Part shown: in pieces, positions 1-64,000 of the stretch | How positions within the stretch are numbered: position 1 is the stretch's first letter | Layout: every line of letters starts with the position of its first letter | From: Anaerolineae bacterium | Lineage (GTDB): Bacteria; Chloroflexota; Anaerolineae; Promineifilales; Promineifilaceae | Assembly: GCA_030425205.1 (NCBI GenBank) | Contig: JAUIAP010000016.1 | Span: forward strand, 55,956-119,955 | Direction: 5' to 3' | DNA: 64,000 bases | Program-made: the position numbers and the translations under genes | The notes under the pieces: generated by a model | What the model was told of the DNA's origin: nothing | Seen by the model: the letters and a program-made list of their open reading frames with translations, nothing else | Database searches by the model: none

Positions 1-1
1 C

Positions 2-2185
2 GTTCCACTCCTCTGGCTCGCGTTCGCGCTCATGGTCGCCAGCGCATTACAGAAGAGTTCGACCGTTGACGAACAGAGTCATCTCTTTCGCGGCGCGGCC
101 TATCTCAAGGCAAACGCGACCCATTTCTTATTGGGGCATCCAATTGGCAACAGCGCACTCGCCGCGCTGCCCCTATTGACCGAGCCAGACCTGCAACTGC
201 CCACCGAAATTCCCGCATGGGAGACGGGAAATTGGTCGGTCGCTGGCGACTATTTTCTTTGGCGTATTGGCAACAATGCACAGCGGATCATCTTTTTGGG
301 TCGTTTGCCGATGATCTTTTGCACCTTGATTTTGGGCTGTTTTATCTTTCGCTGGGGGCGGCAACTTGGCAATATAGCGACGGGGTTGATTGCGGCCACA
401 TTGATCTTGTTCGACCCAAACATCCTCGCACATGGGCGGCTCATTTCGTCCGATGTGACGCTCACGCTGTTTTGGGCCGTGGCGGTCTATGGGTTTTGGC
501 GTTGGTCGCAGCATGGAAAGCGATCGGCCATTGTGTTGGCTGGGTTTGGCTTGGGCATGGCCAGTTTGATGAAATACAACGCGGCGTTTTTGTTGCCCAC
601 ACTAGCGATATTGGCGGGTTATGAGTGGTGGAAACGACGCACGCGCGCGCCCTTGCATGCGTTGACTGGCACAGTCGCGGTCGGCGGGTTGGTGATCTGG
701 GGGGTCAATCGCTTTGCGCTGACGCCCTTGCCCGGCGGCGCGTTTTGGGATGATCTGTTTTGGCAGATGCAGTATTTCGGCCGAAATACCGGCGGCTATC
801 TACTCGGAAACTACAATCCCGATGGCTCGCTGCTATACTTTCCGATCGCCTTCCTGATCAAAACCCCGATCCCGACCCTGCTCCTAATCGGCACGGCCAT
901 CTTATTCACCGTCAACCCATCATCCCGCGTCGCTCGTCCCCCATCCGTCGTTTATCTCCTCATCCCCGCCATGATCTTCTGCCTGACCGCCTTCACGGCT
1001 GGTTTCAACATCGGCATTCGGCACCTCTTGCCGCTCTATCCCTACCTGTATTTAGCACTTGCGCTAGCAATTTCACGTCTAAGATCGACGCAGTGGCGGA
1101 TTGCGACGACTAGCATGGTCGCGGGAACAGTATTGGTTGCTGTTTGGATCTTTCCCAACTACCTCGCCTACTTCAATCAATTGATTGGTGGACCAGAAAA
1201 TGGCTGGCGATACTTGGCCGATAGCAACGTCGATTGGGGGCAAGAGCTGCCCGCGTTGGCGCAATGGCAGCGCACACATGACGAGAAAACGCTCTATCTC
1301 AGCTACTTTGGCACAGCACACGCCGACGCATACGGCATTGAATTTGAGCCGATTCCCGCACCGATCATCACGCCCGACCCGCCGCCCACAGAACGGCAAG
1401 CGCACGACCCGCGACACCCACGACCGGGCTACTACGCCATCAGCATCAACAACTTGATCGGCTTTCCCATGCAAGATGGAGAGCGTGATATGTACGCCGC
1501 ATTTCGTGAGATGGAGCCAATCGCAAAAGTGGGCAACGCTATCTTTGTCTATGAGGTTGCGGCAACGGGTGCGCCCGTCTCTGTGGCGTTTGCTGGGACA
1601 CGGCCCGCGTTGTTGCCTGAGGCTGTCTACGCGCAATGGGGAACGAATGATGTGCGCGTGCGCTGGTTTGAAAATCCCGACGAGATGTTAGTCGTTCCGG
1701 CAGGGAATGCCGCCTACATTGTCTCCAGTCAGCCTGTTGGTGAAATCCTGCGTGAGTCTGTCGATTTGCGGGTGGAATTATCGGCCGAAAATTCCCACAT
1801 CTACGCAGTGACAGCCACACCATTCAATCAACAAACTACGCCAAAAGGGGAGACCGTTACATTCTTAGCCAGTCTACAAAACGACGCGCTTGGACACGAT
1901 CCTCTCACCGCATGGCGCGTTGAAGAGAGACTAGACGGGATGATCAAACATTTCGTACACGCGACCGACCCACAAACTGGCGAGATTCTTGCACAAGCGG
2001 ATGATGTGATGATCGATGCGTTTTCGACGCTTGAAGCGGGCGATCTCTATCTGCGACTGAGCAAGCTCAGTTTAGATGCCGATACATTCGCCGTGACAAC
2101 GGGGCTTTACGATGCGGCAACGGGCATCCGCCTTGCCGACCCTATTTTGCTCTACACAACCGAAACAATGCCGACAGAAGAGTAA
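2..2185 (+). CDS. Membrane glycosyltransferase, GT-C fold (GT39 / ArnT-PMT-like), 5' end probably outside the window
   Basis: The frame is open from base 2, with no stop before the first ATG at 32. The N-terminal half is multi-TM and carries an acidic loop motif 'DEQSHLFRGAAYL' followed by long hydrophobic segments. A soluble C-terminal domain of about 300 aa follows. This pattern matches lipid-carrier-dependent GT-C enzymes. Confidence 0.7.
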   Translation, partial: VPLLWLAFALMVASALQKSSTVDEQSHLFRGAAYLKANATHFLLGHPIGNSALAALPLLTEPDLQLPTEIPAWETGNWSVAGDYFLWRIGNNAQRIIFLGRLPMIFCTLILGCFIFRWGRQLGNIATGLIAATLILFDPNILAHGRLISSDVTLTLFWAVAVYGFWRWSQHGKRSAIVLAGFGLGMASLMKYNAAFLLPTLAILAGYEWWKRRTRAPLHALTGTVAVGGLVIWGVNRFALTPLPGGAFWDDLFWQMQYFGRNTGGYLLGNYNPDGSLLYFPIAFLIKTPIPTLLLIGTAILFTVNPSSRVARPPSVVYLLIPAMIFCLTAFTAGFNIGIRHLLPLYPYLYLALALAISRLRSTQWRIATTSMVAGTVLVAVWIFPNYLAYFNQLIGGPENGWRYLADSNVDWGQELPALAQWQRTHDEKTLYLSYFGTAHADAYGIEFEPIPAPIITPDPPPTERQAHDPRHPRPGYYAISINNLIGFPMQDGERDMYAAFREMEPIAKVGNAIFVYEVAATGAPVSVAFAGTRPALLPEAVYAQWGTNDVRVRWFENPDEMLVVPAGNAAYIVSSQPVGEILRESVDLRVELSAENSHIYAVTATPFNQQTTPKGETVTFLASLQNDALGHDPLTAWRVEERLDGMIKHFVHATDPQTGEILAQADDVMIDAFSTLEAGDLYLRLSKLSLDADTFAVTTGLYDAATGIRLADPILLYTTETMPTEE

Positions 2186-2326
2186 TAGTTTGCAAACAGT
2201 GGGCAATCGGCGGATGAGTTTCCCCTATACAATGTCGCCAACTTGCCGCGATCTGACTAAAATGTGAAGCGAAATTTCTACAAATAGAACTCCCGCAGGG
2301 GAGTTTATTTTTGCGAGGAAAGGTAA

Positions 2327-4075
2327 ATGCAACGAAGAACATTTCTGATCTTTGTGGGCATTCTGGTGTCCACACTCTCAGCTATCACGCTATTTCTCCA
2401 AACGCCTGTGTCGCAGGCCGAAAACGCCGTCTTTGCACTGGGCGCAAATGAGCGTATTAGCGTTGGGACAGACGGGATAGAAGCAAATAACGAATCGTAT
2501 CATCCATACGCATCGGCCGATGGTCGCTATATCGGCTTCATCTCGTTTGCCGACAACTTTGTGCCCGAAGCGGATGGCGTGACCAAGTGTTTGGAAGATT
2601 TTGTCTGCACTGACGTCTTTTTACGCGACCGCGTAGCCAACACGACGATTCGTCTGAGCAACAGCTTGGCGGGCAATCAAGCCAACAGCACCAGTTTCCC
2701 ACCCATTTTGACCGAAGATGGCAGCAAGGTGCTGTTTAACTCTGTCGCCGATAACATGGTGCCGGGCGACACGAACGATGACGGCGACTTCTACGGGAGC
2801 GATGGCTTTCTCTGGGAACCGGGCAAAAATCTTGTGCGCGTCACCCACAAGGCGAGCGGCGCACAGATCAAGGGTGACAGCTCTGCCTACATCACGGGCG
2901 ATGGCAATACGATGTATTTTCTCTCAAACGGCCAAGACATCGTGCCGAACGTGCTCGTCGATGCGAACGAGGTGTATAAACGCGATATAACGACGGGCGC
3001 CGTGACCCATGTGCCAATGTCATACAATGGCGAGCCAGTAGATGGCGCACATCTCGGCATTCAAACAGACCGCACGGGTCGCTACATCGTTTTCACGACT
3101 GAGGCAACAAATATCTTGCCAAACGACATCAATGGCAAAGAAGATGTCTACATCCACGACATTCAAACGGGGATTACCAAACTGGTTAGCCACACGCCAA
3201 CCGGCTTTGTCGGGAATAACCATAGCTCTGCTCCCGCTATCACGCTGGATGGCACGTTTGTTGCCTTCCGTTCCTCCGCGAGCGATCTCGTGCCAAACGA
3301 TACGAACGGTGTGGGGGACATCTTTCTCTACAACATTGCAACGGAAGAAGTGACGCGAGTTAGCGTTTCGGCCGATGGCGAACAAGGGAACGGCGAAAGC
3401 AAAGATGCGACGACTTGTGCGGGTGCAAAATTTGTCGCGTTCACATCAGAAGCGACCAATCTCACGCCCAACGCCCCCAACGGCATCCGTCAGGTCTACA
3501 TCAAACATCTCGCGTCAGGGGTCGTCGATGTCGTCTCACAAACGGAAACAGGCGTTTTGGGCAATGGAACATCGTACAAATCCTATTTCATGCCATATTG
3601 CGATGGGATTATGTTTGCGACCGACAGTAGCAATCTGATCAACAACGACGGGAATGGGGTGCGCGATCTCTACTTGCGCCCGATTATAATTTTGCCTGAT
3701 CTCTCGACATCGCAGCAGATGGGACGCGGATCGGCCGATGCGGGTGATCTTTTAACTTATACTATCCACATCGCCAATACGGGCGGTCAATCCGTCGGTT
3801 TTAACTACAGCGCGACGTTGCCTGTCAGCGTGACACACGTCAGCACAAGCGGCGCGGTCTACAATGGCACAACCAGCAGCGTCAGCGCAGCTGGCACGCT
3901 TGCGGCCGGTGGAACCCAGCAGATCACTATCGTCGTCCAGATCGACGCGGCCATCGTTGACCCGACAATCATCACGTTCAACGGACAGCTCAGCGGCGGT
4001 AGCCAACTGTTCAACTACAGCACCTCAACAATGGTGAATGGATTAGAGCTATTCTTACCCGTTATGCGACGATGA
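2327..4075 (+). CDS. Secreted PD40/TolB-like beta-propeller repeat protein with C-terminal DUF11-type repeat domain
   Basis: RBS GAGGAAAGG lies upstream of the ATG. The signal peptide is MQRRTFLIFVGILVSTLSAITLF..AEN. A repeated motif recurs (SADGRYIGFISFADNFVP, TEDGSKVLFNSVADNMVPGDTNDDGD, DRTGRYIVFTTEATNILPNDINGKEDVYIHD, LDGTFVAFRSSASDLVPNDTNGVGDIFLYN). The C-terminal 'DLLTYTIHIANTGGQSV' resembles DUF11. Confidence 0.75.
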   Translation: MQRRTFLIFVGILVSTLSAITLFLQTPVSQAENAVFALGANERISVGTDGIEANNESYHPYASADGRYIGFISFADNFVPEADGVTKCLEDFVCTDVFLRDRVANTTIRLSNSLAGNQANSTSFPPILTEDGSKVLFNSVADNMVPGDTNDDGDFYGSDGFLWEPGKNLVRVTHKASGAQIKGDSSAYITGDGNTMYFLSNGQDIVPNVLVDANEVYKRDITTGAVTHVPMSYNGEPVDGAHLGIQTDRTGRYIVFTTEATNILPNDINGKEDVYIHDIQTGITKLVSHTPTGFVGNNHSSAPAITLDGTFVAFRSSASDLVPNDTNGVGDIFLYNIATEEVTRVSVSADGEQGNGESKDATTCAGAKFVAFTSEATNLTPNAPNGIRQVYIKHLASGVVDVVSQTETGVLGNGTSYKSYFMPYCDGIMFATDSSNLINNDGNGVRDLYLRPIIILPDLSTSQQMGRGSADAGDLLTYTIHIANTGGQSVGFNYSATLPVSVTHVSTSGAVYNGTTSSVSAAGTLAAGGTQQITIVVQIDAAIVDPTIITFNGQLSGGSQLFNYSTSTMVNGLELFLPVMRR

Positions 4076-4185
4076 CTCGACAACCCTCACTCCCCCTCAG
4101 CCAATGGCGCGAGGGGGAACGCTCATGCGCTATCATCCCAGAACGCAACAGTTCACTCTCAGAAAAAATTGTTGGCATGTAACGT

Positions 4186-4256
4186 GGAGACGTGGTGCGT
4201 GGTGCGTGGTGCGCGATGAGCACAGATCACGCATTACGCACCACGCACCACACCCT
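4186..4256. repeat. Heptad-periodic hairpin repeat, family A copy 1 (GTGGTGC units)
   Basis: cgtggtgcgtggtgcgtggtgcgcgatg (4191-4218) pairs with cacgcattacgcaccacgcaccacac (4228-4253). It is intergenic, after the PD40 gene. A GC hairpin TCCCCCTC/GAGGGGGA (4091-4118) lies just upstream. Confidence 0.85.
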
Positions 4257-4315
4257 ACAAACCACACAAATTCTCAAAGATTCACCCTTGTACACAGCGC
4301 ATCGGGGGTGCAGGT

Positions 4316-5584
4316 TTGCTAAACCGGATTGTCGCCCAACGTGATAGCCTTGCCTTCCTCATCGCCACGACATTGGCCTATGGATTGGACTATCTGTTTA
4401 ACGTCGTCAGCGGTCGCTGGCTGGGTAATGAACAGTTCGGCACGCTCGTCGCGTTGGCGGGGGTCGGACAGATTCTCGTCGTCGGCTCGCGCGTCATCCA
4501 GACTGTAACGACCCGCTACATCTCCCGTTTTCGCGCCGATACGCACGAGGAGAAGGTGCGCCCATTTATCACGGCGGCCCTGCGCGTGGGCATCTGGGGC
4601 GGGTTGGGGATCACCGTTTTATTGTGTCTGTTAGCCTTTCCATTGGCACGATTTTTGCGAATCGAGGATATGTGGGCTGTTTTTGCGCTGTTGGGCGGGG
4701 TGGGGCTGATGGTGGTTCGGCCGATTATCGGCGGAACGCTGCAAGGTCAGCAACGCTTTCTCCCGCTCGGCATCATTCAAATTATTCAGGCATCCATCCG
4801 TCTCCTAGCTGGCGCACTCTTAATTCTCGCGGGTTGGGGCGCATTTGGCGCGATGATCGCCCTGCCGATTGCCAGTCTGATTGCGCTCGTTTATGGCGCG
4901 TGGCTCCTGCGCGATCTGCTCGGCGGCACCAGCACTGTTTCCAATACCACCCCACTGCGCGAACTCGCCCACTACTCTGGCTACACGGCGGCGGGGCTGA
5001 TCGGATTCGCGCTGCTCATCAACATGGACGCCATTCTCGTCAAACGTTTCTTCGACGCGGACACGGCAGGCGTTTACGGTGCGGCCGTCACGTTGGGCAA
5101 AGTGGTGCAATTTTTTCCCGTTGCCATCATCATGGTCTTGTTTCCAAAAGCTGCCCATCGGCAGGCGACTAAACGCAACCCTGCCGCCGTTCTACCCCCT
5201 GCATTCGCCCTCATTACGGCAGTCTGTCTCGGTGTCTCGATTCTTTACTTCGCCTTTCCCGATCTACTGGTCGGCACAATCTTTGGCGACAAATTTGAGA
5301 TCAGCGGGCGGACACTTGGCACGCTTGGCCTTGCCATGTGGTTGCTTTCGCTCACAAACGTCTGGCTCAACTACTTTCTGTCGCTCAATCGCGTGCGTAT
5401 CGTCTATCTCATCTGGACGGGTGTCATCACGCAATACATCGCCTTCAACATCTGGCACGATCAGCTTTGGCATCTACCGACCGTCATGGCAATCAATGCG
5501 TTGTGGCTGACCGTTGCTGGTGCAATTCTATTTGTGCGATCAAGCAGGGAAGTCACTTCATTGCAAGAAACCCATGCACCCTAA
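4316..5584 (+). CDS. Polysaccharide/oligosaccharide flippase (Wzx/MOP superfamily)
   Basis: The 422-aa product is almost entirely TM helices. It sits in a glycan-locus context. The start is TTG, preceded by GGGGGTG. The 3' end overlaps the next gene. Confidence 0.7.
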   Translation: MLNRIVAQRDSLAFLIATTLAYGLDYLFNVVSGRWLGNEQFGTLVALAGVGQILVVGSRVIQTVTTRYISRFRADTHEEKVRPFITAALRVGIWGGLGITVLLCLLAFPLARFLRIEDMWAVFALLGGVGLMVVRPIIGGTLQGQQRFLPLGIIQIIQASIRLLAGALLILAGWGAFGAMIALPIASLIALVYGAWLLRDLLGGTSTVSNTTPLRELAHYSGYTAAGLIGFALLINMDAILVKRFFDADTAGVYGAAVTLGKVVQFFPVAIIMVLFPKAAHRQATKRNPAAVLPPAFALITAVCLGVSILYFAFPDLLVGTIFGDKFEISGRTLGTLGLAMWLLSLTNVWLNYFLSLNRVRIVYLIWTGVITQYIAFNIWHDQLWHLPTVMAINALWLTVAGAILFVRSSREVTSLQETHAP

Positions 5585-6239
5585 ATTACTCTACTTCCGC
5601 CACAAACTGTTTCGCTATCGGCAAGTTGAACAAGACATTGCCCAACGACAGACATCGCTTTTGGACATTGGTTGCGGGGATGGCGAAAATATGCTGCGCT
5701 TTCAACAGGCGTCGCTTGAAAAAGTGGGGATTGAAGTGTCGTTTAGTCGGTTACAGACTGCCCAACGGCAGGGACTGGTCGTGCAGCAAGCGAGCGGAAC
5801 GGCGTTGCCATTTGCCGATGACAGCTTCGATATGCTCTACATCGCGCATGTGTTGCACCATGTTGCTGAATTCGACACGGTGCTGCGCGAAATTGAGCGC
5901 GTGGTTGTTGAGAATGGCGTGGTCTTCGTGGTGGAAACAGTGACCGATCACCCGCTGCTGCGTCTGGCGCGTTGGTTGCATCCCGTCTGGCAAGGGGATG
6001 AGGTCGAGGCAAATTGGCGTTACAGTCAGCTTTATGAGATGCTGACCGCACATAACTTTCGCGTCGAGCGCACAGAACGCTACAATGTACTCTTCTTTCT
6101 GTGGGAGATGTTACCGCTGGCATTTTGGCCGTTTGAAATTTTCACACCGCTGTTTGTTTATCTCGACCTATTCTTCGCTCGTTTCGCTCAGCGGTATTCA
6201 GCTCACTGCTATTTTGTTTTACGACGCACAAACACATGA
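5574..6239 (+). CDS. Class I SAM-dependent methyltransferase
   Basis: Motif I is 'LLDIGCGDGENML', and 'FDMLYIAHVLHHV' is typical of Methyltransf_11. I prefer the ATG at 5574 (MHPKLLYF..) over the longest ORF start at 5514, which lies deep inside the flippase gene. The stop overlaps the next start as ATGA at 6236-6239. Confidence 0.75.
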   Translation: MHPKLLYFRHKLFRYRQVEQDIAQRQTSLLDIGCGDGENMLRFQQASLEKVGIEVSFSRLQTAQRQGLVVQQASGTALPFADDSFDMLYIAHVLHHVAEFDTVLREIERVVVENGVVFVVETVTDHPLLRLARWLHPVWQGDEVEANWRYSQLYEMLTAHNFRVERTERYNVLFFLWEMLPLAFWPFEIFTPLFVYLDLFFARFAQRYSAHCYFVLRRTNT

Positions 6240-7915
6240 CCAAAATTGTACTCATTGCGCTGGATGGCGCGACATTGGATTTACTAAAACCGTGGATGGA
6301 CGCGGGTGAACTACCATTGCTGGCGCAAATCTTCGCAGAAGGTGCAGGCGGCACGCTCAACAGCACCATCCCATGGGCAACGCCAACCGCATTTGCATCG
6401 CTGGCAACCGGCACAAATCCGGGCAAACACGGCGTCTACGACTTTGGGACGCTGATTGGCGATGACTATACGGCGTTTGTGCCAACCAGTGGCGGAGATG
6501 TGCACGGTCGAACGTTGTGGGAACGGCTGTCCGACGCGGGGATCAGCTCGGCCGTCATCAACATGCCCATGACCTATCCCGCCCCAGCCATCGAAGGCAG
6601 TGTCATCGCGGGAATTCCCTACCCCAGCGGCAGCCCACAACTCTGTCATCCCCCTCATTTGCTAGATCGCCTTCAGCAAGAAGGCTGGGATTTGGCGCGC
6701 AATGCGTCTGATGATTTGGGCGGTAGTTATGCGGCGTATCTTGACGGACTGCTCGACCTTGTGCGCGTGCGGGGTGAGGCCACGGCGTGGTTGATCGCGC
6801 AAGATAATCCTGACTTTGTCGCCGTCCATTTTTTGGAAACAGATCAGGCACAACATCGCTTCTGGCAATTCATGGCGGGCGAGCCACGCTATGAACATGG
6901 CGGCGAATATACCGATGCGATTTTGCGCGTTTTCCAGCAAACGGAGTCGGCGATGCAGCAGATTATCAACGCAGCGGGGGAAGACGCGCTGATCTGTGTC
7001 ATGTCGGATCATGGATTTGGCGCCACCCGTCATCAAGTTTGGCTCAACAATTGGCTGTTGCAGAATGACTTTCTCGCGCTCAAGTCAAACATGGGCGTGC
7101 GTGTCAAACAACTGCTCTATCGGGCGGGATTGTCGCCAGCGGCGATTCGGGAGATGGCTCCCGAGCGACTCAAATTGGCGATCTTGCAGTTTTTTGAACA
7201 ACAAAAGGGGCGTGCGCTGGCGAGTCAGACGGAAGGGGGGGATGCGCCCGTCAAGCGCAAAGGGGTGATGGACTGGCTGACAGAACGCTTGGCAATCGAT
7301 TTTTATGATGTCGATTGGGCGCGGACAGTCGCATTTTCGACGGGGACAACGGCGGTGGGATATGTCTATTTGAACGTCGCTGGGCGCGATCCGCAGGGGG
7401 TGGTGAGCAGTCAGCAATATGCTGTGAAGAGGCAGCAGATTGCCGAAAAGTTGCGCGATTGGGAAGCGGTTGGGGAAGTGCTTTTGCGGGAAGAGGTGTG
7501 GAAGGGTTCGCAGTTGGAGCTTGCGCCCGATTTGGTGATTCGATGGGCAGCGGACACGACGGATGCACGTTATTTCCAGACGCGCTTTAGTAGTCATCAT
7601 CTGATGAAAGCGGTGCCAAATGATTATGCAAGCCATCGGCCGAATGGTCTGTTCGCCTTTTATGGCAACGGGGTCAAAACGGGAATGCTCAACGCTGAAC
7701 TGGTCGATTTGACGGCGACGCTGTTGTGGCTGTTCAAACAGCCTGTGCCGAGCGTGCTGGATGGACGGGTGTTGACCGACTGTTTTGTGGCCGAGCGCGC
7801 AGTTTTGGTTGTGGAAGAGGCGGAAGATTCGGCCGAAAAAAGCACAGGCGGATTTTCGGCCGATGATGACGCCTCTCTCAAAGAGGCGTTGCGGCGACTA
7901 GGCTATTTAGAGTAG
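6236..7915 (+). CDS. Alkaline-phosphatase superfamily enzyme (type I phosphodiesterase / nucleotide pyrophosphatase-like)
   Basis: The N-terminus reads 'IVLIALDGATLDLL' and 'IPWATPTAFASLATGTNPGKHGVYDF', a metal-ligand Asp plus a Thr-nucleophile motif of the NPP type. 'VMSDHGF' provides a distal metal site. Confidence 0.75.
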   Translation: MTKIVLIALDGATLDLLKPWMDAGELPLLAQIFAEGAGGTLNSTIPWATPTAFASLATGTNPGKHGVYDFGTLIGDDYTAFVPTSGGDVHGRTLWERLSDAGISSAVINMPMTYPAPAIEGSVIAGIPYPSGSPQLCHPPHLLDRLQQEGWDLARNASDDLGGSYAAYLDGLLDLVRVRGEATAWLIAQDNPDFVAVHFLETDQAQHRFWQFMAGEPRYEHGGEYTDAILRVFQQTESAMQQIINAAGEDALICVMSDHGFGATRHQVWLNNWLLQNDFLALKSNMGVRVKQLLYRAGLSPAAIREMAPERLKLAILQFFEQQKGRALASQTEGGDAPVKRKGVMDWLTERLAIDFYDVDWARTVAFSTGTTAVGYVYLNVAGRDPQGVVSSQQYAVKRQQIAEKLRDWEAVGEVLLREEVWKGSQLELAPDLVIRWAADTTDARYFQTRFSSHHLMKAVPNDYASHRPNGLFAFYGNGVKTGMLNAELVDLTATLLWLFKQPVPSVLDGRVLTDCFVAERAVLVVEEAEDSAEKSTGGFSADDDASLKEALRRLGYLE

Positions 7916-7918
7916 ATA

Positions 7919-9868
7919 ATGCCCCAGCTCACCATTATCATCCCCACGATGAACGAAGCGGACAATATCGTGCCGCTCGTCACACGTTTGGCAGCCGCTG
8001 TTGCAGAGATCGACGCAGAGATTTTATTTGTCGATGATAGCAGCGATAAAACGCCCGACGTGATCGCAAGCGTGGCGGCAACGGCGGCGTTGCCTGTGCG
8101 CTGTATACATCGGCCGAAATCGCAACGGGACGGACTAAGTGGGGCGGTCGTTGTGGGGTTACGCGCCAGCACGGGTGATTATGTCTGCGTGATGGATGGG
8201 GATTTACAGCATCCGCCGAACGTCGTGCCGATTTTGCTGGAGCGAGCGGTGTTGAGTTCGGCCGATATTGTCGTCGCCAGCCGCCAGGCAAACCGCATTG
8301 GCCCCGTCGGGTTGCCACTGCCGCGCGCGCTCATCTCAAACACGCTCACCTTAATTGCGCGCTCCTGCTTCCCGCGCTCGCTCAAAGATGTTTCCGACCC
8401 GTTGACCGGCTTTTTCCTCGTGCGGCGGGCGGCCTTAGATATCGATCGCCTGCATCCCGACGGCTTCAAAATCCTGCTCGAAATTTTGGTGCGCCATCCC
8501 GATTTACGGGCGGGCGAACTGCTGTTTGACTTTGCGCTGCGTCATGCGGGCAGCAGCAAGGCAGATTTTCGCGAGGGGATGCGTTTCTTCCGCCATGTTT
8601 TGCGCCTGCGCACCACCGTTCACACCCGCCCGTTGTTGCGGTATGTGAGCGTCGTTTTTGCAGCCGCAATGGTCAAAGTGTTGGCGTTGTCGTTTTTGGC
8701 GCGGCGTAATTGGCGGCAAATCGTCGCTGTCTTTAGCGGTGCAATGGTTGGCGACTTTGTGGGTTGGGTTGGCAACCGAACCGTCGTTTTCCCCGATGAA
8801 AAATGGCGCACATTGCGGCGATTTTTGCGCGCCAGCACGCTCTTTAATGCGCTGGTATTTACCCCTGTCTTCGCCCTATTGCAGCGCATTCCCGCGCTGC
8901 GAACACGCCGACAAATCTCGGCGGCCCTGTCGATTGGCATCACGGGCTTTGTGCGCTATCTACTATCCGATCGCTGGATTGGCGCGAGTGGCTTGATGTC
9001 AGCCGAAGCGGTCAAAACGACCTATAGCATCCACGATAAGCTCGTCATTCAATCGCCTGTGCCGCTGCCCGATCTCGCCTACTTCCAGAGTGCGGCGCGC
9101 GAAATGACGGCCGACATCGTAATTCGCGTGGATCGGCATGGGACGCCGCGCAAGTTCGAGGATGGCGTTAGTTTTGATGACGGCATCGGCCGATTTGGGT
9201 TCGCATTCACCATCACCCCCGCAAAACAGATCGAAGTCGTTATTTCGCCCATTATCGCGCAGGCGCCACACGTTTTGTATGTCAACATCGTCGAGCCACT
9301 GTTGCGATACGCGGCGTTGCGCAAGGGGTTTGTCTTTGTTCAAGCTGGCGCGTACACGGATGGGCATGGTGCAGTTCTGGTGAGCAAGTCGGGGCGCAAC
9401 GCATCGGCGGCGGCGACGTTTGAGATATTGGGCAAGAATCCAGCAGCGCGTTATTTGGCCCATGATTCTGTGTTAATTGCGGCCGATGGGACGGTCTTTG
9501 CCTTTCCACATGCGCTGACAACGACGAAACTGCTCGAATCATCATGGCAGCGACGGCTGGGCGCATGGATGCGAAAACGACGCTCCTTGCCCGCGGCGAC
9601 GTTTAACGCCTATGTGCAGCGACTCTTTCCCCCGCTCCAGACGCCTGTCGAACAGGTCGCAACAATCGTTTCGTCCGCGCCACTCGTTGGGTATGCAGGG
9701 GCAGAAAACGACGCGGCCACCATTGCAAAAACAGTGCTACAAAATTCGGCCGATCCGCTCGGTTTCCCGCTCTTTTCGATGCTCGCCGACTACGAAGCCA
9801 CCGTGAACGATCACGACTTAGTTGCGGCAGAATGCGAACGATTAACACTTGCCTTGCAAAAGGCATAA
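7919..9868 (+). CDS. Polyprenol-phosphate glycosyltransferase (GT2, DPM1-like) fused to a GtrA-like TM module and an unassigned C-terminal domain of about 290 aa
   Basis: GT2 motifs are 'IIIPTMNEADNI', 'VDDSSDKTPD' and 'MDGDLQHPP'. Four hydrophobic helices (aa about 235-350) resemble GtrA. I cannot assign the C-terminal part (nt about 8996-9868). Confidence 0.7.
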   Translation: MPQLTIIIPTMNEADNIVPLVTRLAAAVAEIDAEILFVDDSSDKTPDVIASVAATAALPVRCIHRPKSQRDGLSGAVVVGLRASTGDYVCVMDGDLQHPPNVVPILLERAVLSSADIVVASRQANRIGPVGLPLPRALISNTLTLIARSCFPRSLKDVSDPLTGFFLVRRAALDIDRLHPDGFKILLEILVRHPDLRAGELLFDFALRHAGSSKADFREGMRFFRHVLRLRTTVHTRPLLRYVSVVFAAAMVKVLALSFLARRNWRQIVAVFSGAMVGDFVGWVGNRTVVFPDEKWRTLRRFLRASTLFNALVFTPVFALLQRIPALRTRRQISAALSIGITGFVRYLLSDRWIGASGLMSAEAVKTTYSIHDKLVIQSPVPLPDLAYFQSAAREMTADIVIRVDRHGTPRKFEDGVSFDDGIGRFGFAFTITPAKQIEVVISPIIAQAPHVLYVNIVEPLLRYAALRKGFVFVQAGAYTDGHGAVLVSKSGRNASAAATFEILGKNPAARYLAHDSVLIAADGTVFAFPHALTTTKLLESSWQRRLGAWMRKRRSLPAATFNAYVQRLFPPLQTPVEQVATIVSSAPLVGYAGAENDAATIAKTVLQNSADPLGFPLFSMLADYEATVNDHDLVAAECERLTLALQKA

Positions 9869-10002
9869 AAAAGTCACACCTTTTCACCCACCTTAAGCAA
9901 TCCTGTATACTGTAGTAGAATGTTGCTGTCTAGCACTTTGATCAGCCATAATATACGACAATGATTTAGGGTTTTTCCAGTACAAATAGAGGACATACGT
10001 GC

Positions 10003-10902
10003 ATGATGGATGGAAGGTTGCCGATTTCGATAGGAATCACGGCACACAATGAAGCGGGAAATATCGGCCGATTATTAGATCGCCTTACTTATCAACAGCT
10101 AGAAAACGTTTTAATCCGCGAAATCATCGTCGTCAGCAGCGGATCGACTGATGCAACGAACGACATCGTGCGTGAATGGGAAGCACGTAACCCATTGGTG
10201 CGCTTGGTTGTACAGGCTCAACGTGAGGGCAAAGCCTCCGCCATCAACCTTCTATTGACACAAACGCAAGAAAAGATTGTCGTGCTGTCGAGTGCAGACG
10301 TGTTGCCAGAACCGACGACAATTGAACGGTTGGTCACACCGCTGCACGATGCGACCGTTGGTATGGTTGGCGTGCGTCCTGTCCCCGTCAACAATCCGCA
10401 ACAGTTCATGGGCTACGCAGCCCACCTGCTTTGGGATTTACATCACGATATGAACATGGCAGGGACGCGCAAAGTGGGTGAGATGGTCGCTTTTCGACAC
10501 GTCTTTGAGCGCATTCCCAACCACACGGCCGTCGATGAGGCGAGTATTGAACCGCTAATTCGTGGGCAAGGTTACACCATCGCGTATGCACCAGATGCGA
10601 TTGTTTACAACAAGGGGCCTGAAACAGCTGGCGACTTTTTACGTCAACGGCGACGCATCTTCGCTGGTCATTTAGAGATGCAACGGGAATTGGGCTATGC
10701 TGTCGGCACGATGAGTGGCGGCGGAATTTTGCCCCACTTTATCAAGCGATTGGAACCACACCCCAAGAAGGTCGTTTGGGCTGGCATGGTGGCGGGGCTG
10801 GAGGTTTTCGGCCGAAAACTCGGTCAGTACGACTACCGCCGCCAACACAACCACACCGTTTGGGATGTGGCGACAACGACCAAGCAGTTGACAGAGACGT
10901 GA
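10003..10902 (+). CDS. Glycosyltransferase family 2
   Basis: 'ISIGITAHNEAGNIGRLLDRL', 'VVSSGSTDATNDIV' and the acidic DxD-like region 'SSADVLPE' fit the GT-A fold pattern. Confidence 0.7.
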   Translation: MMDGRLPISIGITAHNEAGNIGRLLDRLTYQQLENVLIREIIVVSSGSTDATNDIVREWEARNPLVRLVVQAQREGKASAINLLLTQTQEKIVVLSSADVLPEPTTIERLVTPLHDATVGMVGVRPVPVNNPQQFMGYAAHLLWDLHHDMNMAGTRKVGEMVAFRHVFERIPNHTAVDEASIEPLIRGQGYTIAYAPDAIVYNKGPETAGDFLRQRRRIFAGHLEMQRELGYAVGTMSGGGILPHFIKRLEPHPKKVVWAGMVAGLEVFGRKLGQYDYRRQHNHTVWDVATTTKQLTET

Positions 10903-10939
10903 CAGAGATTTAATCCATTCATTTCACAGGAGAGTCCGC

Positions 10940-11152
10940 ATGAGTAGCTCAAATTATGAGATTGTGATTTTTTACAGCGCAGAAGACCACGCCTATATTG
11001 CCGAAGCCCCCAAATTAACCGGCTGTGTCGCCGATGGCAAAACATGTGCCGAAGCATTGGCAAATGTCGATGTTGCGATCAAACAGTGGATGACCAGCGC
11101 AAAATCACAAGGCAAAAAACTTCCCAAACATCGACGGATAATGTTTGCCTAA
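10940..11152 (+). CDS. HicB-like antitoxin-fold protein (UPF0150-type), no visible partner
   Basis: 'YEIVIFYSAEDHAYIAEAPKLTGCVADGKTCAEALANVDVAIKQWMTSAKSQGKKLP' closely matches the usual HicB N-terminal domain pattern. RBS-like AGGAGAG lies upstream. Confidence 0.65.
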   Translation: MSSSNYEIVIFYSAEDHAYIAEAPKLTGCVADGKTCAEALANVDVAIKQWMTSAKSQGKKLPKHRRIMFA

Positions 11153-11314
11153 AACGTGCGCCGTTCGTTTTTAGTGCCGCTCTATACGTTCCGAAATTCC
11201 AAGCTACCAAATGGAAAGAGTCGATCTAGCGTGATGTAACCTCGCCCTGTTCTGTAAAGAAAAAGTCAGTGGTGAGAATTCAGGTTTTATTTGAATAGAG
11301 TACGCTACAATTGA

Positions 11315-12448
11315 ATGAAAATAGAAGAACTCACACTGGTTGTGGGTTCTTTTTTATCTATGAAATCAATGCTCGGCGTGCTGGCGCGTATACCAGCGTT
11401 TCAACTTTATCGTGCAACGGGGTGGCCAAAAATGATGCCACTCAACATTACGCTTTCGCCCTCACCCAAATGTAATTCACGCTGTTTGACGTGTAACATT
11501 TGGATGAAACGCGAGAATGAGCTTACGCTTGAGGAATGGGATAAGGTGTTGGCCTCGCTCGGCCCCGCACCCTATTGGTTCACGATCAGCGGCGGCGAAC
11601 CCCTGATGTACCCCAAGATCGTCGAGCTGGCGATTTTGGCCTACAAACATTGCAAGCCGGGCATTATCAACATTCCGACCAATGGCATTTTGAAGAGTGG
11701 CCCTGAACGGGTCGAGCGGATTTTGCAGGAATGTCCCGATAGTCAGTTGATTATCAATTTATCACTTGACGGTGTAGGCGAAAAGCACGACTTTATTCGC
11801 GGCGTTGCCAATAATTTTGAGAAGTTTGAGGAGCGACTTGAGCAGTACCTCGAACTCAAGAAAAAGTACAAGAATTTGGCGGTGGGCATCCATTCGGTTG
11901 TGTCAACCTTTAACGTACATGATCTGGATGAGTTGATCGACTATGCAGATCGGTCGGCGGCCGACCAGTTTATCACCGAGATCGCAGAGCCACGTGTCGA
12001 ATTGGATACGGTTGGGTTGCCGATCACGCCAGACCCCGCCGCGTATGCTGAGGCGATTGATAAGCTGATCGCCTATGTTGAAAGCAAGCAATTTAAAGGC
12101 ATCAGCAAAATTACAGAGGCGTTTCGCATCGAGTATTACAAGTTGGTCAAGCGCATTTTAGATGAGCAAGATCAGGTGATCGCCTGTTATGCTGGTTGGG
12201 CAAGTGCACAAATTTACGCCGACGGAACGGTGTGGCCGTGCTGTGTGCGGGCGGATGATTTGGGGAATTTGCGGGATCATGATTATGATTTCGGCCGAAT
12301 TTGGCATGGTGACGCAATCAAAGAGGTGCGCCGCAGTATCCGCGATAAAGAGTGCCACTGTCCGTTGGCAAATGCCTCCTATACAAACCTGCTGCACGAC
12401 GTTCCGACCATGGGGCGCATCAGTCTAAAAGTTCTCAATGTCAAGTGA
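11315..12448 (+). CDS. Radical SAM protein with C-terminal SPASM-type Cys cluster
   Basis: The CxxxCxxC motif is 'CNSRCLTCNIW', followed by 'ISGGEPLM'. C-terminal Cys-rich segments are 'CYAGW..GTVWPCCVR' and 'CHCPLANAS'. An alternative start is at 11360. Confidence 0.75.
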   Translation: MKIEELTLVVGSFLSMKSMLGVLARIPAFQLYRATGWPKMMPLNITLSPSPKCNSRCLTCNIWMKRENELTLEEWDKVLASLGPAPYWFTISGGEPLMYPKIVELAILAYKHCKPGIINIPTNGILKSGPERVERILQECPDSQLIINLSLDGVGEKHDFIRGVANNFEKFEERLEQYLELKKKYKNLAVGIHSVVSTFNVHDLDELIDYADRSAADQFITEIAEPRVELDTVGLPITPDPAAYAEAIDKLIAYVESKQFKGISKITEAFRIEYYKLVKRILDEQDQVIACYAGWASAQIYADGTVWPCCVRADDLGNLRDHDYDFGRIWHGDAIKEVRRSIRDKECHCPLANASYTNLLHDVPTMGRISLKVLNVK

Positions 12449-12567
12449 GAGCTGTGTCGCTGGAACAGTATGTACAAACAGTTTGCAATAGCTTGGTAGC
12501 CAGCATGAGGCGACATTGGCAAAGTGGTGGCAACAATCTTTGCTGCCAACGCAATGATGAGGAAAAG

Positions 12568-12855
12568 ATGGCATTCGATTGGTTAAACAAATTTCAGAAA
12601 GCACAGACAAAGGCTCCCAACTACGCGGAGAAAACGCTGGCGGCCTACAAACTCGGGATGAAGGCAAAAGGATCAATTGCGGGGGTGAGGGTAGCTACTT
12701 CTCCCCAATCTTGTTCTGCCGCCCAAGCGATTGATGCGACAGAAATTTATCATCCCGACGAGGCGCCCCATCTCCCCCTCGCCGACTGTCCCCACGCGCA
12801 GACGTGCCAATGCGTCTACCGTCCCGTCATGAAGTACGAAGTCGAAGAGAAGTGA
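12568..12855 (+). CDS. Small Cys-containing hypothetical protein (95 aa)
   Basis: The ATG at 12568 is preceded by GAGGAAAAG. The longest ORF (from 12352) would overlap the radical-SAM gene. The C-terminus reads 'SCSAAQAIDATEIYHPDEAPHLPLADCPHAQTCQCVYRP' (C-x24-C-x6-C-x-C). I recognise no family. Confidence 0.4.
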   Translation: MAFDWLNKFQKAQTKAPNYAEKTLAAYKLGMKAKGSIAGVRVATSPQSCSAAQAIDATEIYHPDEAPHLPLADCPHAQTCQCVYRPVMKYEVEEK

Positions 12856-12938
12856 ACAGTTGACGGTGAACCGTGAATAGTTGACAGCACGCCTGTTTTC
12901 TGTTTACTGTCCACAGCCAACTGATCACTGTTTACTGA
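12852..12938. repeat. Heptad-periodic hairpin repeat, family B copy 1 (GTGAACA-type units)
   Basis: The left arm GTGAACA GTTGACG GTGAACC GTGAATA GTTGACA faces the right arm TGTTTTC TGTTTAC TGTCCAC AGCCAAC TGATCAC TGTTTAC, whose units are reverse complements of GTNNACA. It lies immediately 5' of the SDR gene ATG. Confidence 0.75.
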
Positions 12939-12940
12939 TA

Positions 12941-14647
12941 ATGAAAGTAGCAGTTACAGGTGCAACAGGATTTTTAGGCGCGGCAATTTGTCACGCGCTC
13001 GTTGCGGCGGGGCATGAAGTCGTCGCCATTGTGCGCGGCACGTCAGATCGCTGGCGACTGGATGGGTTAGATGTGACCTATCGCATTGGGGACGTGACTG
13101 TTCCCACAACGCTGCCCGACGCGCTGGCGGGGTGCGATTGGCTGGTTCATGCAGCGGGTCGCTTGGGTGAATTTGGCATCAGTGAGGAAGCATACACGCG
13201 CCTGCATGTTGAGGGAACACGCAATGTTTTGGAGGCGGCACGTGGGTTGTCGCGTGTTTTGGTGGTGAGTAGTCCCGGCGTGCTGGGATCTGGGGAGATA
13301 CGCGGAGAATCGGCTGAATATGCCCCCACCAACCGCTATGAGCGCAGCAAAGCCGCCGCCGAAAAGGTCTCCCTTACCTACCCAAACGCCATCATCGTGC
13401 GGCCCGAATTTGTTTATGGAGAAGGGGATCTGCACGTATTGGGTCTCTTTAATGCGGTCAAATCGGGTCGGATTTTCTTGATTGACGGGGGCAGAAGCAC
13501 CTGCCACCCAACCCACATCGCGGACGCAGTGCGCGGCATGCTATTGGCTCTCGAAAAGGGCAAAACGGGTGAAATCTATCACATTACGGGGCAAGAGCCT
13601 GTCCCGATGCGCCAATTTTTGCGCGACATCGCCGCCGTTTTGGACGTGCCAGAGCCAACCGTTAGCCTGCCTCGTTTTGTCATGCAACCAGCCGCCAAGC
13701 TGCTCGAAATTGTTGGAGAAAAAACGGGTATTACGCCACCGCTGACAACCTCCGCCGTCGATTTTTTCAGCACAAGCTACCGCTTCTCTTCTGAAAAGGC
13801 GCAACGCGAATTGGGTTACACGCCGCAAGTCGATCTGCGTCAAGGATTACGCCGCACGGCCGCATGGTATCGCGCGCATGGCTATCTAGGAGCACAAGCG
13901 ACTTGGGCGCGTGCCATCAACGAACTGTATCCGCTCGCCTTAGCCGAAGGGGAAGGGGTCGGCACGGCTTATGAATATTTCGTCAAGCGGCGCGCATTGC
14001 AGAAGTTTCTGATCCACAAACAGCCCCAAAGCATGTTGATCGCGGGACTGCCGCAAGTTTACGGGCATAGCAGCGACTTCCTTTTGCTGGCGCAAGAGTT
14101 GGGGGCCACGTTAACCGTCGTTGATGAGCGTGCCGAGAAGTTGGAGGCGACCAAGGTGTTGCTGGCTCAACTGCAAGCCGACGGGCGACTGGTTGGCTTG
14201 CCCGTCACGTTTAAGCAGGTTGATTGGCGCGAGCCGTTGCCATTTGCGGAGGGCGAATTTGATTTGGTAGTCTCGTCAGAGGTGATTCAGCGCATGGACG
14301 CGCCAGAGCGTGAGTTGTTTGCACAAGAGGTTCAGCGTGTGGGACGGCATTTCGCGATCTTTTGTCCCAATCAGGACAACGCATCACACGTCGGCCGATC
14401 TGGACTCAACGGCCTCACCTTAGCTGCCTTGCGTGGTCATTTTCCACAAAGTGAGATGAGTGGACTGATCGATATGCCGCCGTTTCCACCGGGAATTGCG
14501 TTGTCTGAAGAACAGAGGGAATCGGCCGAATCTGGCATGATTCAACAGATTGGCATGTGGGGTCTACAGCAGTACAGTCGATTTGAAGCGTTATTGCCGA
14601 CAAATGTGCGCGCACAATACGCGCATATCGTCTACGTTTTCCGCTGA
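12941..14647 (+). CDS. NAD-dependent epimerase/dehydratase (extended SDR) fused to a C-terminal methyltransferase-like Rossmann domain
   Basis: The start 'MKVAVTGATGFLGAAICHALVAAGHEV' carries GxxGxxG at the N-terminus, and 'YERSKAAAE' supplies the YxxxK motif. The C-terminal half has 'LTVVDERAEKL' and 'FDLVVSSEVIQRM', like a class I methyltransferase. I prefer the ATG at 12941 to the TTG at 12881, which lies inside the repeat. Confidence 0.7.
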   Translation: MKVAVTGATGFLGAAICHALVAAGHEVVAIVRGTSDRWRLDGLDVTYRIGDVTVPTTLPDALAGCDWLVHAAGRLGEFGISEEAYTRLHVEGTRNVLEAARGLSRVLVVSSPGVLGSGEIRGESAEYAPTNRYERSKAAAEKVSLTYPNAIIVRPEFVYGEGDLHVLGLFNAVKSGRIFLIDGGRSTCHPTHIADAVRGMLLALEKGKTGEIYHITGQEPVPMRQFLRDIAAVLDVPEPTVSLPRFVMQPAAKLLEIVGEKTGITPPLTTSAVDFFSTSYRFSSEKAQRELGYTPQVDLRQGLRRTAAWYRAHGYLGAQATWARAINELYPLALAEGEGVGTAYEYFVKRRALQKFLIHKQPQSMLIAGLPQVYGHSSDFLLLAQELGATLTVVDERAEKLEATKVLLAQLQADGRLVGLPVTFKQVDWREPLPFAEGEFDLVVSSEVIQRMDAPERELFAQEVQRVGRHFAIFCPNQDNASHVGRSGLNGLTLAALRGHFPQSEMSGLIDMPPFPPGIALSEEQRESAESGMIQQIGMWGLQQYSRFEALLPTNVRAQYAHIVYVFR

Positions 14648-14649
14648 GC

Positions 14650-15000
14650 TTAGCTCGGCCACTCTGCGCCATCGTAGTAGCGCGTGCCGCGATGCCCTTT
14701 TTTGGCGACGGGTGGATCAAGCTTCTCGCCGGGACACGCCACCATGATCAAGGTGCGTGGTTTGCCTGATGAGGGATTGACCGAGCCATTGGGGATGATT
14801 TCGGTGATCTTACATCGGCCGATTAATTCATCCCCATAGATCGTGTAGACATAATCCCCGACATGCAAGCGCGACGGCTTCCCCGCCATGTGAAATTCAA
14901 ACGCGCTCAGCGTGCCATCATATAAACCCTGCGCCGCTTCACCGTGTGCCTTCTGAATCGTCTTTGTAATTCCGTGCAAATTCTCGCTAGTCATCACCAA
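14650..15000 (-). CDS. Hypothetical protein (116 aa), downstream of and overlapping lepA
   Basis: This clean ORF has a start that overlaps the lepA stop by 14 nt, suggesting operon coupling. I recognise no motif. A small beta-barrel (PUA/ASCH-like) fold is only a guess. Confidence 0.45.
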   Translation of the reverse strand: MVMTSENLHGITKTIQKAHGEAAQGLYDGTLSAFEFHMAGKPSRLHVGDYVYTIYGDELIGRCKITEIIPNGSVNPSSGKPRTLIMVACPGEKLDPPVAKKGHRGTRYYDGAEWPS

Positions 15001-16792
15001 TCCTCAATACGGACATAAACGCCTCTTGCGGCACTTCAACTGAGCCGATCATCTTCATGCGCTTCTTACCCTTTTTCTGCTTTTCAAGCAATTTTTTCTT
15101 GCGTGTAATGTCACCGCCATAACATTTAGCGGTCACATCCTTGCGCATCGCCCGAACATTGGCACGGCTGATAATCATTTTGCCAACGGCTGCCTGAATT
15201 GGAACTTCAAACATTTGGCGTGGAATTTTGTCCTTCAGCGCGGTGACCAGTCGCTGTCCGCGCCGATAGGCGTCGTCCTTGTGAACGATCATCGTCAGTG
15301 CATCCACCTCTTGCTTATTCACCAAAACTTCGAGCTTCACTAGATTGCTGGCGCGATAGCCGAGCAAATCGTAATCCATCGAGGCATAACCACGTGTAAC
15401 GCTTTTGAGCTTGTCATAGAAGTCGATAATCAGTTCACCCAGCGGAATGTCATAGTTGAATACAATGCGCCCCTCGGCCGGATACTCTTGACTGATCAAC
15501 TCGCCGCGTCGTCGCGTCGCCAAATCCATGATAACCCCATAATACTCGTCGGGGGTGAAAATCTGCACGCGCATCCATGGCTCGCGGATTTCGACATATT
15601 CACCTTCAGCAGGTAAATCGGCGGGGCTGCTCACCTCTTGCACATCCCCGTTGGGCGCGACGATTTCGTAGCGCACGCTGGGTGCAGTCGCCGTGATGTC
15701 GAGATCGTATTCGCGCTCAAGTCGTTCTTGCACGATTTCCATATGGAAGAGGCCGAGAAAACCGACGCGAAAGCCGAAGTTGAGTGCGTTAGAAACTTCG
15801 GGTTCATAGACGAGCGCGGCATCGTTAAGTTGCAGCTTTTCGAGCGCATCGCGCAAATCTTCAAAATCCTCGTTGTTGGTTGGGAAAAAGCCTGCATAGA
15901 CCATTGGCTTGGCGGGTTGATAGCCAGGCAAGGCTGCGGCCGATGGATTTTTCTTTAAGGTGATCGTGTCCCCAACGCGACATTCACGCACATCTTTCAG
16001 ACCCGTTGCGATGTAGCCGACTTCACCCGATGAGAGCGATTTTGTCGCCTTCATCACGGGTTCAAACACACCAATCTCAATCGGTTCAACCTCGACGTCG
16101 TTTGACATCATCCGCACAATCTCGCGGTCGTTAATGTGGCCCTCAAAGACACGCACATAGGCGATCACGCCCTTATAGCTATCATAATGGGAGTCGAAAA
16201 TGAGGGCGCGGAGCGGCTTGTCAACTGACCCCTCAGGCGGTGGAATGCGCTCCACAACCGCCTCTAAAATCGCCCCTACGTTTTCGCCCGTCTTGGCACT
16301 AACAGGAATACAGTCGAGTGCATCGATCCCCGTGATCGCCTCCACCTCTTCAGCCACATCGTCGGGCAGCGCGGCCGGCAGGTCGATTTTGTTGATGACG
16401 GGAATAATTTCAAGATCGGCGTCAACCGCCAAATATAGATTCGCCAGCGTCTGCGCTTCGACCCCTTGCGTGGCATCGACAACTAAAATTGCTCCCTCAC
16501 ACCCCTGCAATGCGCGGCTAACTTCATAGCCAAAATCGACGTGACCGGGTGTGTCGATCAGGTTCATAATGTACTGTTCGCCATCATTGGCGGTGTACTT
16601 CATGCGGACGGCGGATGCCTTAATGGTGACACCTTTTTCGCGTTCCAAATCCATGCTGTCGAGCAACTGCTCTTGCATGTCGCGGTCGGCGACGGTGTCG
16701 GTCATTTGAAGCAAGCGATCGGCAAGCGTTGACTTGCCGTGATCAATGTGGGCGATAATACAGAAATTGCGAATTTTAGACTGATCGAGCAT
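14987..16792 (-). CDS. lepA: Translation elongation factor 4 (LepA)
   Basis: 'IRNFCIIAHIDHGKSTLADRLL', 'DTPGHVDF' and 'NKIDL' are present, with a C-terminus of 'KKLLEKQKKGKKRMK' type. The start is taken at MLDQSKIRNF (16792) rather than the longest ORF start (16834). Confidence 0.97.
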   Translation of the reverse strand: MLDQSKIRNFCIIAHIDHGKSTLADRLLQMTDTVADRDMQEQLLDSMDLEREKGVTIKASAVRMKYTANDGEQYIMNLIDTPGHVDFGYEVSRALQGCEGAILVVDATQGVEAQTLANLYLAVDADLEIIPVINKIDLPAALPDDVAEEVEAITGIDALDCIPVSAKTGENVGAILEAVVERIPPPEGSVDKPLRALIFDSHYDSYKGVIAYVRVFEGHINDREIVRMMSNDVEVEPIEIGVFEPVMKATKSLSSGEVGYIATGLKDVRECRVGDTITLKKNPSAAALPGYQPAKPMVYAGFFPTNNEDFEDLRDALEKLQLNDAALVYEPEVSNALNFGFRVGFLGLFHMEIVQERLEREYDLDITATAPSVRYEIVAPNGDVQEVSSPADLPAEGEYVEIREPWMRVQIFTPDEYYGVIMDLATRRRGELISQEYPAEGRIVFNYDIPLGELIIDFYDKLKSVTRGYASMDYDLLGYRASNLVKLEVLVNKQEVDALTMIVHKDDAYRRGQRLVTALKDKIPRQMFEVPIQAAVGKMIISRANVRAMRKDVTAKCYGGDITRKKKLLEKQKKGKKRMKMIGSVEVPQEAFMSVLRIGDD

Positions 16793-16930
16793 AGGGAGAT
16801 TATAGCATACTGGAGGAGGTAAACAGTTTATCAACCATCCGCTAACCAGCGGCAGGCGAGTTCATACGGATTGCTGTTTACTGGTTCTATCCACTACTAA
16901 TAGATTTCTTTTACAAAAGACCATATAGTT

Positions 16931-16946
16931 ACGTTACCGATAACGT
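16931..16946. promoter_or_regulatory. Putative LacI-family operator (imperfect 16-bp palindrome)
   Basis: ACGTTACCGATAACGT has 7 of 8 symmetric pairs and a central CG. It ends 25 nt upstream of the LacI-family gene ATG. Confidence 0.4.
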
Positions 16947-16971
16947 GACGGTATGGAGCAGTAACAAGATC

Positions 16972-18021
16972 ATGAAGAAACGAATAACGATCGGTGACAT
17001 CGCAATAGCCGCTGGTGTTTCAAAGCAGACGGTATCACGAGCCATCAACGACAAAGATGAGATCAGTTTAGAGACAAAAGAGCGCATTATGCAACTGGTG
17101 CGTGAATTGGGCTATCGGCCGAATCGTCTCGCCCAAGCGATGAATAGCCAGCGCACGCGCATGGTTGGCCTAGTCGTTTCTGATATCACAAACGCCTTCT
17201 TCCCAGAAATAGCGCGTGGCGCACAAGACGCAGCGATGGCGCAAGATTACACGATTCTGATCGTTAACACCGATGAAAGTGCTGACCGAGAAATACAGAT
17301 GTTGGAACTGCTGGCGGCCCAGTCGGTTGATGGGATTATCTCCTTCACACACCAAATGACCGATCGACAGTTGCTCGATTTTGCGGATGGATTTCGGCCG
17401 ATTGTGATGATCAATCGCAACATCGAACATCCAAACATTAGCCGCATCATGGTTGACAACGGTCGGGGCGCGGAAATGGCCGTCGAACATCTCATCGAAC
17501 AAGGTCATCAACACATCGCCATGTTAAGCAACATAACGTTCGCACCCGGCCACGTGCGGCGCGTGCAAGGCTATTTGCGTGCCTTGAGCCGCCATCAGCT
17601 CCCCGACTATCTGCACAGCACAAACGCCTCAAGTGACGGTGGTTACAATGGCACCATCGCCTTGTTAGGCAACCATCCCCATGTGACCGCTATCTTTTGT
17701 TACAACGACATGATGGCAATTGGCGCATTGCGTGCGTGCCAAGCGACTGGCCGGCGCGTGCCAGAGGATATTGCCATCGTCGGGTTTGACGACATCCAGC
17801 TCATCTCAATGATCACCCCATCGCTCTCTTCGATTCACGTCGATAAGTATGAAATTGGCAAATTGGCATTCATGCGCGTGCTTGAACTGCTCGAAGATGA
17901 CACAAGAAAAGCAGGTGCCATCACATTAGAACCCTCAATCAAGGTGCGCGAATCATCCCAACGCCAATCGCAGCCTAAGATGCAGGTGCGTCAAGTCAAT
18001 TCTAGATCAACCTCTTCATAA
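16972..18021 (+). CDS. LacI-family transcriptional regulator
   Basis: The N-terminal HTH is 'ITIGDIAIAAGVSKQTVSRAINDK', followed by a periplasmic-binding-protein-like sugar-binding fold ('IVGFDDI'). The start is taken at MKKRITIGDI. Confidence 0.9.
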   Translation: MKKRITIGDIAIAAGVSKQTVSRAINDKDEISLETKERIMQLVRELGYRPNRLAQAMNSQRTRMVGLVVSDITNAFFPEIARGAQDAAMAQDYTILIVNTDESADREIQMLELLAAQSVDGIISFTHQMTDRQLLDFADGFRPIVMINRNIEHPNISRIMVDNGRGAEMAVEHLIEQGHQHIAMLSNITFAPGHVRRVQGYLRALSRHQLPDYLHSTNASSDGGYNGTIALLGNHPHVTAIFCYNDMMAIGALRACQATGRRVPEDIAIVGFDDIQLISMITPSLSSIHVDKYEIGKLAFMRVLELLEDDTRKAGAITLEPSIKVRESSQRQSQPKMQVRQVNSRSTSS

Positions 18022-19241
18022 ACAGCATAGGCACGAAAGCCAAGCTGCAACGCCCGCGCACGGATGGCGGGGAATTTTGCGGTTGGTTGAGTCAACAGCA
18101 GCACGGGATTGTAACCAGCACGCACAAGTCGATGTAACGCGGCGGTCGTTGTGATGTCCCCATTGGGTGTGAGGATAAAGATGGTCGTTCCCCAGCCCAG
18201 TTTGAGTGTGGCGTGGGCGATAAATTGAAAGAGTGGTTGCGATGGGCAGCTTTCAACCCGCGCCAAAAGCTGCAAAATGTTCATTAAGTGGGGGTGACCC
18301 GTGCGGACAGGAATAGTGTTGCCGTGTTGCGTGGGGGAATCGGCCGAATTTGCCAATATCCGTCCTGTCCCCTCGTCAAAATTGACCGCATCGCCGCCCA
18401 ATGGATCAAACCCATTTGTCACCAGTCCAACCGCTTGCCGCCGCTCGCTACAGTGCGCGGCTAAAGAGGACGCTGCCGTAATCGCCCACTCAACGCGGTC
18501 GTGCAGACCGCGCCGTTCATAGTTATCATCGTTCAGATCGAGCAGGATAAAGGCCTGTAGCGAAATAGCGGGTTCGAGTGTTTTGACCATCAATCCCCCG
18601 CCCGCGCCAGCTTGCGATCGTGCGGACACCTTCCAGTTGATATGGCGCAAACTATCGCCAGCCCGATATTCACGCACGCCAATCGGCCGAGCTGGATCGG
18701 CATACAGCCGTTGATTGCTAACCAGCGTGCCAAACGGCAGACGCGAGGGTAGACGTAGCTGTTCGATTGGCACGATATGGGGATAAACGGTTAAGTATTG
18801 TGCGGGAAAGGTGGCCTCAATATTTTGAAAGCCAAAGATGTCGCCCGATTCGAGCTTGAGCGGCCCGATGCGATAGTAGCCGCGACGCATGGCACGCGCC
18901 GTATAGTGAAATTCGGCCGAATCCATCCCCCCCAATGCAACCGCCGTATTTAAATCTGTCCCGCTGCGCAGTTGCAACGGCGTCATTTCACGTAGCCGCA
19001 GCCACGTCAACGGCAAGCGGCTTTGATTTTCTACCGTCAACGTAATCGGGACTTCTTCTCCCAAAAAAGCGTTTGGGGCAAAAGCACGACTGATATGCAG
19101 TTTTGTAATTGAACGCGGAACTTGCCAGCGCGAATAAAGATAGAGTGCAGCGAGAACGTAGGCAACGTAGAAGATGAAGCTGACACGCAACAGGCCAGCA
19201 ATTAATAAGATAACGAGGATAAGCAGGGGAAGGCGTTTCAA
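17991..19241 (-). CDS. DUF58 domain protein with N-terminal membrane anchor
   Basis: The two-helix N-terminus is 'LLILVILLIAGLL..FIFYVAYVLAALYLY'. The DUF58 signature is 'VREYRAGDSLRHINWKVSARS'. The 3' end overlaps the convergent LacI gene by 31 nt. Confidence 0.75.
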   Translation of the reverse strand: MKRLPLLILVILLIAGLLRVSFIFYVAYVLAALYLYSRWQVPRSITKLHISRAFAPNAFLGEEVPITLTVENQSRLPLTWLRLREMTPLQLRSGTDLNTAVALGGMDSAEFHYTARAMRRGYYRIGPLKLESGDIFGFQNIEATFPAQYLTVYPHIVPIEQLRLPSRLPFGTLVSNQRLYADPARPIGVREYRAGDSLRHINWKVSARSQAGAGGGLMVKTLEPAISLQAFILLDLNDDNYERRGLHDRVEWAITAASSLAAHCSERRQAVGLVTNGFDPLGGDAVNFDEGTGRILANSADSPTQHGNTIPVRTGHPHLMNILQLLARVESCPSQPLFQFIAHATLKLGWGTTIFILTPNGDITTTAALHRLVRAGYNPVLLLTQPTAKFPAIRARALQLGFRAYAVYEEVDLELT

Positions 19242-19270
19242 AAGATAACCTTTTAACCAAAGCTAGATGC

Positions 19271-19295
19271 AAAAAAGCCGCTCAACTTGAGCGGC
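19271..19295 (-). terminator. Intrinsic terminator downstream of tRNA-fMet
   Basis: On the minus strand the sequence reads GCCGCTCA-AGT-TGAGCGGC followed by TTTTTT. Confidence 0.8.
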
Positions 19296-19303
19296 CATTG
19301 CGA

Positions 19304-19375
19304 TTGCGGGGACAGGATTCGAACCTGCGACCTCCGGGTTATGAGCCCGACGAGCTGCCTCTGCTCTACCCCGCG
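19304..19375 (-). tRNA. Initiator tRNA-Met (anticodon CAT), CCA not encoded
   Basis: The minus strand reads CGCGGGGTAGAGCAGAGGCAGCTCGTCGGGCTCATAACCCGGAGGTCGCAGGTTCGAATCCTGTCCCCGCAA. It has a C1-A72 mismatch and three G-C pairs closing the anticodon stem (GGG/CCC). It is near-identical in pattern to E. coli tRNA-fMet. Confidence 0.92.
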
Positions 19376-19439
19376 TCACTTGAAAGAGAGTATAGCAACA
19401 GGTCGGGAGGAAGCCAAAAAGTCAAATACGAAACTTACA

Positions 19440-20492
19440 TCAGCAAACGAGCGACCGATCGACATCGGCAATTGTCGCACAGCCACAGAGGTAGAGCGCA
19501 TTCTCAATTTCAAAACGTAGCATTTCAAGCACGTGGGCAACCCCTGCCCCACCACCGACGGCCAGCCCCCAAAGCGGCGGTCGGCCGATCAAAACCGCCT
19601 GCGCGCCTAATGCGAGCGCCTTGACAACATCGACGCCACGCCGCACGCCGCCGTCCATCAAGATCTCGATTTGATCGCCCACCGCATCGGCGATGGCGGG
19701 GAGCGCATCAATTGTCGCTATCGCCGTATCCAACTGGCGGCCGCCGTGGTTGGAGACGATGATCCCCTGCACGCCAGCGTCCACTGCACGCCGCGCATCG
19801 TCATCGCGCAAGATCCCCTTGAGCCAAACGGGAAGTCGCGTCTGTTCTTGCAGCCAGCGCACATCATCCCACGATAGGTTGTGCTTTGTGTGATCGCGCA
19901 CAAAGACGCCCCAACCGCCACTCAGATCAATGCCAAACTCGTCAATGTGCGGGCGTGCCAGCACGTCGGGAAAGGTGAAGCCAACCCGATTGAGATTCTC
20001 GCGCAACCCGGCAACGGGGAGATCGACGGTAAGCACGATGGCGGAACAATCGGCCGATTCTGCCCTTTCCAACATGCGCTCGACAATCTCACGGTTATAC
20101 GCCATATAAAGCTGAAACCACGTGCGATGCCCTGCGGCAACAACGTCTTCAACGGCTGTCGTTGAAAATGTACTCAACACCTGTGTAATGCCCGCCCCCT
20201 GCGCCGCTCGTGCCACGCCAAGCTCTGCCTCTGGATGTGCCAGCCGATTGACCGCTGTCGGCGCAATCATCACGGGCATCGCCATCTGTTCACCTTGAAT
20301 CGTCGTCTCAAGCGAAACGGCATCGATCCCCATCAACATGCGCGGGCGCAACCGAATCCGCTCAAACGCGGCACGATTGTCGCGCAGCGTGATGTTGTCG
20401 GTCACACCGCCCGCATAGTAGGCATACGCACCCGCTGCCATCACTTCCTGCGCCGCCTGTTCATAGTCGAATAAGTTGAGTAGTTGAGTCAT
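19440..20492 (-). CDS. FMN-dependent alpha-hydroxy acid oxidase/dehydrogenase (LldD / glycolate oxidase family)
   Basis: 'VSNHGGRQLD' and 'LMDGGVRRGVDVVKALALGA' are present, with a TIM-barrel FMN pattern. The start is taken at MTQLLNLFDYEQAA (20492). Confidence 0.88.
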   Translation of the reverse strand: MTQLLNLFDYEQAAQEVMAAGAYAYYAGGVTDNITLRDNRAAFERIRLRPRMLMGIDAVSLETTIQGEQMAMPVMIAPTAVNRLAHPEAELGVARAAQGAGITQVLSTFSTTAVEDVVAAGHRTWFQLYMAYNREIVERMLERAESADCSAIVLTVDLPVAGLRENLNRVGFTFPDVLARPHIDEFGIDLSGGWGVFVRDHTKHNLSWDDVRWLQEQTRLPVWLKGILRDDDARRAVDAGVQGIIVSNHGGRQLDTAIATIDALPAIADAVGDQIEILMDGGVRRGVDVVKALALGAQAVLIGRPPLWGLAVGGGAGVAHVLEMLRFEIENALYLCGCATIADVDRSLVC

Positions 20493-20591
20493 GGCCGTTT
20501 TTATACCATATTCGGTCGGGGGAAAACGAGTGATTGTCACGTTGATATAGGTGTAAGCTGTGATGCGCAAGGATTCTATGGGATATGAGTA

Positions 20592-20646
20592 GGAGCGCGA
20601 CCAGCTTGGTCACCAATCAAACAAGCGACCAAGCTGATCGCGCTCC
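20592..20646. promoter_or_regulatory. 20-bp inverted repeat in a divergent intergenic region
   Basis: GGAGCGCGACCAGCTTGGTC (20592-20611) pairs with GACCAAGCTGATCGCGCTCC (20627-20646). There is one mismatch and a 15-nt loop. Confidence 0.5.
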
Positions 20647-20694
20647 CAGAAACATATCTGCCTGCACGATTTTGCACCATTTCTCGATCACCTA

Positions 20695-20733
20695 TTGACT
20701 TAGTGTATTTTCTACACTATAATAGTTAGTGTA
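20695..20733 (+). promoter_or_regulatory. Consensus sigma-70-type promoter with embedded operator-like repeats
   Basis: The -35 is TTGACT (20695-20700), the spacer is exactly 17 nt, and the -10 is TATAAT (20718-20723). TAGTGTA-TTTTC-TACACTA (20701-20719) is a perfect 7-bp inverted repeat that fills the spacer. A third TAGTGTA lies at 20727-20733. The ATG of the next gene is at 20747. Confidence 0.7.
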
Positions 20734-20746
20734 ATCGAGACACGAA

Positions 20747-21814
20747 ATGTTAAATCTATTCAACAACTACCTACTCAAGCTGCGACAGGCAGCACAACCA
20801 GAAGACGTGTTTGGCAGATTGTCCGCCCCGCAAGCAGAATGTTTGCGCGAGTTGTATAGGGACATGGTGATCGAACTGCATCCCGACCACAATCAACTGC
20901 GCGTCGCAGAGGCGACGGAAGCGTTTAAGCTGCTACAAGAGTGGCACGAGGCGGCCAAGATCAAGGTGGCGGCTGGGACGTATGGCACAGAGCCAACGCT
21001 TGAGGTTTCTTCACGCCGACATCACTATGTCAGCGCAAAACCAGCCATCGCAGGTGATTTGAGTGATGTTTTTACGGCGCGTGCGGATGGTAAGCGCAAG
21101 GTTGTTGTGAAGGTGGTGCGCCATCCAAAAAACAATGACCTACTGCTGGCGGAAGCGACTGCGCTACGTGAGCTGCATGAGCATCTCGACCGCACGCCGC
21201 TACGCGCACATTTCCCCGTCCTAATCGAGACATTTCGTCTCAAAGATGAAAGCGGTGCAGAACGCCAGACAAACGTGTTGCGCCATGAGGCGGAGGTGTT
21301 TTCACTGGCCGACGTGCGGAAAAAGTATCCAGACGGGATTGATCCGGCGGATGCGGCGTGGATGTTCAATCGCATGATTGCGGCATTGGGCAAGACACAT
21401 GAGGTCGGGTTGGTGCATGGGGCGATTGTGCCGGAGCATGTGTTGATTCGGCCGAAAGATCACAACGGCATCCTGATCGACTGGTGTTACAGCGTGCGTT
21501 CAGGTGAACAGATCAAGGCGATCAGCCCATCCCGCAAGGCGTTCTACCCGCCCGAAGTGTTGCAAAAGTTAGCGGCAACACCCGCTACAGACTTATTTAT
21601 GGCGGCGCAATGTATGATCGAGATTCTCGGCGGCGATGTGGCAACGGGGCAACTGCCATCCAGTGTGCCGAAGCCAATTGCAGCCCTGCTACGTGCGTGT
21701 TTGATTCCTGCGCCGAAGCGACGTTATCAAAACGCCTGGCATATTTTTGACGATTTCAAAGAGATTTTAGAACGGCTTTATGGTGAACCTACGTTCAGGT
21801 CGTTCACGATGTAG
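20747..21814 (+). CDS. J-domain protein fused to a protein-kinase-like (probable pseudokinase) domain
   Basis: The J-domain pattern is 'LRELYRDMVIELHPDHNQ...ATEAFKLLQEWHEAAK', with HPD at 20879-20887. The kinase-like lobe has 'KVVVKVVRHP' (VAIK-like Lys) and 'LLLAEATALREL' (alphaC Glu). 'GLVHGAIVPEHVLI' replaces HRDxKPxN, so HGA stands in for HRD. 'ILIDWCYS' replaces DFG. Confidence 0.7.
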   Translation: MLNLFNNYLLKLRQAAQPEDVFGRLSAPQAECLRELYRDMVIELHPDHNQLRVAEATEAFKLLQEWHEAAKIKVAAGTYGTEPTLEVSSRRHHYVSAKPAIAGDLSDVFTARADGKRKVVVKVVRHPKNNDLLLAEATALRELHEHLDRTPLRAHFPVLIETFRLKDESGAERQTNVLRHEAEVFSLADVRKKYPDGIDPADAAWMFNRMIAALGKTHEVGLVHGAIVPEHVLIRPKDHNGILIDWCYSVRSGEQIKAISPSRKAFYPPEVLQKLAATPATDLFMAAQCMIEILGGDVATGQLPSSVPKPIAALLRACLIPAPKRRYQNAWHIFDDFKEILERLYGEPTFRSFTM

Positions 21815-21857
21815 TGTGGCAATGGGCAAAAACCCATTCAACAATAAGGAGCATATC

Positions 21858-22850
21858 ATGGGTTATTCAAAATGGAGCAATGCAGCATTCGATTCACGCC
21901 AAACAGACCGTAAGCGCACTGGCACAACGGCGTTCAAGTATGACAAACACGTGCGCCAAACAGGGGTTGTCAAGATCCACCCCGACATGGATCCGTATGG
22001 CAAAACGCGGGAGAGTCGCGACAGCGACGACCATCCCGAATCAGTATCAATCGCCGTCCTGTTTGACGTGACGGGTTCGATGGGACAGGTTCCGCGCGTC
22101 ATGCAAACAAAACTCGGCGCACTGATGCGTGTGCTGATCCAAAAGGGGTATCTCGAACATCCACAAGTGCTGTTTGGCGGTATTGGCGATGCCTATTGCG
22201 ACCGTGTGCCATTGCAAATCGGGCAGTTTGAGTCAGGTCTTGAGATGGACGACGATCTCGGCAAAATTTTCATCGAAGGTGGCGGCGGCGGTCAGGTATA
22301 CGAGAGCTATGAGCTTGGCGTGTACTTTATGGCGAAGCACACGTCGATCGATTGCTGGGAAAAGCGCGGCAAGAAAGGATATCTGTTCACGATTGGGGAC
22401 GAAAAGCCGTATGACGTCGTGCGCAAGGAGCAGATTGAGAAGCACATTGGGGACAAGGTGCGTGGGAATGTCGATTCGGCCGAAATTTTCAACGAGGCCC
22501 AGAAAATGTACGAACATTTCCACATCATTCCAACCAACACCGCACACGGCAAAAACCCCGCCATCCATGAGCATTGGCGCAAATACATGGGTGAGCGCGT
22601 GCTGATCTTGGACGACGAAACGGCCGTCTGCGAAACGATTGCGCTCGCCATCGCCCTCTGTGAAGGCACCATCGACGATCTGTACAGTGGAGTCGATGAT
22701 CTGGTCAGCGCAGGCTATGACGCGACAGCGACAAAGGCGGCAACGTCTGCCCTCAAGCCATACGCTACACGGCGTGAAGGGTCTCTCGTCAAAGTAGTCG
22801 CAGGTAAATTGAAAGCGGCTGTCGCTGGCGGCGACGACGGACGACTTTAG
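21858..22850 (+). CDS. von Willebrand factor A (vWA) domain protein
   Basis: AAGGAG lies 7 nt upstream of the ATG at 21858. The MIDAS-like motif is 'AVLFDVTGSMG', with 'FGGIGDAYCDRVPLQIGQFES', 'EGGGGGQVYESYE' and 'GYLFTIGDEKP'. There is no signal peptide. Confidence 0.7.
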   Translation: MGYSKWSNAAFDSRQTDRKRTGTTAFKYDKHVRQTGVVKIHPDMDPYGKTRESRDSDDHPESVSIAVLFDVTGSMGQVPRVMQTKLGALMRVLIQKGYLEHPQVLFGGIGDAYCDRVPLQIGQFESGLEMDDDLGKIFIEGGGGGQVYESYELGVYFMAKHTSIDCWEKRGKKGYLFTIGDEKPYDVVRKEQIEKHIGDKVRGNVDSAEIFNEAQKMYEHFHIIPTNTAHGKNPAIHEHWRKYMGERVLILDDETAVCETIALAIALCEGTIDDLYSGVDDLVSAGYDATATKAATSALKPYATRREGSLVKVVAGKLKAAVAGGDDGRL

Positions 22851-22857
22851 TTAGCAA

Positions 22858-22899
22858 CAGTTTGCAGTGGACAGCCCCAAAACTGTTCACTGCAAGCTG
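22858..22899. repeat. Intercistronic hairpin, family B-like (CAGTTTGCAGTGGACAG / CTGTTCACTGCAAGCTG)
   Basis: The 17-bp stem has 2 mismatches and a loop CCCCAAAA. It lies between the vWA stop (22850) and the PurA-like start (22915). Confidence 0.65.
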
Positions 22900-22914
22900 A
22901 TCACTTGGTAAATC

Positions 22915-24243
22915 ATGCGACAAGCTATTCTAACCACCGATCTCGGCTTTGGTGACGCGGGTAAAGGGGCGATCACCGACTATCTGACACGCCAGCACAA
23001 CGCACACACTGTCGTGCGCTTCAACGGCGGCGCGCAGGCGGGGCATCGCGTTGTGACCGATAGCGGTGAACACGTCTTTTCCCAATTTGGCAGCGGCACG
23101 TTGGCAGGGGCGCGCACCCATCTTTCACGCTTTATGCTTGTCGAACCGTTGGCCATGCTAGCCGAAGCAGAACATTTACAGGAGCTAGGTATTCGTGATC
23201 CGTTTGGCATGACAACAATTGATGAACGCGCATTGGTGACAACACCGTTTCAGCGCGCGGTCAATCGGTTGAAAGAGCTGGCGCGCGGCGACGGGCGGCA
23301 CGGCAGCTGCGGGATGGGGATTGGCGAGACGATGGTCGATTGGCTGGCACATGGGGGGGATGTCCTCTATTGTGGCGACTTTTCCACCCCTACCCAACTC
23401 AAAGCCAAATTGCGCCATCTTCAGGCTGTCAACCAAGTCAAAGCGGCCACGCTGCGCGATCAACTCCCCGACACGCCACAGGCGCAACAGGAATGGGATT
23501 GTCTGCACGATCCCAACGCCGTAGACCGCATCATTGTGGCCTATGCCCCCTTTATTGAACTTGCGCATGTCGTTCCCAGCGACTACCTGCACCTTTTGCT
23601 TGGGCGTGATGGCACGATCATTTTTGAACCAGCCCAAGGAGTGCTGCTCGATGAGTGGTACGGGTTTCATCCGTATACGACGTGGAGCACAACCACATTG
23701 GCAAATGCAGAAACATTGCTACACGAAGCGGATTACAAGGGTAAAGTTGTGCGCATCGGCATCACGCGCGCCTACACCCCGCGACATGGCGCGGGCCCCT
23801 TGCCAACGGAAGGTGCCCAATTGACAGCACTACTGCCCGATGCACGCAATGGCTTTGATGCATGGCAGGAAGGGTTTCGAGTTGGCTGGCTCGATCTGGT
23901 GTTGTTGCGCTATGCGCTAAGCGTCGTCGGCAAGCTCGACGGGCTGGCCGTGACCTGTTTGGATCGCGTTGTGGGGTTGCCCGAGTTGAAGATTTGTACG
24001 AGTTATCGGGGGAGTGGCGAGATCGAAAAGTGGCAAGGGACAGTGGGAATTTCGGCCGAAAACGCCATTCTCGCCCATCAATCCCAATTAACCGCCGACC
24101 TCCTGCAAAGCCAACCCAACTTGCAGACGATCGATTCGGCCGAAACGCTATTAACAACTATCGAACGAGAGACAGGACTCGACGTGCTGATTGAAGGGTG
24201 GGGTGCGGCAGCGGATGCAAAGCGGAAAAGAGAAGGCGCGTAA
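22915..24243 (+). CDS. Adenylosuccinate-synthetase-family ligase, divergent (PurA-like paralogue)
   Basis: It aligns by eye with PurA motifs: GDAGKGA (GDEGKGK), VVRFNGGAQAGHR (VVRYQGGHNAGHT), GSCGMGIGETM (TTGRGIGPAY), FEPAQGVLLD (FEGAQGTLLD) and TRAYTPRHGAGPLPTE (KAYSTRVGAGPFPTE). The Asp-binding loop TTGRRRRTGW is replaced by AWQEGFRVGW. KLD becomes CLD. Confidence 0.75.
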   Translation: MRQAILTTDLGFGDAGKGAITDYLTRQHNAHTVVRFNGGAQAGHRVVTDSGEHVFSQFGSGTLAGARTHLSRFMLVEPLAMLAEAEHLQELGIRDPFGMTTIDERALVTTPFQRAVNRLKELARGDGRHGSCGMGIGETMVDWLAHGGDVLYCGDFSTPTQLKAKLRHLQAVNQVKAATLRDQLPDTPQAQQEWDCLHDPNAVDRIIVAYAPFIELAHVVPSDYLHLLLGRDGTIIFEPAQGVLLDEWYGFHPYTTWSTTTLANAETLLHEADYKGKVVRIGITRAYTPRHGAGPLPTEGAQLTALLPDARNGFDAWQEGFRVGWLDLVLLRYALSVVGKLDGLAVTCLDRVVGLPELKICTSYRGSGEIEKWQGTVGISAENAILAHQSQLTADLLQSQPNLQTIDSAETLLTTIERETGLDVLIEGWGAAADAKRKREGA

Positions 24244-24244
24244 T

Positions 24245-24303
24245 ATTGCGTGTTGCGTATTGCGTATTGACCGCTGGATACGCACCACGCAATACGCAAT
24301 ACG
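24245..24303. repeat. Heptad-periodic hairpin (TATTGCG/GTGTTGC units) between convergent genes; probable bidirectional terminator
   Basis: attgcgtgttgcgtattgcgtat ... tacgcaccacgcaatacgcaatacg lies between the PurA-like stop (24243) and the recJ stop (24342). Confidence 0.7.
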
Positions 24304-24341
24304 TGTGAGCTATCTCTGTAGAGCCAAACCCACTCTCCCCC

Positions 24342-26057
24342 TCACGCCGCTGGTCGAATATCCTTAATCATCAACTGCAACGTCCGTCGCCCGTTCCACT
24401 CATTGACGTTGACGCTATAAACAATATCGACGTATTGTGGCATTTGGGTAGCCCAAGAGGCTTGGCGGAAAGCGATCGTTTTGAACCCTGCGCGACCGTT
24501 GGTCACTTCCATTTGTAGATGGGTCTGATCTTTGCCGACGACGCGATGGCTGAGCACTTCGACACCTGAGGACATAAAGATCGGCCGATGATTCTCCATC
24601 CCACACGGCTCTAACTGTTGCAAATTTTCATACAACGCCCAGTCGATTTGATCGAGGTCGATTTCTGCGTCAATGTCGATGCTCGGCAGAAGTTCCTTGC
24701 CTTCAAGTGCGGTGCGGGCGATGTCGGTCATCTGCTCTTGGAAGAGTGGTAAATTTTTGTTTTCGACCGTAAAGCCAGCGGCAGCCGCATGTCCACCATG
24801 CCGCAAAAGCAGATGTGAAATTTCATCCAGCGCATCGGTGATGTGAAATTCATCAATCGAACGACAGGAGCCACGACTTTCCTCTTCCCCTTTCTCGATG
24901 ATGATGGCGGGGCGATAATGTTTGTCGGACAGGCGGCTGGCAACAAGACCCACGACCCCAGCCACAAAATTTTCACCCGCTGCGATCAAAATGGGGGCAT
25001 CTTCATCAATCATCCCTTCCGCCGCAATGCCCAAATCTTCAGTCAATTTTTGCCGCTTGCGGTTGAGCGATTCCAGTTCACGGGCGAGATTTAAGGCTGA
25101 GCGGCGGTCATGTGCGGCGAGCAGTTTGGCAGCGTCGTAGGCATGAGAAAGACGACCAGCCGCATTAATCCGCGGGCCGATGTTGAAGGCGATGGTTTCG
25201 GCCGAAATCGCCCCACCCTTGACGTTCGCCACTTCTCCCAACGCCGCAATCCCCGCACGCTTTGTGCCGTTCATCACGCGTAACCCATCGCGCACCAGCT
25301 TACGATTCTCGCCTAACAGCGGAGCCAAGTCGGCTACCGTCCCAATGGCGACGAGATCGAGCACGTTGTTGAGATCGAAGCGCACATAGTTTGGCATCGC
25401 CTGATAACAGGCCTGCGCCAATTTATAGGCAATCCCAACCCCTGCCAACATCTTTTCGGGATAGTCACAGGGTAGTTTGGGGTTGATGACGGCGAGTGCG
25501 GGGGGAATTTTTCGGCCGATGCTGTGATGATCGGTCACGATCATATCCAATCCGATGCTATTGGCGTGTTCAACCTCTTGCACTGAGCGAATACCGCAAT
25601 CAACCGAAATGACCAAATCTGCGCCGACCGTCTCCTTGATATGGGTGAGCGCATCGTTGTTCAAGCCATACCCCTCATCAACGCGATCGGGAATGTAGGG
25701 CTGTGCATTGCGGCGGGATATTCCCAAGCCACGCAACGCCTCTGTGAGCAACACGGTCGATGTCACACCATCCGCGTCAAAATCACCATAGACAACAATT
25801 CGTTCGTCCTGCTCAATCGCCTGTTGAATCCGCGCAACCGCCTTATCCATGTCGGGCAGCAGAAACGGATCTTCAGTTTCAAGATAATGCCCCTCAATAA
25901 ATCCTTGAATTTGAGCGGGGGTGGTCAATCCACGATTAAACAGCACCTGTACAAAGACAGGGTGCAGATTTGGCAACTGTGTTGCGAGTGTCGGTGCGAT
26001 TTTTGGTTGAACGTGCCAGCGTTTGGCGCGCAGGTCGAGCGGTCTTACAATTCCCAT
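24342..26057 (-). CDS. recJ: Single-stranded-DNA-specific exonuclease RecJ
   Basis: The DHH-family motifs 'VYGDFDADGVTS', 'ISVDCG' and 'IVTDHH' are present, together with DHHA1 'GGHAAAAGF'. Confidence 0.93.
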   Translation of the reverse strand: MGIVRPLDLRAKRWHVQPKIAPTLATQLPNLHPVFVQVLFNRGLTTPAQIQGFIEGHYLETEDPFLLPDMDKAVARIQQAIEQDERIVVYGDFDADGVTSTVLLTEALRGLGISRRNAQPYIPDRVDEGYGLNNDALTHIKETVGADLVISVDCGIRSVQEVEHANSIGLDMIVTDHHSIGRKIPPALAVINPKLPCDYPEKMLAGVGIAYKLAQACYQAMPNYVRFDLNNVLDLVAIGTVADLAPLLGENRKLVRDGLRVMNGTKRAGIAALGEVANVKGGAISAETIAFNIGPRINAAGRLSHAYDAAKLLAAHDRRSALNLARELESLNRKRQKLTEDLGIAAEGMIDEDAPILIAAGENFVAGVVGLVASRLSDKHYRPAIIIEKGEEESRGSCRSIDEFHITDALDEISHLLLRHGGHAAAAGFTVENKNLPLFQEQMTDIARTALEGKELLPSIDIDAEIDLDQIDWALYENLQQLEPCGMENHRPIFMSSGVEVLSHRVVGKDQTHLQMEVTNGRAGFKTIAFRQASWATQMPQYVDIVYSVNVNEWNGRRTLQLMIKDIRPAA

Positions 26058-26123
26058 AGAACAGGGATTCTAACACATTCGTGGCGTGTATTGGATTAGC
26101 AAAATCATGGGGCGTTCTATCTA

Positions 26124-26240
26124 GTGTCACGAAGTTTTCGCAATAATGCAAAACGTGGTGCGTGGTACGTGGTGCGTATTCAGTTCACGCACCACGCACC
26201 ACGCACCACGCATAAGGGTAGCGAAAACCTAAAGACACAT
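26124..26240. repeat. Heptad-periodic hairpin repeat, family A copy 2 (long palindromic element)
   Basis: The core is cgtggtgcgtggtacgtggtgcgt (26154-26177) paired with acgcaccacgcaccacgcaccacg (26187-26210). The outer arms GTGTCACGAAGTTTTCGC ... GCGAAAACCTAAAGACAC are also complementary. It lies in the divergent region between recJ and the nitroreductase gene. Confidence 0.85.
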
Positions 26241-26314
26241 TCAAGTTCTCAAAATCTCGCAAGAATAACCTGAAACTGTTACAAATCTTGCACGAATTAC
26301 GTAGATTCCAGCAC

Positions 26315-27064
26315 ATGATAGAAAACTTTTCCACACTTGTAACAGAAGTTCAAAATAGACACGTCTCCGTACGCAGATTTAGCGACAAACCGCTTGAGGA
26401 TGGGATGCTTGACGCGATCCTCAACACGGCTCGTCGTTCACCCACTAGCAGCAATCGCCAAACATATAGCATCATCGTTGTGCGCGACCTTGAAACTCGC
26501 AAGAAGCTGGCTGTCCTTGCTGGCAATCAGCAACACATCGTTGACTGTCAGGCATTTGTCGCATTCTGTGCCGACACGACGCGCGTCGAGGCTGCGTGTG
26601 ACATGCATGGAATCACAATGGTCAAGGGGCTAGAGCTGACGCTTGTCTCTTCGATTGATGCCGCACTCGTTGGCATGTCAACACAGACGGCGGCCGAATC
26701 GTTCGGATTGGGCGCAGTGATGATCGGTGGCATGCGCAATCATCCAAAAGCAGCGGCTGAGCTACTTGGGCTGCCCAGTGGCGTTTATGTCGTCTTTGGC
26801 ATGAGTATTGGCTGGCCCGAGAAAGAGCCGCCGACAATCTTAAAGCCGCGTCTACCAGAAGAACTCGTCATCCACCGCGAAAAATATGACGCGACCGATC
26901 CACGTGAAAAGATGGCAGAATATGACCGTAAACTTGGCGAGTTTTACGGTGCGCGTAATAAGTCGGAGTCGGCCTGGACTGCTCCCATCGCGGGCCATTT
27001 ACAAAATCATCCCCGCCCCCATTTGCGTGGGGAGCTTGAAGACCTAGGATTTAGTTTTGAGTAA
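26315..27064 (+). CDS. Nitroreductase-family NAD(P)H-dependent oxidoreductase (NfsA-like)
   Basis: 'RHVSVRRFSDKPL', 'ARRSPTSSNRQTYSIIVV' and 'GGMRN' are present. The start is taken at MIENFSTL (26315). Confidence 0.85.
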   Translation: MIENFSTLVTEVQNRHVSVRRFSDKPLEDGMLDAILNTARRSPTSSNRQTYSIIVVRDLETRKKLAVLAGNQQHIVDCQAFVAFCADTTRVEAACDMHGITMVKGLELTLVSSIDAALVGMSTQTAAESFGLGAVMIGGMRNHPKAAAELLGLPSGVYVVFGMSIGWPEKEPPTILKPRLPEELVIHREKYDATDPREKMAEYDRKLGEFYGARNKSESAWTAPIAGHLQNHPRPHLRGELEDLGFSFE

Positions 27065-27091
27065 TCTAGCAGGATAGGTTGCAGACCACGA

Positions 27092-27937
27092 TTATGGGGT
27101 GTCATCGCCAAACGCTAAAAAGTCGCGTTGCGCCCAGCCAACCGTGCCATCAACTGTCATGATCTCTTTGTAGATGACGCCGGTGTGGTTGGCGTTGCCC
27201 GATAGCAAGATGACGGTATCGCCGTCTTGCAGGAGAATGAGATTGTTGCCACCCGGTGTGCTTTTGACCCAGAGCGTGCTGCCCCCAGTGTTGACTCGTG
27301 CGGTTGGTTGATCAATCGGCGTTGGGGTCAATGTAGGGGTTGGGCTTTGGGTGGGAGTTGGTGTGTTTGTCGGCAGTGGCGTGGGCGTGCGGGTAGGTGT
27401 TGGGGTTTCTGTTGGAATTGCGGTGGCGGGGAGTGGTGTCGATGCAGGGGCATCGGCCGATATCTCAGGCTCATCATCAGCCGCAACGGCGGTATCGGCC
27501 TGTACGGGTTCAACAGAATCGACGCTCTCTTCAAATTGAGTCGCATCATCGGCCGATCCGCTGCCATCATTACCCGGCAGTGCAGCCCCCATCGCGCCCG
27601 TTACAGGCGTGCGGGAGACGACAAGACTTCCCTCAACCGTCACAACTTCTAAGGCAGCAACTTCGTCGCCGCCGTCTGCTACGGATTGCGGCTCTTCCGT
27701 TGTCGGGAGGGTCGCACCCAACGGCACGCCAGCGATATAAAAGCCAACGGTGAGCATTAAGAACGCGAACGCAATGGTTGTAAGCGCACGTACCCGTGCA
27801 TCTTTGCGATACGGTTCAATTTGAGAAGTTAGGTGTTGGCGATTTGGCGACTGCACATAAAGCGAATAGGCCACTGTGACCAATGCGCCGACAATCGAAA
27901 ATCCCATGCCTAAAATTGTCCATTGTGGAAAACCCAT
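27092..27937 (-). CDS. Membrane-anchored protein with Pro/Thr-rich linker and C-terminal SH3b domain
   Basis: The start is taken at MGFPQWTILGMGFSIVGALV (27937), because the longest ORF would overlap lpdA. There are two TM helices and an acidic region. The linker is 'PTETPTPTRTPTPLPTNTPTPTQSPTPTLTPTP'. The SH3b-like end is 'ARVNTGGSTLWVKSTPGG..DGTVGWAQRDFL'. Confidence 0.65.
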   Translation of the reverse strand: MGFPQWTILGMGFSIVGALVTVAYSLYVQSPNRQHLTSQIEPYRKDARVRALTTIAFAFLMLTVGFYIAGVPLGATLPTTEEPQSVADGGDEVAALEVVTVEGSLVVSRTPVTGAMGAALPGNDGSGSADDATQFEESVDSVEPVQADTAVAADDEPEISADAPASTPLPATAIPTETPTPTRTPTPLPTNTPTPTQSPTPTLTPTPIDQPTARVNTGGSTLWVKSTPGGNNLILLQDGDTVILLSGNANHTGVIYKEIMTVDGTVGWAQRDFLAFGDDTP

Positions 27938-28104
27938 GTGAGCATTATAGCGATGGGCGTTAAATCTGTGTAATTGGGGTGAGTGGGAGGTGAGGGAAAT
28001 TCGGCCGAAAAGGTACAATCGCATGTTGAAATTTAGTGAACAGTTACCAGCAGACAGTGAATGGTTCATAAACGACGCGCTGTCAGTTGAAATGGAGTAG
28101 AAAG

Positions 28105-29499
28105 ATGGCTCAAGAATTTGATGTAGTCGTGATTGGTGCAGGCCCCGGCGGTTATGTGGCGGCGATTCGTGCAGCACAGTTGGGTTTGAAAACGGCAGTT
28201 GTGGAAAAAAAGTATTGGGGCGGTGTTTGCCTCAACATCGGCTGCATTCCAAGTAAGGCGTTGCTTTACAATGCAGAGTTGGCGAACATCTTCTCACAAC
28301 GGGCGAAAGAGTTTGGATTTTCCTATGATAACTTTTCGGCCGATTACAGTGTTGCCTTCAAACGCAGCCGCCAAACGTCCAACCGTCTCGTAAAAGGGAT
28401 CGGTCTCTTGATGCGTAAAAACAAGATTACCACCTTTGACGGTACGGCAACGTTAACGGGTAAAAACAGCGTTCAAGTCAGCCTCAACGACGGTGGTGAA
28501 GAGACGCTCAATGCCAAAAATATCATCATCTCAACGGGCGCACGCCCACGTGAGTTGCCCGGCATGGAGACAGATGGCGAGCGCGTCATCAGCTATATCC
28601 CGGCCATTATGAGCGAAAGCAATCCAGGAAAAGCGGTCATCGTGGGCGGTGGCGTGATCGGTGTTGAGTTCAGCTACATGTGGGCAAACTACGGCACAGA
28701 TGTCACCATCGTTGAGATGATGGATCGCATTCTGCCGCTGGAAGAACCGGAAGTCAGCAAGCTGCTCGCCAAAGAGTACAAGAAGATGGGCGTCAATCTC
28801 GAACTCGGCACAGTCGTCGAGAACATCGACAAGAGCGGTGAGAAAATGACGGTCACGCTCAAGAATGGCAAGGTGATCGAAGATGTCGATAAGGTGCTCG
28901 TCGCCGTCAGCTTCACGCCAAATGTCGAGAACATCGGATTAGATGCGGCAGGTGTTGAACTCAACGAACGCGGCATGGTCGGTGTCAACGACATGATGCA
29001 GACAAACGTAGACAACATCTACGCCATAGGTGACGTGACGGGTAAGTTGATGTTGGCGCATGTCGCCAGCGCGATGGGTCTCTTGGCGGCCGAGCATATC
29101 GCTGGTCATGAGGTGCAACCACTCGACCTCGACATGATGCCACGCGCCATCTACTGCCAGCCGCAAGTCGCCTCCTTCGGCTACACCGAAGCACAGGCAA
29201 AAGAGAAAGGGTATGAGATCAACGTCGGTCAATTCCCCTTTATCGCCAACGGCAAGGCACTCGGCACGGGTGACAAAGATGGTTTCGCCAAAATCATTTC
29301 GGATGCCAAGTATGGCGAAATTTTGGGCGCACACATCATCGGTCATAATGTGACAGAGCTGTTGCCTGAGCTGACGCTGGCACGCATGAATGAGTTAACG
29401 GCCGAAGAGATAGCCCGCAACGTCCACGCCCATCCAACGATGAGCGAGGCCATTATGGAAGCCGCACATGCCGTTGAAGGCGAAGCGATCCACATTTAG
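28105..29499 (+). CDS. lpdA: Dihydrolipoyl dehydrogenase
   Basis: GGAG lies upstream of the ATG at 28105. '[23 protein letters not shown]' is present, along with the redox-active '[16 protein letters not shown]' and the C-terminal 'HAHPTMSEA'. Confidence 0.95.
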
Positions 29500-29592
29500 T
29501 GGCTGTTTTCGCCAAGTTGCAACGCTTTGACTAGCGGGCAACGCCCTCGAAAGATAACGACTCTTTGAGGAATGGTATGGTTGTGCGCGATG

Positions 29593-29657
29593 GTATCGGG
29601 AAATCCAATTCCCGATACATGCCCACTCTGTGGTTCGGGAATTGGATTTCCCGAACC
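29593..29657. repeat. Twin hairpins, family C (20-nt core TCGGGAATTGGATTTCCCGA in opposite orientations)
   Basis: The first is GTATCGGGAA-ATCCAA-TTCCCGATAC (29593-29618). The second is GGTTCGGGAA-TTGGAT-TTCCCGAACC (29632-29657). The cores are exact reverse complements of each other. They lie about 95-160 nt downstream of lpdA. Confidence 0.8.
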
Positions 29658-29708
29658 TTTACCCCATGAATGCTCAGAGAGCCAAGATAACTTGCCGACT
29701 TGGCAACA

Positions 29709-29749
29709 GAACGGTTGACAGCAAAAAATGAACAGACTGTCAACCGTTC
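29709..29749. repeat. Perfect 13-bp stem hairpin (GAACGGTTGACAG / CTGTCAACCGTTC)
   Basis: The arms are at 29709-29721 and 29737-29749, with a 15-nt A-rich loop. It is intergenic, and its units are related to family B (TTGACAG). Confidence 0.75.
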
Positions 29750-29832
29750 CCACTTTTACTCCTCCGTTTGCCTTGCAGCGGGGGAGTTTGTTATTATGGC
29801 ACTCACACATTGAGTGGCAGTGACGTATCGCA

Positions 29833-31242
29833 ATGCGACATAGGCAGCAATCCTGTGTCGCTAAGAAACATTTGCGAAGATTGACAGCGCCCCCAGCGAT
29901 TAATAAATCGGCCGTTCCCGCAGCGGGTTATTCACGCAACCGCATGCCCTACGTGGTCACATTTTTTGTGATCGGTAGTTATCTGCTCGGTCGCAACTTT
30001 TTGGCAAATCCCGCAATCACAACCCCCGTCGCCATCGGACAAACGCTCGCCATCATGCTGGTAGCGTCATTGGCGATGCTATTCTCACGTACCCTGTTGT
30101 TTCTCATTGGGTTGGCGATGCTGGGGGCATTGCTGAATGGGCAGAGCGGTTTTGCGCTGGGTAGCTTGGGAGCGGTGTTGTGGCTGCTGGGTGGCAGCGT
30201 CGCCTTTTTGGTGACGTTGAGCTACTATGCCCGCTTTATTGCGCCTCCCCTCAACAGCGATCAAAACAGAACGACGTGGCTGGGATTCTTGTTGCTCATT
30301 CAACATGCGTTGCGCGAGTGGTATATCGAACTTCGGCCGATTCGCCATGTCCCCCCAAACGTCCCACAGAGCTTTAATGCGGTAAAGGCGGGTGAAATTC
30401 CCACCCATCAGGCGTATGCCATCTATCAAGGGCAGAATTTTCATGCGGCGGCTGGGCCGGGCTACACGATGTTGCAACGCAAAGACCGAATTCAGGCAAT
30501 CGTTGATGTCCGAACGCAAAGCCGCGCCGAAAAGTTCAGCGCAACAACCCGCGACGGCATCCCTATCGAAACAACGGTGCGGGTCAATTTTCACGTCTTC
30601 CGCAGCCAACAGGAGGCGGAGGCCGCTAGCGGCGCGGTGCCGGTCGAACCAAGCGATGAAGAAGATCGACGTGCCTTCCCTTATTGGTCTGTAGCAATCG
30701 GAAAAGTGCAGTATGGTATTGCCGTGCAGCAATTGCACAAAGAGGTGACCGTTCACCCATTTACACAGGTGTTGCCACGTGCGATCATCTATGCGACGGA
30801 GCTGTTTTCTGAGAAAAAGCTGGATGATCTGCTCGACTTAGATGTTGAAACACCTGCGCTCACCATCATTACGGAACAGATTCATCTGCGCCTACAAGCC
30901 TACTTCGTGGAGCGGGGCTTGAAAATTGCGTCGGTCACGTTGCTGCCCTTAATTCTGCCCGATAAGGTGCAGGAGGCGCGGCTCAATGCGTGGCGCGGCA
31001 GTTGGAAGCGTCCCCTCGATGAGCGGGGTCTTGGCACGGGCATTCGGCCGCTTTCACCAGAAATGGCGGCTGACCAAATAGAGGTGATCCAAGAGTTGAT
31101 GAACAATCTCGAAACGCTCAACGAGATGGGCGAGAATTTACCGATGCGCGACGAGATCATGGCGCGTGTGCGGGCGGTCATCACAGACGCGGCAACCGAG
31201 GGGTTGATCGAATCTCTGTTGCCCCCCGCCAAGAAGAAATAA
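29833..31242 (+). CDS. Polytopic membrane protein with SPFH/band-7-like domain
   Basis: Several N-terminal TM helices are present. 'RIQAIVDVRTQSRAEKFSATTRDGIPIETTVRVNFHV' and 'GLKIASVTLLPLILPDKVQEA' resemble the SPFH core. The start is uncertain (ATG 29833 or 29944). The stop overlaps the next start as TAATG. Confidence 0.55.
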   Translation: MRHRQQSCVAKKHLRRLTAPPAINKSAVPAAGYSRNRMPYVVTFFVIGSYLLGRNFLANPAITTPVAIGQTLAIMLVASLAMLFSRTLLFLIGLAMLGALLNGQSGFALGSLGAVLWLLGGSVAFLVTLSYYARFIAPPLNSDQNRTTWLGFLLLIQHALREWYIELRPIRHVPPNVPQSFNAVKAGEIPTHQAYAIYQGQNFHAAAGPGYTMLQRKDRIQAIVDVRTQSRAEKFSATTRDGIPIETTVRVNFHVFRSQQEAEAASGAVPVEPSDEEDRRAFPYWSVAIGKVQYGIAVQQLHKEVTVHPFTQVLPRAIIYATELFSEKKLDDLLDLDVETPALTIITEQIHLRLQAYFVERGLKIASVTLLPLILPDKVQEARLNAWRGSWKRPLDERGLGTGIRPLSPEMAADQIEVIQELMNNLETLNEMGENLPMRDEIMARVRAVITDAATEGLIESLLPPAKKK

Positions 31243-32759
31243 TGCGCGAGCGAACGATTTTTCGGCCGAAATCAATTCGCGGCATCACGCTGGCACTGTT
31301 GGTGGTTGCATTGCTGCTCTACTGGCTGGCTGCGCGTGCCGTGCAGGGGATCAACCTCAGCCTCAATCCACCCCAATGGCTCGATACCGTTCGCAACGCC
31401 TTCCCCCTTTTCGACACATTTTTTCCCGTTATCTATTTCGTTTCTGAGCTGTTGCATTGGTCTGTCATTCGCCACTTCATTCCGCTTGCGATTGGGGTGA
31501 GATTGGCCCACAACATCGCGCTCGATCTCGTCCATCAGCTCTATGATCTCCCTGATCGCAAAGATGCGCGTCATCTCCTGAGCCGTTTACACGGTCGGAT
31601 GCCTCCGTTTCAAAAACCACTGGCTATCAATAGACTCAAGTTTTCCGAACAGCGCGTCGAAGAAGAGTTGTTACGTGTCGGTGGTCCGGGACTCGTCACC
31701 CTGTCAGAAAGTGATGCCGCAGTGACCGAAATAAACGGCCGATTTGAGCGCGTCATACCGCCTGGTCGACAGAAACTACGCCGTTTTGAGAAGATCGTCG
31801 CCGTGATCGATCTGCGCGAACAGGAGCGATTTGAGCGTAACGTCACGCTCGTCACAAAAGAGGGATTAGAGCTGACAACCGATGTGTATGTCAACTTTCG
31901 TATCCAAGGGCGTTCTGAACATGCAGGACGTATCGGATACTCCGTGAACGACGAAGCGGTGCGCAAGGCGGCCTATAACACGACCAACTCTGAATTTGGG
32001 GCATCTCGCTGGGACAACGCACCACTGCCCATCGCGTCGGGCGTGTTGCGCGGCATCGTTGGGAGAATGAAGTTGCAAGATTTGATCGATCCCAATCTGG
32101 CATTGGAAGGTGCGCCCCAACCCGGCGTACAGCGCGATATGGAACGCACGTTGCGGGGTATCCTGCGCAGCATGGGGATTGAGCTGCTCGACGCACGCAT
32201 CACGGCATTCAAAATGGGTGACGTAATGCGCGATACGTTGGTCGATTATTATAAGGGCTTTACACGCCATAGCAATCTGAGCCCGCACGATCCCAATGCG
32301 GATAGTACGACCGCACGGCGCAAGCGGATGCGCGATAAGATGATCAACAGCATCGCAGCGGGGATGGAGAACCTGCGTGAAGATCGCACCGTGATGCCGC
32401 GTACAACGATGCGCCATCTCTCCCAACGTGAGACACTGGGGCAGAACAATCAACTGACGATGGTGCAGATGATGGGCCTGATGCAGCAGATGTTGCAACA
32501 GCTTCCACAATCCAAATGGGCGAACGATCCATCTCTCATGTCCGAACTCACCCAGCGGTTTAGCGTGTTACAAGACAAAGTTGATGAGCCAAAACGACTC
32601 GACTCTCCGCACTTGCAGATCACGAAAAACGAGGATAACACGTCTCCCGCGCATGAAACGGTTTTCGACGAATCTTTGTCACTCGATGATGAAGTACAGC
32701 GGTTACGTGCGGAAAATCAGCGTCTACGCGATGAATTGGATTCGCTAAACGAGTTTTAA
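31242..32759 (+). CDS. Membrane protein with SPFH/band-7-like domain and C-terminal coiled coil
   Basis: The TM region is 'GITLALLVVALLLYWL'. 'KIVAVIDLREQERFERNVTLVTKEGLELTTDVYVNFRIQ' and 'GIELLDARITAFKMGDVMRDTL' fit SPFH. The C-terminus is 'DDEVQRLRAENQRLRDELDSL'. Confidence 0.55.
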   Translation: MRERTIFRPKSIRGITLALLVVALLLYWLAARAVQGINLSLNPPQWLDTVRNAFPLFDTFFPVIYFVSELLHWSVIRHFIPLAIGVRLAHNIALDLVHQLYDLPDRKDARHLLSRLHGRMPPFQKPLAINRLKFSEQRVEEELLRVGGPGLVTLSESDAAVTEINGRFERVIPPGRQKLRRFEKIVAVIDLREQERFERNVTLVTKEGLELTTDVYVNFRIQGRSEHAGRIGYSVNDEAVRKAAYNTTNSEFGASRWDNAPLPIASGVLRGIVGRMKLQDLIDPNLALEGAPQPGVQRDMERTLRGILRSMGIELLDARITAFKMGDVMRDTLVDYYKGFTRHSNLSPHDPNADSTTARRKRMRDKMINSIAAGMENLREDRTVMPRTTMRHLSQRETLGQNNQLTMVQMMGLMQQMLQQLPQSKWANDPSLMSELTQRFSVLQDKVDEPKRLDSPHLQITKNEDNTSPAHETVFDESLSLDDEVQRLRAENQRLRDELDSLNEF

Positions 32760-32761
32760 CT

Positions 32762-33691
32762 ATGGATGAACATGTGCTTGTCATCGGGGCGATGCTGCTC
32801 GACACAAAGGGAACCCCAACACAGGGCTTGGAGCCAAACGTCTCAAATTCGGCCGAAATTCGCAACGCACGTGGCGGAACTGCCCGTAATGTCGCTGAAA
32901 ATCTCGCGCTGCTCGGCACAGAAGTCTGCCTCATTTCGGCGGTTGGCGATGACATCAGTGGTCGTCGTCTGCTCGCGCAAACGGCTGCCGCCAACGTCAA
33001 CACCGAACACGTGCGCGTCATCCCAAATGCCAACACAGGCTCCTATCTCGCCATTCTCGCACCCGATGGCACGCTCTCCGTCGCCCTGACAGATACTCGT
33101 GTGATGGAACACGTCACGCCCGACTATCTCTATCGCAACCGCCAGCTTTTCCGCAATGCCTCACTGATCTTCTTTGATGGCAGCCTGCACGAACACGCCA
33201 TCGCCGTCATTCTCTATCTGGCCGAACTCTATGGCGTGCCTGTTTGCGCCGACCCATCTTCTCGACGACTTGTGCATAAGCTCAAGCCACATCTCGCCCA
33301 TTTTGCGCTGGCTGTGCCGAGTGAAGGGGAAGCGGCCGAGCTATGTGGGAATCAATTCGAAGGGTATAACGTCGAAACGAGTTTGGAAATGGCGCAAAAA
33401 CTCAACAAGTTAGGCGTTCGCATTGCCGTGGTCACGCTCTCGGATTTTGGATTTGTCTATGCGAGCGAGTGGGAGAGCGGCCATTTTCCCGCCAAAAACA
33501 GCACAATTGTCGATTCAACAGGCACGGGGGATGCGATTGCGGCGGCGATTATGTATGGATTTTTGGAGCAGTTGCCGCTGACGGAGTGTATGCGTTTGGG
33601 GGCGGCGGCGGCGGGGTTGACGCTGCAATCGGCCGAATCGGTCGTCCCCAACCTGACGCTTGATCTGCTGTACGACTATCTTTACGTTTAA
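32762..33691 (+). CDS. PfkB-family carbohydrate/nucleoside kinase
   Basis: 'VLVIGAMLLDTKG', 'GGTARNVAENLALLG' and 'DSTGTGDAIAAAIMYG' (the PfkB signature 2 region) are present. The gene starts 2 nt after the upstream stop. Confidence 0.85.
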   Translation: MDEHVLVIGAMLLDTKGTPTQGLEPNVSNSAEIRNARGGTARNVAENLALLGTEVCLISAVGDDISGRRLLAQTAAANVNTEHVRVIPNANTGSYLAILAPDGTLSVALTDTRVMEHVTPDYLYRNRQLFRNASLIFFDGSLHEHAIAVILYLAELYGVPVCADPSSRRLVHKLKPHLAHFALAVPSEGEAAELCGNQFEGYNVETSLEMAQKLNKLGVRIAVVTLSDFGFVYASEWESGHFPAKNSTIVDSTGTGDAIAAAIMYGFLEQLPLTECMRLGAAAAGLTLQSAESVVPNLTLDLLYDYLYV

Positions 33692-33720
33692 GAATCTTCA
33701 CCCTTAGGGGGTGTGGCTAC

Positions 33721-35058
33721 TTACGGAACAGCCTCCAACGTTCGTCCTCCCTCTAAACCCGTCAGCGCATTCAAAAACGCCAGCAAATCATTAAACTCTG
33801 CGCCCGTCAGCGAAGGCGGATTCGCGGCATAGTCGCTCAGCGTGCGCGCCATCAGGCGATAGGTGTAGCTGTCCGTATTGAGCGTATTGGCAAGGCCGTT
33901 GGGGAGATGGCTGGGGTCATAGCTGTTGAGCATATCCTGTGCATCGAGGTGATGGCGCACAGCTTCGGTGAGCGTTGGATAGGTTCCATTGTGCATGTAG
34001 GGCGCGGTCATGGCCACATTGCGCAAGGGGGGCGTGCGGAAGCGGAAGTAGTCACGGGGATCTTCGGTGATGTTATATCGGCCGAAATTGACCTCCTCAC
34101 CAATCTGCGGCACGGCAATGTTATGGAACGCACCATCGCTAAACGACGCGCCCGCATGACAGGATGCACAGCCGGCATCGCCAAAAAAGAGCAGCGCACC
34201 CCGTTTTTCCGCATCGGAGAGCGCGTCCCGCTCGCCAGCCACAAAGCGATCCCAATCTGAGTTGACGGTGGCAAAGGACGCAACTTGATAGGCCGCCAGC
34301 GCGTTGCCGATATGTGCGGCAGAAATGGCTGGATCGGCGGGATAGGCGGCGGCGAACTGTTCTTGATAGGTCGGCATGGCCGCCAGCCGGGTGACGATGC
34401 CCGCCCAGATTGCTGTGTAATCACTGTCGTCAATTGGGGCAAGTTCGCTGTTGTTGCCACGCATCACATTGCGTTCCGCGAGGTGAATCAGCGCTTGCGC
34501 GGCGAGCAGATTGTCGATTGTCGTGGGGAGTTGCCCATTGGCGGAGGTGCTGAAACCGTCGGTAAATGAGATTGCGCCGTCCCAGTGCAGGGTTTCGGCC
34601 GAATCTAACCCAAACAGCGGCGGCACATTGACATCAAGATACCCATTTGTGCCAATCGCCAACGGCGTGCTATCCGTCGTGTTAAGCAGCGGATGGTGGC
34701 ATGTGGCACAGGACAAGTTGCGATTTCCGCTTAGCTCAGTTTCAAAAAAGAGTGACCTGCCCAGTCTGATCTCGGCTTCATTGGGCGTGGTGGGGGACAC
34801 GAGCGGCGCAATCCCCTCTTCATCCAAGATCCCATAGAGGGCGGCGGTCAGCTCTGTTGACGGGGTGCGTGGAACGGTCAGCGTTTGTAAGCGACTTGGC
34901 ACGCCATGCGTTGCGATTAGAAGACCAGCGATGAACAAGACGAAAAATCCCGCGATGATGATGAGTAGGCCGACGCGCTGCAAAAAGTCGAGGGTGCGAA
35001 ACAGTTTGACGCGCGTCTGGGGTTCAAGACGGCGGGATGGTTGGGCAGATAGACTCAT
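33721..35058 (-). CDS. Di-haem cytochrome c peroxidase (CCP/MauG family), membrane-anchored
   Basis: Two CxxCH motifs are present ('CATCHH' and 'CASCHAG'). The N-terminal TM helix is 'LLIIIAGFFVLFIAGLLIA'. 'PPLRNVAMTAPYMHNG' is typical of CCP. Confidence 0.85.
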   Translation of the reverse strand: MSLSAQPSRRLEPQTRVKLFRTLDFLQRVGLLIIIAGFFVLFIAGLLIATHGVPSRLQTLTVPRTPSTELTAALYGILDEEGIAPLVSPTTPNEAEIRLGRSLFFETELSGNRNLSCATCHHPLLNTTDSTPLAIGTNGYLDVNVPPLFGLDSAETLHWDGAISFTDGFSTSANGQLPTTIDNLLAAQALIHLAERNVMRGNNSELAPIDDSDYTAIWAGIVTRLAAMPTYQEQFAAAYPADPAISAAHIGNALAAYQVASFATVNSDWDRFVAGERDALSDAEKRGALLFFGDAGCASCHAGASFSDGAFHNIAVPQIGEEVNFGRYNITEDPRDYFRFRTPPLRNVAMTAPYMHNGTYPTLTEAVRHHLDAQDMLNSYDPSHLPNGLANTLNTDSYTYRLMARTLSDYAANPPSLTGAEFNDLLAFLNALTGLEGGRTLEAVP

Positions 35059-35244
35059 ACAGTAAACCTCTAGTACTACGGTACTAATACAACAGCTAAA
35101 GGCTAGGTGTGCAATCTTGCGGCCTTTCTTACGATGGCGTGAATAGTACAGGGGGAAACAGAAGCTGAGCGATGCGATTGTTATAATAAGCGCGGAAAGA
35201 GAATTTCTATTTGCAGTACGAACAATTTATTTCGGAGGTTTTGT

Positions 35245-36882
35245 ATGACCGACTCTGTACAGGTGCGTGGTGAACCGCTGCGTTCGGCCGAATTGCCCGC
35301 AACCCTGCCGCATGATGCACCATTAACCCGCCGCATGGCTCCCCCGCCCATCCCCATTATCGCCCTCAATCGTATGGCGTATGGCATCACCGAAGCTGAC
35401 CTTGCCCACTTCAACAGCTTGGGCAATAGTGATGAAGAACGGCTTGCCGCCTATGTCGATGAACAACTCGACCCGGCCAACATCGATGACAGCGATTACG
35501 AAAATCGTCTCGTCAACACCAATTGGATCACCCACAACTTAACGACCGAGCAACTTTGGATCGACTATCGGCGCGACTTTGCGGGGGAAACCAATTCAGC
35601 ATTGCCGCTCGATGAGCTACGACGGTTGGCACTGCTCCGTGCTGTTTACAGCAAACGCCAACTGCAAGCGGTCATGGTCGATTTCTGGCACAACCATTTT
35701 AACGTGCATGGCCCACAATTTATTATTCGTTCGATGATTATGGCGTATGACCGCGACGTGATGGTTCCCAATGCGTTTGGCAACTTCCGCACATTTCTTG
35801 AGGCGGTCGGCACAAATGTGTCAATGCTTTACTATCTCGACAACTACACCAATTCATCAGGTGGCCCCAATGAAAATTACGCTCGCGAGCTGTTTGAGCT
35901 ACATGGATTGGGTGAAGAAAACTATCTCGGCGCAGGCATTCGCCAACATGAGGTGGCCGGTTATCCCGACAACCCCGTTGGTTATGTCGATGATGATGTC
36001 TACGAGGCGACCCGCTGCTTTACAGGCTGGACGCTCAGCAACAGCACGAATAATCCGACAATTGGCGATACGGGTGAATTTTACTATCGTGACGATTGGC
36101 ATGATCGTTTCCAAAAGCAGGTGTTGGGTGAGTATATTCCTGCCAATCAAGCACCGCTGGCAGACGGCAAAAAGGTTTACGATTTGCTCGCCGGCCATCC
36201 GGGAACGGCGCGCTATATCTGTCGCAAGTTGTGTCGGCGGTTCATTTCGGATGATCCTGACGAGAGTTTGGTGCAGGCGGCGGCCGATGTTTTTCTGGCG
36301 CAAAAGGATGCCCCCGACCAGATTGCACAGGTGTTGCGCTATATTTTGAATTCGGCCGAATTTCGCACCACCTTCGGCACAAAGGTTAAGCGTCCATTTG
36401 AAGGCTTGGCCGCCCAACTGCGTGCGACCAATGCCAACATCAATCTCGACATTGGCGATAGCGACGGCAACACCATCATCTATCGCCTTGACGATGCGGG
36501 ACATCAACTGTTCGATTGGCCTGCTCCCAATGGCTACCCCGATGTGGCAGGCTATTGGCTCAACACGACTTCGATCTACAAACGCTGGCGGCTGTTCAAC
36601 TGGTTGATGAGTGACCGCGATCAAGACGACAACTTCCACATGGACATCGTTGGGGAAACACCCACAGATTCCACGAGTGCGGAAGGGTTGACCGATTATT
36701 GGATCGGCCGAATTTTTGGCTACACGCTCCCAGATGCGGAGCGTCAAGAGTTCATCGACTTCATGGCGGCTGGCTACAACCCAACCTACAACCTGCCCAT
36801 CGCTACAAACGAAGAAACGGCCGAACGGCTACGCGCCCTCGTTGGTCTCATGTTTATGTCGCCGAGCTTTCTATTGCGCTAA
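35245..36882 (+). CDS. DUF1800 family protein
   Basis: GGAGG lies upstream of the ATG. 'VMVDFWHNHFNV', 'YLDNYTNS' and 'NENYARELFELHGLG' are hallmark DUF1800 motifs. Confidence 0.85.
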   Translation: MTDSVQVRGEPLRSAELPATLPHDAPLTRRMAPPPIPIIALNRMAYGITEADLAHFNSLGNSDEERLAAYVDEQLDPANIDDSDYENRLVNTNWITHNLTTEQLWIDYRRDFAGETNSALPLDELRRLALLRAVYSKRQLQAVMVDFWHNHFNVHGPQFIIRSMIMAYDRDVMVPNAFGNFRTFLEAVGTNVSMLYYLDNYTNSSGGPNENYARELFELHGLGEENYLGAGIRQHEVAGYPDNPVGYVDDDVYEATRCFTGWTLSNSTNNPTIGDTGEFYYRDDWHDRFQKQVLGEYIPANQAPLADGKKVYDLLAGHPGTARYICRKLCRRFISDDPDESLVQAAADVFLAQKDAPDQIAQVLRYILNSAEFRTTFGTKVKRPFEGLAAQLRATNANINLDIGDSDGNTIIYRLDDAGHQLFDWPAPNGYPDVAGYWLNTTSIYKRWRLFNWLMSDRDQDDNFHMDIVGETPTDSTSAEGLTDYWIGRIFGYTLPDAERQEFIDFMAAGYNPTYNLPIATNEETAERLRALVGLMFMSPSFLLR

Positions 36883-36926
36883 ATCGGATCGAGGTTCCAA
36901 ATTGAAACCTCGTTTGTGGAGAACTC

Positions 36927-38351
36927 ATGTCACAACTATCACGACGCGGATTCCTCAAGGGATGTTCCGCAGCTATTGCCGCCATGAGCGGCGCAACCTT
37001 TCAGGGAGCCGTTTTTGGCAACCCTGAAGACGAACCAAATCAAGACATCTTAATCACTGTTTTCCTGCGTGGGGGCGCAGATGTCCTCAACATCATTCCA
37101 CCCATCGGCGGCGATGATCGCGGGCTTTACGAGCTGGCGCGTGAAGATATTGCCATCCCAACGACAGGCGATCTGGCCGCGCTGCAACTCGGCAGCAGCG
37201 CATTTGGCTTGCACAACAGCATGGGCGCACTGCACGAACTGTATGGCGATGGCAAACTCGCCATCGTCCAAGCGACAGGCATGCACCAAGACACGCGCAG
37301 CCATTTTGAAGCGATGTCGATGATCGAACTCGGGACACCGGGTGCAAAAAGCACCGTTAGCGGCTGGATGGCACGCCATTTTGAGAGCGCAACAAATCTT
37401 CCATCCACCATTCTCATGCCCGCTCTTGCCATGGGCAGCAGCGCACCGACCGCCTTTGCAACGAGCAACGAGGTGGTCGCCATGGATACGACCGACAGCT
37501 TTAGTCTCGACGGCCATTGGCGTTGGCGCGATGCTCAGCGGGCCGCCTTGCGTCGTCTCTACGCCATGGACAGTGGGCAAATCCACAGCGCAGGCCTTCA
37601 GGCGATGAATGGGGCTGACTTGATCAATCTCAACGCGCAAGGCGGCTACACGCCAGAAGCGGGGGTCGTTTATCCAGATAACTCGTTCGGCCGACATTTG
37701 CAAACCATCGCTCAAATGGTCAAGCTGCAACTGGGGCTGCGGATGGCGACTGTCGATCTCGGCGGGTGGGACACGCACGACGGACAAGGCAGCGACGGCG
37801 GGGGCTACTTCTATGATCTGCTGGCGACGCTTTCAGCGGGCTTGTCCGCCTTCTACAACGATCTCAACGTCTCGGGGCGTGCCAACTATACAGATCGGGT
37901 GACGGTGGTGGTGATGAGCGAATTCGGCCGAAGATTGCGCCAAAACGCAGATGAGGGAACCGACCACGGCCACGGTGGTGCGATGTTTGTGTTGGGTGGG
38001 CAGGTCAACGGCGGTCTCTATGGCACATGGCCGGGCTTGGCGACCGAGAACCTCTATGACAACGCCGATCTCGCCGTCACGACCGACTATCGTCAAGTGC
38101 TCAGCGAACTGCTGATCCGTCGCCTCGAAAATCCCAATCTCGGCTATGTCTTCCCTGACTACACCGACTATTCACCGCTGGGGATTGTGCAAGGGGCGGA
38201 TATGGAGCCAGTTTATAGTTCTGTTCCCACAGCGGTTGATTTGCGGGCGGTGCAATCATCAGCAGGGGCGGCTGGCAAAGTGGCGACGGTGGCGGGGGTT
38301 GGATTGGCGGCAACGGCGGGGCTGGTTGCGTTGCGCGAGCGGGGGGCGTAA
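36927..38351 (+). CDS. DUF1501 family protein (sulfatase-like fold) with Tat signal
   Basis: The twin-arginine leader is 'SRRGFLKGCSAAIAAMSG'. 'GGWDTHD', 'VVMSEFGRR' and 'GTDHGHGG' are present. The gene pairs with the upstream DUF1800 gene, as is typical. Confidence 0.88.
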   Translation: MSQLSRRGFLKGCSAAIAAMSGATFQGAVFGNPEDEPNQDILITVFLRGGADVLNIIPPIGGDDRGLYELAREDIAIPTTGDLAALQLGSSAFGLHNSMGALHELYGDGKLAIVQATGMHQDTRSHFEAMSMIELGTPGAKSTVSGWMARHFESATNLPSTILMPALAMGSSAPTAFATSNEVVAMDTTDSFSLDGHWRWRDAQRAALRRLYAMDSGQIHSAGLQAMNGADLINLNAQGGYTPEAGVVYPDNSFGRHLQTIAQMVKLQLGLRMATVDLGGWDTHDGQGSDGGGYFYDLLATLSAGLSAFYNDLNVSGRANYTDRVTVVVMSEFGRRLRQNADEGTDHGHGGAMFVLGGQVNGGLYGTWPGLATENLYDNADLAVTTDYRQVLSELLIRRLENPNLGYVFPDYTDYSPLGIVQGADMEPVYSSVPTAVDLRAVQSSAGAAGKVATVAGVGLAATAGLVALRERGA

Positions 38352-38356
38352 ATAAA

Positions 38357-38395
38357 AACGAGGCGCCAGTGGAAATTTCCCACAGGCGCCTCGTT
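38357..38395. terminator. Bidirectional intrinsic terminator between convergent genes
   Basis: AACGAGGCGCCAGTGGAAA/TTTCCCACAGGCGCCTCGTT forms a stem of about 19 bp. It is flanked by an A-run (5') and TTTCT (3'). Confidence 0.8.
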
Positions 38396-38404
38396 TCTAA
38401 ACTA

Positions 38405-41400
38405 TTACGGCGATTCGACGATCACAATTTCGGAAGCAGATCGGCCGAAAACCTCTGGCGAATACATCTCTTCTGCCTTTGCTGGGGGAACAACAAACAC
38501 ACCCGGCGTTGTCGCACGTGCCACAAATTCATATTCATGGACACCCGCGTAGAGCAGCGTCGTAAACGCTTCGGCGCGTTCGTCGCGCAGGTTGACGTGG
38601 TCATACCAACGCCACCACCACCAGTAGTTTGGTTCATCCTCATCGTTGGGTGCGTCTGGGACAGCGACCGTATTTGCCAACCCCTCGTTGATGATTTCCA
38701 AGCCAGCGGGGAGTGGCGAAACCAGTGCCACGTGCGTGCGGCGGCTGTCTGCCACCATCGTCAGCTTGACGCGCACTTTCGCGCCAGCCTTGATGTGCCA
38801 GTTACCATCTTCATCTTGCGTCACGTCGGCTGGGTCATCGACCGCCTCATATTCGCGCAGCACGATGAAGCCACGATCGAGCGGATCGAGTGCCAAATCA
38901 CTCGGCGCATAGCGTAAGCCCAAGCGATAGTACAGTCGTCCGGCACCCTCTTTGCTGATGATGACGTTTTGTGCATCGGCCGAATCAGCGAGGAAGGTCA
39001 ACGGCACATCCGTCGCGTGGCGGTCTGTCGTGCGACCTTCGTAGACGTGTTCGGCCGCATACGTCTCACCTAGCCATACTCGCGCCACAAAATCGGGGGT
39101 CTGTGCCTCAAACGTCTCGAAGTAGCGATCCATCGCCAGCAGAATAAAGACGTTTTCCTGCGTGTTGTGCCAGCGTCCGCGCGTTTTGTCGGCGAGCAAG
39201 CCGTTGACCACCTTCACGATTAGGTCGCTATCGGGGTCGTTGGCGATCAGCGCATCGAGGATCACGCCATCGGTACGGCGATTGCTGTGCATGATGACAT
39301 AGGCATCATCGCTGTATTCGGTCGTGAAGGTGGCTGCATTGGCCGTTTCGACGGCACGGTTCTCGAAGTAGCGGCTGATTTCGGCCGATTCCGTTCCCTC
39401 ACTGCCAATCACCTGCCAAACCCATGCCAACGCCTCTGGGGCCAGCCCATCTGCACCGTTACGGTTGTAAAGTGCAAGTGCTTCGTCGCGGTCATTGTCG
39501 CCGCTCAAATCACGTACATACAGCGCATAGGCGCGAATCGTGTTCTTAATGTCTTCACTGTACCAGCTTGGGAAGTGGCTATCGACGTTCTCCAAATAGT
39601 TGAGCGCACGACTGAGCATATCGGCCGGCACGTCGTAGCCGTTCATCTGGGCGCGCACAAGTGCGTGGGTGACGTGTGCCGTCAGGAACGGATAGGAGGT
39701 GCGATTGCTCGACCACCAGCGGAAACCGCCGTCACTCGTTTGCAGTCGCGCAATCCCTTCGATGTCAGCCCGTACTTGCGCTTCGATCTCTGCTTGTTCG
39801 GGCATCCCGTCCGCATCAAACGCGCTCAACACGTCTTGCAACGCGGCGATGGCGAGAATGCGCGAGCCACGTGCTTCGCTGCTCTCATAGGGATAATCGA
39901 CCAAGTAGAGAACGGCATCGGTCAACGCTTGCAGCGCGGTCGACGAGGTGTCAATTTCTAAGCCGCCAAACTGTGTATACACGCCCTCTGGCACGGCAAC
40001 CGTTTGGGCAATTGCGCCCTCATCGATCACGCCATAGGTGGCGAACGCTTCCGTCGTTGCGGGCGTGTAGACGGGCAAATCGATATTGGCTGCATCCGCA
40101 TAGTCGCCAGAAACGGCGGCAAATTGGAAGCGGGCCAAGCCCGGCTGGTCGGTGGTCGTTGGGAAGCGCACCTCGATGCGGTCATTGGCGGGAACGGTGA
40201 CACGTTGGCCGTTGCCTTCTGTCAGCGCAACGTTTGTTGCCGTGACGACGACATCGACGACCATATCTTCGTCAGTCTGGTTTTGCAGAACGACGGGCAG
40301 TTCAAAGCTATCCCCAAAGTTGAGGAAGCGCGGTGCAGATGGGCGCACCATCAGCGGTAGACGGGCCGTGAGATTGCTTTCGGCCGATCCAAACAGCTTC
40401 TCGCCGCTGACAGCAACCGCCATAATCCGATAGCGTGTCAAGTTGTCAGGCAACGTCACCTCAACGCTGGCGTTGCCGTTGCCATCGGTCGTGACCGTCG
40501 GCGCAAACAACGCGAGGGCATCAAAGTTAGTGCGAACCTGAATCGGGTCTTGATTATTACCGCTTGTGGCCTCATCGGCGGCCACTTGAGTTGCCATTGG
40601 CGCAGGTGCACTGTTCAAATTAGCACCATCATCAGCACTATCAAACGCCATAGACTCTTCCATCACCTCCCCTTCAGTGGCCCCACCAACCGCACTGCGA
40701 GCAACATCTTGGACGGCGTTCCCCGCCAATTGGGTCGGGTCGACCAAGACGAGTTGGGCGCGGCTGTGCGACCCTTGCAGGTAGGTGTAGCGATTTTGAT
40801 AGATGGCGTTGAGTGGATTGACGAGCTGATAGTTTGTCAATGCCAGCACCGCTTCATCGACAACGACAAGCGCGATTTCTGAGTTGGTGACAGGATTGCC
40901 ATTGGCATCGGTCACGGTCAAATCAATCGTGGTGCTGCCGCCGGGTTCAAGCCCTGTCTCTTGCGGCTTGAGTTCGATGTCGAGCTCACGGCTGCGCGTC
41001 GAGATGGGCAGTTCGATGCTGCCGACCGCATAGGCGGGGCGAGCTGGTGCGTCGGGCAAGGGTGTGCCGTCGTCCAGCGTGCGCGGCTGTGCGCCCACAA
41101 GATCGATCTGCACGTTGATATTGGGCAAATACACCTCTTCGATAGGGATTTCGATGATGGTCGTGTCTCCTTCCATCGTGAAGCGTTCGGTTGAAACGAT
41201 GCCCTGTCGCGTCAGCGTGAGCAGCCCTTCCGCGTTTGGAATCGGTGACTGCACCAAAATTTCAGCGACATCGCCGGGTGCAAATGTCTCTTGGCTAGGA
41301 ATCAACGTGACTTGTTCTTGTTCGACGTTGCGATTCGGCCGATTGTCGCCACCACTGACCCAGCGTGTAATTTCGCTTTCATTACCACGCCCTTGCGCGT

Positions 41401-44400
41401 CGGTGATGGTCGCCGTGATGCGATATTGTCCGCCTTCTTCCGTCGTGAAGGTGCAGATGACCGCTTCAGCACCAGAGGTCACGTTGCAAGTTTGCACGTC
41501 GGCCTCTGTCTGTTGCCAGCGTCCACTGCTAAACGTCCATTCGAGCCGTGCCGCTTGCAGCGTAATCGGCGTGTTTGCAACGGCATTGCCGTCGATGTCT
41601 GTGACAATCGCCTCAATGTCGAGCGGTGTGCCTTGGCGGACAAAGTAGCGGTCGCTGCGTAAGCCCACATAAAGATCGGCGGGATGGACGAGCAGACTGG
41701 TGCTTGCACCCCAGCCTTGTCGGTTTACATCGATCACTTCGGCCGATGCTTCTACGCTATATGGTCGATTGGCTTCAAATTCGTCAAAGTCGATTCGCAA
41801 ATAGTGGTCGCCACTCGCGTCGGTGCGTCCTTCAAAGCTCTCATAGCTGCTCTCATTGCCTTCATAGTAGAAAGAATCATCATACCAGCCCCACCATGGC
41901 GTCCATTTGCCGAAGCTGAAATCGCTCCAGTTGGGTGGTGAGTAGGTGGTTGGATTGCTGTAGACGTTCCAGTAGACTTCGGCGTTGGGCAGTGCGCCGC
42001 CCGCGAAGTATTCGGCCGTAACACCCACAACCGCATGACCACCAATAAAGTGTGGCGATGGGGTCTCATTGCGTGCCGTTACCTCAAACTCTGGACGACG
42101 GAACTCTTGGATTTGGAATTGATGATAGTAGCTGCCATTTGGCATCCGAAATTCGATGTTGGCATAGCCGAGATTGACATCTTCGGGCAGATCAATGGTT
42201 AAATCGAAGCCGCCGAGAGTGGATAGTTCAACTGAACCAGTCGATAACTCATTCCCTTGTGACCCACGCACAGTATAGTTGATCGTCTGTGCGTCATCCC
42301 ACAGCGCAATGTCACCCAATGCGCCCGGTTCAACTCTGCGAACAAACCCCTTAACGCTCATTGTCTCGCCGGGACGATACATGGCGCGGTCATCAAAGAT
42401 GACCCAGCGCACCTCGCCGACATTGCGTTCGTTGTACCATTCCCCATACCCATATTCATTGGCAGGTAGCAGGGCGATGTCGTCGCCACTTTGAACGGTC
42501 AGATAGTTCACGCCGTCGGGGAAGTCAGAGATGCGAATTGTGCCATCGGCCGATGTTGTCGCCGATTGACCCTGAAACTGTACGGTCGCATCCGCTATCG
42601 ATGCGCCATCGCTCAACTGATTCGCCCAAACGATCATCTCCCCATTGCCCAATAGTGCATCCACGCCGATGTCCGTCACTTGCACCCAATGGGTGACAAC
42701 CGGGCGATAGCGATTGGTAAAGCGATCGATCAATCCTTCCGTTGGGGTAACGCGGATGATCGCGTGTCCATGCTCGCCATTGAGGGCTGCGCTCAGGTCG
42801 ATTGGTGTGACGGTTAGTTTGTCGTCTTCGCCGTCAACGCTGACGGTTTCATCAAAGACAAGTTCACCGGGTGGCGAGGGTGGATTATCGCGGTATGCAT
42901 TTTGCTGATACCTTAAGAACGCTTCCCAATCAGCGAGCGAAACCTTGTAAACCTGCACGTCAATATTTGGCACATTGATCGAATAGACGCTAATGGCTGG
43001 ATTGGGAGCGGCGGGATCGAGCGTGACAAGCGGCTTGTTCGCGCCGAAAAGGGTGGGTTCGGCCGAATCAATATCCTGCTCAAACTCATAATCGGCGCCC
43101 ATCGTCTGCCCAAAAATGTCCTGAATTTCGCCACTGAGACGAACCGTATAGGTTGAACGAGGCTGCCATGCGCCGCGAATGCTCATATAGTTGCCATAAA
43201 CACCGACAATTGCGTTCGGGATTTCTGGCTCAATCGTCACCCAATTGATGTCAAACAGTTGTGGATCGAGTGGGTTGGTAAATTCGATGCTGACTTCGCC
43301 ATAGGGGGGGCAGTTCCCGCCGTAGCCACAGCGTGTCTCGCGGACGGCCAGTGGTGGATAGGTTTGGGTTGAATAGGAAAATGTCTGGTCGCTTGTGCGT
43401 GCGCCTTCCAACGATGGCACGTTGGGGCCGATCTGGATGCTAATTGAAGTATCTGGTTGGAAGGGGTCAACGGCGCGGAATGCCACCCAACGATTATCGG
43501 GATGATTTTCTGCCAGTCCGTTGATGCGCTCATCGGCCGAAATTTCTTCCGCTGTTGCCAAGCGCAGCGCAACCTCGTTGCCACCTGCCGTCACCGTCGT
43601 CACGTCCAAAATAGCGGCCGGGTCAACGCGCTGGTCAAAGCCTGCAAAGAAGATCGGTTCCAGCGGTTGCGAACCGTCTTGTGGATAAAATGTTTGGATT
43701 TGTGGGGTCGGCGTGCGGAAAGAGAATGAAACCGTCTCTTGCAATGTCCCACCCGTTTCAGAGGTTGTTCCCGCAGGAATCTCGATTGTCACTTCGGTGG
43801 ACATCGGCAGGCGGTCGATTTGATCGGAAGCAAACTCGAAGCGTGCCGTCTGGGTTCCTAACCAAATCCACTCACCGGGCAGGTTGGGGGTCATGACCAT
43901 CGGCACATCCATTGCGGCAAGCTGATCTTGCGTCGCAATTGGCACCATCGGCTGATTAAATGTGACGGCAATAAACGGCGCAATCGTCACATCTCCCTCT
44001 GGAGCAAAACGAATCACTTCGAGATCACCGTCATTGTTGACCACTTCAACGGGTGGCGGCGCGAGTTCACCGGGGGCAGGGAACTGCTCATTGATCGTCT
44101 CACCCGTCAGTGGGGGTGGAATCAGCTGGGTTGGCAAATTAAGCTCAACTTGATCACTCGCCTCGCGCTGCAATTGGGGTAGGCGGGCGAGGATTTGGGC
44201 GATCACTTCAGATGGCAGACCTTCCCCTTGCACGACCTGATTTAGGATTGGCGCACTGTCCGCTTCGGGATTTCCCGCGCTCAGGCGCATACCAAAACGC
44301 GGCTGATTGCCTAGCTCGGCCGCCGCAAATGGATCGACCTGTAAAATCATGCCACTCTCTCCTGTTTGACTGGTTGTGTTGCCGCCATCTGGAACAGGCG

Positions 44401-44509
44401 TCGTTACGCCGTCAGGGGTCGGCGTGGGATCATCAGGCTGCTGGTCGCGGCAGTTGACAAGCGCGAACGTTAACAGCAAGAACAAGGTAATCAATAGGTT
44501 TCTTCTCAT
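38405..44509 (-). CDS. Bacterial alpha-2-macroglobulin family lipoprotein, thioester motif absent
   Basis: The start at 44509 is preceded by GGAGACGAA. The lipobox is 'LLLTFALVNC'. The product is about 2030 aa with repeated Ig-like (MG) segments. The TED-like region 'LYLVDYPYESSEARGSRILA' stands where thioester A2Ms have YPYGC(L/x)EQ. Confidence 0.8.
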   Translation of the reverse strand: MRRNLLITLFLLLTFALVNCRDQQPDDPTPTPDGVTTPVPDGGNTTSQTGESGMILQVDPFAAAELGNQPRFGMRLSAGNPEADSAPILNQVVQGEGLPSEVIAQILARLPQLQREASDQVELNLPTQLIPPPLTGETINEQFPAPGELAPPPVEVVNNDGDLEVIRFAPEGDVTIAPFIAVTFNQPMVPIATQDQLAAMDVPMVMTPNLPGEWIWLGTQTARFEFASDQIDRLPMSTEVTIEIPAGTTSETGGTLQETVSFSFRTPTPQIQTFYPQDGSQPLEPIFFAGFDQRVDPAAILDVTTVTAGGNEVALRLATAEEISADERINGLAENHPDNRWVAFRAVDPFQPDTSISIQIGPNVPSLEGARTSDQTFSYSTQTYPPLAVRETRCGYGGNCPPYGEVSIEFTNPLDPQLFDINWVTIEPEIPNAIVGVYGNYMSIRGAWQPRSTYTVRLSGEIQDIFGQTMGADYEFEQDIDSAEPTLFGANKPLVTLDPAAPNPAISVYSINVPNIDVQVYKVSLADWEAFLRYQQNAYRDNPPSPPGELVFDETVSVDGEDDKLTVTPIDLSAALNGEHGHAIIRVTPTEGLIDRFTNRYRPVVTHWVQVTDIGVDALLGNGEMIVWANQLSDGASIADATVQFQGQSATTSADGTIRISDFPDGVNYLTVQSGDDIALLPANEYGYGEWYNERNVGEVRWVIFDDRAMYRPGETMSVKGFVRRVEPGALGDIALWDDAQTINYTVRGSQGNELSTGSVELSTLGGFDLTIDLPEDVNLGYANIEFRMPNGSYYHQFQIQEFRRPEFEVTARNETPSPHFIGGHAVVGVTAEYFAGGALPNAEVYWNVYSNPTTYSPPNWSDFSFGKWTPWWGWYDDSFYYEGNESSYESFEGRTDASGDHYLRIDFDEFEANRPYSVEASAEVIDVNRQGWGASTSLLVHPADLYVGLRSDRYFVRQGTPLDIEAIVTDIDGNAVANTPITLQAARLEWTFSSGRWQQTEADVQTCNVTSGAEAVICTFTTEEGGQYRITATITDAQGRGNESEITRWVSGGDNRPNRNVEQEQVTLIPSQETFAPGDVAEILVQSPIPNAEGLLTLTRQGIVSTERFTMEGDTTIIEIPIEEVYLPNINVQIDLVGAQPRTLDDGTPLPDAPARPAYAVGSIELPISTRSRELDIELKPQETGLEPGGSTTIDLTVTDANGNPVTNSEIALVVVDEAVLALTNYQLVNPLNAIYQNRYTYLQGSHSRAQLVLVDPTQLAGNAVQDVARSAVGGATEGEVMEESMAFDSADDGANLNSAPAPMATQVAADEATSGNNQDPIQVRTNFDALALFAPTVTTDGNGNASVEVTLPDNLTRYRIMAVAVSGEKLFGSAESNLTARLPLMVRPSAPRFLNFGDSFELPVVLQNQTDEDMVVDVVVTATNVALTEGNGQRVTVPANDRIEVRFPTTTDQPGLARFQFAAVSGDYADAANIDLPVYTPATTEAFATYGVIDEGAIAQTVAVPEGVYTQFGGLEIDTSSTALQALTDAVLYLVDYPYESSEARGSRILAIAALQDVLSAFDADGMPEQAEIEAQVRADIEGIARLQTSDGGFRWWSSNRTSYPFLTAHVTHALVRAQMNGYDVPADMLSRALNYLENVDSHFPSWYSEDIKNTIRAYALYVRDLSGDNDRDEALALYNRNGADGLAPEALAWVWQVIGSEGTESAEISRYFENRAVETANAATFTTEYSDDAYVIMHSNRRTDGVILDALIANDPDSDLIVKVVNGLLADKTRGRWHNTQENVFILLAMDRYFETFEAQTPDFVARVWLGETYAAEHVYEGRTTDRHATDVPLTFLADSADAQNVIISKEGAGRLYYRLGLRYAPSDLALDPLDRGFIVLREYEAVDDPADVTQDEDGNWHIKAGAKVRVKLTMVADSRRTHVALVSPLPAGLEIINEGLANTVAVPDAPNDEDEPNYWWWWRWYDHVNLRDERAEAFTTLLYAGVHEYEFVARATTPGVFVVPPAKAEEMYSPEVFGRSASEIVIVESP

Positions 44510-44888
44510 TTCGTCTCCGTTAGTATGAATGGACATTCGTCCACTCAACATTTGATAATTATACAGGCGCGACGATCAAAATAAGACCGCCGCGCCACCC
44601 TGAAGGGTCTGGCTTTAGATATAACGGAGGCGGCGTGCGATTTGTTCCACAATTGATGGGATTGGTTTTGGCGCGTTTGGCATCATGCGGTGCAGTCGAC
44701 CTGTGTCTTACCCATTTGCCCTTGATCTGTGGATAAGGTGTGGATTTTTTGTGAGTAAGCTGTTGAAGGCGACTCATAATTCATTAAGGTTTTACTTTGG
44801 TGCGTGTGGTGCAAACAAAATGGGCGCGTCTCCGTTGCGGAAACGCGCCCATTCGTCATTTAATCATGCCCCAACTCAGGACGTTCGA

Positions 44889-47800
44889 TTATTCTGGCAA
44901 TAGTCCAATCCAATAGTCGTTGCCACCCCAATAGTAGCTGCCCGACCAGTAGTAGCTGCCGTTCCAGTAGTAGCTGGCCAAGTCAAAGAGGCTGTTACCC
45001 GCCCAGTAGTAACTGCCACCCCAATAGTAGGTGCCACTCCAATAGTACGTCCCGCTCCAGTAGTAACTGCCTGACCAGTAGTAGGTTCCGCTCCAGTAGT
45101 AGGTTCCAGCCCAATAGTAGGTTCCGTTCCAGAGATAGCCGTCAGAATCGGCCGATAATGCACTCTCCGCCGTCACATGCACGATGGGTTCAATTCCGGC
45201 ATCTAGCACAACATTTGTACAGCGATACTGATTGCCTTCCTGATGTTTGGCAACGACCCACCTGTGATTGCGATAGGTTTGACGCGATACTGTCTGACCG
45301 GGATGAATCGTCGCTTTTAATTGCGGACTGCCACTATAGCTGAGCCAGAACAAATACATCGTTTCGTTGCTTGAATTCTCCACCGTCAGCGTTGTGGAAT
45401 TGAGACCGTCTAACGACGAGCGAATGTCGCTCAACTCTTCACAGCGGGGATCACGCCCATGGACACGATAGCCGCCTGCATCCTCGTCGTAGTAGGCAGG
45501 TCCCACATAACGACCACCAGCGTGCATGTTTTGCGAAACATTGCCGCTATAGCTTCCATAAATCGCATCATACGGCTTCAAACGCCCTGCACCTTGCTGG
45601 AAGATGCTAAACGTCGTCTGTTGACCCGAAGAGTCACGCACGAGCGGTTGTGCCGATGCTTGCAGGCGGAACTTCACCTGATCAGGCGTCAACTCTGGAT
45701 TTTCTTGCAACATGAGGGCGACCACGCCAGATGTAACGGCGGTGGCGGCCGATGTGCCAGACCCTAAATAGTAGCCGCTATTCGTTTTCCGCACGCGTCG
45801 GTTGTTGGCATAACGACTGTTTGATTGCTGTGGTTGGGCGATGTGTGCGCCGGGTGCAACGATGTCGGGTTTAACAAAACCCATCTCGGTTGGTCCGGCC
45901 GCGCTAAATGGCGGAATATAGTCATCACTCGCATAGCCCGGCGTATACGCATCGGTGTAGGCACCGACCGTCACGACCATTGGGTCGTTGCCCGGTGTCG
46001 TGATCGAACCCGCGTATGGGCCCGTGTTGCCCGCCGCAACAATCACGACAACACCAGCATCCCACAGCAGTTCAACCGCCGTGTTAATTGGATTCTCCCA
46101 ATACGGCCCCGTCACAGGCCCCATCAGTGACAAGTTGACGACGCGGATATTCAACGCTTCATGGTGATCGTAGATGACCTCAAGACCACGTAGTACGTCT
46201 GCGTAGGTCGATTTTCCATCAGGGTCTAGCACGCGGATATCGTAGATGTTTGCGTCTGGTGCAACGCTGACAAAACGTCCTCTATGCCTATCGTTGCCGG
46301 CAATGATGCTGGCCATAAATGAGCCATGTCCATTTTCGTCGATGTCGGTATCGGGTAGTGCATTGTAGCGCATCACTACATTATTTTTTAGAACGGCTGG
46401 ATTGATTCCCGTATCCACAACGGCAACGCCAATGCCTGCACCACTAAGGCCTGCCTGATGGAGAGCGGGAATGCCGATTTCATCTAAATAGTCAGTTGGA
46501 GAGACCTCGGACGCTGTCGTCTTTTGTGTTTCATAAGGGGCAAGATAGCTGCCGGAGATGACTTCACGACGACCGTTGGGGATTTGCCACGCGACAGAGA
46601 GATGGTCGGCTCCCGTATGTTCTTTTTGAATCGCCTCAATATAGTAACGTTGCCCAGCTTCGAGATAAATTTTGCGCGACTTCTGTGATGCAAGCCAATT
46701 CCATTCGTGATAGTAGGTCCACTCGGTCACTGAGGCGATTTGTTGCGCTTCGTCGGGTCGCTCTGTTGCGCTGAGATAGAGGCGTGCATAGTTGTTGCCA
46801 GCCAACCAGAAGGTATATTCGCCCGTCACGGGTGGGTATAGATAGCCGCGTACGCGAGTCCCATAATGATCATCCATGTTGACGGGGGTTTCAAATTCGT
46901 TGATGTGACTCGTTCCCGTTGGATTGTTTGGATAGTTAGGATGGTTTAGTAGTGCGTTCAGGCTATCGCCGTTGACGTTGAGCCAGTATTCGCGCAGGAT
47001 TGTCCCACGACTATCATCAGGGCGAGAGCGGAAGAGAACTTCGTCTTGAATCGGCCGTTTTGAGAAGTTCGCGCTTTGATATGAGACGACGAGTCTATCG
47101 ACATAGCCATAGCCACCAAAATACTCGACTGTAATTGGATGATACCCTTGCTTGAGGAAGATGGTGCCGCTGCGTTCGCGTAGACCATGCAGGCCGTCAT
47201 TATCGACGACGAGTTGCCCATTGATGTGTACTTGGCTGCCGCCATTTGATTCGCTATAAAATGTGTAGGTTTCATCACGGTCAATGTAAATAAAACCGGT
47301 GTAACGGAAACCAAAGTAATCAATGCGTCCACGCACAGATAGATCGATGTTGTCGACCGTACCATGAAATGTCGGTACTAGATTTTCAAAATTAGGCAAA
47401 CGCGACCACCAGCCTTGATAGTACTGATAGAAAAGACCGTTGTCGCTGCCGCGCGCTGTGCCACCGTTCTGCTGGTTGAGCGTAATGTTGTCGAGATAGA
47501 AGGTCGGTTGGGGAGATTCGGTCAAACTTTGCCAAATGATGCCGTGAATGGGTGTATCGGCCGAAATAATCTCATCAAGCGCAATTTCATACTGCATCCA
47601 CGCGCCCTTTTCGGCCGTGACGGTCGTCTGCGACTTGCCCCAGTCGATTCCATCGGCCGTCACTAGCTGCAACCAGAGCGTTTGCCCGCCGGATTCGCCA
47701 CCATGCAACCAAAAACTCAGCGTGTCAACTTCATCGACCGTGAATGGCTTGTTCGTTTTGAGATAGAACGCCGAATGTGCCGCATCAAGTGAGACGGCAA

Positions 47801-48413
47801 CGCTACTCAGATTATCGGTTTGTGTTGGTTCTGGGTTTGCAGCGGTCGTTTCGGCCGATCCCCATGGCACGATCTCCCAATCAGTTCCTAGCCGATCTGC
47901 ATACAACATCTGCGATGACGTGCTGGCTAGTTCGACTGGTGCAACCTCGCGGCCACCTTGCGACTGCTGCGGCGTGCTCTCATGCATCAGCGTCGGCAAA
48001 AATACGGTGTGGAGGGGGGAATCCTCAGTTGGATAACGCTCCGTGTGGGTGATAATCGGGGTTGCTGAGATCGCGTTGTTGAGCGTGTGGAGTGGGGCAT
48101 CGAGCGCCACGTTTTCAATCCCTTCGACCGCCTCTAACGCCGTCATTTGGAGCGGCGGGAGCGACACCACATAGCTGTCGATAAATGGTACTGGCTCAAC
48201 AATCGAACCACCAACAGCACTCACCGCTTCTGCAACACCTTCAAACCCCTCTGCCGCTCGCACAACAACGCGCACTGCTGGCAGATCGGCCGATTGATCG
48301 GCTTTCACTTGGGCGGGGGTTGCCCAAACACAAAAAAGGCCAATACACACCGACCAAAAAATCAGACGCATGGGGGAGTTCCCATTGGAAAATTTACCAA
48401 TACCTGCAAACAT
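44889..48413 (-). CDS. Secreted multidomain subtilisin-like (S8) protease with CBM-like and two PA14 domains, a VHL-beta-like domain and a YYW-repeat tail
   Basis: The signal peptide is 'MRLIFWSVCIGLFCVWATPAQVKA', giving an alternative start at 48371. PA14-like segments are 'FYQYYQGWW..YFGFRYTGFIYIDRDETYTFYSESNGGSQVHINGQLVVDNDG' and 'LREYWLNV..GTRVRGYLYPPVTGEYTFWLAGNNYARLYLS'. The S8 triad motifs are 'VAVVDTGINP', 'ENGHGSFMASIIAG' and 'GSGTSAATAVTSGVVALM'. Confidence 0.85.
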   Translation of the reverse strand: MFAGIGKFSNGNSPMRLIFWSVCIGLFCVWATPAQVKADQSADLPAVRVVVRAAEGFEGVAEAVSAVGGSIVEPVPFIDSYVVSLPPLQMTALEAVEGIENVALDAPLHTLNNAISATPIITHTERYPTEDSPLHTVFLPTLMHESTPQQSQGGREVAPVELASTSSQMLYADRLGTDWEIVPWGSAETTAANPEPTQTDNLSSVAVSLDAAHSAFYLKTNKPFTVDEVDTLSFWLHGGESGGQTLWLQLVTADGIDWGKSQTTVTAEKGAWMQYEIALDEIISADTPIHGIIWQSLTESPQPTFYLDNITLNQQNGGTARGSDNGLFYQYYQGWWSRLPNFENLVPTFHGTVDNIDLSVRGRIDYFGFRYTGFIYIDRDETYTFYSESNGGSQVHINGQLVVDNDGLHGLRERSGTIFLKQGYHPITVEYFGGYGYVDRLVVSYQSANFSKRPIQDEVLFRSRPDDSRGTILREYWLNVNGDSLNALLNHPNYPNNPTGTSHINEFETPVNMDDHYGTRVRGYLYPPVTGEYTFWLAGNNYARLYLSATERPDEAQQIASVTEWTYYHEWNWLASQKSRKIYLEAGQRYYIEAIQKEHTGADHLSVAWQIPNGRREVISGSYLAPYETQKTTASEVSPTDYLDEIGIPALHQAGLSGAGIGVAVVDTGINPAVLKNNVVMRYNALPDTDIDENGHGSFMASIIAGNDRHRGRFVSVAPDANIYDIRVLDPDGKSTYADVLRGLEVIYDHHEALNIRVVNLSLMGPVTGPYWENPINTAVELLWDAGVVVIVAAGNTGPYAGSITTPGNDPMVVTVGAYTDAYTPGYASDDYIPPFSAAGPTEMGFVKPDIVAPGAHIAQPQQSNSRYANNRRVRKTNSGYYLGSGTSAATAVTSGVVALMLQENPELTPDQVKFRLQASAQPLVRDSSGQQTTFSIFQQGAGRLKPYDAIYGSYSGNVSQNMHAGGRYVGPAYYDEDAGGYRVHGRDPRCEELSDIRSSLDGLNSTTLTVENSSNETMYLFWLSYSGSPQLKATIHPGQTVSRQTYRNHRWVVAKHQEGNQYRCTNVVLDAGIEPIVHVTAESALSADSDGYLWNGTYYWAGTYYWSGTYYWSGSYYWSGTYYWSGTYYWGGSYYWAGNSLFDLASYYWNGSYYWSGSYYWGGNDYWIGLLPE
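44907..45140 (-). repeat. Coding tandem repeat, 18-nt period, encoding (G/S)(T/S)YYW(S/A/G) hexads
   Basis: Seven consecutive hexads (GTYYWA GTYYWS GTYYWS GSYYWS GTYYWS GTYYWG GSYYWA) are followed by the spacer GNSLFDLA. Next come SYYWN GSYYWS GSYYWG GNDYWI. On the plus strand the DNA reads as repeated CCAGTAGTAGSTNCC units. Confidence 0.9.
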
Positions 48414-48525
48414 CTATCACTCCTACGCTCTGATAGCGCATGAAATCTGTTCTGTTGTTTGGGGTGTAATTTGAAGCGTTCACACCACCGATTACTGTAA
48501 CGAATGCTAGTGTAGTACTCTGATC

Positions 48526-49194
48526 TTACAAGGTGACTTGCAAACTGTAGAGATGTGCCTGTTTGTGTTTGCCAATTCTATGCACAAGCGCAAGTTTATG
48601 CAGGCAGTACATCATCTGCTGGGCGCGGCGGCGTGGGATGTTGGCATGATCGGCGAGATCAGCGGTCGTGAAGGGGGTTGGGAGCGTTTTTGGGAGGAGC
48701 AAGAGGAGATCGGCCGAATTCTCAATGCGCACCCAATCTTTAACTTTTAAGAGGCGACGCGCCGTGATCATCCAGCCGCGTCGCCGTCCATATTTGCGCT
48801 TGGGGTCATATTCGCGCTCAATTTCATCTTGCACTAGGAGCAGTTCGATCGAAAGATTGGGGTCATCGAGCGACGTGGGCAGCGCGACCAGTTGTTCAAA
48901 AATATCGTGCAGCGTGCCACGTTTGGGGGATTTGCGCCGCTTGCCCTGTTTGATGATCCAACGTTCGGCCGAAATTGGATAGACAATCGTGACGGCATGG
49001 GTGGGGAGAAAGTGGGAGAGTTTGGCCCTTAATCGGCCGAAGCTGCCTGTTTGAACTTCGATCAAGCGTTCCCCACGCACAATGTCAATCACAAACCGAT
49101 CGATTGGCACCTCAAACTGATCGCCGGGCTGCGCCAGCCACGACTTTACCTGTGCATGTAATTCCCGTTCGTTCAATGTGCCAATGTCGGACAT
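48526..49194 (-). CDS. Hypothetical protein, PD-(D/E)xK nuclease-like N-terminus with C-terminal wHTH-like region
   Basis: 'ERELHAQVKSWL..GDQFEVPIDRFVIDIVRGERLIEVQTGSF' has a D...E-x-Q pattern of the restriction-endonuclease fold. The C-terminus 'FTTADLADHANIPRRRAQQMMYCLHKLALVHRIGK' resembles an HTH. The assignment rests on motifs only. Confidence 0.45.
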   Translation of the reverse strand: MSDIGTLNERELHAQVKSWLAQPGDQFEVPIDRFVIDIVRGERLIEVQTGSFGRLRAKLSHFLPTHAVTIVYPISAERWIIKQGKRRKSPKRGTLHDIFEQLVALPTSLDDPNLSIELLLVQDEIEREYDPKRKYGRRRGWMITARRLLKVKDWVRIENSADLLLLLPKTLPTPFTTADLADHANIPRRRAQQMMYCLHKLALVHRIGKHKQAHLYSLQVTL

Positions 49195-49202
49195 GCCCTA
49201 AG

Positions 49203-50521
49203 GATCGCGAATTAAATAACTGTCGTAAATGATAGTTGCGGCATGGCACGATAATTCCACTTGGGCAGATAGGCATCAAAAATAATCGGCATCGTTTCCC
49301 TGAATGTGTCTGAAACCTTGCGACCAGTCTGGTAGAGTTTGTCGAAAACGGCGACAGAGACAGAAAGCCCAGTAGCCGTTTTGGTGCGTGCAATCAGGTC
49401 ACGAACGATGGCAACAGATTTGAAGACAACTCCTTGACAGGCAAGGGTGACATGGGGGAATAAGCGATGCTCAATCGGATTGTATTTGGAACAGTAAGGC
49501 GGATAATGGGCAATACGAATCTCGATGCCGATGTCATTGACCAATTTCTGTAATTCTTCCTTGAAAATATAATAGTGTGAACTGTTGCTGCCGCCACCAT
49601 CGCAAAGCAGCAGAATAGAGGTTGCATTGGGATAGTGATGTTGACCCGCACTCATCCACCAGTGCCGAATACTATCGCAGGCAAATTGACTGGTATCTTT
49701 ACTGGTTCCGATATGGATATACCCGTGATTGAGGGCTAAATCATAGAGCGCATGAGGAATCACAATGCCATCTGCGCTACTGGTAAAATCATGGTCATTG
49801 GTCTGGATAACCTGTTGGGTATACAGGCGACCGTCACGGTAAAAATTGCCCAGATACTCCTTCTTTTTCGTGTCCATACTCACGACAGGGTTGCCACTTT
49901 CCATGTACACTTTGCGTAGTTGTTCAATGTTCTTGAACTGTTCATCCCGATTAGCCACCTGACCCATTGTCACACTCTTCTGTGCTTTACGACGCCGAAA
50001 ACGATGTTGATTCAGTAACTTTTTGACCGTTGTCACACTCGTTTTTAATTGGTGTTCTTCCAGCATCATCTCGCTGATCTCTCTTGGTTTTAGATGTGTC
50101 CAGCGTATTCCCTCATCCATCGGGTCTCCCGCCGTATACGTCTCAATCACCTTAAGAAATGCTGCATTCAACCGTTCTTTTTTTGTCAAATGGTTTGCGC
50201 CCACCCCCTGGTCGGCGAATTCGTCCTGCTGGGATTTCATTCTTATTGCTCGCCAATTCAGCTTGCCCTCGTTGAATGGTTCTCGCTGAGCAACCCAACA
50301 CACTTTCCATATACAACTGTCCGCCATACCCCACCTTTTTGGCTTCTAGTGCTGCATAATGCCGCTTATCTCGCTCCGAGAGCGTTTCAAAAAACTTGCG
50401 CATTTGTTGTTCTATTTCTACGTCGTATTTTTTCATTTTTAGCTCCATTCTGTCAAAATATGATTGTAGTCCTTTCTCTTTCCCTTTGGCTACAATTACG
50501 ACATCTATTTAATTCGCGATC
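49203..50521 (-). mobile_element. ISAzo13-family insertion sequence (1319 bp) with 16-bp perfect terminal inverted repeats and a 5-bp target duplication
   Basis: The IRs are GATCGCGAATTAAATA (49203-49218) and TATTTAATTCGCGATC (50506-50521). Direct repeats CTAAG flank them at 49198-49202 and 50522-50526. The element contains ISAzo13-type transposase coding sequence. It has no TCGGCCGA copies. Confidence 0.85.
49212..50448 (-). pseudogene. ISAzo13-family DDE transposase split into two frames at an A7 run
   Basis: The N-terminal ORF (50448-50152) reads 'LSERDKRHYAALEAKKVGYGG..PAGRIRRPGGGRKPFDKK'. The C-terminal ORF (50327-49212) reads 'KKERLNAAFLKVIETYTAGDPMDEGIRWT..MDTKKKEYLGNF..LLLCDGGGSNSS..YCSKYNPIEHRLF'. 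The frames join at GACAAAAAAAGAA (T-run 50178-50184 on the plus strand). Removing one A restores a single ORF. Confidence 0.8.
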
Positions 50522-50640
50522 CTAAGTGTAACGAAAATAAGCGGCGTGCATGACCCAGACAGCACAAACTTACGCGAAATATTGATGGAGATGGTATGAT
50601 CAACTCTCTAAGAACTGTTACGCGATACACGAGGAAAAAG

Positions 50641-52641
50641 ATGCCCAACCGCCTTGCACAAGAAAGCAGCCCCTACCTACTACAACACGCCAACAACCCC
50701 GTCAACTGGTTCCCGTGGGGCGAAGATGCCCTTGCCCTTGCAAAATCAGAAGATAAACCGATCCTGATCAGCGTCGGCTATGCGGCGTGCCACTGGTGTC
50801 ACGTCATGGAACATGAGTCATTTGAAGATGAGCGTATCGCCGCGTTCATGAACGAAAACTTCGTCAACATCAAAGTTGATCGCGAAGAGCGTCCCGATCT
50901 CGATCAAATTTACATGAGCGCAGTACAGGCGATGACGGGTCAGGGGGGCTGGCCGATGAACGTCTTTTTGACCCCGGCTGGCGAACCATTCTATGGTGGC
51001 ACCTACTACCCGCCGACCCCACGCTACGGCATGGCGAGTTGGGGGCAAGTGCTGTCGGGGGTCGCCAATGCGTGGCAGACGCGCCGCGCTGATCTCACCA
51101 AGCAGGCGGGTGAAATGGCGGGACACATTCAGCAGGAATTTGCGCTCAAGAATCAGAACTATGTGCTTGACCCGCTGCTTTTCGAGCGGGCGGAAAAACA
51201 GTTCGACACCCAGTTTGACCGTTCACGCGGTGGCTTTGGTGGCGCACCTAAATTCCCGCCGTCGATGTCGCTTGAATTTCTGCTACGCATCGACTCGCTA
51301 GAGATGGTGACAACGACGTTCGATCAGATGGCATGGGGCGGCATCTATGACCATGTCGGCGGCGGCTTTGCGCGTTATTCGGTCGATGCCAACTGGCTGG
51401 TTCCCCATTTTGAGAAGATGCTCTACGACAATGCCCTGCTCGCCCGTGTCTACTTACACGCCTATCAGGTGACGGGGAATGCCCACTATCGCCAAGTGGT
51501 CGAGGAGACGCTCGACTGGACGTTACGCGAGATGACAGAGGATGGCGGTGGGTTTTACAGCAGTCTCGATGCGGATAGCGAGGGGGTCGAAGGCAAGTTC
51601 TATGTCTGGTCGCAAGCTGAGATAGAACAGATTCTCGGCGACGACGCACCACTGTTCATGGCACGCTATGACGTGACCGCACGCGGCAATTGGGAAGGCC
51701 ACAACATTCTCAACACCACCCACAGCAACTTAGCTGACGTCGCGGCACAATTTGATCTATCAATTGCGGCGGCTCAAAAGACGCTGGCCGCAGCACGACA
51801 AAAGCTGTTTGCCGTGCGAGCGCAACGGATTTGGCCGGGTCTCGATGACAAAATATTGACGGCGTGGAATGGGCTGATGTTGGCAGCGTTTGCGGAGGCG
51901 GGGCGCGTCTTAAAACGTGACGACTATTTGGCAGCAGCGGTCAAAAACGCCGATTTTCTTCATGCCACGATGCGAACTGATGCGGGTCGGTTATTGCGAA
52001 CATGGAAGGCGGGCAACGCGGCGAAATATAACGCCTATTTGGAAGATTACGCCTACCTAGCGGATGGGCTGTTGGCACTTTATCAGGCGACGTTCGACGT
52101 GCGCTGGTTTGAATGGGCGCAAGAGCTGACTGACATGATGATGACGCACTTTCAAGATAGTGAAAATGGGGGTTTTTATGACACGTCAGACGATCATGAA
52201 ACGTTGCTCTATCGACCGAAATCCCTACAAGACAATGCCACCCCCTCCGCCAACGCGATGGCGTGTAAGGTTTTGATTTTGATGAATCTTTTGACAGGTG
52301 ACGGCGCACTGGTCGATTATGCTGAAGAGATGGTCGCCGCGCTCTATCCCGCGCTTGCGCAATACCCAAACGGGTTCGCCCACTGGTTAGGGTGCGCGTG
52401 GTTACTGTTGAGCGAGCCAAAACAGGTGGCGCTGGTTGGCACCGATGTGAGCGAGTTGGCGGATGTGGTCTGGGGAGAATTTCGGCCGAATCTTGTCATC
52501 GCCGCTGGCACAGGTGACACACCACCCCTCTTGGCAAATCGCACACAAATCGGGGATCGGCCGACGGCCTACGTCTGCCAAAATTTCGTTTGTCAACTAC
52601 CCGTTACAGACCCAGAGAAGCTACGCGAACAGTTAAGTTAA
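50641..52641 (+). CDS. Thioredoxin-domain protein of the DUF255/YyaL (SPATA20-like) family
   Basis: '[52 protein letters not shown]' is present, followed by a six-hairpin glycosidase-like C-terminal domain. The start is taken at MPNRLAQE (50641). Confidence 0.9.
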
Positions 52642-52675
52642 CGTGGGGTGTGGCGTTCTTTTAGAAAAGGGGTTG

Positions 52676-52785
52676 GTGTCTTTAGATTTTCGCCACTAAG
52701 GTGCGTGGTGCGTGTCCAGAATACGTACCACGCACCACGCACCACGAATGATAATGTGGCTAAAACTTCATTGATACGAACAAAA
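52676..52785. repeat. Heptad-periodic hairpin repeat, family A copy 3
   Basis: The core is ggtgcgtggtgcgtg (52700-52714) paired with cgtaccacgcaccacgcaccacg (52724-52746). The outer arm GTGTCTTTAGATTTTCGCCACTAAGG is related to copies 2 and 4. It lies between convergent genes. Confidence 0.85.
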
Positions 52786-52794
52786 AACGAATTA

Positions 52795-54336
52795 TCAATA
52801 CGTCGGCAACCCAAGATCAACCATCTCTTGCCCTGCCAAAAACGCCTTTAACGCCGCCTTTGTCGCATCCCGATCGTCCCAATCATATTCTGTTGTGCCA
52901 AAACACATCGACTGTTCATGCCCTTTGCCACAGACGAGGACGAGGTCGTGTGCGCCCGCGCAGGTGAGCGCGTGATAGATGGCGCGACCGCGATCAGGGA
53001 TGCGCCAAAATGTCACCCCTTCTTTGCCGCCGTGTTTGCGACACCCTTCGGCCATCATCCCAAGAATATCATCCAGTGGCTCTTGTCGCGGGTCTTCGGC
53101 AGTAAGCACCGTCAGGTTGGCGTGCTGTTCAGAGATTTCGGCCATCATACGCCGCTTTTCGACATCGCGCCGACCTGCACTACCAAACACGGTGATAATT
53201 TTGCCAGTCGTCATACTGCGGGCTGCTTCGATGGCGCGTTTGAGCGCGTTCGGCGTGTGGGCAAAATCAACGATGACGGGGAACGGCTGCCCCATCACGA
53301 TCCGTTCCATGCGACCACTAATCAGCGTCACATTTTCGATCCCGCGTTTGATATGTTTATTTTCGATTTCGAGTGAGTGGGCAGCGGCGGCGGCGGCGAG
53401 CATGTTGTAGATGTTAAATCGGCCGACCAGCGGGGTTGCAATTTCGATGCCGAGCGGTTCTATGTTGAAGGTGGTTTTTTCGGCCGAAAAGCGCACCCCA
53501 TTTGCCCATATATCCCAGCGGTTGTCCATCCCATAGCTAATTTGCAGCGGCTTCTCAAATTGAGAGAGATATTCGGCCGAAACATCGTCCCCATTGATCA
53601 CGGTCGCCCGTTCCGCCAGTTCAAACAACCGCCCCTTTGCGTGTAGATAGTTCTCCCATGAGCCATGATAATCTAAATGCTCGTGGGTGACATTTGTCAT
53701 CACGGCGACATCGTAAAATGCAGTGTCGGCGCGATACTCCGCCAAGCCATAGCTGGTCGATTCCAGAACACAGTGTGTACAGCCATCATCGACCATTTTG
53801 CGCAGGAAAGCCTGCGTCTCAGGCGCTTGCGGCGTGCTGACGTGTAGCCCTGTCGGCTCCTCTCGATTGCCGATCACCGCCTTGATGGTGCTGATCATGC
53901 CCGTTTTGTGTCCAGCCGCGATCAGAATTTCATAGACAAGATTGGTCACCGACGTTTTGCCATCTGTCCCCGTTACACCCACAACGGTCAAATGTTGGCC
54001 GGGAAAATCGTGCCATGCGGCCGCCAGCCATGTCTCGACCATTGCCGTATCTGGCACAGTCCAGACACGGGCATGGTTCTCTGGAACGCCCGCCTGCCCC
54101 GCCTGCGCGATGACCAACGCCGCACCTTTTTCCAATGCCTGCAAGACAAAGGGGTGTCCGTTGCTGTAGGGGCGCACGCGCGCAATGAAGCAGTCGCCCA
54201 CTTCAACAAGCCGACTGTCTTCAACGATGCGATTGAATGTAATGGGGGAACCCGTGTGCGGGGGTGGCAGCACATAGTCGTGCTGAACTGCAAAGGCGTG
54301 CCATGTTGCGAGAAGATCGGTGATCGTTTTGCTCAT
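52795..54336 (-). CDS. murE: UDP-N-acetylmuramoyl-L-alanyl-D-glutamate ligase adding the third residue (MurE)
   Basis: 'VVGVTGTDGKTSVTNL', 'VLESTSYGL' and 'LTAEDPRQE' are present. The Mur ligase three-domain pattern is seen at about 510 aa. Confidence 0.9.
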   Translation of the reverse strand: MSKTITDLLATWHAFAVQHDYVLPPPHTGSPITFNRIVEDSRLVEVGDCFIARVRPYSNGHPFVLQALEKGAALVIAQAGQAGVPENHARVWTVPDTAMVETWLAAAWHDFPGQHLTVVGVTGTDGKTSVTNLVYEILIAAGHKTGMISTIKAVIGNREEPTGLHVSTPQAPETQAFLRKMVDDGCTHCVLESTSYGLAEYRADTAFYDVAVMTNVTHEHLDYHGSWENYLHAKGRLFELAERATVINGDDVSAEYLSQFEKPLQISYGMDNRWDIWANGVRFSAEKTTFNIEPLGIEIATPLVGRFNIYNMLAAAAAAHSLEIENKHIKRGIENVTLISGRMERIVMGQPFPVIVDFAHTPNALKRAIEAARSMTTGKIITVFGSAGRRDVEKRRMMAEISEQHANLTVLTAEDPRQEPLDDILGMMAEGCRKHGGKEGVTFWRIPDRGRAIYHALTCAGAHDLVLVCGKGHEQSMCFGTTEYDWDDRDATKAALKAFLAGQEMVDLGLPTY

Positions 54337-54465
54337 GCCGCAATGATACTACAATGGATTTAGGAAATAAATAACGGGCGAAACGGTTGGCGCAAGTTGC
54401 AAGTGGCAAGGTAGGATGAGTCTCATACTTGCAACTTCTTACCCACGCAATGGATATTCGTTCAT

Positions 54466-54570
54466 GTCACGTAGTTTTCGCCACTTGATAAGTCGTGGTG
54501 CGTGGTGCGTACTCTGGACACGCACTACGCACCACGTACCACTCACCTAAGTGGCGCAAACCTAAAGACC
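54466..54570. repeat. Heptad-periodic hairpin repeat, family A copy 4
   Basis: The core is cgtggtgcgtggtgcgt (54494-54510) paired with acgcactacgcaccacgtaccac (54520-54542). The outer arms TGTCACGTAGTTTTCGCCACTTGATAAG / CCTAAGTGGCGCAAACCTAAAGAC are complementary. The left flank matches copy 2 (TGTCACG-AGTTTTCGC). Confidence 0.85.
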
Positions 54571-54594
54571 CTGCCCATATTCTTAAAATTCGCG

Positions 54595-55851
54595 CTATAA
54601 AACCGTACCATCGGGGATTATCGCCCCTTTTGGAATCACAATAATGCCACCGCTCGCCGTCCAATTTTGTGCCTGCTCATCGGGACGGTCAGGGATGTAG
54701 CGAATGACGACATTTTTGCCGATGCGAACATCTTTGTCGATGATCGCATAGTTGATCATCGAACCCATGCCGATGCCAATATCGGGGCGCTTGAGCCGCA
54801 CATTTTCGCGCTTCTGATCCGCTGTCTCATACAAATCAGACCCCATCATGACCACATGGTTGAGGGTTGTCTCCTTGCCGACAATACTGCGCAGACCGAT
54901 CACCGAGTCGCGCACGGTTGCATGGTAGAGTCGGCACCCATCACCAAGCATGACGTTTTGCAGACTGCTATCATGCACAATGGTGCCGGGTAGGAAACGG
55001 GGGCGGGTGTAAATCGGCCGATTTGCATCATAGAAATTAAAGGCGGGTGCTTCTTGCGTCAGTTCAATGTTGATGTCAAAAAAGCTCTTAATCGTTCCAA
55101 TGTCGGCCCAAAAACCATCATATTGGAAACCCATCACGCGATGTGTCTCCATTGCTGCTGGAATAATCTCCTTTCCGAAGTCATCCCCCTTCGTTTCCAA
55201 CAGTTCAAACAGCGTCTCGGTGCGGAAAACATAAATTCCCATCGACGCCATGTAAGGCTTTTTCGGATCGGTACCACTCGTCAAACCATCTAAAACGGCA
55301 GGGTCTTTTGGTTTTTCTTGAAATTCGACAATTTGATGATTCTCATCGAGCTTCAAAATTCCGAACCCAGTCGCCTCTTTGCGGGTGACGGGCTGGACGG
55401 CAATCGTCACATCTGCGCCGCTATCCTTATGAAACTCGCAAAACGCACGATAATCCATTCGATAGAGATGATCGCCAGAGAGAATGAGCGTGTATTCGGC
55501 CTTCGCCTCACGAATTTCGACCATCTGCTTGCGAACCGCATCGGCCGTTCCCTGATACCAATTTTCACTGTTCGGGGTTTGCTCCGCCGCTAAAATTTGC
55601 ACCCAGCCCTTTGTAAACATGTCGCGACCATAGGTGCGGTAGATGTGGCGATGGAGTGAGGCGGAGTTGAATTGAGTCAGAATGGCAATTTTGTCAATGC
55701 CCGCGTGAAAACAGTTGCTCATCGGAATGTCGATCAAGCGATACTTGCCAGCCAACGGCACAGCGGGTTTAGAACGTTCGTGTGTGAGTGGAAAAAGGCG
55801 CGTCCCACGACCCCCTCCGAGAATAAGACCCAAAACATTTGACATATCCAT
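54595..55851 (-). CDS. glgC: Glucose-1-phosphate adenylyltransferase
   Basis: 'LGLILGGGRGTRLFPLTHERSKPAVPLAGKYRLIDIPMSNC' is present, with a left-handed beta-helix C-terminus. Confidence 0.93.
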   Translation of the reverse strand: MDMSNVLGLILGGGRGTRLFPLTHERSKPAVPLAGKYRLIDIPMSNCFHAGIDKIAILTQFNSASLHRHIYRTYGRDMFTKGWVQILAAEQTPNSENWYQGTADAVRKQMVEIREAKAEYTLILSGDHLYRMDYRAFCEFHKDSGADVTIAVQPVTRKEATGFGILKLDENHQIVEFQEKPKDPAVLDGLTSGTDPKKPYMASMGIYVFRTETLFELLETKGDDFGKEIIPAAMETHRVMGFQYDGFWADIGTIKSFFDINIELTQEAPAFNFYDANRPIYTRPRFLPGTIVHDSSLQNVMLGDGCRLYHATVRDSVIGLRSIVGKETTLNHVVMMGSDLYETADQKRENVRLKRPDIGIGMGSMINYAIIDKDVRIGKNVVIRYIPDRPDEQAQNWTASGGIIVIPKGAIIPDGTVL

Positions 55852-56026
55852 TTTAAACTCTCCTTTATCGTGCTGAATTTTCGGCCGATTATAACACGAT
55901 CTTCTACATCCTCCCCCACCTTAACATAGCCAAAACAAACCATTGAAAAATCGATAACATGCCCAATCGTGGCACGATTGGGCGGGTTAAACATGCTGCG
56001 AGAACGCATCAAAATGTGCGTTTTCC

Positions 56027-56554
56027 ATGTGCCAAGTTGCCAATTATGAAGCCCCGCTCGCTCAACTGATGAACGCCCTAAAGATGTCTATGCGCTCTGA
56101 ACAAGCTACAATCCCCTCCATGAGTCGAGTTATCAACACGAACAACCCTAACAAATTACGCAACAAAAATCGCCGTCTGATCGCTGAACTGCTGCGCCGA
56201 ATGAGCAGCAAACCAGAGGTCGACGCGGAAGTACGCGACATGGCTGCCGCCGTTGTGCTGGCATTGCGCGAGATTGACGATGGACTAACCGTCACGATGG
56301 CCGCTTGGGAAAAGCGCGGCTATTGGATGAAAGCGGAGAAGTTTTATCAGGAATGGTCATGGACAAAAGAGTCCGCCGCTAATTTAGATGATGTGATTCG
56401 GCACGAGGCATGGGATTTACTGCCCAATCTACTGCTTGACCTATTCCCGCGCTTTGCCGACGTACAGATTGCCAAATACACACGTAAAGAAGATGCGTGG
56501 AAAGGCAAGCACGCCGAATTGATGGAGATGGAGCCGATGGCGTTGCCCTATTGA
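56027..56554 (+). CDS. Hypothetical protein (175 aa; start uncertain)
   Basis: This clean ORF has protein-like composition and no competing gene. I recognise no motif. Confidence 0.4.
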   Translation: MCQVANYEAPLAQLMNALKMSMRSEQATIPSMSRVINTNNPNKLRNKNRRLIAELLRRMSSKPEVDAEVRDMAAAVVLALREIDDGLTVTMAAWEKRGYWMKAEKFYQEWSWTKESAANLDDVIRHEAWDLLPNLLLDLFPRFADVQIAKYTRKEDAWKGKHAELMEMEPMALPY

Positions 56555-56611
56555 CGAGGCGCACTGCGCACTACGGAAAGATCGCTCGAAATCGCAACGC
56601 AGATAATAACG

Positions 56612-57634
56612 TTGTCTTCTAATTCAAGATACAGACCATATTGGCTCATGCTGCTTGTCGCCCTGCATTGGGGCTGGCTAATTGGATGCAATTCAGCACC
56701 GCTGCCAACCCCAACAGCAACAGTGGTCAAGCCGCCACCCGCGACGATGAAGCCCACTGTGACCGCTGTCATTTCGGCACCATTACCCAGCGAGCATCCC
56801 AGTTTGTCATCGCTCATTCCCACACCACAACCAAGCGCGACGCCAACCAGCACGCCTGATCCATTCACAAAAATCGTCACTGCGCTGCCGCCCACGCCCA
56901 CACAGTCCCCCTGTGCAACAACTGGCACAACGACAGCAGCCAGCTATACCAGCACCATTGAAGGCCCCACCCGCACCTATCGCATCTATCTACCCCCATG
57001 CTATGCAGCAGAAACGCGCACATACCCAACGCTCTACATGCTACATGGCAATCTCTATGGCGAGGAAGAGTGGGACAACATTGGCATCGACGATGAGGCG
57101 GATGCGCTAACATTGGCTGGGGAGGTTGCGCCAATGATTATCGTCATGCCAGAGGGTCGTCGCGTTAGTGACAACACGAGTGGTGGTGATTTTTCATATG
57201 AGGCGGTGCTGGTCAACGAGCTTATTCCGCATGTCGATGCGCTCTATCGTACCAATGGCGAGCGGGCGATTGGCGGACTGTCACGTGGCGGATACTGGGC
57301 AGCGGAGGTTGCCTTTCGCCATCCAGATCTATTTAGCGCGGTTGGATTACACGCGCCGGTCTTTTTGGACACAGGCGATGATCGGGCGATCAATCCATTG
57401 TGGACGGTCGAATCGGCCGAAATCAACACCCTCTGCATCGCCTTCGACTTTGGTTCAGAAGATTTCTATATCAGCACCGCACAACCGATCCGTGACGCGC
57501 TGCTCACCCGCCAAATTCCCCATAACTGGACGATCTACCCCGACGGCAGCCACGCCTACCCATACTGGTCAGAACATCGTGCCGACTATGTCCGTTGGTA
57601 TGCGCAACGATGGCAGCGGCAAAGGTGCGACTAA
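56612..57634 (+). CDS. Lipoprotein esterase (alpha/beta hydrolase, 'putative esterase' family)
   Basis: The TTG start gives a leader 'MSSNSRYRPYWLMLLVALHWGWLIGC' containing a lipobox. A Pro/Thr-rich linker follows. 'YPTLYMLHGNLYGEEEW' and 'GGLSRGGYWA' (a GxSxG variant) are present. Confidence 0.7.
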   Translation: MSSNSRYRPYWLMLLVALHWGWLIGCNSAPLPTPTATVVKPPPATMKPTVTAVISAPLPSEHPSLSSLIPTPQPSATPTSTPDPFTKIVTALPPTPTQSPCATTGTTTAASYTSTIEGPTRTYRIYLPPCYAAETRTYPTLYMLHGNLYGEEEWDNIGIDDEADALTLAGEVAPMIIVMPEGRRVSDNTSGGDFSYEAVLVNELIPHVDALYRTNGERAIGGLSRGGYWAAEVAFRHPDLFSAVGLHAPVFLDTGDDRAINPLWTVESAEINTLCIAFDFGSEDFYISTAQPIRDALLTRQIPHNWTIYPDGSHAYPYWSEHRADYVRWYAQRWQRQRCD

Positions 57635-57737
57635 TCTACTACAGCGTCTTTCCACACTTTCGGCATCCCAAAGCGCGCTCGCCATTGACACCACACGTAG
57701 ACAAATCCATAGACCGCCAGAAATTGAATAGATGTGA

Positions 57738-57763
57738 TGTTTCGGGATTTGGAAATCCCGAAA
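57738..57763. terminator. Perfect 12-bp palindromic hairpin, family C-related, between convergent genes
   Basis: GTTTCGGGATTT-GG-AAATCCCGAAAC is followed by a T-rich stretch. It shares a TTCGGGAWWTGGAWWTCCCGAA pattern with the copies at 29593-29657. Confidence 0.7.
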
Positions 57764-57833
57764 CACCATGTTTTCTGGCTCTCGATATCTAAAGAGCTTG
57801 CAGGTGTATATCTACCTGCAAGCCTTCCATAAG

Positions 57834-60800
57834 TCAGGCGACTTTCGAGCGCAACCGACGAACCAAGAGCCCAATCGTGGATACGCAGAACAATAACATG
57901 AGCAGACTCAGGCTGTTGGGCGCGATGACGGTTACCGTGCGCAACATGACGGCGGTGGGAAGCGTTCCCGTGCGCTCGAATGCGCCCATGTCATACAAGC
58001 CAGCGCGGGCGGCATCTTGGGGGCGTATCGCGTTGTCGAGATCGTTCGGCAAGCCTGTCGCGCACTGGTCAACGGCTGGCGAGGCGGCGGCAAGGCGATA
58101 GTTACCCCGTCCCGTCACCTCAAACTGTGGATCGACACTGATGTTGTCCGTCCCAGCAAGCGGGCTGCCCTGCGTCAAGTTGCAGTTGGCGTTAAGCACT
58201 GCGCTCCCGTGCAAGCCAATGTTGATCGAGTTGCCCCAGACGATGTTGTTGCTTAAATTGACGGTCGTATTGTTATTGGCGTAAAGTGGCTGACCATTGG
58301 GGTTGTCGGCAATCGTCGCATGTTTACCGGTGAAGGTGCCATTATCAACCTCAACGACCGAACGGTTATGTGTGCCCGTGAGCAGTGCATTGTACAGTTC
58401 AATGTCGGCCGCATTGGTTTGATAGAGTGCGCTGCCAAAGCTGGCGTTGCCCGCCGTATTGTCGCGCAAGGCGACACCACGCAACTGGGCGGCACTGTCG
58501 TTAAAGTAGAACGCCCCGCCGTGTGAATCGGCCGAATTTCCCACCAACTCATTGCAATACTGATTCGCATTGAGCGCAAGCACATTGCACGCCAACCCGC
58601 CACCGCCGTAGAGCGGTTCGAGCGTCAAATCGCTGCTCGCAAACAATGCGGCAAATCCACCCTCCCCATCGGCATGATTCGACTCACCGATCACGTTGAC
58701 CAAACTCACGGTCGACGAATTAGCGGCAAAGATTGCGCCGCCGTCCCCATCCGTCTCGTTTTCTGTGATGCGCGTCCCCGTCAGTGCAACGGTCGCATTG
58801 ACCGTAGCGTAGACACCTCCGCCCGCTGAATCGGCCGAATTGTCGAGCAGCACACCCCCGTTGGCGCGCAGCGAACTATTCGGCCCAGAGACAAATGCAC
58901 CGCCACCAAACGCCGCGCTGTTGGCTGGGCAAACGATGAAATCACACTGGTTGCCCAGCGTTGCACTGTCGTTTAGTTCGGCAACCGCGCCGTTGGTCAG
59001 ATAGATGCCGCCGCCATTGTCGTTGGCGTGACTATTGGCGATGCGGCTATTGCCAAACAGCGCGATCCGACCGCCATCCACATACGCCCCGCCACCGCTC
59101 GTCGCGCTCTGGTTATCGCCAAAGAGAATTGCCGAGCCGACATAGCTATCGGTGAGCGTTACGGTGCCAGCGGGGGCAATGGCGATGCCGGCACCCCCAT
59201 CACCTACGTCTGTCCCTGTGGTGCTGCTGCCATAAATGGTGCTACCGTTGCGCAATTCGGCCGATCCCGCAAAGACGCGCAAGCCACCACCGTTATCACT
59301 CGCAACCCCGTCGATTAGGGCCACATTGTCGAGAATCAACGTGCTGTTTCCACTCACGTAGGCGATCCCGCCCCAACGCGCGCGCGCATTTTGCAGGCGC
59401 ATATTTTGCAACGTGACCGTCGCCCCATTGCTGACTTCAACCACGCCGCCCTGCGTCGCAAACGCATTGTCGCGATCAATTTCTGCATAGTCGATGGCGC
59501 GATTAGCCGCAGCCGTGCAGTCGCCGTTGCCACTGGTTAGCGTCAAATCTTTTTCAATGTCGCCCATGTGCTCGTTGTAATAGCCTGTCTGAATGTAGAT
59601 GGTGTCACCAGCAGATGCAGCCGTAATCGCGTCCACGATGGTGCCATAGGCACACGTTGCACCGTTGATGCCGACAAAGTGATGGAGTTCATCTGCACCC
59701 GCGTCATAGTCGCCCGCGTTGACCTCTTCGCAGTTATAGCAAACAAAGCTGAAATGTTGATCGGTCGTATCGCCGTTGTAGTAGTAGGCATCGCCGCCCA
59801 GCGTGGGGGCATAGATGCGGATGGCATATTCGCCTGCCACGGGGTTTTCAATCCAAACGTTTTCAACGGGATTATGAATGTCGTTGAAATTATCCCCAAC
59901 CGCGCTCCAGCCATCGTTGCCAAACTTATTGCCAACCCAGATATTGCCGTTCGGGTCGGTCACGCGCAATTTGAGATCGTTTACGAGCGGGTTGAGCGCG
60001 CCCGGTGCGCCCGGTGCGTCGGACCATGCCAGCGACAGGCGCAGCGGTTCGCCCGTGTCGCTGACCGTCACAACGAGGTCATAGAACTGCCCAATATCAG
60101 TCAGCAGAACCGGGTTTTCATAAAATAGGATGGGCACGGGCGGGTTGAGTAGACGGTCGATGTTGACACGCCCCCAGCCTTGATGCGGATTCGGCCGATT
60201 GCCCATCACGTTGTTCCAGCCATCCAATCCACCGCCGAGATCATCGGTCGTTGCGATCAACGCCGCCTTGACCGTTGCGGGTTCAGGATTGGCATTGTTG
60301 CCATTCCGCACATACCACTGTTGCGTAAACAATGCGGCCGCGCCAGCAACGTGGGGCGAAGCCATGCTCGTGCCGTTGCAAAAGGCGTGCTGCGTTGTGC
60401 CAGCAGGGGATGTGGCACACGATTCGTTGATCGCGCCATCGCGGTTCTCAGTGCTGACGATGCGGTTGCCCGGCGCAACGACATCAGGTTGAATCAGACT
60501 CGACACGGCCAAGTTGACGGCTGGGCCACGACTGCTAAAAAAGGTGATGTCGTTGGGACTATCGTTTGTGCCACCAAACGTGTCGGAGCGTTCACTGTCG
60601 TGGCTGCCGACGTTGACGATATTTTTTGCCTCTTTCGGTTCTGTGATGGAGTCGAGACAGGGGCCGGGACCACAATCATCGCCCGCATTGCCGGCCGCAA
60701 AGATGGTCAGGAACGGATTACGTCCGCCGCCCGTCAATGCATCGAGGGTCGCGTCATCTTGATTGGCCGCGAGCTGTGTATAACCCGCTCCCGCTGGCCC

Positions 60801-63800
60801 TGCGTTCCATGAATTGTTGCTCAAATCGGCATTTGCGGCGGCACTGGCAACCCGTTCCGCCATCGTCACGCGCATCTGCACCCACGCGGACGAGATGAGT
60901 AGACCCTGATCTGTGCCGTTGGCGTTTGAGCTGAATGTGAAACGGATGCGGAAGTTATTGACGTAGTAAGTCGTTGGAATTGACCAGCTGCGCAGTTGAT
61001 ACTGTCCGCCACTGTTTCCACCACAAACAGTGCGCGCGGTTGCCCAACTCGTGCCGCCATTGTTGCTGACCTGCACAGAAAAACAGTCGTTCGCATCGGC
61101 AAGGCTGAAAAACTCTCCCCAAAATAGCTGTGGCGTGACGGGGCTGGCCGCCGTGTAACTGCTCATGTCGATCAGTGGGGACGTGATACGACTCGACTCA
61201 TTGTTGTTATAGTTGCCAAAGCCGCCCGTTCCCCACGCGCCGTCACCCCCGCCTGACACATTCCATGACCACGAGCTGTTTGTGCCAGCCGCAACGTAGC
61301 CACCATTGTTGTTGGTTAAATCATCCAAATAAGGATAGGTCGCATCAGAAGAGATTGCGTCCATCGCGTGCAGGCCAGCACCGGGAGCCATGCCTTGACC
61401 GTAGAGGAAGCCATCAGAATCGGTCGAGCCGCTCCCCCCATTCCCCGCGACAATGCCCGCCACGTGCGTGCCATGTCCAGAGCCGTTCACTTGTGGATTG
61501 CTGCCGCCGTCCGTACCGGGTTCATTCGGCTCTGTGTAGGCGCCATACTCCGTGCCTGAGACGACATTGAGTTCAGGATGATCCCAGTCGACACCCGTGT
61601 CAACAATAGCGACCGTTACACCCGTGCCGTCGTAACCTGTGTCGTCGAGCCAATCTTGATACCCTGTGACGACGTTGCCGCTCCCGTCAAAGTTGCTGGC
61701 GACGATTTGATTGGTGCGTTCGTCCGCCAACGTGTCGGGATAGAGTCGGTCGAGGTTGATCAGTTGTGGTATGGCTTGCAGTTGGGCAAGTTGCGCGGGT
61801 GTGGTCCACAGCTCCCAGACGACCATGCGCCCGCGCTCCCCCATCACGTGCCGCTCAGTGGTGCTGATGCGTCCCGTCATTGCGGGCAGGTTGCCGTCAT
61901 CCCAAAGCAGGGCTGTGACCATCAGTGGCGTTGCGGCCGAACTGCGCCCAGCTTCACTTGTCAGGCGTTGGGTTGTGCGGAAATCGGCCGAAAATGGCGC
62001 AATCACACGCACGTGCGCCGATTGTTCGCGTCGCGCCAACCGCTCCGCATCTGCCCATACGAGATAGGTGTGATTTTGATAGTATTGAATCGGCGTGCCA
62101 ATCTTTTGGACCTCTTCAAATAGCTGTTCCGTCAGCGGAGAGCGCATTTGAACGAGATAGAGTCCCTCACCCGCCTTTGTCAATGCCTCATGACTACGCG
62201 AACTGTCCTGCAAGTCTAGCGTCATGTCATCGAGTCCGAACAACCCATAACCCAACTCTTGCGTAAACGGAATCCCGCTCATTTGCAATTGGGCAAACTG
62301 GGTGCTGGTCAGCTCAAGCCAGAGAAAGCTGCCATAGTCGAGCGCGCGCACGCTGTTGTCAAGCAGCGGTTGGACATCCTCAATCGCCGACCACGCAACC
62401 CGTGCAGCATGGGTGGCGCGATCCAACATAGCGCGGCTAGCTGGGTCAGATTGATCGAGGTTGCGGCGTGTGTCGAGGGGGCGCAATTGATAGTCGATGT
62501 CGCGGGCGAAGCCACTGTTGCAGTGGTCGCGGGCGGGAGATTGACGGGTGATGTGGTAGTTGCCGTTGCCCACAAAAAGTGGGTCTGCGACGATGTTACC
62601 ACCGCCCACATACGGCTCTGACAAGACCGAGCAGCTAATCATCACCTCGCCATCATCTGTGACAAGTGCGCCAGCATTGCCCCAGACAATGCTGGACGTC
62701 ATCTCTAGCGCAGCTCGCGCTGCAACAGAAAATGCGGCAGTGCTGTTACCCGTGTTGCCTGCAATGGTGACATTGTTCAGCGTCGCCTTTGCGCCATACC
62801 CATCGCTGCCCGAGTTAAGGATACTTATGGTGGAGAAACTGCCGTCATTGTCAGCGATAATGACACTGTCGAGATTGATGTAGGTATTGGCGCGTGCAGC
62901 AAAAATTGCCGCGCCCGACCCAGCCGACTGGTTATTCTCAACATAGACGCTTTCTAAATCGAGATCCGCCCCCAACCATGCGTAGACAGCCCCGCCTGCA
63001 CCAGCCGTTGTCACATTGTCGCTAATTTGAGCACATTTGACGGTACTGCATGGGAAAAGTGTCGTGTGGTCAAAATCGACAAGCGTCCCATCACCGACAG
63101 CGTAAACGCCTGCGCCGCCAATCGCCGCCCGATTGCGCAGGAGAGAGGCGTTATCACCATAAACGTCGGCGCCAGAACTCAAATAGAGTCCCCCACCGTA
63201 CTCCTCGGCCACATTATCATAGACATTCACACCGCTGCCTTGTAGTTCAATTCGGCTGTCGTTTGTGGCATAGATACCTGCGCCAGTGCGGGCGGTGTTG
63301 TAGGCGATGCTGTTGTATTCACCCGCCCCTGAGACGAGGGTTAAGTCGCAGTTGTCGAGATAGAAGCCGCCACCGCTACCAACATTGGAGTTATCGTTGT
63401 CGGCCACATTTGGGCGCGGATCGATAATGCCAGCAAACAAAACGGCTAAGCCGACCCCACTACCCGTATCGAGATCAATCGTGCCATCGACACAAAAAAT
63501 GCCGCCGCCGTGTGTATCGGCCGTATTACTTTGCACAAAACTATTGTCTGAGAGGGTCAACGTGCCGCCGTCAAGATGGATGCCACCGCCATAGCTCGAA
63601 TCGTTGTCAGTAACAATCACGCTTTCGAGCGTGACGGATGCATCGGCGTTAATTTCAATCCCACCACCATAGTCGGCATCATCTTGTCCTCCTGTAATGA
63701 CGAGTTTGTTCAGCAAAACGGTCGTGCCGCTTTCATAAATTTCTAGGACAGAATCGGCCGAATTTCCCGCCAGCGTCGTTGTGGAGCCACCAAACGAAAC

Positions 63801-63980
63801 GAGACAGGTCGAATTATAGCCACCATAAATATTGAGTGATTTATTCAGATTGTAGTTACCGTTAAACGTCTTGCCTTCGAGCAAAATGGTGTCCCCGTCA
63901 TTGGCGACGGCCAGTGCCTCAGTGAGTGTTTTATAGGTACAAGATGTCCCGACGGTTAGCGTCGCGGCTGTTTGACGCAT
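57834..63980 (-). CDS. Giant surface protein: N-terminal beta-helix (PMP-like repeats), propeptide/S8 subtilase with jelly-roll insert and P-domain, second beta-helix, C-terminal TM anchor
   Basis: The ATG at 63980 is preceded by GGAGGTGATCC with a 7-nt spacing from GGAGG. The frame stays open to the window edge, so a longer N-terminus cannot be excluded. Repeats of 'YGGGI..', 'HGGGIF' and 'GGAVYA' type are present. The S8 motifs are 'VAIVDTGVDWDHPEL', 'GSGHGTHVAGIVAGNG' and 'NGTSMASPHVAGAAALF'. The P-domain-like segment is 'LRLSLAWSDAPGAPG..NDLKLRV'. The C-terminus is 'SLSLLMLLFCVSTIGLLVRRLRSKVA'. Confidence 0.85.
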   Translation of the reverse strand: MRQTAATLTVGTSCTYKTLTEALAVANDGDTILLEGKTFNGNYNLNKSLNIYGGYNSTCLVSFGGSTTTLAGNSADSVLEIYESGTTVLLNKLVITGGQDDADYGGGIEINADASVTLESVIVTDNDSSYGGGIHLDGGTLTLSDNSFVQSNTADTHGGGIFCVDGTIDLDTGSGVGLAVLFAGIIDPRPNVADNDNSNVGSGGGFYLDNCDLTLVSGAGEYNSIAYNTARTGAGIYATNDSRIELQGSGVNVYDNVAEEYGGGLYLSSGADVYGDNASLLRNRAAIGGAGVYAVGDGTLVDFDHTTLFPCSTVKCAQISDNVTTAGAGGAVYAWLGADLDLESVYVENNQSAGSGAAIFAARANTYINLDSVIIADNDGSFSTISILNSGSDGYGAKATLNNVTIAGNTGNSTAAFSVAARAALEMTSSIVWGNAGALVTDDGEVMISCSVLSEPYVGGGNIVADPLFVGNGNYHITRQSPARDHCNSGFARDIDYQLRPLDTRRNLDQSDPASRAMLDRATHAARVAWSAIEDVQPLLDNSVRALDYGSFLWLELTSTQFAQLQMSGIPFTQELGYGLFGLDDMTLDLQDSSRSHEALTKAGEGLYLVQMRSPLTEQLFEEVQKIGTPIQYYQNHTYLVWADAERLARREQSAHVRVIAPFSADFRTTQRLTSEAGRSSAATPLMVTALLWDDGNLPAMTGRISTTERHVMGERGRMVVWELWTTPAQLAQLQAIPQLINLDRLYPDTLADERTNQIVASNFDGSGNVVTGYQDWLDDTGYDGTGVTVAIVDTGVDWDHPELNVVSGTEYGAYTEPNEPGTDGGSNPQVNGSGHGTHVAGIVAGNGGSGSTDSDGFLYGQGMAPGAGLHAMDAISSDATYPYLDDLTNNNGGYVAAGTNSSWSWNVSGGGDGAWGTGGFGNYNNNESSRITSPLIDMSSYTAASPVTPQLFWGEFFSLADANDCFSVQVSNNGGTSWATARTVCGGNSGGQYQLRSWSIPTTYYVNNFRIRFTFSSNANGTDQGLLISSAWVQMRVTMAERVASAAANADLSNNSWNAGPAGAGYTQLAANQDDATLDALTGGGRNPFLTIFAAGNAGDDCGPGPCLDSITEPKEAKNIVNVGSHDSERSDTFGGTNDSPNDITFFSSRGPAVNLAVSSLIQPDVVAPGNRIVSTENRDGAINESCATSPAGTTQHAFCNGTSMASPHVAGAAALFTQQWYVRNGNNANPEPATVKAALIATTDDLGGGLDGWNNVMGNRPNPHQGWGRVNIDRLLNPPVPILFYENPVLLTDIGQFYDLVVTVSDTGEPLRLSLAWSDAPGAPGALNPLVNDLKLRVTDPNGNIWVGNKFGNDGWSAVGDNFNDIHNPVENVWIENPVAGEYAIRIYAPTLGGDAYYYNGDTTDQHFSFVCYNCEEVNAGDYDAGADELHHFVGINGATCAYGTIVDAITAASAGDTIYIQTGYYNEHMGDIEKDLTLTSGNGDCTAAANRAIDYAEIDRDNAFATQGGVVEVSNGATVTLQNMRLQNARARWGGIAYVSGNSTLILDNVALIDGVASDNGGGLRVFAGSAELRNGSTIYGSSTTGTDVGDGGAGIAIAPAGTVTLTDSYVGSAILFGDNQSATSGGGAYVDGGRIALFGNSRIANSHANDNGGGIYLTNGAVAELNDSATLGNQCDFIVCPANSAAFGGGAFVSGPNSSLRANGGVLLDNSADSAGGGVYATVNATVALTGTRITENETDGDGGAIFAANSSTVSLVNVIGESNHADGEGGFAALFASSDLTLEPLYGGGGLACNVLALNANQYCNELVGNSADSHGGAFYFNDSAAQLRGVALRDNTAGNASFGSALYQTNAADIELYNALLTGTHNRSVVEVDNGTFTGKHATIADNPNGQPLYANNNTTVNLSNNIVWGNSINIGLHGSAVLNANCNLTQGSPLAGTDNISVDPQFEVTGRGNYRLAAASPAVDQCATGLPNDLDNAIRPQDAARAGLYDMGAFERTGTLPTAVMLRTVTVIAPNSLSLLMLLFCVSTIGLLVRRLRSKVA

Positions 63981-64000
63981 TGGATCACCTCCGGCGGGTT

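What the first reader, a model, noticed from the sequence alone, without database searches (positions are those of the whole stretch)
20695..20733. Near-consensus promoter whose spacer is a perfect operator palindrome
TTGACT-17 nt-TATAAT lies 24 nt upstream of the J-domain gene ATG, implying a very short, SD-less leader. The 17-nt spacer plus the first two bases of the -10 hexamer is TAGTGTA-TTTTC-TACACTA, a perfect 7-bp inverted repeat. A third TAGTGTA sits at about +4 to +10 (20727-20733). A strong core promoter occluded by symmetric sites is the classic architecture of tightly repressed modules such as toxins, defence genes and SOS-type genes. No regulator is encoded in the operon itself.
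Basis: seen in the sequence. Interest (0 to 1): 0.55.

Follow-up and report, generated by a model that had tools for sequence, protein, structure and literature searches.

The report
NrtR-type operators on a strong promoter
The palindrome inside this promoter is real, and it is one of two binding sites of the type used by NrtR, a known repressor family that responds to an NAD breakdown product. It probably switches on a widespread three-gene cassette of unknown function that large phages also carry.

Summary
TTGACT-17-TATAAT (20695-20723) carries a perfect TAGTGTA-N5-TACACTA palindrome (O1). The "third half-site" is the left arm of a second, imperfect operator (O2, 20727-20745) that ends 2 nt before the ATG.

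Within the window alone this is weak evidence, because such palindromes occur at chance frequency. Comparison settles it: all 40 Chloroflexota loci that have upstream sequence keep the same layout. That layout is -35 abutting O1, a -10 overlapping O1, and O2 23-26 bp downstream, ahead of the same three genes (J-domain atypical kinase, vWA-fold protein, PurA-like enzyme).

TTAGTGT-N7-ACACTAA fits the published NrtR box (21-bp palindrome, GT-N7-AC core). In 84 independent loci chosen only for an NrtR gene, the motif occurs about 65 times where about 1 is expected, mostly beside nrtR. NrtR genes are physically linked to this cassette in Actinobacteria, a Bacteroidota MAG and two metagenome contigs.

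Best reading: an unlinked NrtR-family repressor occludes the promoter and is released by ADP-ribose or a related NAD-derived ligand. The regulator gene is not in the window, and neither binding nor the transcription start was tested. The regulatory mechanism is of a known kind. The target cassette, shared with large and jumbo phages, is uncharacterised.

The parts
20695..20700 (+). -35 hexamer TTGACT
   Evidence: TTGAC(T/A) directly abuts O1 in 38 of the 40 Chloroflexota loci; the other two (L035, L041) differ by a 1-nt offset or one substitution.
20700..20720 (.). Operator O1: 21-bp NrtR-type box TTAGTGTATTTTCTACACTAT (core TAGTGT-N7-ACACTA at 20701-19, perfect). It fills the -35/-10 spacer and overlaps 1 nt of the -35 and 3 nt of the -10.
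   Evidence: It scores 29.3 bits with a matrix trained on NrtR-adjacent sites. It has the GT-N7-AC core described in PMC2330246.
20718..20723 (+). -10 hexamer TATAAT. Its first two bases are the last two bases of the O1 right arm.
   Evidence: A TAnnnT hexamer sits at this position in all 40 loci.
20726..20746 (.). Operator O2: TTAGTGTAATCGAGACACGAA (core 20727-45, 1 mismatch). It covers the predicted transcription start (about 20730, inferred) and the whole leader up to 1 nt before the ATG.
   Evidence: It scores 21.0 bits, within the range of the training sites. A second site lies 23-26 bp downstream of O1 in all 40 loci.
20747..21814 (+). Gene 1: J-domain plus atypical protein-kinase-like protein, 355 aa. 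The HPD motif is invariant in the family. The catalytic loop reads HGAxxPxH and DWC replaces DFG.
   Evidence: It matches phage family phrog_3043 'kinase' at 5e-54.
21858..22850 (+). Gene 2: vWA-fold protein, 330 aa, with an invariant MIDAS-like DVTGSMG motif. It has no Pfam family.
   Evidence: AlphaFold2 model has mean pLDDT 73.5. All top PDB matches are vWA or integrin I domains. It matches phrog_2971 at 1.8e-67.
22915..24243 (+). Gene 3: adenylosuccinate-synthetase-like enzyme, 442 aa. It is a divergent paralogue and lacks the GTTTGR loop.
   Evidence: Pfam PF00709 at 1.7e-63, but NCBIfam purA scores are far below their cut-offs. PDB alignment. It matches phrog_1211.

Best explanation
The element is a near-consensus sigma-70-type promoter carrying two operators of the NrtR family type (21-bp palindrome TTAGTGT-N7-ACACTAA).

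- O1 fills the spacer and overlaps both hexamers.
- O2 covers the transcription start and the short leader.

A dimeric NrtR-family repressor (Nudix-like sensor domain plus winged-helix DNA-binding domain) is encoded elsewhere in this genome. Bound at both sites, it would block RNA polymerase from binding and initiating. When its Nudix-like domain binds ADP-ribose, or a related NAD-derived nucleotide, it would leave the DNA. The strong promoter would then express a three-gene cassette: a J-domain atypical kinase, a vWA-fold protein and a PurA-like enzyme.

Shown here:
- The sequence architecture and its conservation.
- The fit to the NrtR box.
- The genomic association of this motif, and of this cassette, with nrtR genes.

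Inferred, not shown:
- That an NrtR exists in this genome and binds these sites.
- That it represses.
- The identity of the ligand.
- The position of the transcription start.
- What the cassette does.
For: 1. Conservation. The window and 39 other Chloroflexota loci, whose gene-1 proteins are only 45-55% identical (87% for the closest), all keep the same layout: TTGAC(T/A) next to O1, a TAnnnT -10 overlapping O1, and O2 23-26 bp downstream. Apart from an extra site adjoining the promoter in L027, only one stray site with at most 1 mismatch occurs in about 430 kb of their flanks.

2. Protein site, not a hairpin. Deviations in one arm are not compensated in the other: 0 of 38 in O1 and 1 of 25 in O2. 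The leader has no unusual RNA fold (z = +1.65), and there is no Rfam match.

3. Fit to the family. Rodionov et al. 2008 state that most NrtR motifs share a 21-bp palindrome with core GT-N7-AC, that tandem sites occur, and that ADP-ribose suppresses DNA binding (PMC2330246). The experimentally mapped M. smegmatis site also has an N7 centre (PMC6800001).

4. Independent association. Of 84 loci fetched only because they encode an NrtR of the clade of the L042 protein, 46 carry TAGTGT-N7-ACACTA with at most 1 mismatch. There are 65 sites in 461 kb, against about 1 expected by hand calculation (37/4^12 per position). Of these, 39 lie within 150 bp of nrtR. The neighbouring genes include nadV, nadM, pncA, pncB and nadA. 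A matrix built from these sites picks out only O1 and O2 in the window.

5. Physical linkage of nrtR to this cassette, in four different arrangements:
- nrtR as the first gene in 38 Actinobacteria loci.
- nrtR as the last gene in the Bacteroidota MAG locus L042, with the same box upstream.
- nrtR, then the box, then the cassette in L091.
- A divergent pair, nrtR - box - cassette, in L087.

6. NrtR is reported in Chloroflexi (Roseiflexus sp. RS-1).
Against: - No gene with an NrtR winged-helix domain is present in the 64-kb window or within 6 kb of any of the 41 Chloroflexota loci. The regulator in this genome is therefore assumed, not seen.
- I could not show that any Chloroflexota NrtR uses this exact box, because the taxonomy of the metagenome NrtR loci is unknown.
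- The cassette has no recognised NAD-metabolism gene, unlike classical NrtR regulons.
- The Actinobacteria versions use a different operator (TCTC-N5-GAGA), so box and regulator co-vary, and the ligand may differ as well.
- No binding, transcription-start or expression data exist.
Confidence: 0.78

Rival explanations
1. The palindromes are operators for a different, unidentified transcription factor, for example an HspR-like MerR protein or another helix-turn-helix repressor. On this reading the factor recognises a similar 7-N5/7-7 palindrome in Chloroflexota, and the link to NrtR holds only in other phyla.
For: No nrtR gene was found in the window or next to any Chloroflexota locus. The cassette encodes a J-domain protein, which would suit heat-shock control. 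From my own memory, not tested here, the HspR site CTTGAGT-N7-ACTCAAG has the same 7-N7-7 geometry.
Against: The Chloroflexota sites match, base for base, the consensus derived from NrtR-adjacent sites elsewhere (TAGTGTA-N5-TACACTA). The same box stands before the same cassette where nrtR is adjacent (L042, L087, L091). No other regulator gene is conserved near the cassette.
Confidence: 0.14
2. The inner inverted repeat (ACACTA...TAGTGT, made of the right arm of O1 and the left arm of O2) is an NrdR box. On this reading the cassette is controlled by the ribonucleotide-reductase repressor NrdR.
For: The NrdR consensus acaCwAtATaTwGtg (PMC4009431) resembles ACACTATACTTAGTGT, which is found in the 15 loci (mostly Oscillochloris-type) where the sites are 23 bp apart. 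The cassette also contains a nucleotide-metabolism enzyme.
Against: The distance between the inner arms varies from 4 to 7 nt, whereas TAGTGT-N7-ACACTA is fixed in all 80 sites. NrdR sites are two 16-bp boxes 15-16 bp apart, which is not seen here. Loci with a single site (L042, L043, L091) have only the GTGT...ACAC orientation.
Confidence: 0.03
3. The repeats act as nucleic-acid structure, either an RNA leader hairpin or attenuator or a DNA cruciform, rather than as protein-binding sites.
For: In four loci (L003, L026, L029, L033) O2 is the exact reverse complement of O1, spacer included, giving a palindrome of about 45 bp. Spacer complementarity is slightly above the null (3.1 against 2.56 +/- 0.17 matches).
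Against: Arm substitutions are not compensated. O1 lies upstream of the predicted start, so it would not be transcribed. The fold of 20695-20750 is ordinary (z = -1.24) and the leader is less structured than shuffles. There is no Rfam match.
Confidence: 0.03
4. It is a chance palindrome inside a chance promoter match.
For: Perfect 7-N5-7 inverted repeats occur at the expected rate in this window: 6 observed against 4.2 expected.
Against: The full architecture recurs in all 40 Chloroflexota loci compared, despite about 50% protein divergence.
Confidence: 0.01

Closest known systems
NrtR (Nudix-related transcriptional regulator) operators of NAD-metabolism operons. Examples are Synechocystis and Shewanella oneidensis (Rodionov et al. 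2008, PMC2330246) and Mycobacterium smegmatis (Gao et al. 2019, PMC6800001).
   Same: It is a 21-bp palindrome with a GT-N7-AC core. The sites lie in the promoter and are often tandem. The logic is that of a repressor. ADP-ribose as anti-repressor is inferred by analogy. The exact consensus TAGTGTA-N5-TACACTA is the one found beside nrtR, pncA, pncB and nadV genes in metagenome loci.
   Different: The target is not an NAD biosynthesis or salvage operon but an uncharacterised cassette (J-domain kinase, vWA, PurA-like). The regulator gene is unlinked here. Nothing has been tested experimentally.
NrtR-family regulators recruited to pathways other than NAD. Examples are BtAraR for arabinose (PMC4666351) and the Nudix-HTH regulators of ADP-ribose-related conflict systems (Iyer et al. 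2022, PMC9503650).
   Same: These set the precedent that the family controls operons outside NAD synthesis, including systems thought to respond to ADP-ribose during virus-host conflict.
   Different: Those papers do not describe this cassette: adenylosuccinate, PurA, DnaJ and J-domain are absent from PMC9503650. The ligand here is unknown.
Kinase - hypothetical protein - adenylosuccinate-synthetase-like cassette of Bixzunavirus mycobacteriophages (I3 gp270-273, Cali gp252) and of large IMG/VR viral contigs.
   Same: All three proteins are homologous and in the same order. The phage kinase also has the HPD motif.
   Different: The phage copies have no TAGTGT boxes. Phage I3 instead carries one near-perfect M. 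smegmatis-type NrtR palindrome inside the kinase gene. The function is unknown in both settings.

Membership tests
NrtR operator (NrtR box) | A 21-bp palindrome with a conserved GT-N7-AC core | tested here: met
   O1 is TTAGTGT-ATTTTCT-ACACTAT. O2 is TTAGTGT-AATCGAG-ACACGAA. The definition is quoted from PMC2330246.
NrtR operator (NrtR box) | The site lies in the promoter region of the regulated operon, and is often tandem | tested here: met
   O1 lies between the -35 and the -10, and O2 lies over the start region. A tandem site at S. oneidensis prs-nadV is described.
NrtR operator (NrtR box) | The motif is genomically associated with nrtR genes | tested here: met
   There are 65 sites in 461 kb of NrtR loci against about 1 expected, and 39 are within 150 bp of nrtR. 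There are none in the 38 Actinobacteria loci. The box plus an adjacent nrtR plus this cassette occur together in L042, L087 and L091.
NrtR operator (NrtR box) | An nrtR gene in the same genome | not testable with these tools
   None is present in the 64-kb window or in the Chloroflexota flanks. The rest of the genome is not available. NrtR is reported in Roseiflexus.
NrtR operator (NrtR box) | NrtR protein binds the site and ADP-ribose releases it | not testable with these tools
   This needs a gel shift or footprint with and without ADP-ribose.
NrtR operator (NrtR box) | The regulated genes belong to NAD or ADP-ribose metabolism | tested here: inconclusive
   None of the three proteins matches a known NAD enzyme. 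The family is known to control other pathways as well.
Sigma-70-type promoter | -35 and -10 hexamers close to consensus with a 16-18 nt spacer | tested here: met
   The match is 11 of 12 with a 17-nt spacer. Both hexamers are conserved in position in 40 loci.
Sigma-70-type promoter | Transcription starts about 7 nt downstream of the -10 | not testable with these tools
   This needs 5'-RACE or dRNA-seq.
NrdR box | Two 16-bp ACAC...GTGT palindromes 15-16 bp apart, upstream of nrd genes | tested here: not met
   There is only one inner repeat, its length varies from 16 to 19 bp, and there is no nrd gene.
LexA / SOS box | Match to a known LexA motif, and lexA or DNA-repair genes sharing the site | not tested
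   The known LexA motifs I recall (for example GAAC-N4-GTTC) do not resemble TAGTGT-N7-ACACTA. No regulon scan was possible.

The most novel reading that the evidence does not exclude
The cassette (J-domain atypical kinase, vWA-fold protein, PurA-like enzyme) may be a previously unrecognised module that responds to NAD depletion or ADP-ribose. Bacteria from at least three phyla would keep it silent under NrtR-family repressors and switch it on when NAD is being destroyed, for example by NADase toxins or phage-triggered immunity. Large and jumbo phages carry the same three genes, possibly to do the same job during infection. If so, this promoter is a natural reporter for that signal, and the cassette could encode a new nucleotide-salvage, repair or counter-defence chemistry built on a PurA-like ligase with an altered amino-acid-binding loop.
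Probability: 0.3. Interest if true: 0.75.

Novelty: new member of a known kind. Interest (0 to 1): 0.5.

Why it matters
The regulatory device itself is textbook: a repressor occluding a strong promoter, from a repressor family described in 2008. Its value lies in what it points to.

- It assigns a likely input signal (ADP-ribose, or NAD turnover more broadly) to a large protein family with no Pfam model. More than 7,000 clusters matched the vWA-fold protein at E <= 1e-5.
- It extends the same assignment to the two partner proteins. The same gene trio occurs in Chloroflexota, Actinobacteria, a Bacteroidota MAG, Bixzunavirus mycobacteriophages and many large viral contigs.
- It turns an anonymous cassette into a testable hypothesis about NAD-linked stress or phage-host conflict.
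- It gives a defined 52-bp fragment for binding and reporter experiments.

Tried and rejected
- Regulator next to the operon in Chloroflexota: none. All-against-all clustering of flanking ORFs found only the three cassette genes conserved. An HMM of the linked NrtR proteins found nothing in the window or in 41 Chloroflexota loci.
- The LacI-family gene 3 kb upstream (16945-18021): rejected as the regulator, because the neighbours differ between loci while the operators stay the same.
- PADLOC defence models: only weak kinase-domain matches for gene 1 and none for genes 2 and 3.
- Organism names for NrtR homologues, to find a Chloroflexota NrtR: the cluster look-up returned no names, and the supplements of the 2008 paper are not held. 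This question stays open.
- Literature on the cassette: full-text searches combining NrtR, adenylosuccinate, DnaJ, vWA, mycobacteriophage and Cluster C returned nothing relevant.
- RNA explanations: there is no Rfam family, the leader fold is unremarkable, and there is no covariation.
- A PDB sequence profile search for gene 2 gave nothing. The fold was obtained only through AlphaFold2 and Foldseek.
- The one stray box in Oscillochloris locus L010 (position 381): no ORF of 100 aa or more starts next to it and I could not tie it to a gene, so I treated it as chance.

Full report
**1. The observation**

The sequence is as described.
- -35: TTGACT, 20695-20700.
- Spacer: 17 nt.
- -10: TATAAT, 20718-20723.
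- ATG of the first gene: 20747, so 23 nt lie between the -10 and the ATG.
- O1: TAGTGTA-TTTTC-TACACTA, 20701-20719, a perfect inverted repeat.

The third TAGTGTA (20727-20733) is followed after five bases by GACACGA. It is therefore the left arm of a second operator, O2 (20727-20745). O2 ends two bases before the ATG.

Inside this one window the statistics are modest.
- Perfect 7-N5-7 repeats occur 6 times against 4.2 expected.
- Promoter matches of at least 11/12 occur twice against 0.41 expected.
- This promoter is the best match in its 15-kb neighbourhood.

**2. The genes downstream**

The promoter precedes three genes on the + strand.
- Gene 1 (20747-21814) has a J-domain and a protein-kinase-like domain. 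Both Pfam matches fall below their curated cut-offs. In an alignment of 29 homologues the HPD motif of J-domains is invariant. The kinase catalytic loop reads HGAxxPxH, not HRDxKxxN, and DWC stands in place of DFG.
- Gene 2 (21858-22850) matches no Pfam or NCBIfam model. It has an invariant DVTGSMG motif. Its AlphaFold2 model (mean pLDDT 73.5) matches only vWA and integrin I domains in the PDB.
- Gene 3 (22915-24243) is a divergent adenylosuccinate-synthetase paralogue. Pfam gives 1.7e-63, but the purA equivalog scores are far below their cut-offs. It keeps the GDxGKG, AGH, GIG, GxGPxPTE and RVGWLD motifs and lacks the GTTTGR loop.

**3. Conservation**

A scan of one genome per species found relatives of gene 1 in 247 confirmed stretches, of which the best 80 loci were kept. 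All loci with enough sequence keep the three genes in the same order: Chloroflexota, 38 Actinobacteria and one Bacteroidota MAG.

The closest relative, an Ardenticatenaceae MAG, is 84% identical. The other Chloroflexota are 45-55% identical.

The upstream DNA nevertheless has the same design in the window and in 39 other Chloroflexota loci.
- TTGAC(T/A) lies immediately before a TAGTGT-N7-ACACTA site.
- A TAnnnT hexamer starts with the last two bases of that site.
- A second site lies 23-26 bp downstream.

Apart from these promoter sites and one extra site adjoining the L027 promoter, about 430 kb of flanking DNA holds only one stray site with at most 1 mismatch. No neighbouring gene is conserved.

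Deviations from the consensus in one arm are almost never matched by a compensating change in the other: 0 of 38 for O1 and 1 of 25 for O2. This is what a protein-binding site predicts and what a hairpin does not. The leader RNA has no unusual fold and nothing matches Rfam.

**4. Which protein binds**

In all 38 Actinobacteria loci the cassette is directly preceded by a gene whose product has a NUDIX domain and the NrtR winged-helix domain. In the Bacteroidota MAG locus L042 such a gene directly follows the cassette, and a TAGTGTTGTATTTACACTT site stands upstream.

The family was defined by Rodionov et al. 2008. They report the following (PMC2330246).
- Most NrtR motifs share a 21-bp palindrome with a conserved GT-N7-AC core.
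- Tandem sites occur.
- ADP-ribose suppresses DNA binding.
- Roseiflexus, a member of the Chloroflexi, has an NrtR regulon.

TTAGTGT-N7-ACACTAA fits that description. The mapped M. smegmatis site, GTTTTCGA-N7-TCGAAAAC, also has a seven-base centre (PMC6800001).

**5. An independent test**

I collected loci solely because they encode an NrtR related to the L042 protein. Eighty came from a metagenome scan and four from look-ups.
- 46 of the 84 loci carry TAGTGT-N7-ACACTA with at most 1 mismatch.
- In the 82 loci with gene coordinates there are 65 sites in 461 kb, and 39 of them lie within 150 bp of nrtR.
- I expect about one site by chance (37/4^12 per position, my own calculation).
- The neighbouring genes include nicotinamide and nicotinate phosphoribosyltransferases, NMN adenylyltransferase-Nudix, nicotinamidase-like proteins and quinolinate synthase. 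This is therefore the classical NAD-related NrtR clade.
- The extended consensus of these sites is TAGTGTA-N5-TACACTA, exactly the O1 sequence.
- A weight matrix built only from them scores O1 at 29.3 bits, O2 at 21.0 bits and the next best position in the 64-kb window at 6.5 bits.

Two of these loci also contain the cassette.
- L091 has nrtR, then TTGACT...TTAGTGTAATAACTACACTAA, then the kinase gene.
- L087 has nrtR and the cassette diverging from a shared region that holds the box.

**6. Mechanism**

O1 overlaps one base of the -35 and three bases of the -10. O2 covers the predicted start and the leader. A dimer on each site would exclude RNA polymerase. That is an inference from position.

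By analogy with characterised members, the repressor would be released by ADP-ribose. In this clade the Nudix signature is degenerate (RxLxDK in place of REUxEE). In the 2008 study such degeneracy went with loss of hydrolase activity.

The Actinobacteria versions differ.
- Their NrtR paralogue keeps an intact RELAEETG signature.
- It has a different recognition-helix motif, HAGNFHRK instead of DKRNFRKK.
- It is paired with different operators, two or three TCTC-N5-GAGA palindromes just after a TGGAC...TATGTT promoter. Of 29 exact matches in 494 kb, 28 lie there.

Regulator and box have therefore changed together while the link to the cassette has been kept.

**7. What is missing**

- No NrtR gene lies in the window or within 6 kb of any Chloroflexota locus.
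- I could not reach the rest of this genome or put names on the metagenome NrtR loci.
- Binding, the ligand, the transcription start and repression are all untested.

**8. The cassette elsewhere**

All three proteins match phage protein families.
- Bixzunavirus mycobacteriophages such as I3 and Cali carry, in order, a kinase, a hypothetical protein, a small ORF and an adenylosuccinate-synthetase-like gene.
- In IMG/VR, 56 viral contigs, many of 100-440 kb, carry the vWA-fold gene. Of these, 33 have all three genes, and four (three distinct) also have an NrtR homologue nearby.
- The whole 156-kb I3 genome holds exactly one match to the M. smegmatis NrtR palindrome (1 mismatch in 16 specified bases). 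It lies inside the kinase gene of this cassette. The expected number per genome is about 0.002 by my calculation.

I found no paper on the cassette. Iyer et al. 2022 describe Nudix-HTH regulators of other ADP-ribose-related conflict systems.

**9. Verdict**

- The finding is real.
- The interpretation as a repressor-occluded promoter is right in outline.
- The operator belongs to a known family.
- The target operon is a new and widely distributed member of that family's regulons, whose function remains to be found.

Noticed in passing
window 20592-20646: A stem-loop with a 20-bp stem: GGAGCGCGACCAGCTTGGTC, a 15-nt loop, then GACCAAGCTGATCGCGCTCC (1 mismatch). It sits 48 nt upstream of the -35, in the divergent region between the FMN-dependent dehydrogenase gene and the cassette. 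The RNA fold is -37 kcal/mol with z = -9.1. It is unique in the window and is not obvious in the closest relative, L002.
   Followed up: partly
L166 4588-4610 (phage I3, NC_067270.1 151399-151421): This is the only match in the whole 156-kb phage genome to the experimentally mapped M. smegmatis NrtR palindrome GTTTTCGA-N7-TCGAAAAC (GTTATCGActccgagTCGAAAAC, 1 mismatch). It lies inside the kinase gene gp270 of the homologous cassette, just after the conserved LIDWCYSV motif. About 0.002 matches are expected per genome.
   Followed up: partly
L170-L225 (IMG/VR viral contigs): The vWA-fold gene occurs on 56 viral contigs, many of 100-440 kb. Of these, 33 carry kinase, vWA and PurA-like genes. Four (L186, L188, L192, L206; L186 and L206 look the same) also encode an NrtR homologue within a few kb. 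None has a TAGTGT-N7-ACACTA box.
   Followed up: partly
L003, L026, L029, L033 (promoter regions): In these four loci O2 is the exact reverse complement of O1, including the non-conserved 7-nt spacer. This gives a palindrome of about 45 bp centred on the -10 region. Across all loci the outer arms tend to read GTGTCAT.../...ATGACAC and the inner arms TACAC/GTGTA. The reason is unknown.
   Followed up: partly
L044-L081, about 4930-5260 in each locus: The Actinobacteria form is a four-gene operon, with nrtR-like, kinase, vWA and PurA-like genes. The NrtR paralogue has an intact Nudix signature. The promoter is TGGAC...TATGTT, followed by two or three TCTC-N5-GAGA palindromes about 17 bp apart.
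   Followed up: partly
L119, L120, L131, L135, L147, L151, L156 and others: A pair of genes recurs beside nrtR: an SPFH/band-7-like protein of about 336 aa and an NAD-kinase-like protein of about 306 aa (11-13 loci). These may be the 'nrtX-nrtY' genes of unknown function mentioned by Rodionov et al. 2008. I did not check this.
   Followed up: no
L082 9007-9160 and L084 6696-6850: Clusters of three or four TAGTGT-N7-ACACTA boxes stand upstream of a nicotinamidase-like gene of about 271 aa. In L082 this gene is followed by a 251-aa protein, a PP2C phosphatase and a 573-aa protein.
   Followed up: no
window 19304-19375 (- strand): A tRNA-Met (CAT) gene lies between the DUF58 gene and the FMN-dependent dehydrogenase gene.
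   Followed up: yes
window 31894 (- strand): This is the only other promoter-like match of at least 11/12 in the 64 kb: TTGACA-18-TCTAAT.
   Followed up: no

What the first reader, a model, noticed from the sequence alone, without database searches (positions are those of the whole stretch)
22915..24243. PurA homologue with a replaced aspartate-binding loop and altered GTP-specificity motif
The protein keeps the P-loop Asp (GDAGKGA), the catalytic His region (GGAQAGHR) and the (S/T)R.G.GP.PTE motif. The loop that binds L-aspartate in PurA (TTGRRRRTGW in E. coli) reads AWQEGFRVGW. The IMP-binding TTGRGIGPAY reads GSCGMGIGETM. The guanine-specificity (N/T)KLD reads TCLD. This argues for a ligase with the same phosphoryl-transfer chemistry but a different nucleotide and/or amine substrate. 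The phage PurZ enzyme retargets the same fold in a comparable way. Its position after a vWA gene rather than in a purine context supports a non-housekeeping role.
Basis: partly seen in the sequence, partly recalled or inferred. Interest (0 to 1): 0.7.

Follow-up and report, generated by a model that had tools for sequence, protein, structure and literature searches.

The report
PurA-like ligase in vWA–pseudokinase cassette
This gene encodes a look-alike of the purine enzyme adenylosuccinate synthetase that has lost its aspartate pocket, always travels with a vWA protein (usually also a J-domain pseudokinase) in bacteria, plasmids and giant phages, and has no known function, though its neighbours hint at NAD metabolism.

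Summary
ORF 22915-24243 (+, 442 aa) has a full PurA fold. It keeps the phosphotransfer residues D13, K16, H41 and Q224 and the guanine-binding Asp (E. coli numbering). It has lost the aspartate ligands and half of the IMP-phosphate ligands.

These changes are not drift. In 131 non-identical relatives the replacements are themselves conserved: N38Q, T129C, V273H, T301Q, T300 to an aromatic residue, R305 to a hydrophobic one.

The gene is a paralogue, not the housekeeping purA. A related Anaerolineae contig carries both this gene and a canonical purA.

It is the third gene of a cassette made of a J-domain pseudokinase, a MIDAS-type vWA protein and the PurA-like enzyme. The cassette recurs in Chloroflexota, Actinomycetota, other phyla, megaplasmids, Bxz1-type mycobacteriophages and about 270 viral contigs.

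No canonical purA locus examined has the vWA neighbour. The vWA partner has a nearly invariant N-terminus (MGxxxW).

The only other recurrent neighbours are NrtR-type Nudix regulators and, in large viral contigs (up to 512 kb), the NAD-salvage gene Nampt.

No functional study was found. My best reading is a GTP-dependent ligase that uses a non-aspartate amine, in a module linked to NAD/ADP-ribose. Substrate and product are unknown.

The parts
20695..20723 (+). Sigma-70-type promoter-like site (TTGACT, 17-nt spacer, TATAAT) 24 nt upstream of the first cassette gene
   Evidence: 11 of 12 consensus matches. This is a consensus match only. A 70%-complementary inverted repeat at 20700-20746 overlaps it and could be an operator.
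20747..21814 (+). Gene 1: N-terminal J domain (HPD at residues 45-47) fused to a protein-kinase-like domain that lacks the catalytic Asp (HGA instead of HRD, His instead of Asn). A predicted pseudokinase or atypical kinase.
   Evidence: Pfam Pkinase and DnaJ hits, both below the gathering cut-off. phrog_3043 'kinase' at 185 bits. Residue conservation: K122, E136 and H224 conserved, G225/A226 in 36-37 of 43 non-Chloroflexi sequences, D245 partly conserved. HPD in 84 of 109 orthologues, a Zn ribbon instead in 7. Syntenic orthologues.
21858..22850 (+). Gene 2: 330-aa vWA-fold protein with an intact MIDAS motif (D70-x-T72-x-S74, D181) and a nearly invariant flexible N-terminus MG-x-x-x-W. The mechanical ORF starts at 21780, but the RBS AAGGAG and the conserved MG start place the true start at 21858.
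   Evidence: No Pfam hit. phrog_2971, unknown function, 229 bits. AF2 model pLDDT 72.5 and pTM 0.78, with residues 1-8 disordered. Every Foldseek PDB hit inspected is a vWA-fold protein, mostly vWA / integrin I domains. G2 99%, D70 100%, T72 99%, S74 99%, D181 100% in 129 non-identical orthologues. MGxxx[WFY] in 127 of 133 loci. Start-site sequence; the gene is called as 330 aa in L001/L002.
22858..22899 (.). 17-nt-arm inverted repeat (88% complementary, 8-nt loop) in the 64-nt spacer between the vWA and PurA-like genes. No T-run follows it. Possibly an mRNA stem-loop.
   Evidence: Function not tested.
22915..24243 (+). Gene 3: the finding itself. A PurA-fold, probably GTP-dependent ligase of a distinct clade, with signatures HGSCG-G-GE, EGAQGVLLDEW-GFHP-TTWST, TRHG-GP, WQ-GFR and T(C/H)LD.
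   Evidence: AF2 model pLDDT 84.6 and pTM 0.88. Best structural matches are E. coli and B. anthracis PurA at TM 0.77-0.80. phrog_1211 at 237 bits.
24244..24303 (.). 24-nt-arm inverted repeat built of TATTGCG-like heptads, directly after the PurA-like stop codon and before the convergent recJ-like gene (24342-26057, minus strand). Likely a bidirectional terminator that marks the end of the cassette.
   Evidence: arms 24244-24267 and 24278-24301, 88% complementary. Gene layout. The terminator role is inferred.

Best explanation
The ORF encodes a catalytically competent PurA-fold ligase that is not adenylosuccinate synthetase. It is the enzyme of a conserved, horizontally mobile module. The core is a MIDAS-type vWA protein plus the PurA-like enzyme. 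A J-domain (sometimes Zn-ribbon) pseudokinase is usually added.

**Shown**
- The fold is PurA.
- The phosphotransfer residues are retained, the aspartate ligands are lost, and the clade-specific replacements are conserved.
- It coexists with a canonical purA.
- The module is syntenic across phyla, plasmids and large phages.
- It recurs next to NrtR-type regulators and NAD-salvage genes.

**Inferred mechanism**
1. The enzyme binds GTP. D333, G416 and the P-loop are kept.
2. It phosphorylates a lactam-type or carboxyl-type oxygen of a nucleotide-like substrate, using D13, K16, H41 and Q224. The likeliest substrate is a 6-oxopurine nucleotide whose 5' end is bound differently from IMP.
3. The phosphate is displaced by an amine that is not L-aspartate. 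The cationic Arg/Thr aspartate pocket has become an aromatic/His/Gln pocket (W317, Q318, F321, H291, W257).

**Candidate amines, in my order of preference**
1. The invariant, flexible N-terminal glycine of the vWA partner, or another group presented by that partner.
2. Ammonia or a small amine.

**Inferred roles of the partners**
- The pseudokinase probably regulates or scaffolds the pair.
- Its J domain would couple the pair to DnaK/Hsp70.

**Inferred physiological setting**
- In bacteria, nucleotide metabolism tied to NAD+/ADP-ribose.
- In large phages, probably support of NAD+ salvage against NAD+-depleting host defences.
For: **Fold and residues**
- PF00709 at 215 bits, but below the purA equivalog cut-offs.
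- Alignments to solved PurA structures.
- AF2 model pLDDT 84.6; TM 0.77-0.80 to E. coli PurA complexes.
- Family-wide conservation in N=131. Kept in at least 96%: D13, K16, H41, Q224, T239, R272, R306, D333. Replaced: N38Q 98%, T129C 95%, V273H 99%, T301Q 94%, T300 to W/F/Y, R305 to F/L/W/M, K331 to H or C.

**Paralogy**
- L009 carries the cassette plus a canonical purA with GTTKRGIGPAY, GATTGRPRR and TKLD.
- The clade also occurs on Rhodococcus and Variovorax megaplasmids and in phages of M. smegmatis.

**Module**
- All three proteins are pairwise homologous between the window, Rhodococcus pDK3, a Variovorax plasmid and phage QBert.
- vWA is next to the variant in about 60 of 63 non-edge genomic loci and next to 0 of 18 canonical loci.
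- 75 of 80 viral loci have vWA and 65 of 80 have the kinase.
- Rhizobium and Vibrio phages have the vWA + PurA-like pair alone.

**vWA partner**
- vWA fold confirmed.
- MIDAS residues and G2 conserved at 99-100%.

**NAD link**
- An NrtR-family regulator (NUDIX + NrtR_WHD) is adjacent in 39 genomic and 9 viral loci.
- Nampt is adjacent in 10 viral loci.
- L097 reads nrtR-nampt-vWA-purAL-kinase-NMNAT-like. L113 reads nrtR-vWA-Nudix-nampt-purAL-kinase.
Against: - No biochemical or genetic data exist for any member in the searched literature.
- The substrate, the amine and even catalytic turnover are inferred from residue conservation alone.
- D13, K16, H41 and Q224 also contact GTP/Mg2+, so keeping them is compatible with a pure GTPase.
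- The window itself, and the Chloroflexota loci examined, have no NrtR or Nampt neighbour. The NAD link is therefore transferred from other lineages.
- NrtR-family regulators also control non-NAD pathways, such as pentose use (PMC2330246).
- High sequence conservation across Chloroflexota (57-65% identity) looks more like a housekeeping role than a conflict system.
- Bootstrap support for a clean variant/canonical split in a simple NJ tree is only 58/100.
Confidence: 0.55

Rival explanations
1. Protein-directed ligase. The PurA-like enzyme activates a 6-oxopurine nucleotide with GTP and joins its C6 to the alpha-amine of the invariant N-terminal glycine of the vWA partner (after Met removal). 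The product would be a covalently nucleotide-tagged vWA protein, about +330 Da if the nucleotide is IMP. This is a specific version of the best explanation.
For: - G2 is conserved in 99% of 129 non-identical vWA partners, and MGxxx[WFY] is present in 127 of 133 loci.
- Residues 1-8 are disordered in the model, which suits a tether.
- The vWA gene directly precedes the ligase gene even where the kinase is absent.
- The arginines that bind the aspartate carboxylates are gone. The amine-side pocket is instead aromatic/Gln, as expected for a peptide rather than a dicarboxylate.
Against: - There is no precedent for a PurA-family enzyme acting on a protein.
- No complex model could be computed here.
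- The conserved N-terminus could serve other roles: docking, regulation, a MIDAS ligand or a degron.
- No co-variation between the N-terminal tail and pocket residues was demonstrated.
Confidence: 0.2
2. Small-molecule amidoligase. The enzyme uses ammonia or a small neutral amine instead of aspartate. Examples would be direct IMP to AMP amination, or GTP-driven amidation of a nicotinate-type NAD precursor. It would feed adenine-nucleotide or NAD+ regeneration. The vWA protein and the pseudokinase would be regulators.
For: - Charged Asp ligands are lost, and the small hydrophobic pocket would suit NH3 or a small amine.
- Relatives of this superfamily (BioD, CTP synthase, CobQ-type amidases; my own knowledge) all phosphorylate an oxygen and then add nitrogen.
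- The gene is interleaved with nampt, a Nudix gene and an NMNAT-like gene under NrtR in large viral contigs.
- A PRTase gene and an active-Nudix gene lie near it in a Rhizobium phage.
Against: - It does not explain the obligatory vWA partner or its invariant N-terminal glycine.
- No glutaminase or ammonia-channel partner is seen.
- No such reaction is known for a PurA homologue.
- Three of the four IMP 5'-phosphate ligands are changed or lost (N38Q, T129C, R143 not conserved). IMP itself may therefore not be the substrate.
Confidence: 0.2
3. GTPase switch or chaperone. The PurA fold has been recruited as a nucleotide-dependent remodelling partner of the vWA protein, by analogy with MoxR AAA+/vWA pairs. 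The J-domain pseudokinase would bring in Hsp70. No ligation chemistry would occur.
For: - vWA/MIDAS proteins usually work with an NTPase as peptide-binding adaptors (PMC9503650; MoxR-vWA from my own knowledge).
- The retained residues all touch GTP/Mg2+.
- The acceptor-side residues are the ones that changed.
- A J domain implies protein remodelling.
Against: - Q224, T239, G127 and the whole IMP-side architecture remain conserved.
- New invariant polar or catalytic-looking residues (C132, H291, H129, Q318) have appeared where the acceptor binds. That argues for a defined small ligand site rather than decay.
- No PurA-family GTPase switch is known.
Confidence: 0.1
4. Genuine but divergent adenylosuccinate synthetase (IMP + Asp + GTP). 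This is how NCBI, JGI and several phage and plasmid records name it.
For: - PF00709 hit.
- Database names such as 'adenylosuccinate synthetase'.
- A full PurA fold.
Against: - T300, T301, R303, R304, R305 and R131 are all replaced, family-wide.
- Scores are less than half of every equivalog cut-off.
- A canonical purA coexists on contig L009.
- No purine-pathway gene is among the recurrent neighbours. The only recurrent partners are vWA, the kinase, NrtR and Nampt.
Confidence: 0.03
5. PurZ-like enzyme that makes a modified DNA base precursor (for example 2-aminoadenine) for phage genomes.
For: - The clade is abundant in large phages.
- RefSeq and PHROGs carry the label '2-aminooxy adenylosuccinate synthetase'.
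Against: - The PurZ model scores 27 bits against a 300-bit cut-off, and only over the P-loop.
- PurZ and PurZ0 keep aspartate as substrate (descriptions of 6tnh and 7odx), whereas this clade has lost the Asp pocket.
- Structural similarity to PurZ is lower (TM about 0.6) than to bacterial PurA.
- The clade is chromosomal and vertically conserved in Chloroflexota and Actinomycetota.
- No datZ/mazZ/dpoZ-type family is among the recurrent neighbours of the viral loci, though I did not search for them specifically.
Confidence: 0.02

Closest known systems
Adenylosuccinate synthetase PurA (EC 6.3.4.4; e.g. E. coli, PDB 1cg0/1cg1; PF00709, TIGR00184)
   Same: - Same full-length fold (TM 0.77-0.80).
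- P-loop GDxGKG with D13 and K16.
- H41, Q224, T239, R272 and the xGAGPxPTE region.
- Guanine-binding D333 and G416.

By inference it shares GTP-dependent O-phosphorylation chemistry.
   Different: - The aspartate ligands are lost: T300/T301 become W/Q, R303-R305 become non-basic residues, and R131 becomes M/V/L.
- The IMP-phosphate ligands are changed: N38Q, T129C, and R143 is not conserved.
- V273H, S240W, and K331 becomes C or H.
- Scores are under half of the equivalog cut-offs.
- It is a paralogue alongside a canonical purA.
- Its neighbours are vWA and a kinase rather than purine-pathway genes.
'PurA-like adenylosuccinate synthetase' of cluster C1 (Bixzunavirus, Bxz1-type) mycobacteriophages, with its kinase and hypothetical-protein neighbours (phrog_1211 / phrog_3043 / phrog_2971)
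   Same: - Same clade: 38-45% identity and the same signature motifs.
- Same three-gene order, e.g. QBert gp253-gp254-gp255. Bxz1 gp248 is the vWA protein.
   Different: - Phage-borne, in a lytic myovirus of M. smegmatis. K331 is His rather than Cys.
- The function is unstudied there too. The only papers found are genome announcements.
PurZ / PurZ0 (phage 2-aminoadenylosuccinate synthetase; PDB 7odx, 6fko, 7vf6)
   Same: A PurA-superfamily enzyme retargeted by active-site changes and carried by phages.
   Different: - PurZ derives from the short archaeal-type enzyme. It keeps aspartate and changes the nucleotide to dGMP.
- Here the long bacterial-type fold is kept and the aspartate site is what changed.
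- 27 bits on the PurZ model; TM about 0.6.
NTPase + vWA (MIDAS) pairs such as MoxR-vWA, and vWA + protein kinase sets such as the TerY-P triad (from my own knowledge; vWA described as a Mg2+-dependent peptide-binding chaperone in PMC9503650)
   Same: A MIDAS-containing vWA protein is encoded next to a P-loop nucleotide-using enzyme and a kinase-like protein, in a mobile, conflict-associated context.
   Different: - The NTP-using partner is a PurA-fold ligase, not an AAA+ ATPase.
- The kinase lacks its catalytic Asp and carries a J domain.
- There is no PP2C phosphatase.
- No published description of this combination was found.
Phage NAD+ reconstitution pathway NARP2 (Nampt + Nmnat) and NrtR-regulated NAD salvage operons
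   Same: In at least 10 large viral contigs the cassette lies inside or beside nrtR-nampt(-Nudix / NMNAT-like) clusters. In 39 bacterial loci an NrtR-family regulator is adjacent.
   Different: - None of the three proteins is homologous to any NARP1, NARP2 or NARP3 component.
- The NARP papers do not mention them.
- The window locus has no NrtR or Nampt gene.

Membership tests
Adenylosuccinate synthetase (PurA, EC 6.3.4.4) | PF00709 fold over the full length | tested here: met
   Pfam 215 bits, profile positions 6-411 of 416. AF2 model TM 0.77-0.80 to E. coli PurA.
Adenylosuccinate synthetase (PurA, EC 6.3.4.4) | Score at or above the curated equivalog cut-off (NF002223 402 bits; TIGR00184 395.55 bits) | tested here: not met
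   169.2 and 135.1 bits.
Adenylosuccinate synthetase (PurA, EC 6.3.4.4) | Phosphotransfer residues D13, K16, H41, Q224 | tested here: met
   All present in the window protein and in at least 98% of 131 relatives.
Adenylosuccinate synthetase (PurA, EC 6.3.4.4) | L-aspartate ligands T300, T301, R303, R305 (and R131) | tested here: not met
   They read W, Q, E, F and M in the window protein, and the replacements are conserved family-wide.
Adenylosuccinate synthetase (PurA, EC 6.3.4.4) | IMP 5'-phosphate ligands N38, T129, T239 and R143 of the partner subunit | tested here: not met
   N38Q and T129C; R143 is not conserved (E/Q/D); only T239 is kept.
Adenylosuccinate synthetase (PurA, EC 6.3.4.4) | Guanine-specificity elements (N/T)KxD and S414-x-G416 | tested here: inconclusive
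   D333 is kept in 130 of 131 and G416 in 123 of 131. S414 is kept in 101 of 131, but is Gly in the window protein. K331 is replaced by C here and by H in most relatives.
Adenylosuccinate synthetase (PurA, EC 6.3.4.4) | Acts as the genome's purine-pathway enzyme (makes adenylosuccinate; complements purA) | not testable with these tools
   The only indirect evidence is a canonical purA on the same contig as an orthologue (L009) and the absence of a second purA in the window.
PurZ (succino-amino-deoxyadenylate synthase) | NCBIfam NF038379 at or above 300 bits; short archaeal-type architecture | tested here: not met
   27 bits, over residues 8-56 only. The protein is 442 aa with the long-form fold. 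TM to 7odx/6fko is 0.58-0.60, against 0.77-0.80 to PurA.
vWA-linked PurA-like clade (phrog_1211 with phrog_2971 and phrog_3043; no curated name) | Signature residues Q38, C129, H273, aromatic at 300, Q301, hydrophobic at 305, H/C331 (E. coli numbering) | tested here: met
   All are present in the window protein. Each is conserved in 94-99% of 131 members, or as a residue class.
vWA-linked PurA-like clade (phrog_1211 with phrog_2971 and phrog_3043; no curated name) | A MIDAS vWA gene with an MG-x3-aromatic N-terminus adjacent, usually directly upstream | tested here: met
   Window 21858-22850. vWA fold. Adjacency statistics. N-terminus.
vWA-linked PurA-like clade (phrog_1211 with phrog_2971 and phrog_3043; no curated name) | A J-domain or Zn-ribbon kinase-like gene lacking the HRD Asp in the same operon | tested here: met
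   Window 20747-21814: HPD present and HGA in place of HRD. Present in 65 of 80 viral loci and most genomic loci.
NrtR-controlled NAD salvage / phage NARP2 gene clusters | An NrtR, Nampt or Nmnat gene in the same locus | tested here: not met
   None within the ORFs listed for 16.9-31.2 kb of the window. The association is seen only in other lineages.

The most novel reading that the evidence does not exclude
The PurA-like enzyme carries out a previously unknown protein modification. It uses GTP to activate a 6-oxopurine nucleotide and couples it through C6 to the invariant N-terminal glycine of its vWA partner ('N-terminal purinylation'). The J-domain pseudokinase and Hsp70 would control the cycle. 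The tagged vWA protein would act in NAD+/ADP-ribose-linked phage-host conflict, which would explain the module's presence in large and jumbo phages next to Nampt and NrtR.
Probability: 0.12. Interest if true: 0.95.

Novelty: new variant of a known kind. Interest (0 to 1): 0.78.

Why it matters
**Mis-annotation.** PF00709 has been treated as essentially a one-reaction family, with PurZ as the notable exception. This finding points to a very large clade that is annotated everywhere as 'adenylosuccinate synthetase' but cannot bind aspartate.
- About 3000 clusters at 50% identity reach E ≤ 1e-30. That total may include some canonical PurA.
- About 270 viral contigs carry a relative.

Annotation of purine metabolism in Chloroflexota, Actinomycetota and phages is therefore inflated.

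**Undescribed module.** The clade sits in a three-gene module for which I found no published description. The module is shared by bacteria, megaplasmids, the well-studied Bxz1-type mycobacteriophages and uncultivated jumbo phages. Its only recurrent companions are ADP-ribose-sensing NrtR regulators and NAD-salvage genes.

**What it could be.**
- A new nucleotide-ligase chemistry.
- Possibly a new protein modification.
- A new player in the NAD+-centred arms race between phages and bacteria.

**Testability.** M. smegmatis phages and Rhodococcus/Streptomyces hosts make it directly testable.

Tried and rejected
1. **Second purA in the window.** tblastn with E. coli PurA found only this ORF. The rest of the genome is not available, so coexistence was shown in a relative (L009) instead.
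2. **PADLOC defence models.** No hit for the PurA-like or vWA proteins. The kinase gave only generic kinase-domain hits to MkoA, PD-T4-6 and mad6. It is not a catalogued defence system.
3. **Rfam scan of the window.** Only one tRNA was found. There is no riboswitch upstream of the cassette.
4. **Organism names via cluster look-up.** No names were returned.
5. **Fusion proteins as functional clues.** Longer homologues (P0238, P0095, P0246 and others) show no extra Pfam domain. One carries a Peptidase_S51 fusion (P0099), which looks like an isolated gene-call merger.
6. **Literature.** Eight full-text searches and five papers read found nothing on function. NARP3 turned out to be PnuC + NadR, not this cassette. 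The unknown NrtR-regulated 'nrtX-nrtY' genes of Rodionov 2008 could not be identified because no supplement is held.
7. **Kinase homologue in the Rhizobium and Vibrio phages.** None was found by HMM or BLAST. Those phages have a Met/Gly-rich protein upstream instead.
8. **Other conserved neighbours.** Clustering all ORFs around 66 genomic and 80 viral loci gave only NrtR and Nampt as cross-lineage companions. The remaining recurrent clusters were antisense shadow ORFs or lineage-specific phage genes.
9. **NJ phylogeny.** The variant/canonical split is recovered, but with only 58/100 bootstrap support. Signature residues plus gene context define the clade better than raw distance.
10. **Complex prediction of vWA + PurA-like.** Not attempted.
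Full report
**1. The observation**

- It matches Pfam PF00709 (adenylosuccinate synthetase) over essentially the whole profile, at 215 bits.
- It reaches less than half of the curated cut-off of every NCBIfam purA equivalog: 169 vs 402 bits for NF002223 and 135 vs 395.55 for TIGR00184.
- It scores only 27 bits, over the P-loop, on the PurZ model, whose cut-off is 300.

HMMER alignments to solved PurA structures and MAFFT alignments with E. coli PurA verify each motif.
- GDAGKG keeps D13 and K16.
- GGAQAGH keeps H41; N38 becomes Q.
- GTTGRGIGPAY has become GSCGMGIGETM.
- GATTGRRRRTGW has become DAWQ-EGFRVGW. A one-residue deletion is present, so W317 and Q318 replace T300 and T301, while E, G and F replace R303-R305.
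- TKLD has become TCLD, with D333 kept.

An AlphaFold2 model (pLDDT 84.6, pTM 0.88) superposes on E. coli, B. anthracis and mouse PurA with TM 0.77-0.80. It superposes much less well on archaeal PurA and on PurZ/PurZ0, at TM 0.55-0.60.

**2. The changes are a conserved alternative active site**

The protein has thousands of relatives.
- The word-indexed search returned 6913 proteins at E ≤ 1e-10. The best 120 are all 57-82% identical and come from Chloroflexota: Caldilineaceae, Roseiflexaceae, Oscillochloris and Amarolinea.
- The exhaustive search of 50%-identity representatives gave 3001 clusters at E ≤ 1e-30, and the best 150 all score above 322 bits.

I examined 131 non-identical members collected from genomes and viral contigs.

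| Residues (E. coli numbering) | Status across the 131 members |
|---|---|
| D13, K16, H41, Q224, T239, R272, R306, D333 | kept in at least 96% |
| N38 | Q in 98% |
| T129 | C in 95% |
| V273 | H in 99% |
| T301 | Q in 94% |
| T300 | W, F or Y |
| R305 | F, L, W or M |
| S240 | W in 116 of 131 |
| K331 | H (96) or C (25) |

Purifying selection therefore acts on a different pocket. The machinery that holds GTP/Mg2+ and activates the acceptor oxygen is untouched. The cationic aspartate site has become aromatic/His/Gln. The 5'-phosphate site of IMP has lost N38, T129 and the partner-subunit R143.

The roles assigned to the E. coli residues come from established structural work on PurA (my own knowledge). 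The structure descriptions list hadacidin, GDP and 6-phosphoryl-IMP complexes.

**3. It is a paralogue**
- No second purA lies in the 64-kb window.
- Contig L009, from an Anaerolineae MAG, carries a 58%-identical orthologue with its cassette. About 2.8 kb downstream it also carries a textbook purA with GDEGKG, GTTKRGIGPAY, GATTGRPRR and TKLD.
- A Ktedonobacterales contig (L081) shows that Chloroflexota possess canonical PurA.
- The clade also occurs on Rhodococcus, Tsukamurella and Variovorax megaplasmids, and in lytic phages of M. smegmatis. In those settings it cannot be the host's purine enzyme.

**4. The cassette**

In the window the gene is third in a tight plus-strand set behind a strong promoter-like site (TTGACT-17-TATAAT at 20695-20723).
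- 20747-21814 encodes a J domain with an intact HPD motif, fused to a protein-kinase-like domain. The beta3 Lys (K122), the alphaC Glu (E136) and often the DFG Asp are kept. HRD reads HGA, and the catalytic-loop Asn is His.
- 21858-22850 has no Pfam hit. Its AlphaFold2 model (pLDDT 72.5) matches vWA-fold proteins, mostly vWA / integrin I domains, in the PDB. It therefore encodes a vWA protein.
- 22915-24243 is the PurA-like gene.

The same three genes are homologous pairwise and in the same order in four further settings:
- distant Chloroflexota;
- Rhodococcus plasmid pDK3;
- a Variovorax megaplasmid;
- mycobacteriophage QBert gp253-255.

Across the plasmid and phage copies the kinase is 30-36% identical, the vWA protein 37-49% and the ligase 41-44%. 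All three proteins have their own PHROG families.

Wider scans gave the following.
- A scan of one genome per species returned the clade from many Actinomycetota genera, Planctomycetota, Saccharibacteria and Sungbacteria, Myxococcota, Verrucomicrobiota, Betaproteobacteria, Melainabacteria and others.
- Scoring signature against context gives a clean separation. About 60 of 63 non-edge loci with the variant signature have the vWA gene next door. None of 18 loci with the canonical signature does.
- In IMG/VR, 270 stretches encode a relative. Of the best 80 loci, 75 have the vWA gene and 65 have the kinase. Many of these sit on contigs of 100-512 kb. Gene order varies.
- Rhizobium (RHph_TM21B) and Vibrio (Va1) phages carry only the vWA + PurA-like pair. 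That pair is therefore the core.
- Some kinases carry a Zn ribbon instead of the J domain.

**5. The vWA partner**

Among 129 non-identical vWA partners the MIDAS residues are invariant or nearly so: D70, T72 and S74 of DxTxS, plus D181. So is the second residue, Gly, at 99%.

127 of 133 loci begin MG-x-x-x-(W/F/Y). The first eight residues are disordered in the model.

An N-terminus this conserved is unusual. It sits on a protein that is always encoded beside a ligase whose amine pocket has been rebuilt. It is therefore the most suggestive single clue to the missing substrate. It remains only a clue.

**6. Functional context**

Clustering all ORFs around 66 genomic and 80 viral loci produced only two further cross-lineage neighbours.
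- An NrtR-family regulator (NUDIX + NrtR winged-helix; Pfam) is adjacent in 39 genomic loci and 9 viral loci. The genomic loci are Actinomycetota, some Alphaproteobacteria and an Acidobacterium.
- Nicotinamide phosphoribosyltransferase (NAMPT_N + NAPRTase) is adjacent in 10 viral loci.

In several large viral contigs the cassette is interleaved with NAD-salvage genes.
- L097 reads nrtR-nampt-vWA-purAL-kinase-(CTP_transf_like, NMNAT-type).
- L113 reads nrtR-vWA-(309-aa Nudix protein)-nampt-purAL-kinase.
- The Rhizobium phage has a ComF-like PRTase, an active-box Nudix protein and a HAD-like hydrolase ('putative dehalogenase hydrolase-like protein' in the record) a few kb upstream.

NrtR regulators sense ADP-ribose and control NAD synthesis and salvage, although some control other pathways (PMC2330246; PMC9503650). 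Nampt + Nmnat is the phage NARP2 pathway that counters NAD+-depleting defences (bioRxiv 10.1101/2024.02.11.579819).

None of the NARP1/2/3 papers, nor the survey of viral NAD-ADPr systems, mentions this cassette. The window locus itself has no NrtR or Nampt gene. Its neighbours are an FMN-dependent dehydrogenase, a tRNA, a recJ-like gene and a nitroreductase-like gene.

**7. Most likely mechanism**

Shown:
- a PurA fold;
- intact GTP/Mg2+ and oxygen-activating residues;
- no aspartate site;
- obligatory genomic coupling to a MIDAS vWA protein, and usually to a J-domain pseudokinase.

Inferred:
1. The enzyme still uses GTP to phosphorylate a lactam-type or carboxyl-type oxygen on a nucleotide-like acceptor.
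2. It resolves the intermediate with a non-aspartate amine.

I rank the acceptors as follows:
1. the partner's N-terminal glycine, or another group it presents;
2. ammonia or a small amine;
3. none, meaning a pure GTPase switch analogous to MoxR-vWA pairs.

The pseudokinase would regulate or scaffold, and its J domain would recruit DnaK. The architecture recalls eukaryotic GAK, which combines a kinase and a J domain (my own knowledge).

The biological role is probably tied to NAD+/ADP-ribose-linked nucleotide economy. In large phages it is probably tied to sustaining NAD+ salvage during infection. The strong vertical conservation in Chloroflexota (57-65% identity for all three proteins) suggests a housekeeping-like role there.

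**8. Comparison and novelty**
- The protein works like PurA only in the donor half-reaction.
- It fails the defining PurA tests: the equivalog score, the Asp ligands and the IMP-phosphate ligands.
- It fails the PurZ test.
- It is a member of the unnamed clade that phage annotators call 'PurA-like adenylosuccinate synthetase'. For that clade I found only genome announcements.

I class it as a new variant of a known kind: a known fold with a new, conserved active site, in a module for which I found no published description.

**9. Limits**
- No substrate, product or phenotype is known.
- The NAD link is by neighbourhood in other lineages.
- A complex model could not be computed.
- A simple NJ tree supports the clade split only moderately, at 58/100.

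Noticed in passing
window 20592-20646: A 20-nt-arm, 95%-complementary inverted repeat (GGAGCGCGACCAGCTTGGTC / GACCAAGCTGATCGCGCTCC, 15-nt loop). It lies in the divergent intergenic region between the FMN-dependent dehydrogenase gene (minus strand) and the cassette. It could be an operator or a leader structure.
   Followed up: no
window 20700-20746: A second, weaker palindrome (TTAGTGTATTTTCTACACTA / TAGTGTAATCGAGACACGAA) overlaps the -35/-10 promoter-like site of the cassette. It is a candidate repressor site. The Chloroflexota loci examined lack the NrtR gene seen elsewhere.
   Followed up: no
window 24244-24303: An inverted repeat built from TATTGCG-like heptad repeats, between the convergent PurA-like and recJ-like genes. 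It is unusually repetitive for a terminator.
   Followed up: partly
window 17991-19241 (minus strand): A 416-aa ORF whose sequence (…VREYRAGDSLRHINWKVSAR…) looks, to my eye, like the DUF58 family, which usually accompanies MoxR/vWA 'Bat'-type operons. That would make it a second vWA-related context a few kb from the cassette. I did not scan it against any library.
   Followed up: no
window 27092-28177 (minus strand): An ORF with a long Pro/Thr-rich low-complexity linker (…PTETPTPTRTPTPLPTNTPTPTQSPTPTLTPTP…), followed by a C-terminal domain that looks globular.
   Followed up: no
L009 125-3345 and 6134-7399: In this Anaerolineae MAG the cassette and the canonical purA lie only about 2.8 kb apart on the same strand. 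This proximity was not seen in the other Chloroflexota loci.
   Followed up: partly
L090 5636-6427 and L089 about 5700-7000: In the Rhizobium and Vibrio phages the vWA + PurA-like pair is preceded by a 240-263-aa protein instead of the kinase. The two proteins look related by eye (shared FxxVDGVVWDxMxG start) and both have a Met/Gly-rich C-terminus (…MMMMKMMGGM…). The Rhizobium copy has no Pfam hit.
   Followed up: partly
L093 432-1661 (and 3 other viral loci): A 410-aa protein with a nucleoside 2-deoxyribosyltransferase-like domain (PF15891) recurs near the cassette in four viral contigs. This is another nucleotide-processing neighbour.
   Followed up: no
L036 5898-6917; L007 5726-6928: In Leptolinea and Variovorax the kinase-like protein carries an N-terminal Cys4 Zn ribbon in place of the J domain. 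In Leptolinea it hits the PriA CRR-like Pfam model. The N-terminal module is therefore interchangeable.
   Followed up: partly
RefSeq / PHROGs annotation (H2, H9, H14; phrog_1211): RefSeq phage records and PHROGs label this clade '2-aminooxy adenylosuccinate synthetase'. That is a PurZ-type name which the sequence evidence does not support. It looks like propagated mis-annotation.
   Followed up: partly

What the first reader, a model, noticed from the sequence alone, without database searches (positions are those of the whole stretch)
49198..50526. ISAzo13-family IS inserted 4-8 bp upstream of a start codon, with its transposase split at an A7 tract
The element has clear boundaries: 16-bp perfect IRs (GATCGCGAATTAAATA) and a 5-bp CTAAG duplication. 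The left duplication ends 3 nt from the ATG (49194, minus strand) of the PD-(D/E)xK-like gene, so the insertion displaced that gene's native promoter. The perfect IRs and intact duplication point to a recent event. The transposase reading frame changes at GAC-AAA-AAA-A|GA, where 6 A residues would give one ORF (..GGGRKPFDKKERLNAAF..). This could be an inactivating indel, a sequencing error in a homopolymer, or expression control by transcriptional slippage or +1 recoding. A/T-run slippage is known for other IS families.
Basis: partly seen in the sequence, partly recalled or inferred. Interest (0 to 1): 0.5.

Follow-up and report, generated by a model that had tools for sequence, protein, structure and literature searches.

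The report
ISAzo13 insertion sequence with poly-A recoding site
This is an intact jumping gene of the little-studied ISAzo13 family whose transposase is deliberately written in two reading frames joined at a run of A's, a known way of throttling transposase production that had not been noted for this family, and it has landed 7 bases in front of a neighbouring gene, cutting it off from its own promoter.

Summary
An ISAzo13-family IS with perfect terminal repeats lies at window 49202-50522, directly upstream of the ATG at 49194. Its transposase changes frame at an A7 run (50178-50184).

- **Boundaries:** the "5-bp CTAAG duplication" is really a 3-bp TAA target duplication plus the element's terminal G and C. 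Fifteen copies in a closed genome show GG...CC ends with 3-bp TWA/ATA duplications. Four IS-free orthologous loci confirm a precise insertion.
- **Not an error:** A7 appears in five assemblies.
- **Not a private lesion:** none of the 27 distinct relatives at 60% identity or more is a single ORF, and 25 are split at an A7-A9 run. dN/dS is 0.05-0.25 in both halves.
- **Phase:** most relatives have orfB in the -1 frame. This copy is one A shorter than its A8 sister, so orfB is in +1 and needs A6 or A9 in the mRNA.
- **Other +1 cases:** a +1 layout is stably conserved in another subclade, and +1 elements occur at several insertion sites.

Best reading is programmed slippage on the A run, probably transcriptional, with this copy a low-output phase variant. 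The main rival is a copy disabled by a one-base deletion. This is a new member of a known kind and of moderate interest.

The parts
49202..50522 (-). Complete ISAzo13-family insertion sequence, 1321 bp, with the transposase genes on the minus strand
   Evidence: 17/17 terminal inverted repeats. GG...CC ends by analogy with 15 Desulfonema magnum copies and relatives. Orthologous loci without the IS are colinear after removal of 1324 bp.
49202..49218 (.). Terminal inverted repeat at the transposase 3' end (GGATCGCGAATTAAATA). It contains the orfB stop codon TAA (49212-49214, minus strand).
50506..50522 (.). Terminal inverted repeat at the transposase 5' end, the perfect reverse complement of 49202-49218
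49199..49201 (.). Target-site duplication TAA, copy next to the DUF8091 gene.
   Evidence: 3-bp TWA/ATA duplications in 14 of 15 copies in a closed genome. Empty-site alignment.
50523..50525 (.). Target-site duplication TAA, distal copy.
50152..50436 (-). orfA, the N-terminal helix-turn-helix part of the transposase. 94 aa from the ATG at 50436, with GGAG 6 nt upstream; an alternative ATG at 50448 gives 98 aa. It ends ...GGGRKPFDKKRTVECSIS*.
   Evidence: ORF list. NF033519 model positions 2-74. Relatives start MKKYD. The exact 94-aa product is called in three other assemblies.
50178..50184 (-). A7 run (T7 on the + strand) where the frame changes; the proposed slippage site. orfB is +1 relative to orfA. 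A6 or A9 in the mRNA joins the frames.
   Evidence: The homologous A7-A9 run is present in all 13 distinct elements of the subclade.
49212..50177 (-). orfB, the DDE catalytic part: 321 codons plus stop, counted from the first codon after the run
   Evidence: PF07592 positions 3-308 of 308. NF033519 positions 54-387. All family-invariant residues are present, including DTKKKE, CDGGGSN and NPIEHR.
50463..50492 (-). Candidate transposase promoter, TAGCCA-18 nt-TACAAT (consensus match only)
   Evidence: The number of such sites does not exceed the shuffled expectation, so this is weak.
48526..49194 (-). Downstream gene in the same orientation: DUF8091 protein, 222 aa. Its ATG lies 7 nt beyond the IS end and 17 nt beyond the orfB stop.
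   Evidence: Orthologues of 222 aa with 100% coverage and 83-87% identity, PF26351. Model pLDDT 91; SfsA, YaeQ and BglII-like fold plus a winged helix.
50523..50537 (-). Displaced native upstream motif of the DUF8091 gene: TTTTCGTTACACTTA on the minus strand. TACACT (50525-50530) would lie at -12..-7 from the A of the ATG in the uninterrupted locus.
   Evidence: Conserved in all four IS-free orthologous loci at identical spacing from the ATG. Its reading as a -10 box of a leaderless mRNA is inference.
50622..52641 (+). Divergent neighbour on the other side of the IS: DUF255 / thioredoxin DsbH-like protein. The ORF list gives a start at 50596. The 143-aa gene call on locus L129 translates from MPNRLAQ, i.e. 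from 50622.

Best explanation
**What it is.** This is an intact ISAzo13-family insertion sequence. Its transposase is encoded in two frames by design. OrfA is the DNA-binding N-terminal part and OrfB is the DDE catalytic part. They meet at a poly-A run in the linker just after the conserved RIRRPGGGRK motif.

**What is shown.**
- The two-frame layout with an A7-A9 run is the ancestral state of this subclade and has been kept by selection.
- The usual phase puts orfB in the -1 frame.
- This copy, like two other independent lineages, has shifted to the +1 phase. It has one A fewer than its A8 sister.

**What is inferred.**
- Unslipped mRNA yields only OrfA, a likely regulator.
- A minority of transcripts in which RNA polymerase slipped on the A run encode the full-length OrfAB transposase. 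This is programmed transcriptional realignment, as shown experimentally for IS1447 and argued for IS630-type elements.
- For this A7/+1 copy the productive transcripts would carry A6 (...DKKERL...) or A9 (...DKKKERL...). The A9 product is colinear with the family.
- Output should therefore be lower than from the A8 form, making this a throttled but live copy.

**Effect on the neighbour.** The IS inserted into a CTAAG target and duplicated TAA, 7 nt upstream of the ATG of a DUF8091 gene. This separated the gene from a conserved upstream motif, which is probably the -10 box of a leaderless transcript. The transposase gene now runs into the DUF8091 gene in the same direction with no terminator. 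Any remaining expression probably comes from read-through.
For: **The split is conserved.**
- The 18 closest protein clusters (73-98% identity) are all orfB-only products of 302-342 aa. Full-length ORFs first appear at about 61% identity.
- Among 83 distinct elements recovered from genomes and metagenomes, 27 are at least 60% identical to this transposase. Of these, 25 are split at an A or G run, 1 is split without a run, 1 is partial and none is a single ORF.
- All 13 distinct elements of the window's own subclade carry A7-A9 at the homologous DKK site.

**Both halves are under selection.**
- dN/dS is 0.05-0.25 for orfA and 0.05-0.09 for orfB wherever dS could be estimated.
- The window protein keeps every family-invariant residue.

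**Split elements move.** Near-identical copies sit in different flanks: L038/L120 (A9, +1 phase), L122/L123 and L001/L002. L118, the window's A7 element from another sample, is a contig that ends at the IS ends and has a different flanking base.

**Both phases occur in one family.**
- Each +1 element is sister to a -1 element.
- A separate subclade (L024, L110, L111; A8, +1) keeps the +1 phase across 65-87% amino-acid identity with pN well below pS.
- Mixed +1/-1 clusters with poly-A are the published signature of transcriptional realignment in transposases (PMC3711429).
- No IS is known to use +1 ribosomal frameshifting (PMC5009743).
- In IS1447, cDNA of an A9 run showed A10 in 8/52 and A8 in 9/52 clones. 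The +1 phase is served by the shortened transcripts, and A7 is sufficient while A6 is not (PMC6211511).

**No RNA stimulator.** No conserved or unusually stable RNA structure lies around the run.

**Family colinearity.** The +2A fusion aligns without a gap to single-ORF relatives. It scores 464.0 against 458.2 bits for the -1A fusion on NF033519.

**A natural fused variant.** L112 (T-A9-C) encodes exactly the product predicted for +1A slippage of its T-A8-C relatives.

**A7 is real.** It is seen in five assemblies.

**Insertion and promoter displacement.**
Against: - No transcript or protein data exist. Slippage is inferred from comparative sequence only.
- Most -1 elements carry the run in the phase of a canonical A_AAA_AAG or A_AAA_AAN heptamer. 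Ribosomal -1 frameshifting could therefore be the clade's mechanism, and this +1 copy could not use it.
- Within the window's own subclade the three +1 variants are all terminal branches with -1 sisters. Short-lived defective derivatives would show the same pattern.
- The window copy and L118 differ by one synonymous base. Selection after the A8-to-A7 change therefore cannot be tested.
- A7 is at the lower limit for slippage in the one system tested, and no stimulatory hairpin lies next to the run.
- The evidence for a second insertion site of the A7 element rests on 2-4 flanking bases and on contig ends.
- Trans-mobilisation by an A8 copy would also explain multiple sites.
Confidence: 0.6

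Rival explanations
1. The clade uses classical -1 ribosomal frameshifting on A_AAA_AAG, as IS3 and IS1 elements do. The window copy lost one A from the slippery run, which put orfB out of reach. It would then be a freshly disabled, non-autonomous copy that can move only if an intact copy supplies transposase.
For: - The sister element L119, and L089 and L055, read GAT/GAC AAA AAA AAG with orfB in -1. That is a canonical heptamer in the correct phase.
- In the window a -1 slip gives KKKNG and then a stop.
- The 0-frame stop lies 2-3 codons after the run in all -1 elements.
- All three +1 variants in this subclade are tips with -1 sisters.
Against: - A +1 layout at A8 is kept under purifying selection across 65-87% identity in another ISAzo13 subclade. 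The family can therefore decode +1 phases.
- +1 elements occur at more than one insertion site.
- No downstream stimulatory structure was found, and no suitably placed Shine-Dalgarno-like element was seen by eye.
- All runs are 7 A or longer, not the A6N that suffices for ribosomal slippage.
- L040 and L001 have the run out of heptamer phase (T_AAA_AAA) yet are intact.
- The copy has no other lesion and has perfect inverted repeats.
Confidence: 0.27
2. OrfA and OrfB are made as two separate proteins and no frame change is needed. OrfB would start at an internal codon such as the ATG at 50327, which the public annotation uses to call a 371-aa product.
For: - In the window the orfB frame is open for 194 nt upstream of the orfA stop and contains an ATG.
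- A 371-aa product is on record from NCBI.
Against: - In the -1 relatives the orfB frame is closed by stop codons immediately upstream of the run. The overlap is only 13-31 nt and contains no start codon in the overlaps printed. Independent initiation is therefore impossible in most of the clade.
- Single-ORF relatives show that the two parts form one colinear protein.
- The first 30 residues or so of the 371-aa product do not match the family model.
Confidence: 0.05
3. The splits are ordinary decay. Homopolymer runs that encode the lysine-rich linker are mutation hotspots, and all these elements are independent pseudogenes.
For: - Run length does vary at the DNA level (A7, A8, A9, and the fused A9 in L112).
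- A few loci carry extra lesions, for example the G7 shift in L034 and a split without a run in L022.
Against: - dN/dS is 0.05-0.25 in both halves at saturated dS.
- None of 27 distinct close relatives is a single ORF.
- Identical split elements occur at different sites.
- Single-ORF relatives have no long A run at this place (longest run 2-6 in 15 of 17). The run is therefore not a coding necessity.
Confidence: 0.05
4. The A7 is a homopolymer sequencing or assembly error, and the real element has A6 or A8.
For: None beyond the general error-proneness of homopolymers.
Against: The identical A7 appears in the source genome and in independent Logan assemblies of four runs: ERR3428545, ERR3428544, SRR24442556 and SRR24874946.
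Confidence: 0.02

Closest known systems
IS1447 subgroup of the IS3 family (Clostridium thermocellum): +1-phase transposase made by transcriptional slippage on a poly-A run (PMC6211511)
   Same: - orfA and orfB overlap with orfB in the +1 frame.
- An A run sits at the junction.
- The full-length transposase needs an mRNA with a different number of A's.
- A7 was experimentally sufficient in IS1447.
   Different: - It belongs to a different IS family (IS3, against ISAzo13/PF07592).
- IS1447 has A9 and an adjacent predicted stem-loop. Here the run is A7 with no significant structure.
- In IS1447 the +1 phase is the subgroup norm. Here it is a minority phase derived from a -1 ancestor.
- Nothing has been tested experimentally here.
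IS630-family and IS5 (DDE_Tnp_1)-family transposases with poly-A programmed transcriptional realignment (Baranov 2005 from memory; Antonov 2013, PMC3711429)
   Same: - Poly-A sits at the frame junction.
- +1 and -1 phases coexist within one family (IS630: 495 in -1 against 185 in +1; here 22 against 10 distinct elements).
- The split lies between the helix-turn-helix and DDE parts.
- The window transposase also has a weak hit to the IS630 model (E about 1e-12).
   Different: - ISAzo13 was not among the named transposase clusters that I could read in that paper, though its figure and supplement were not checked.
- No paper in the searched library links ISAzo13 or PF07592 with frameshifting.
- Here at least four different linker positions carry the run in different subclades.
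IS3/IS911 and IS1 -1 programmed ribosomal frameshifting on A_AAA_AAG or A_AAA_AAC
   Same: - The orfA-orfB layout is the same, and OrfA is a likely regulator.
- The -1 relatives of this element carry exactly such heptamers in phase.
   Different: - In the window orfB is in +1, so a -1 slip terminates after 3 codons.
- No downstream pseudoknot or hairpin is conserved.
Typical single-ORF ISAzo13 elements (e.g. the ~20 copies in Desulfonema magnum CP061800)
   Same: - The transposase family is the same (56% identity).
- The ends are GG...CC.
- The duplication is 3 bp (TWA/ATA) in a YTWAR target.
- The size is about 1.3-1.4 kb.
   Different: They have one uninterrupted ORF and no long A run in the linker.

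Membership tests
ISAzo13 family of insertion sequences | DDE transposase matching the family models (Pfam PF07592 DDE_Tnp_ISAZ013; NCBIfam NF033519 transpos_ISAzo13) | tested here: met
   PF07592 E 1.4e-104, positions 3-308 of 308. NF033519 458-464 bits against a cut-off of 200, positions 3-387 of 387. All invariant residues are kept.
ISAzo13 family of insertion sequences | Short terminal inverted repeats with family-typical ends (G-rich 'GG/Ga' termini), and a length of about 1.25-2.2 kb (range recalled from ISfinder, not checked here) | tested here: met
   17/17 inverted repeats GGATCGCGAATTAAATA and a 1321-bp element. The same GG...CC ends and (T)TAAATAA core are seen in relatives and in the D. 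magnum copies.
ISAzo13 family of insertion sequences | Short target-site duplication | tested here: met
   TAA on both sides. The 3-bp rule was derived from 14 of 15 D. magnum copies. Empty sites confirm the insertion. Short metagenome contigs were uninformative: left and right flanks disagreed in about half, probably through chimeric assembly across a repeat.
ISAzo13 family of insertion sequences | Single transposase ORF, as I recall the family description (not checked here) | tested here: not met
   There are two frames joined at A7. This is a property of a whole subclade. It is a variant of the layout rather than grounds for exclusion from the family.
Programmed transcriptional realignment (slippage) in IS transposases | Homopolymeric A/T run of at least 7 exactly at the orfA/orfB junction | tested here: met
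   A7 at 50178-50184. A7-A9 in all 13 distinct elements of the subclade.
Programmed transcriptional realignment (slippage) in IS transposases | Run and split conserved among diverged relatives, with both ORFs under purifying selection | tested here: met
Programmed transcriptional realignment (slippage) in IS transposases | Frameshift direction not conserved among orthologues (+1 and -1 phases both present) | tested here: met
   22 distinct elements in -1 and 10 in +1, with sister pairs of opposite phase. The criterion comes from PMC3711429.
Programmed transcriptional realignment (slippage) in IS transposases | Heterogeneous transcripts with extra or missing A's, and an OrfAB fusion protein | not testable with these tools
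   This needs cDNA against genomic DNA amplicon sequencing and protein detection.
-1 programmed ribosomal frameshifting (IS3/IS1 type) | orfB in the -1 frame, reached from an X_XXY_YYZ heptamer in the 0 frame | tested here: not met
   In the window orfB is +1, and the -1 frame stops after AAG AAC GGT TGA. The feature is met in the sister L119 and most relatives.
-1 programmed ribosomal frameshifting (IS3/IS1 type) | Stimulatory downstream RNA structure or a suitably placed upstream Shine-Dalgarno-like element | tested here: not met
   The consensus fold has no structure downstream of the run, with a covariation term of -0.44. The single-sequence fold has z = -0.61. By eye, the nearest GGAGG/GGGGG lies 20 nt or more upstream and encodes the conserved GGG motif.

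The most novel reading that the evidence does not exclude
In the ISAzo13 family the poly-A run acts as a heritable expression dial. Runs have arisen at four or more different positions of the linker between the helix-turn-helix and DDE parts. Replication slippage moves single elements between -1, +1 and fused phases. All three states would be decodable through RNA-polymerase slippage, at different outputs. On this reading the window's A7/+1 copy is an active, low-output state that makes transposase from transcripts with two extra A's or one fewer. Because the IS replaced the leaderless promoter of the adjacent DUF8091 nuclease-like gene, that gene's expression would now depend on transposase-gene transcription.
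Probability: 0.35. Interest if true: 0.5.

Novelty: new member of a known kind. Interest (0 to 1): 0.35.

Why it matters
- **Annotation.** Automated annotation treats such elements as broken genes or as a stand-alone 'orfB'. The public record calls a 371-aa product here, and every close relative in the protein collection is an orfB-only fragment. Recognising a conserved poly-A recoding site would rescue a large subclade of ISAzo13 from pseudogene status.
- **A new family for a known mechanism.** It would add one of the least-studied IS families to those that throttle transposase by slippage.
- **A natural test series.** The sister elements form a series (A7 in +1, A8 in -1, A9 fused) for testing how run length and phase set transposase output.
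- **Local effect.** The insertion is a clean example of an IS cutting a gene off from a probable leaderless promoter and replacing it with read-through from the transposase gene.
- **Limits.** The recoding mechanism itself is textbook, and nothing here overturns current understanding.

Tried and rejected
- **Exact look-up of the 98-aa OrfA** (start at 50448) found nothing. The 94-aa form from the second ATG is the one on record.
- **The 5-bp duplication tested on short metagenome contigs.** All flanks fit CTWAG. Left and right agreed perfectly in only 3 of 11 as 5-mers and 5 of 11 as 3-mers, which is about chance. I put this down to chimeric assembly across a multicopy repeat and used the closed D. 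magnum genome instead.
- **RNA stimulators.** RNAalifold on 11 relatives and a single-sequence fold found nothing beyond weak hairpins inside the GGG-coding stretch.
- **Outward promoter in the IS end.** The consensus scan found none near 49202-49260. By eye there is only a weak TTTACG-17 nt-GATCCT.
- **Which transcript is used (A6 or A9)?** The A9 product is colinear with the family for the window. The same test gives opposite answers for L024 and L110, so linker length does not decide the question.
- **OrfA searched against 1.84 billion representatives.** Most of the top 150 hits are 71-250 aa. This fits widespread splitting, but fragments from contig ends cannot be separated, so I did not count it as evidence.
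- **Literature.** No paper in the library links ISAzo13, PF07592 or 'Rhodopirellula transposase' with frameshifting.
- **The DUF8091 neighbour.** It had no hit in the local Pfam or NCBIfam copies or by PDB sequence search. Only the fold comparison was informative.
- **Rfam** found nothing in or near the IS.
Full report
**1. What is in the sequence**

On the plus strand the window reads ...CATGCC-CTAAG-GATCGCGAATTAAATA... at 49192-49218, and ...TATTTAATTCGCGATC-CTAAG-TGTAACG... at 50506-50533.

- The 16-mer GATCGCGAATTAAATA occurs only at these two places, in inverted orientation and without mismatch. The perfect inverted repeat extends one base outward, to 17/17 as GGATCGCGAATTAAATA. It continues inward at lower identity (34 nt at 88% when the flanking pentamers are included).
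- Two minus-strand ORFs lie between the repeats. The first runs 50448-50152 (98 aa). The second frame is open down to 49212.
- The second frame is displaced by +1 relative to the first. The two frames overlap at GAC-AAA-AAA-A|GA-ACG, which is the A7 run at 50178-50184.
- Deleting one A gives a 411-aa protein. It matches Pfam PF07592 (DDE_Tnp_ISAZ013) over the full model at E 1.4e-104. It also matches the NCBIfam equivalog NF033519 (ISAzo13 family transposase) at 458 bits against a cut-off of 200.

**2. True boundaries and the target duplication**

Flanks of 13 related elements all fit ...C-T-W-A-G | GA...TC | C-T-W-A-G.... In short metagenome contigs, however, the left and right pentamers agree no more often than chance. 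Short-read contigs spanning a multicopy 1.3-kb repeat can join flanks from different copies. I therefore used the closed genome of Desulfonema magnum, which carries about 20 near-identical copies of a 56%-identical ISAzo13 element.

- In the 15 copies I aligned, the element always begins GGAATG... and ends ...GATTCC.
- It is flanked by an identical 3-bp repeat (TTA, TAA or ATA) in 14 of 15 cases.
- The next base out is a pyrimidine on the left and a purine on the right. The target is thus YTWAR with a 3-bp duplication.

Applied to the window:
- The IS is 49202-50522 (1321 bp).
- The duplication is TAA (49199-49201 and 50523-50525).
- The target was C-TAA-G.
- The apparent 5-bp repeat arises because the terminal G and C of the IS recreate the outer bases of the target.

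Both models remove the same 1324 bp. The empty-site test below supports the insertion but cannot choose between them. The 3-bp rule rests on the D. magnum copies.

**3. The insertion is real, precise, and absent from relatives**

- The 222-aa protein encoded at 48526-49194 has full-length orthologues of exactly 222 aa at 83-87% identity. All are annotated with PF26351 (DUF8091). This supports the ATG at 49194 as the start.
- Four contigs carrying such orthologues (L125 from GCA_964389925.1, and L126-L128) share the window's gene order: a DsbH-like thioredoxin gene, the DUF8091 gene and a ~1175-aa protein gene. None has an IS.
- The window with 1324 bp removed aligns to them without a gap through the junction:
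  - window: TTTTCGTTACAC-TTA-GGGC-ATG
  - L125/L126: TTTTCGCTACAC-TTC-TGGG-ATG
  - L127/L128: TTTTCGTTACAC-TTA-CAAC-ATG

**4. A7 is not an error**

- A 23.9-kb Logan contig from ERR3428545 is 100% identical to window 45212-53586.
- Contigs from ERR3428544 and SRR24442556 are 100% identical to 49798-51069. They carry the same junction and the same A7.
- A 1325-bp contig from SRR24874946 (L118) is the IS with 4 and 2 flanking bases. It has one synonymous mismatch, no gap, and A7.
- L118 ends at both IS termini, and its flanking triplet differs from the window's (TAA against TTA in transposase orientation). This suggests a second context for the same A7 element, but the evidence is thin.

**5. 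The split is a property of a clade, not of this copy**

- The protein search with the fused sequence returned orfB-only products of 302-342 aa for all 18 clusters at 73-98% identity. Full-length proteins of 403-410 aa appear only from 61% identity downward.
- I fetched DNA for 124 loci from genomes, metagenomes and look-ups and classified them by tblastn frames.
- At 97% amino-acid identity these collapse to 83 distinct elements:

| Class | All 83 | At least 60% identical to the window (27) |
|---|---|---|
| Single ORF | 44 | 0 |
| Split at an A or G run, orfB in -1 | 22 | 19 |
| Split at an A or G run, orfB in +1 | 10 | 6 |
| Split without a run | 2 | 1 |
| Partial | 5 | 1 |

- In the window's own subclade all 13 distinct elements carry A7-A9 at the homologous place, right after GGGRKP(F/Y)D.
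- Single-ORF relatives encode the same linker without long A runs. The longest run is 2-6 in 15 of 17. The run is therefore not forced by the protein sequence.

**6. Selection and mobility**

- For nine complete elements of the subclade, pairwise Nei-Gojobori dN/dS is 0.05-0.25 upstream of the run and 0.05-0.09 downstream, wherever dS could be estimated. dS exceeds 1 in most pairs.
- The window protein keeps every residue that is invariant among 13 single-ORF relatives, including DTKKKE, CDGGGSN and NPIEHR.
- Three pairs of near-identical elements (over 99.7%) sit in unrelated flanks: L038/L120, L122/L123 and L001/L002. Split elements have therefore transposed recently.

**7. Phase: where this copy departs from the norm**

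- Ten of the 13 distinct elements of the subclade have orfB in -1. Adding one A to the run joins the frames and gives a 29-residue GGRK...GDP segment.
- Three have orfB in +1: the window with L118 (A7), L121 (A7), and L038 with L120 (A9).
- On a neighbour-joining tree each +1 element is sister to a -1 element: window-L119 (A8), L120-L089 (A8) and L121-L124 (A8). The -1 phase is therefore ancestral, and the +1 phase arose three times.
- The window differs from L119 and L089 by exactly one A: GAC-A7-GAACGG against GAT-A8-GAATGG.
- Two mRNA variants would join the window's frames.
  - A6 gives ...DKKERLNAAFL... .
  - A9 gives ...DKKKERLNAAFL.... This product is colinear with the +1A product of the sisters and with single-ORF relatives (no gap). 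It scores 464.0 against 458.2 bits on NF033519.
- A -1 slip in the window reads KKKNG and then stops.

**8. Is a +1 phase usable in this family?**

- L024, L110 and L111 (65-87% identical to one another) all have A8 directly after GGGRK with orfB in +1. pN is 0.06-0.20 against pS of 0.56-0.85 downstream.
- L093 and L099 share another +1 site.
- Other subclades carry the run elsewhere. One has T-A8-C before RIRxPGGGRK in -1, with an overlap window of only 13 nt, in five elements of 83-93% identity. Another has C-A7-C at about residue 165 in -1. Others have A7G4 within RKKGGRK.
- One member of the T-A8-C group, L112, has T-A9-C and a single ORF reading AKKKRIRQPGGGRK. That is exactly the product predicted for one extra A.

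Run length therefore drifts at the DNA level between -1, +1 and fused states, and -1 is much the commonest.

**9. Mechanism**

Published work provides the frame of reference.
- Antonov et al. found that transposase families with confirmed transcriptional realignment do not keep one shift direction. IS630 has 495 genes in -1 and 185 in +1, all at poly-A. They used this, together with the A-rich sites, to infer realignment (PMC3711429).
- The Atkins et al. review states that no IS using +1 ribosomal frameshifting has been identified, and that the +1 cases studied are transcriptional (PMC5009743).
- For IS1447, cDNA clones of an A9 run had A10 in 8 of 52 and A8 in 9 of 52. The +1-phase transposase came from the shortened transcripts. 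A7 was sufficient and A6 was not (PMC6211511).

Findings here that bear on mechanism:
- Both phases are present.
- All runs are 7 or longer.
- No conserved or unusually stable structure flanks the run. The RNAalifold covariation term is -0.44 with nothing downstream, and the single-sequence fold has z = -0.61.

I therefore favour transcriptional slippage. OrfA alone would come from unslipped mRNA, and OrfAB from a minority of slipped mRNA.

I cannot exclude ribosomal -1 frameshifting for the -1 elements, because most carry A_AAA_AAG or A_AAA_AAN in phase. If that is the clade's only mechanism, the window copy is a freshly disabled derivative. A -2 ribosomal slip on A7 would give the same product as A9 mRNA and is a minor possibility.

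**10. Consequence for the neighbouring gene**

- In the uninterrupted locus, TACACT lies at -12 to -7 from the A of the ATG. It is conserved in all four IS-free orthologous loci, while the 6 nt between it and the ATG vary and contain no consistent Shine-Dalgarno sequence. This is the geometry of a -10 box for a leaderless mRNA. That reading is inference.
- The IS now separates the motif from the gene. The bases at -12 to -7 are now GATCCT.
- The consensus scan finds no outward promoter in the IS end and no terminator between orfB and the gene.
- orfB stops inside the terminal repeat, 17 nt before the ATG, on the same strand. Read-through transcription from the transposase gene is thus the simplest source of remaining expression.
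- The scan's candidate transposase promoter is TAGCCA-18 nt-TACAAT at 50492-50463. GGAG lies 6 nt before the second ATG (50436), which matches the MKKYD start of relatives and the 94-aa gene call in other assemblies.
- The DUF8091 gene is intact.

**11. Verdict**

- The finding is real and well described.
- The recoding reading is the one the comparative evidence supports, for the clade with high confidence and for this particular A7 copy with moderate confidence.
- The phenomenon is of a known kind: poly-A slippage in IS transposases. I found no report of it for ISAzo13 in the searchable literature.
- Interest is moderate.

Noticed in passing
window 48526-49194 (-): The gene downstream of the IS encodes a conserved DUF8091 protein. 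Its confident model (pLDDT 91) has an N-terminal domain resembling SfsA, YaeQ and BglII (a PD-(D/E)xK-type fold) and a C-terminal winged helix. D37, E46 and Q48 are invariant in 27 homologues. From memory, this D...ExQ spacing matches the BglII active site.
   Followed up: partly
window 50523-50537 (-); L125-L128 upstream of the DUF8091 gene: TTTTCGYTACACTT is conserved immediately upstream of the start codon in all orthologous loci. TACACT lies at -12..-7 from the A of the ATG, and no Shine-Dalgarno sequence is present. This suggests a leaderless transcript.
   Followed up: partly
L005-L025 (Desulfonema magnum CP061800): About 20 near-identical single-ORF ISAzo13 copies occur in one closed genome. 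All have GG...CC ends and 3-bp TWA/ATA duplications in a YTWAR target. L014 has mismatched flanks (TTA/TAA), as expected after recombination between copies. L007 and L012 each carry two inverted copies a few hundred bp apart.
   Followed up: partly
L112 781-789: This member of the T-A8-C (-1) subclade has T-A9-C and a single uninterrupted transposase ORF. It is a natural 'fused' variant at the DNA level.
   Followed up: partly
L028, L029, L030, L116 (around the RRRKAQKK motif, ~residue 165): A different ISAzo13 subclade is split at a C-A7-C run inside the catalytic half, far from the linker site, again with orfB in -1 and low pN/pS. L030 lies on a contig binned as a Bathyarchaeota archaeon.
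   Followed up: partly
L129 and L130, contig ends at window 49798: Two independent assemblies of the same insertion both break at the same internal position of the IS. This may mark a point where several diverged IS copies in those samples stop being identical.
   Followed up: no
window 28205-28211: The only other A/T run of 7 or more in the window lies in frame (GAA AAA AAG, E-K-K) in a dihydrolipoyl-dehydrogenase-like gene. A7 is therefore tolerated in an ordinary gene of this organism.
   Followed up: yes
window 44889-48413 (-): A 1174-aa ORF, conserved next to the DUF8091 gene in relatives, ends in a tandem array of GTYYWSG-like heptads.
   Followed up: no
L034 3673-3679: This element has a second frame change at a G7 run around residue 227, in addition to the poly-A site. 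It is probably a genuine lesion or an assembly error.
   Followed up: no
window 19304-19375 (-): A single tRNA gene is the only Rfam match in the window.
   Followed up: no
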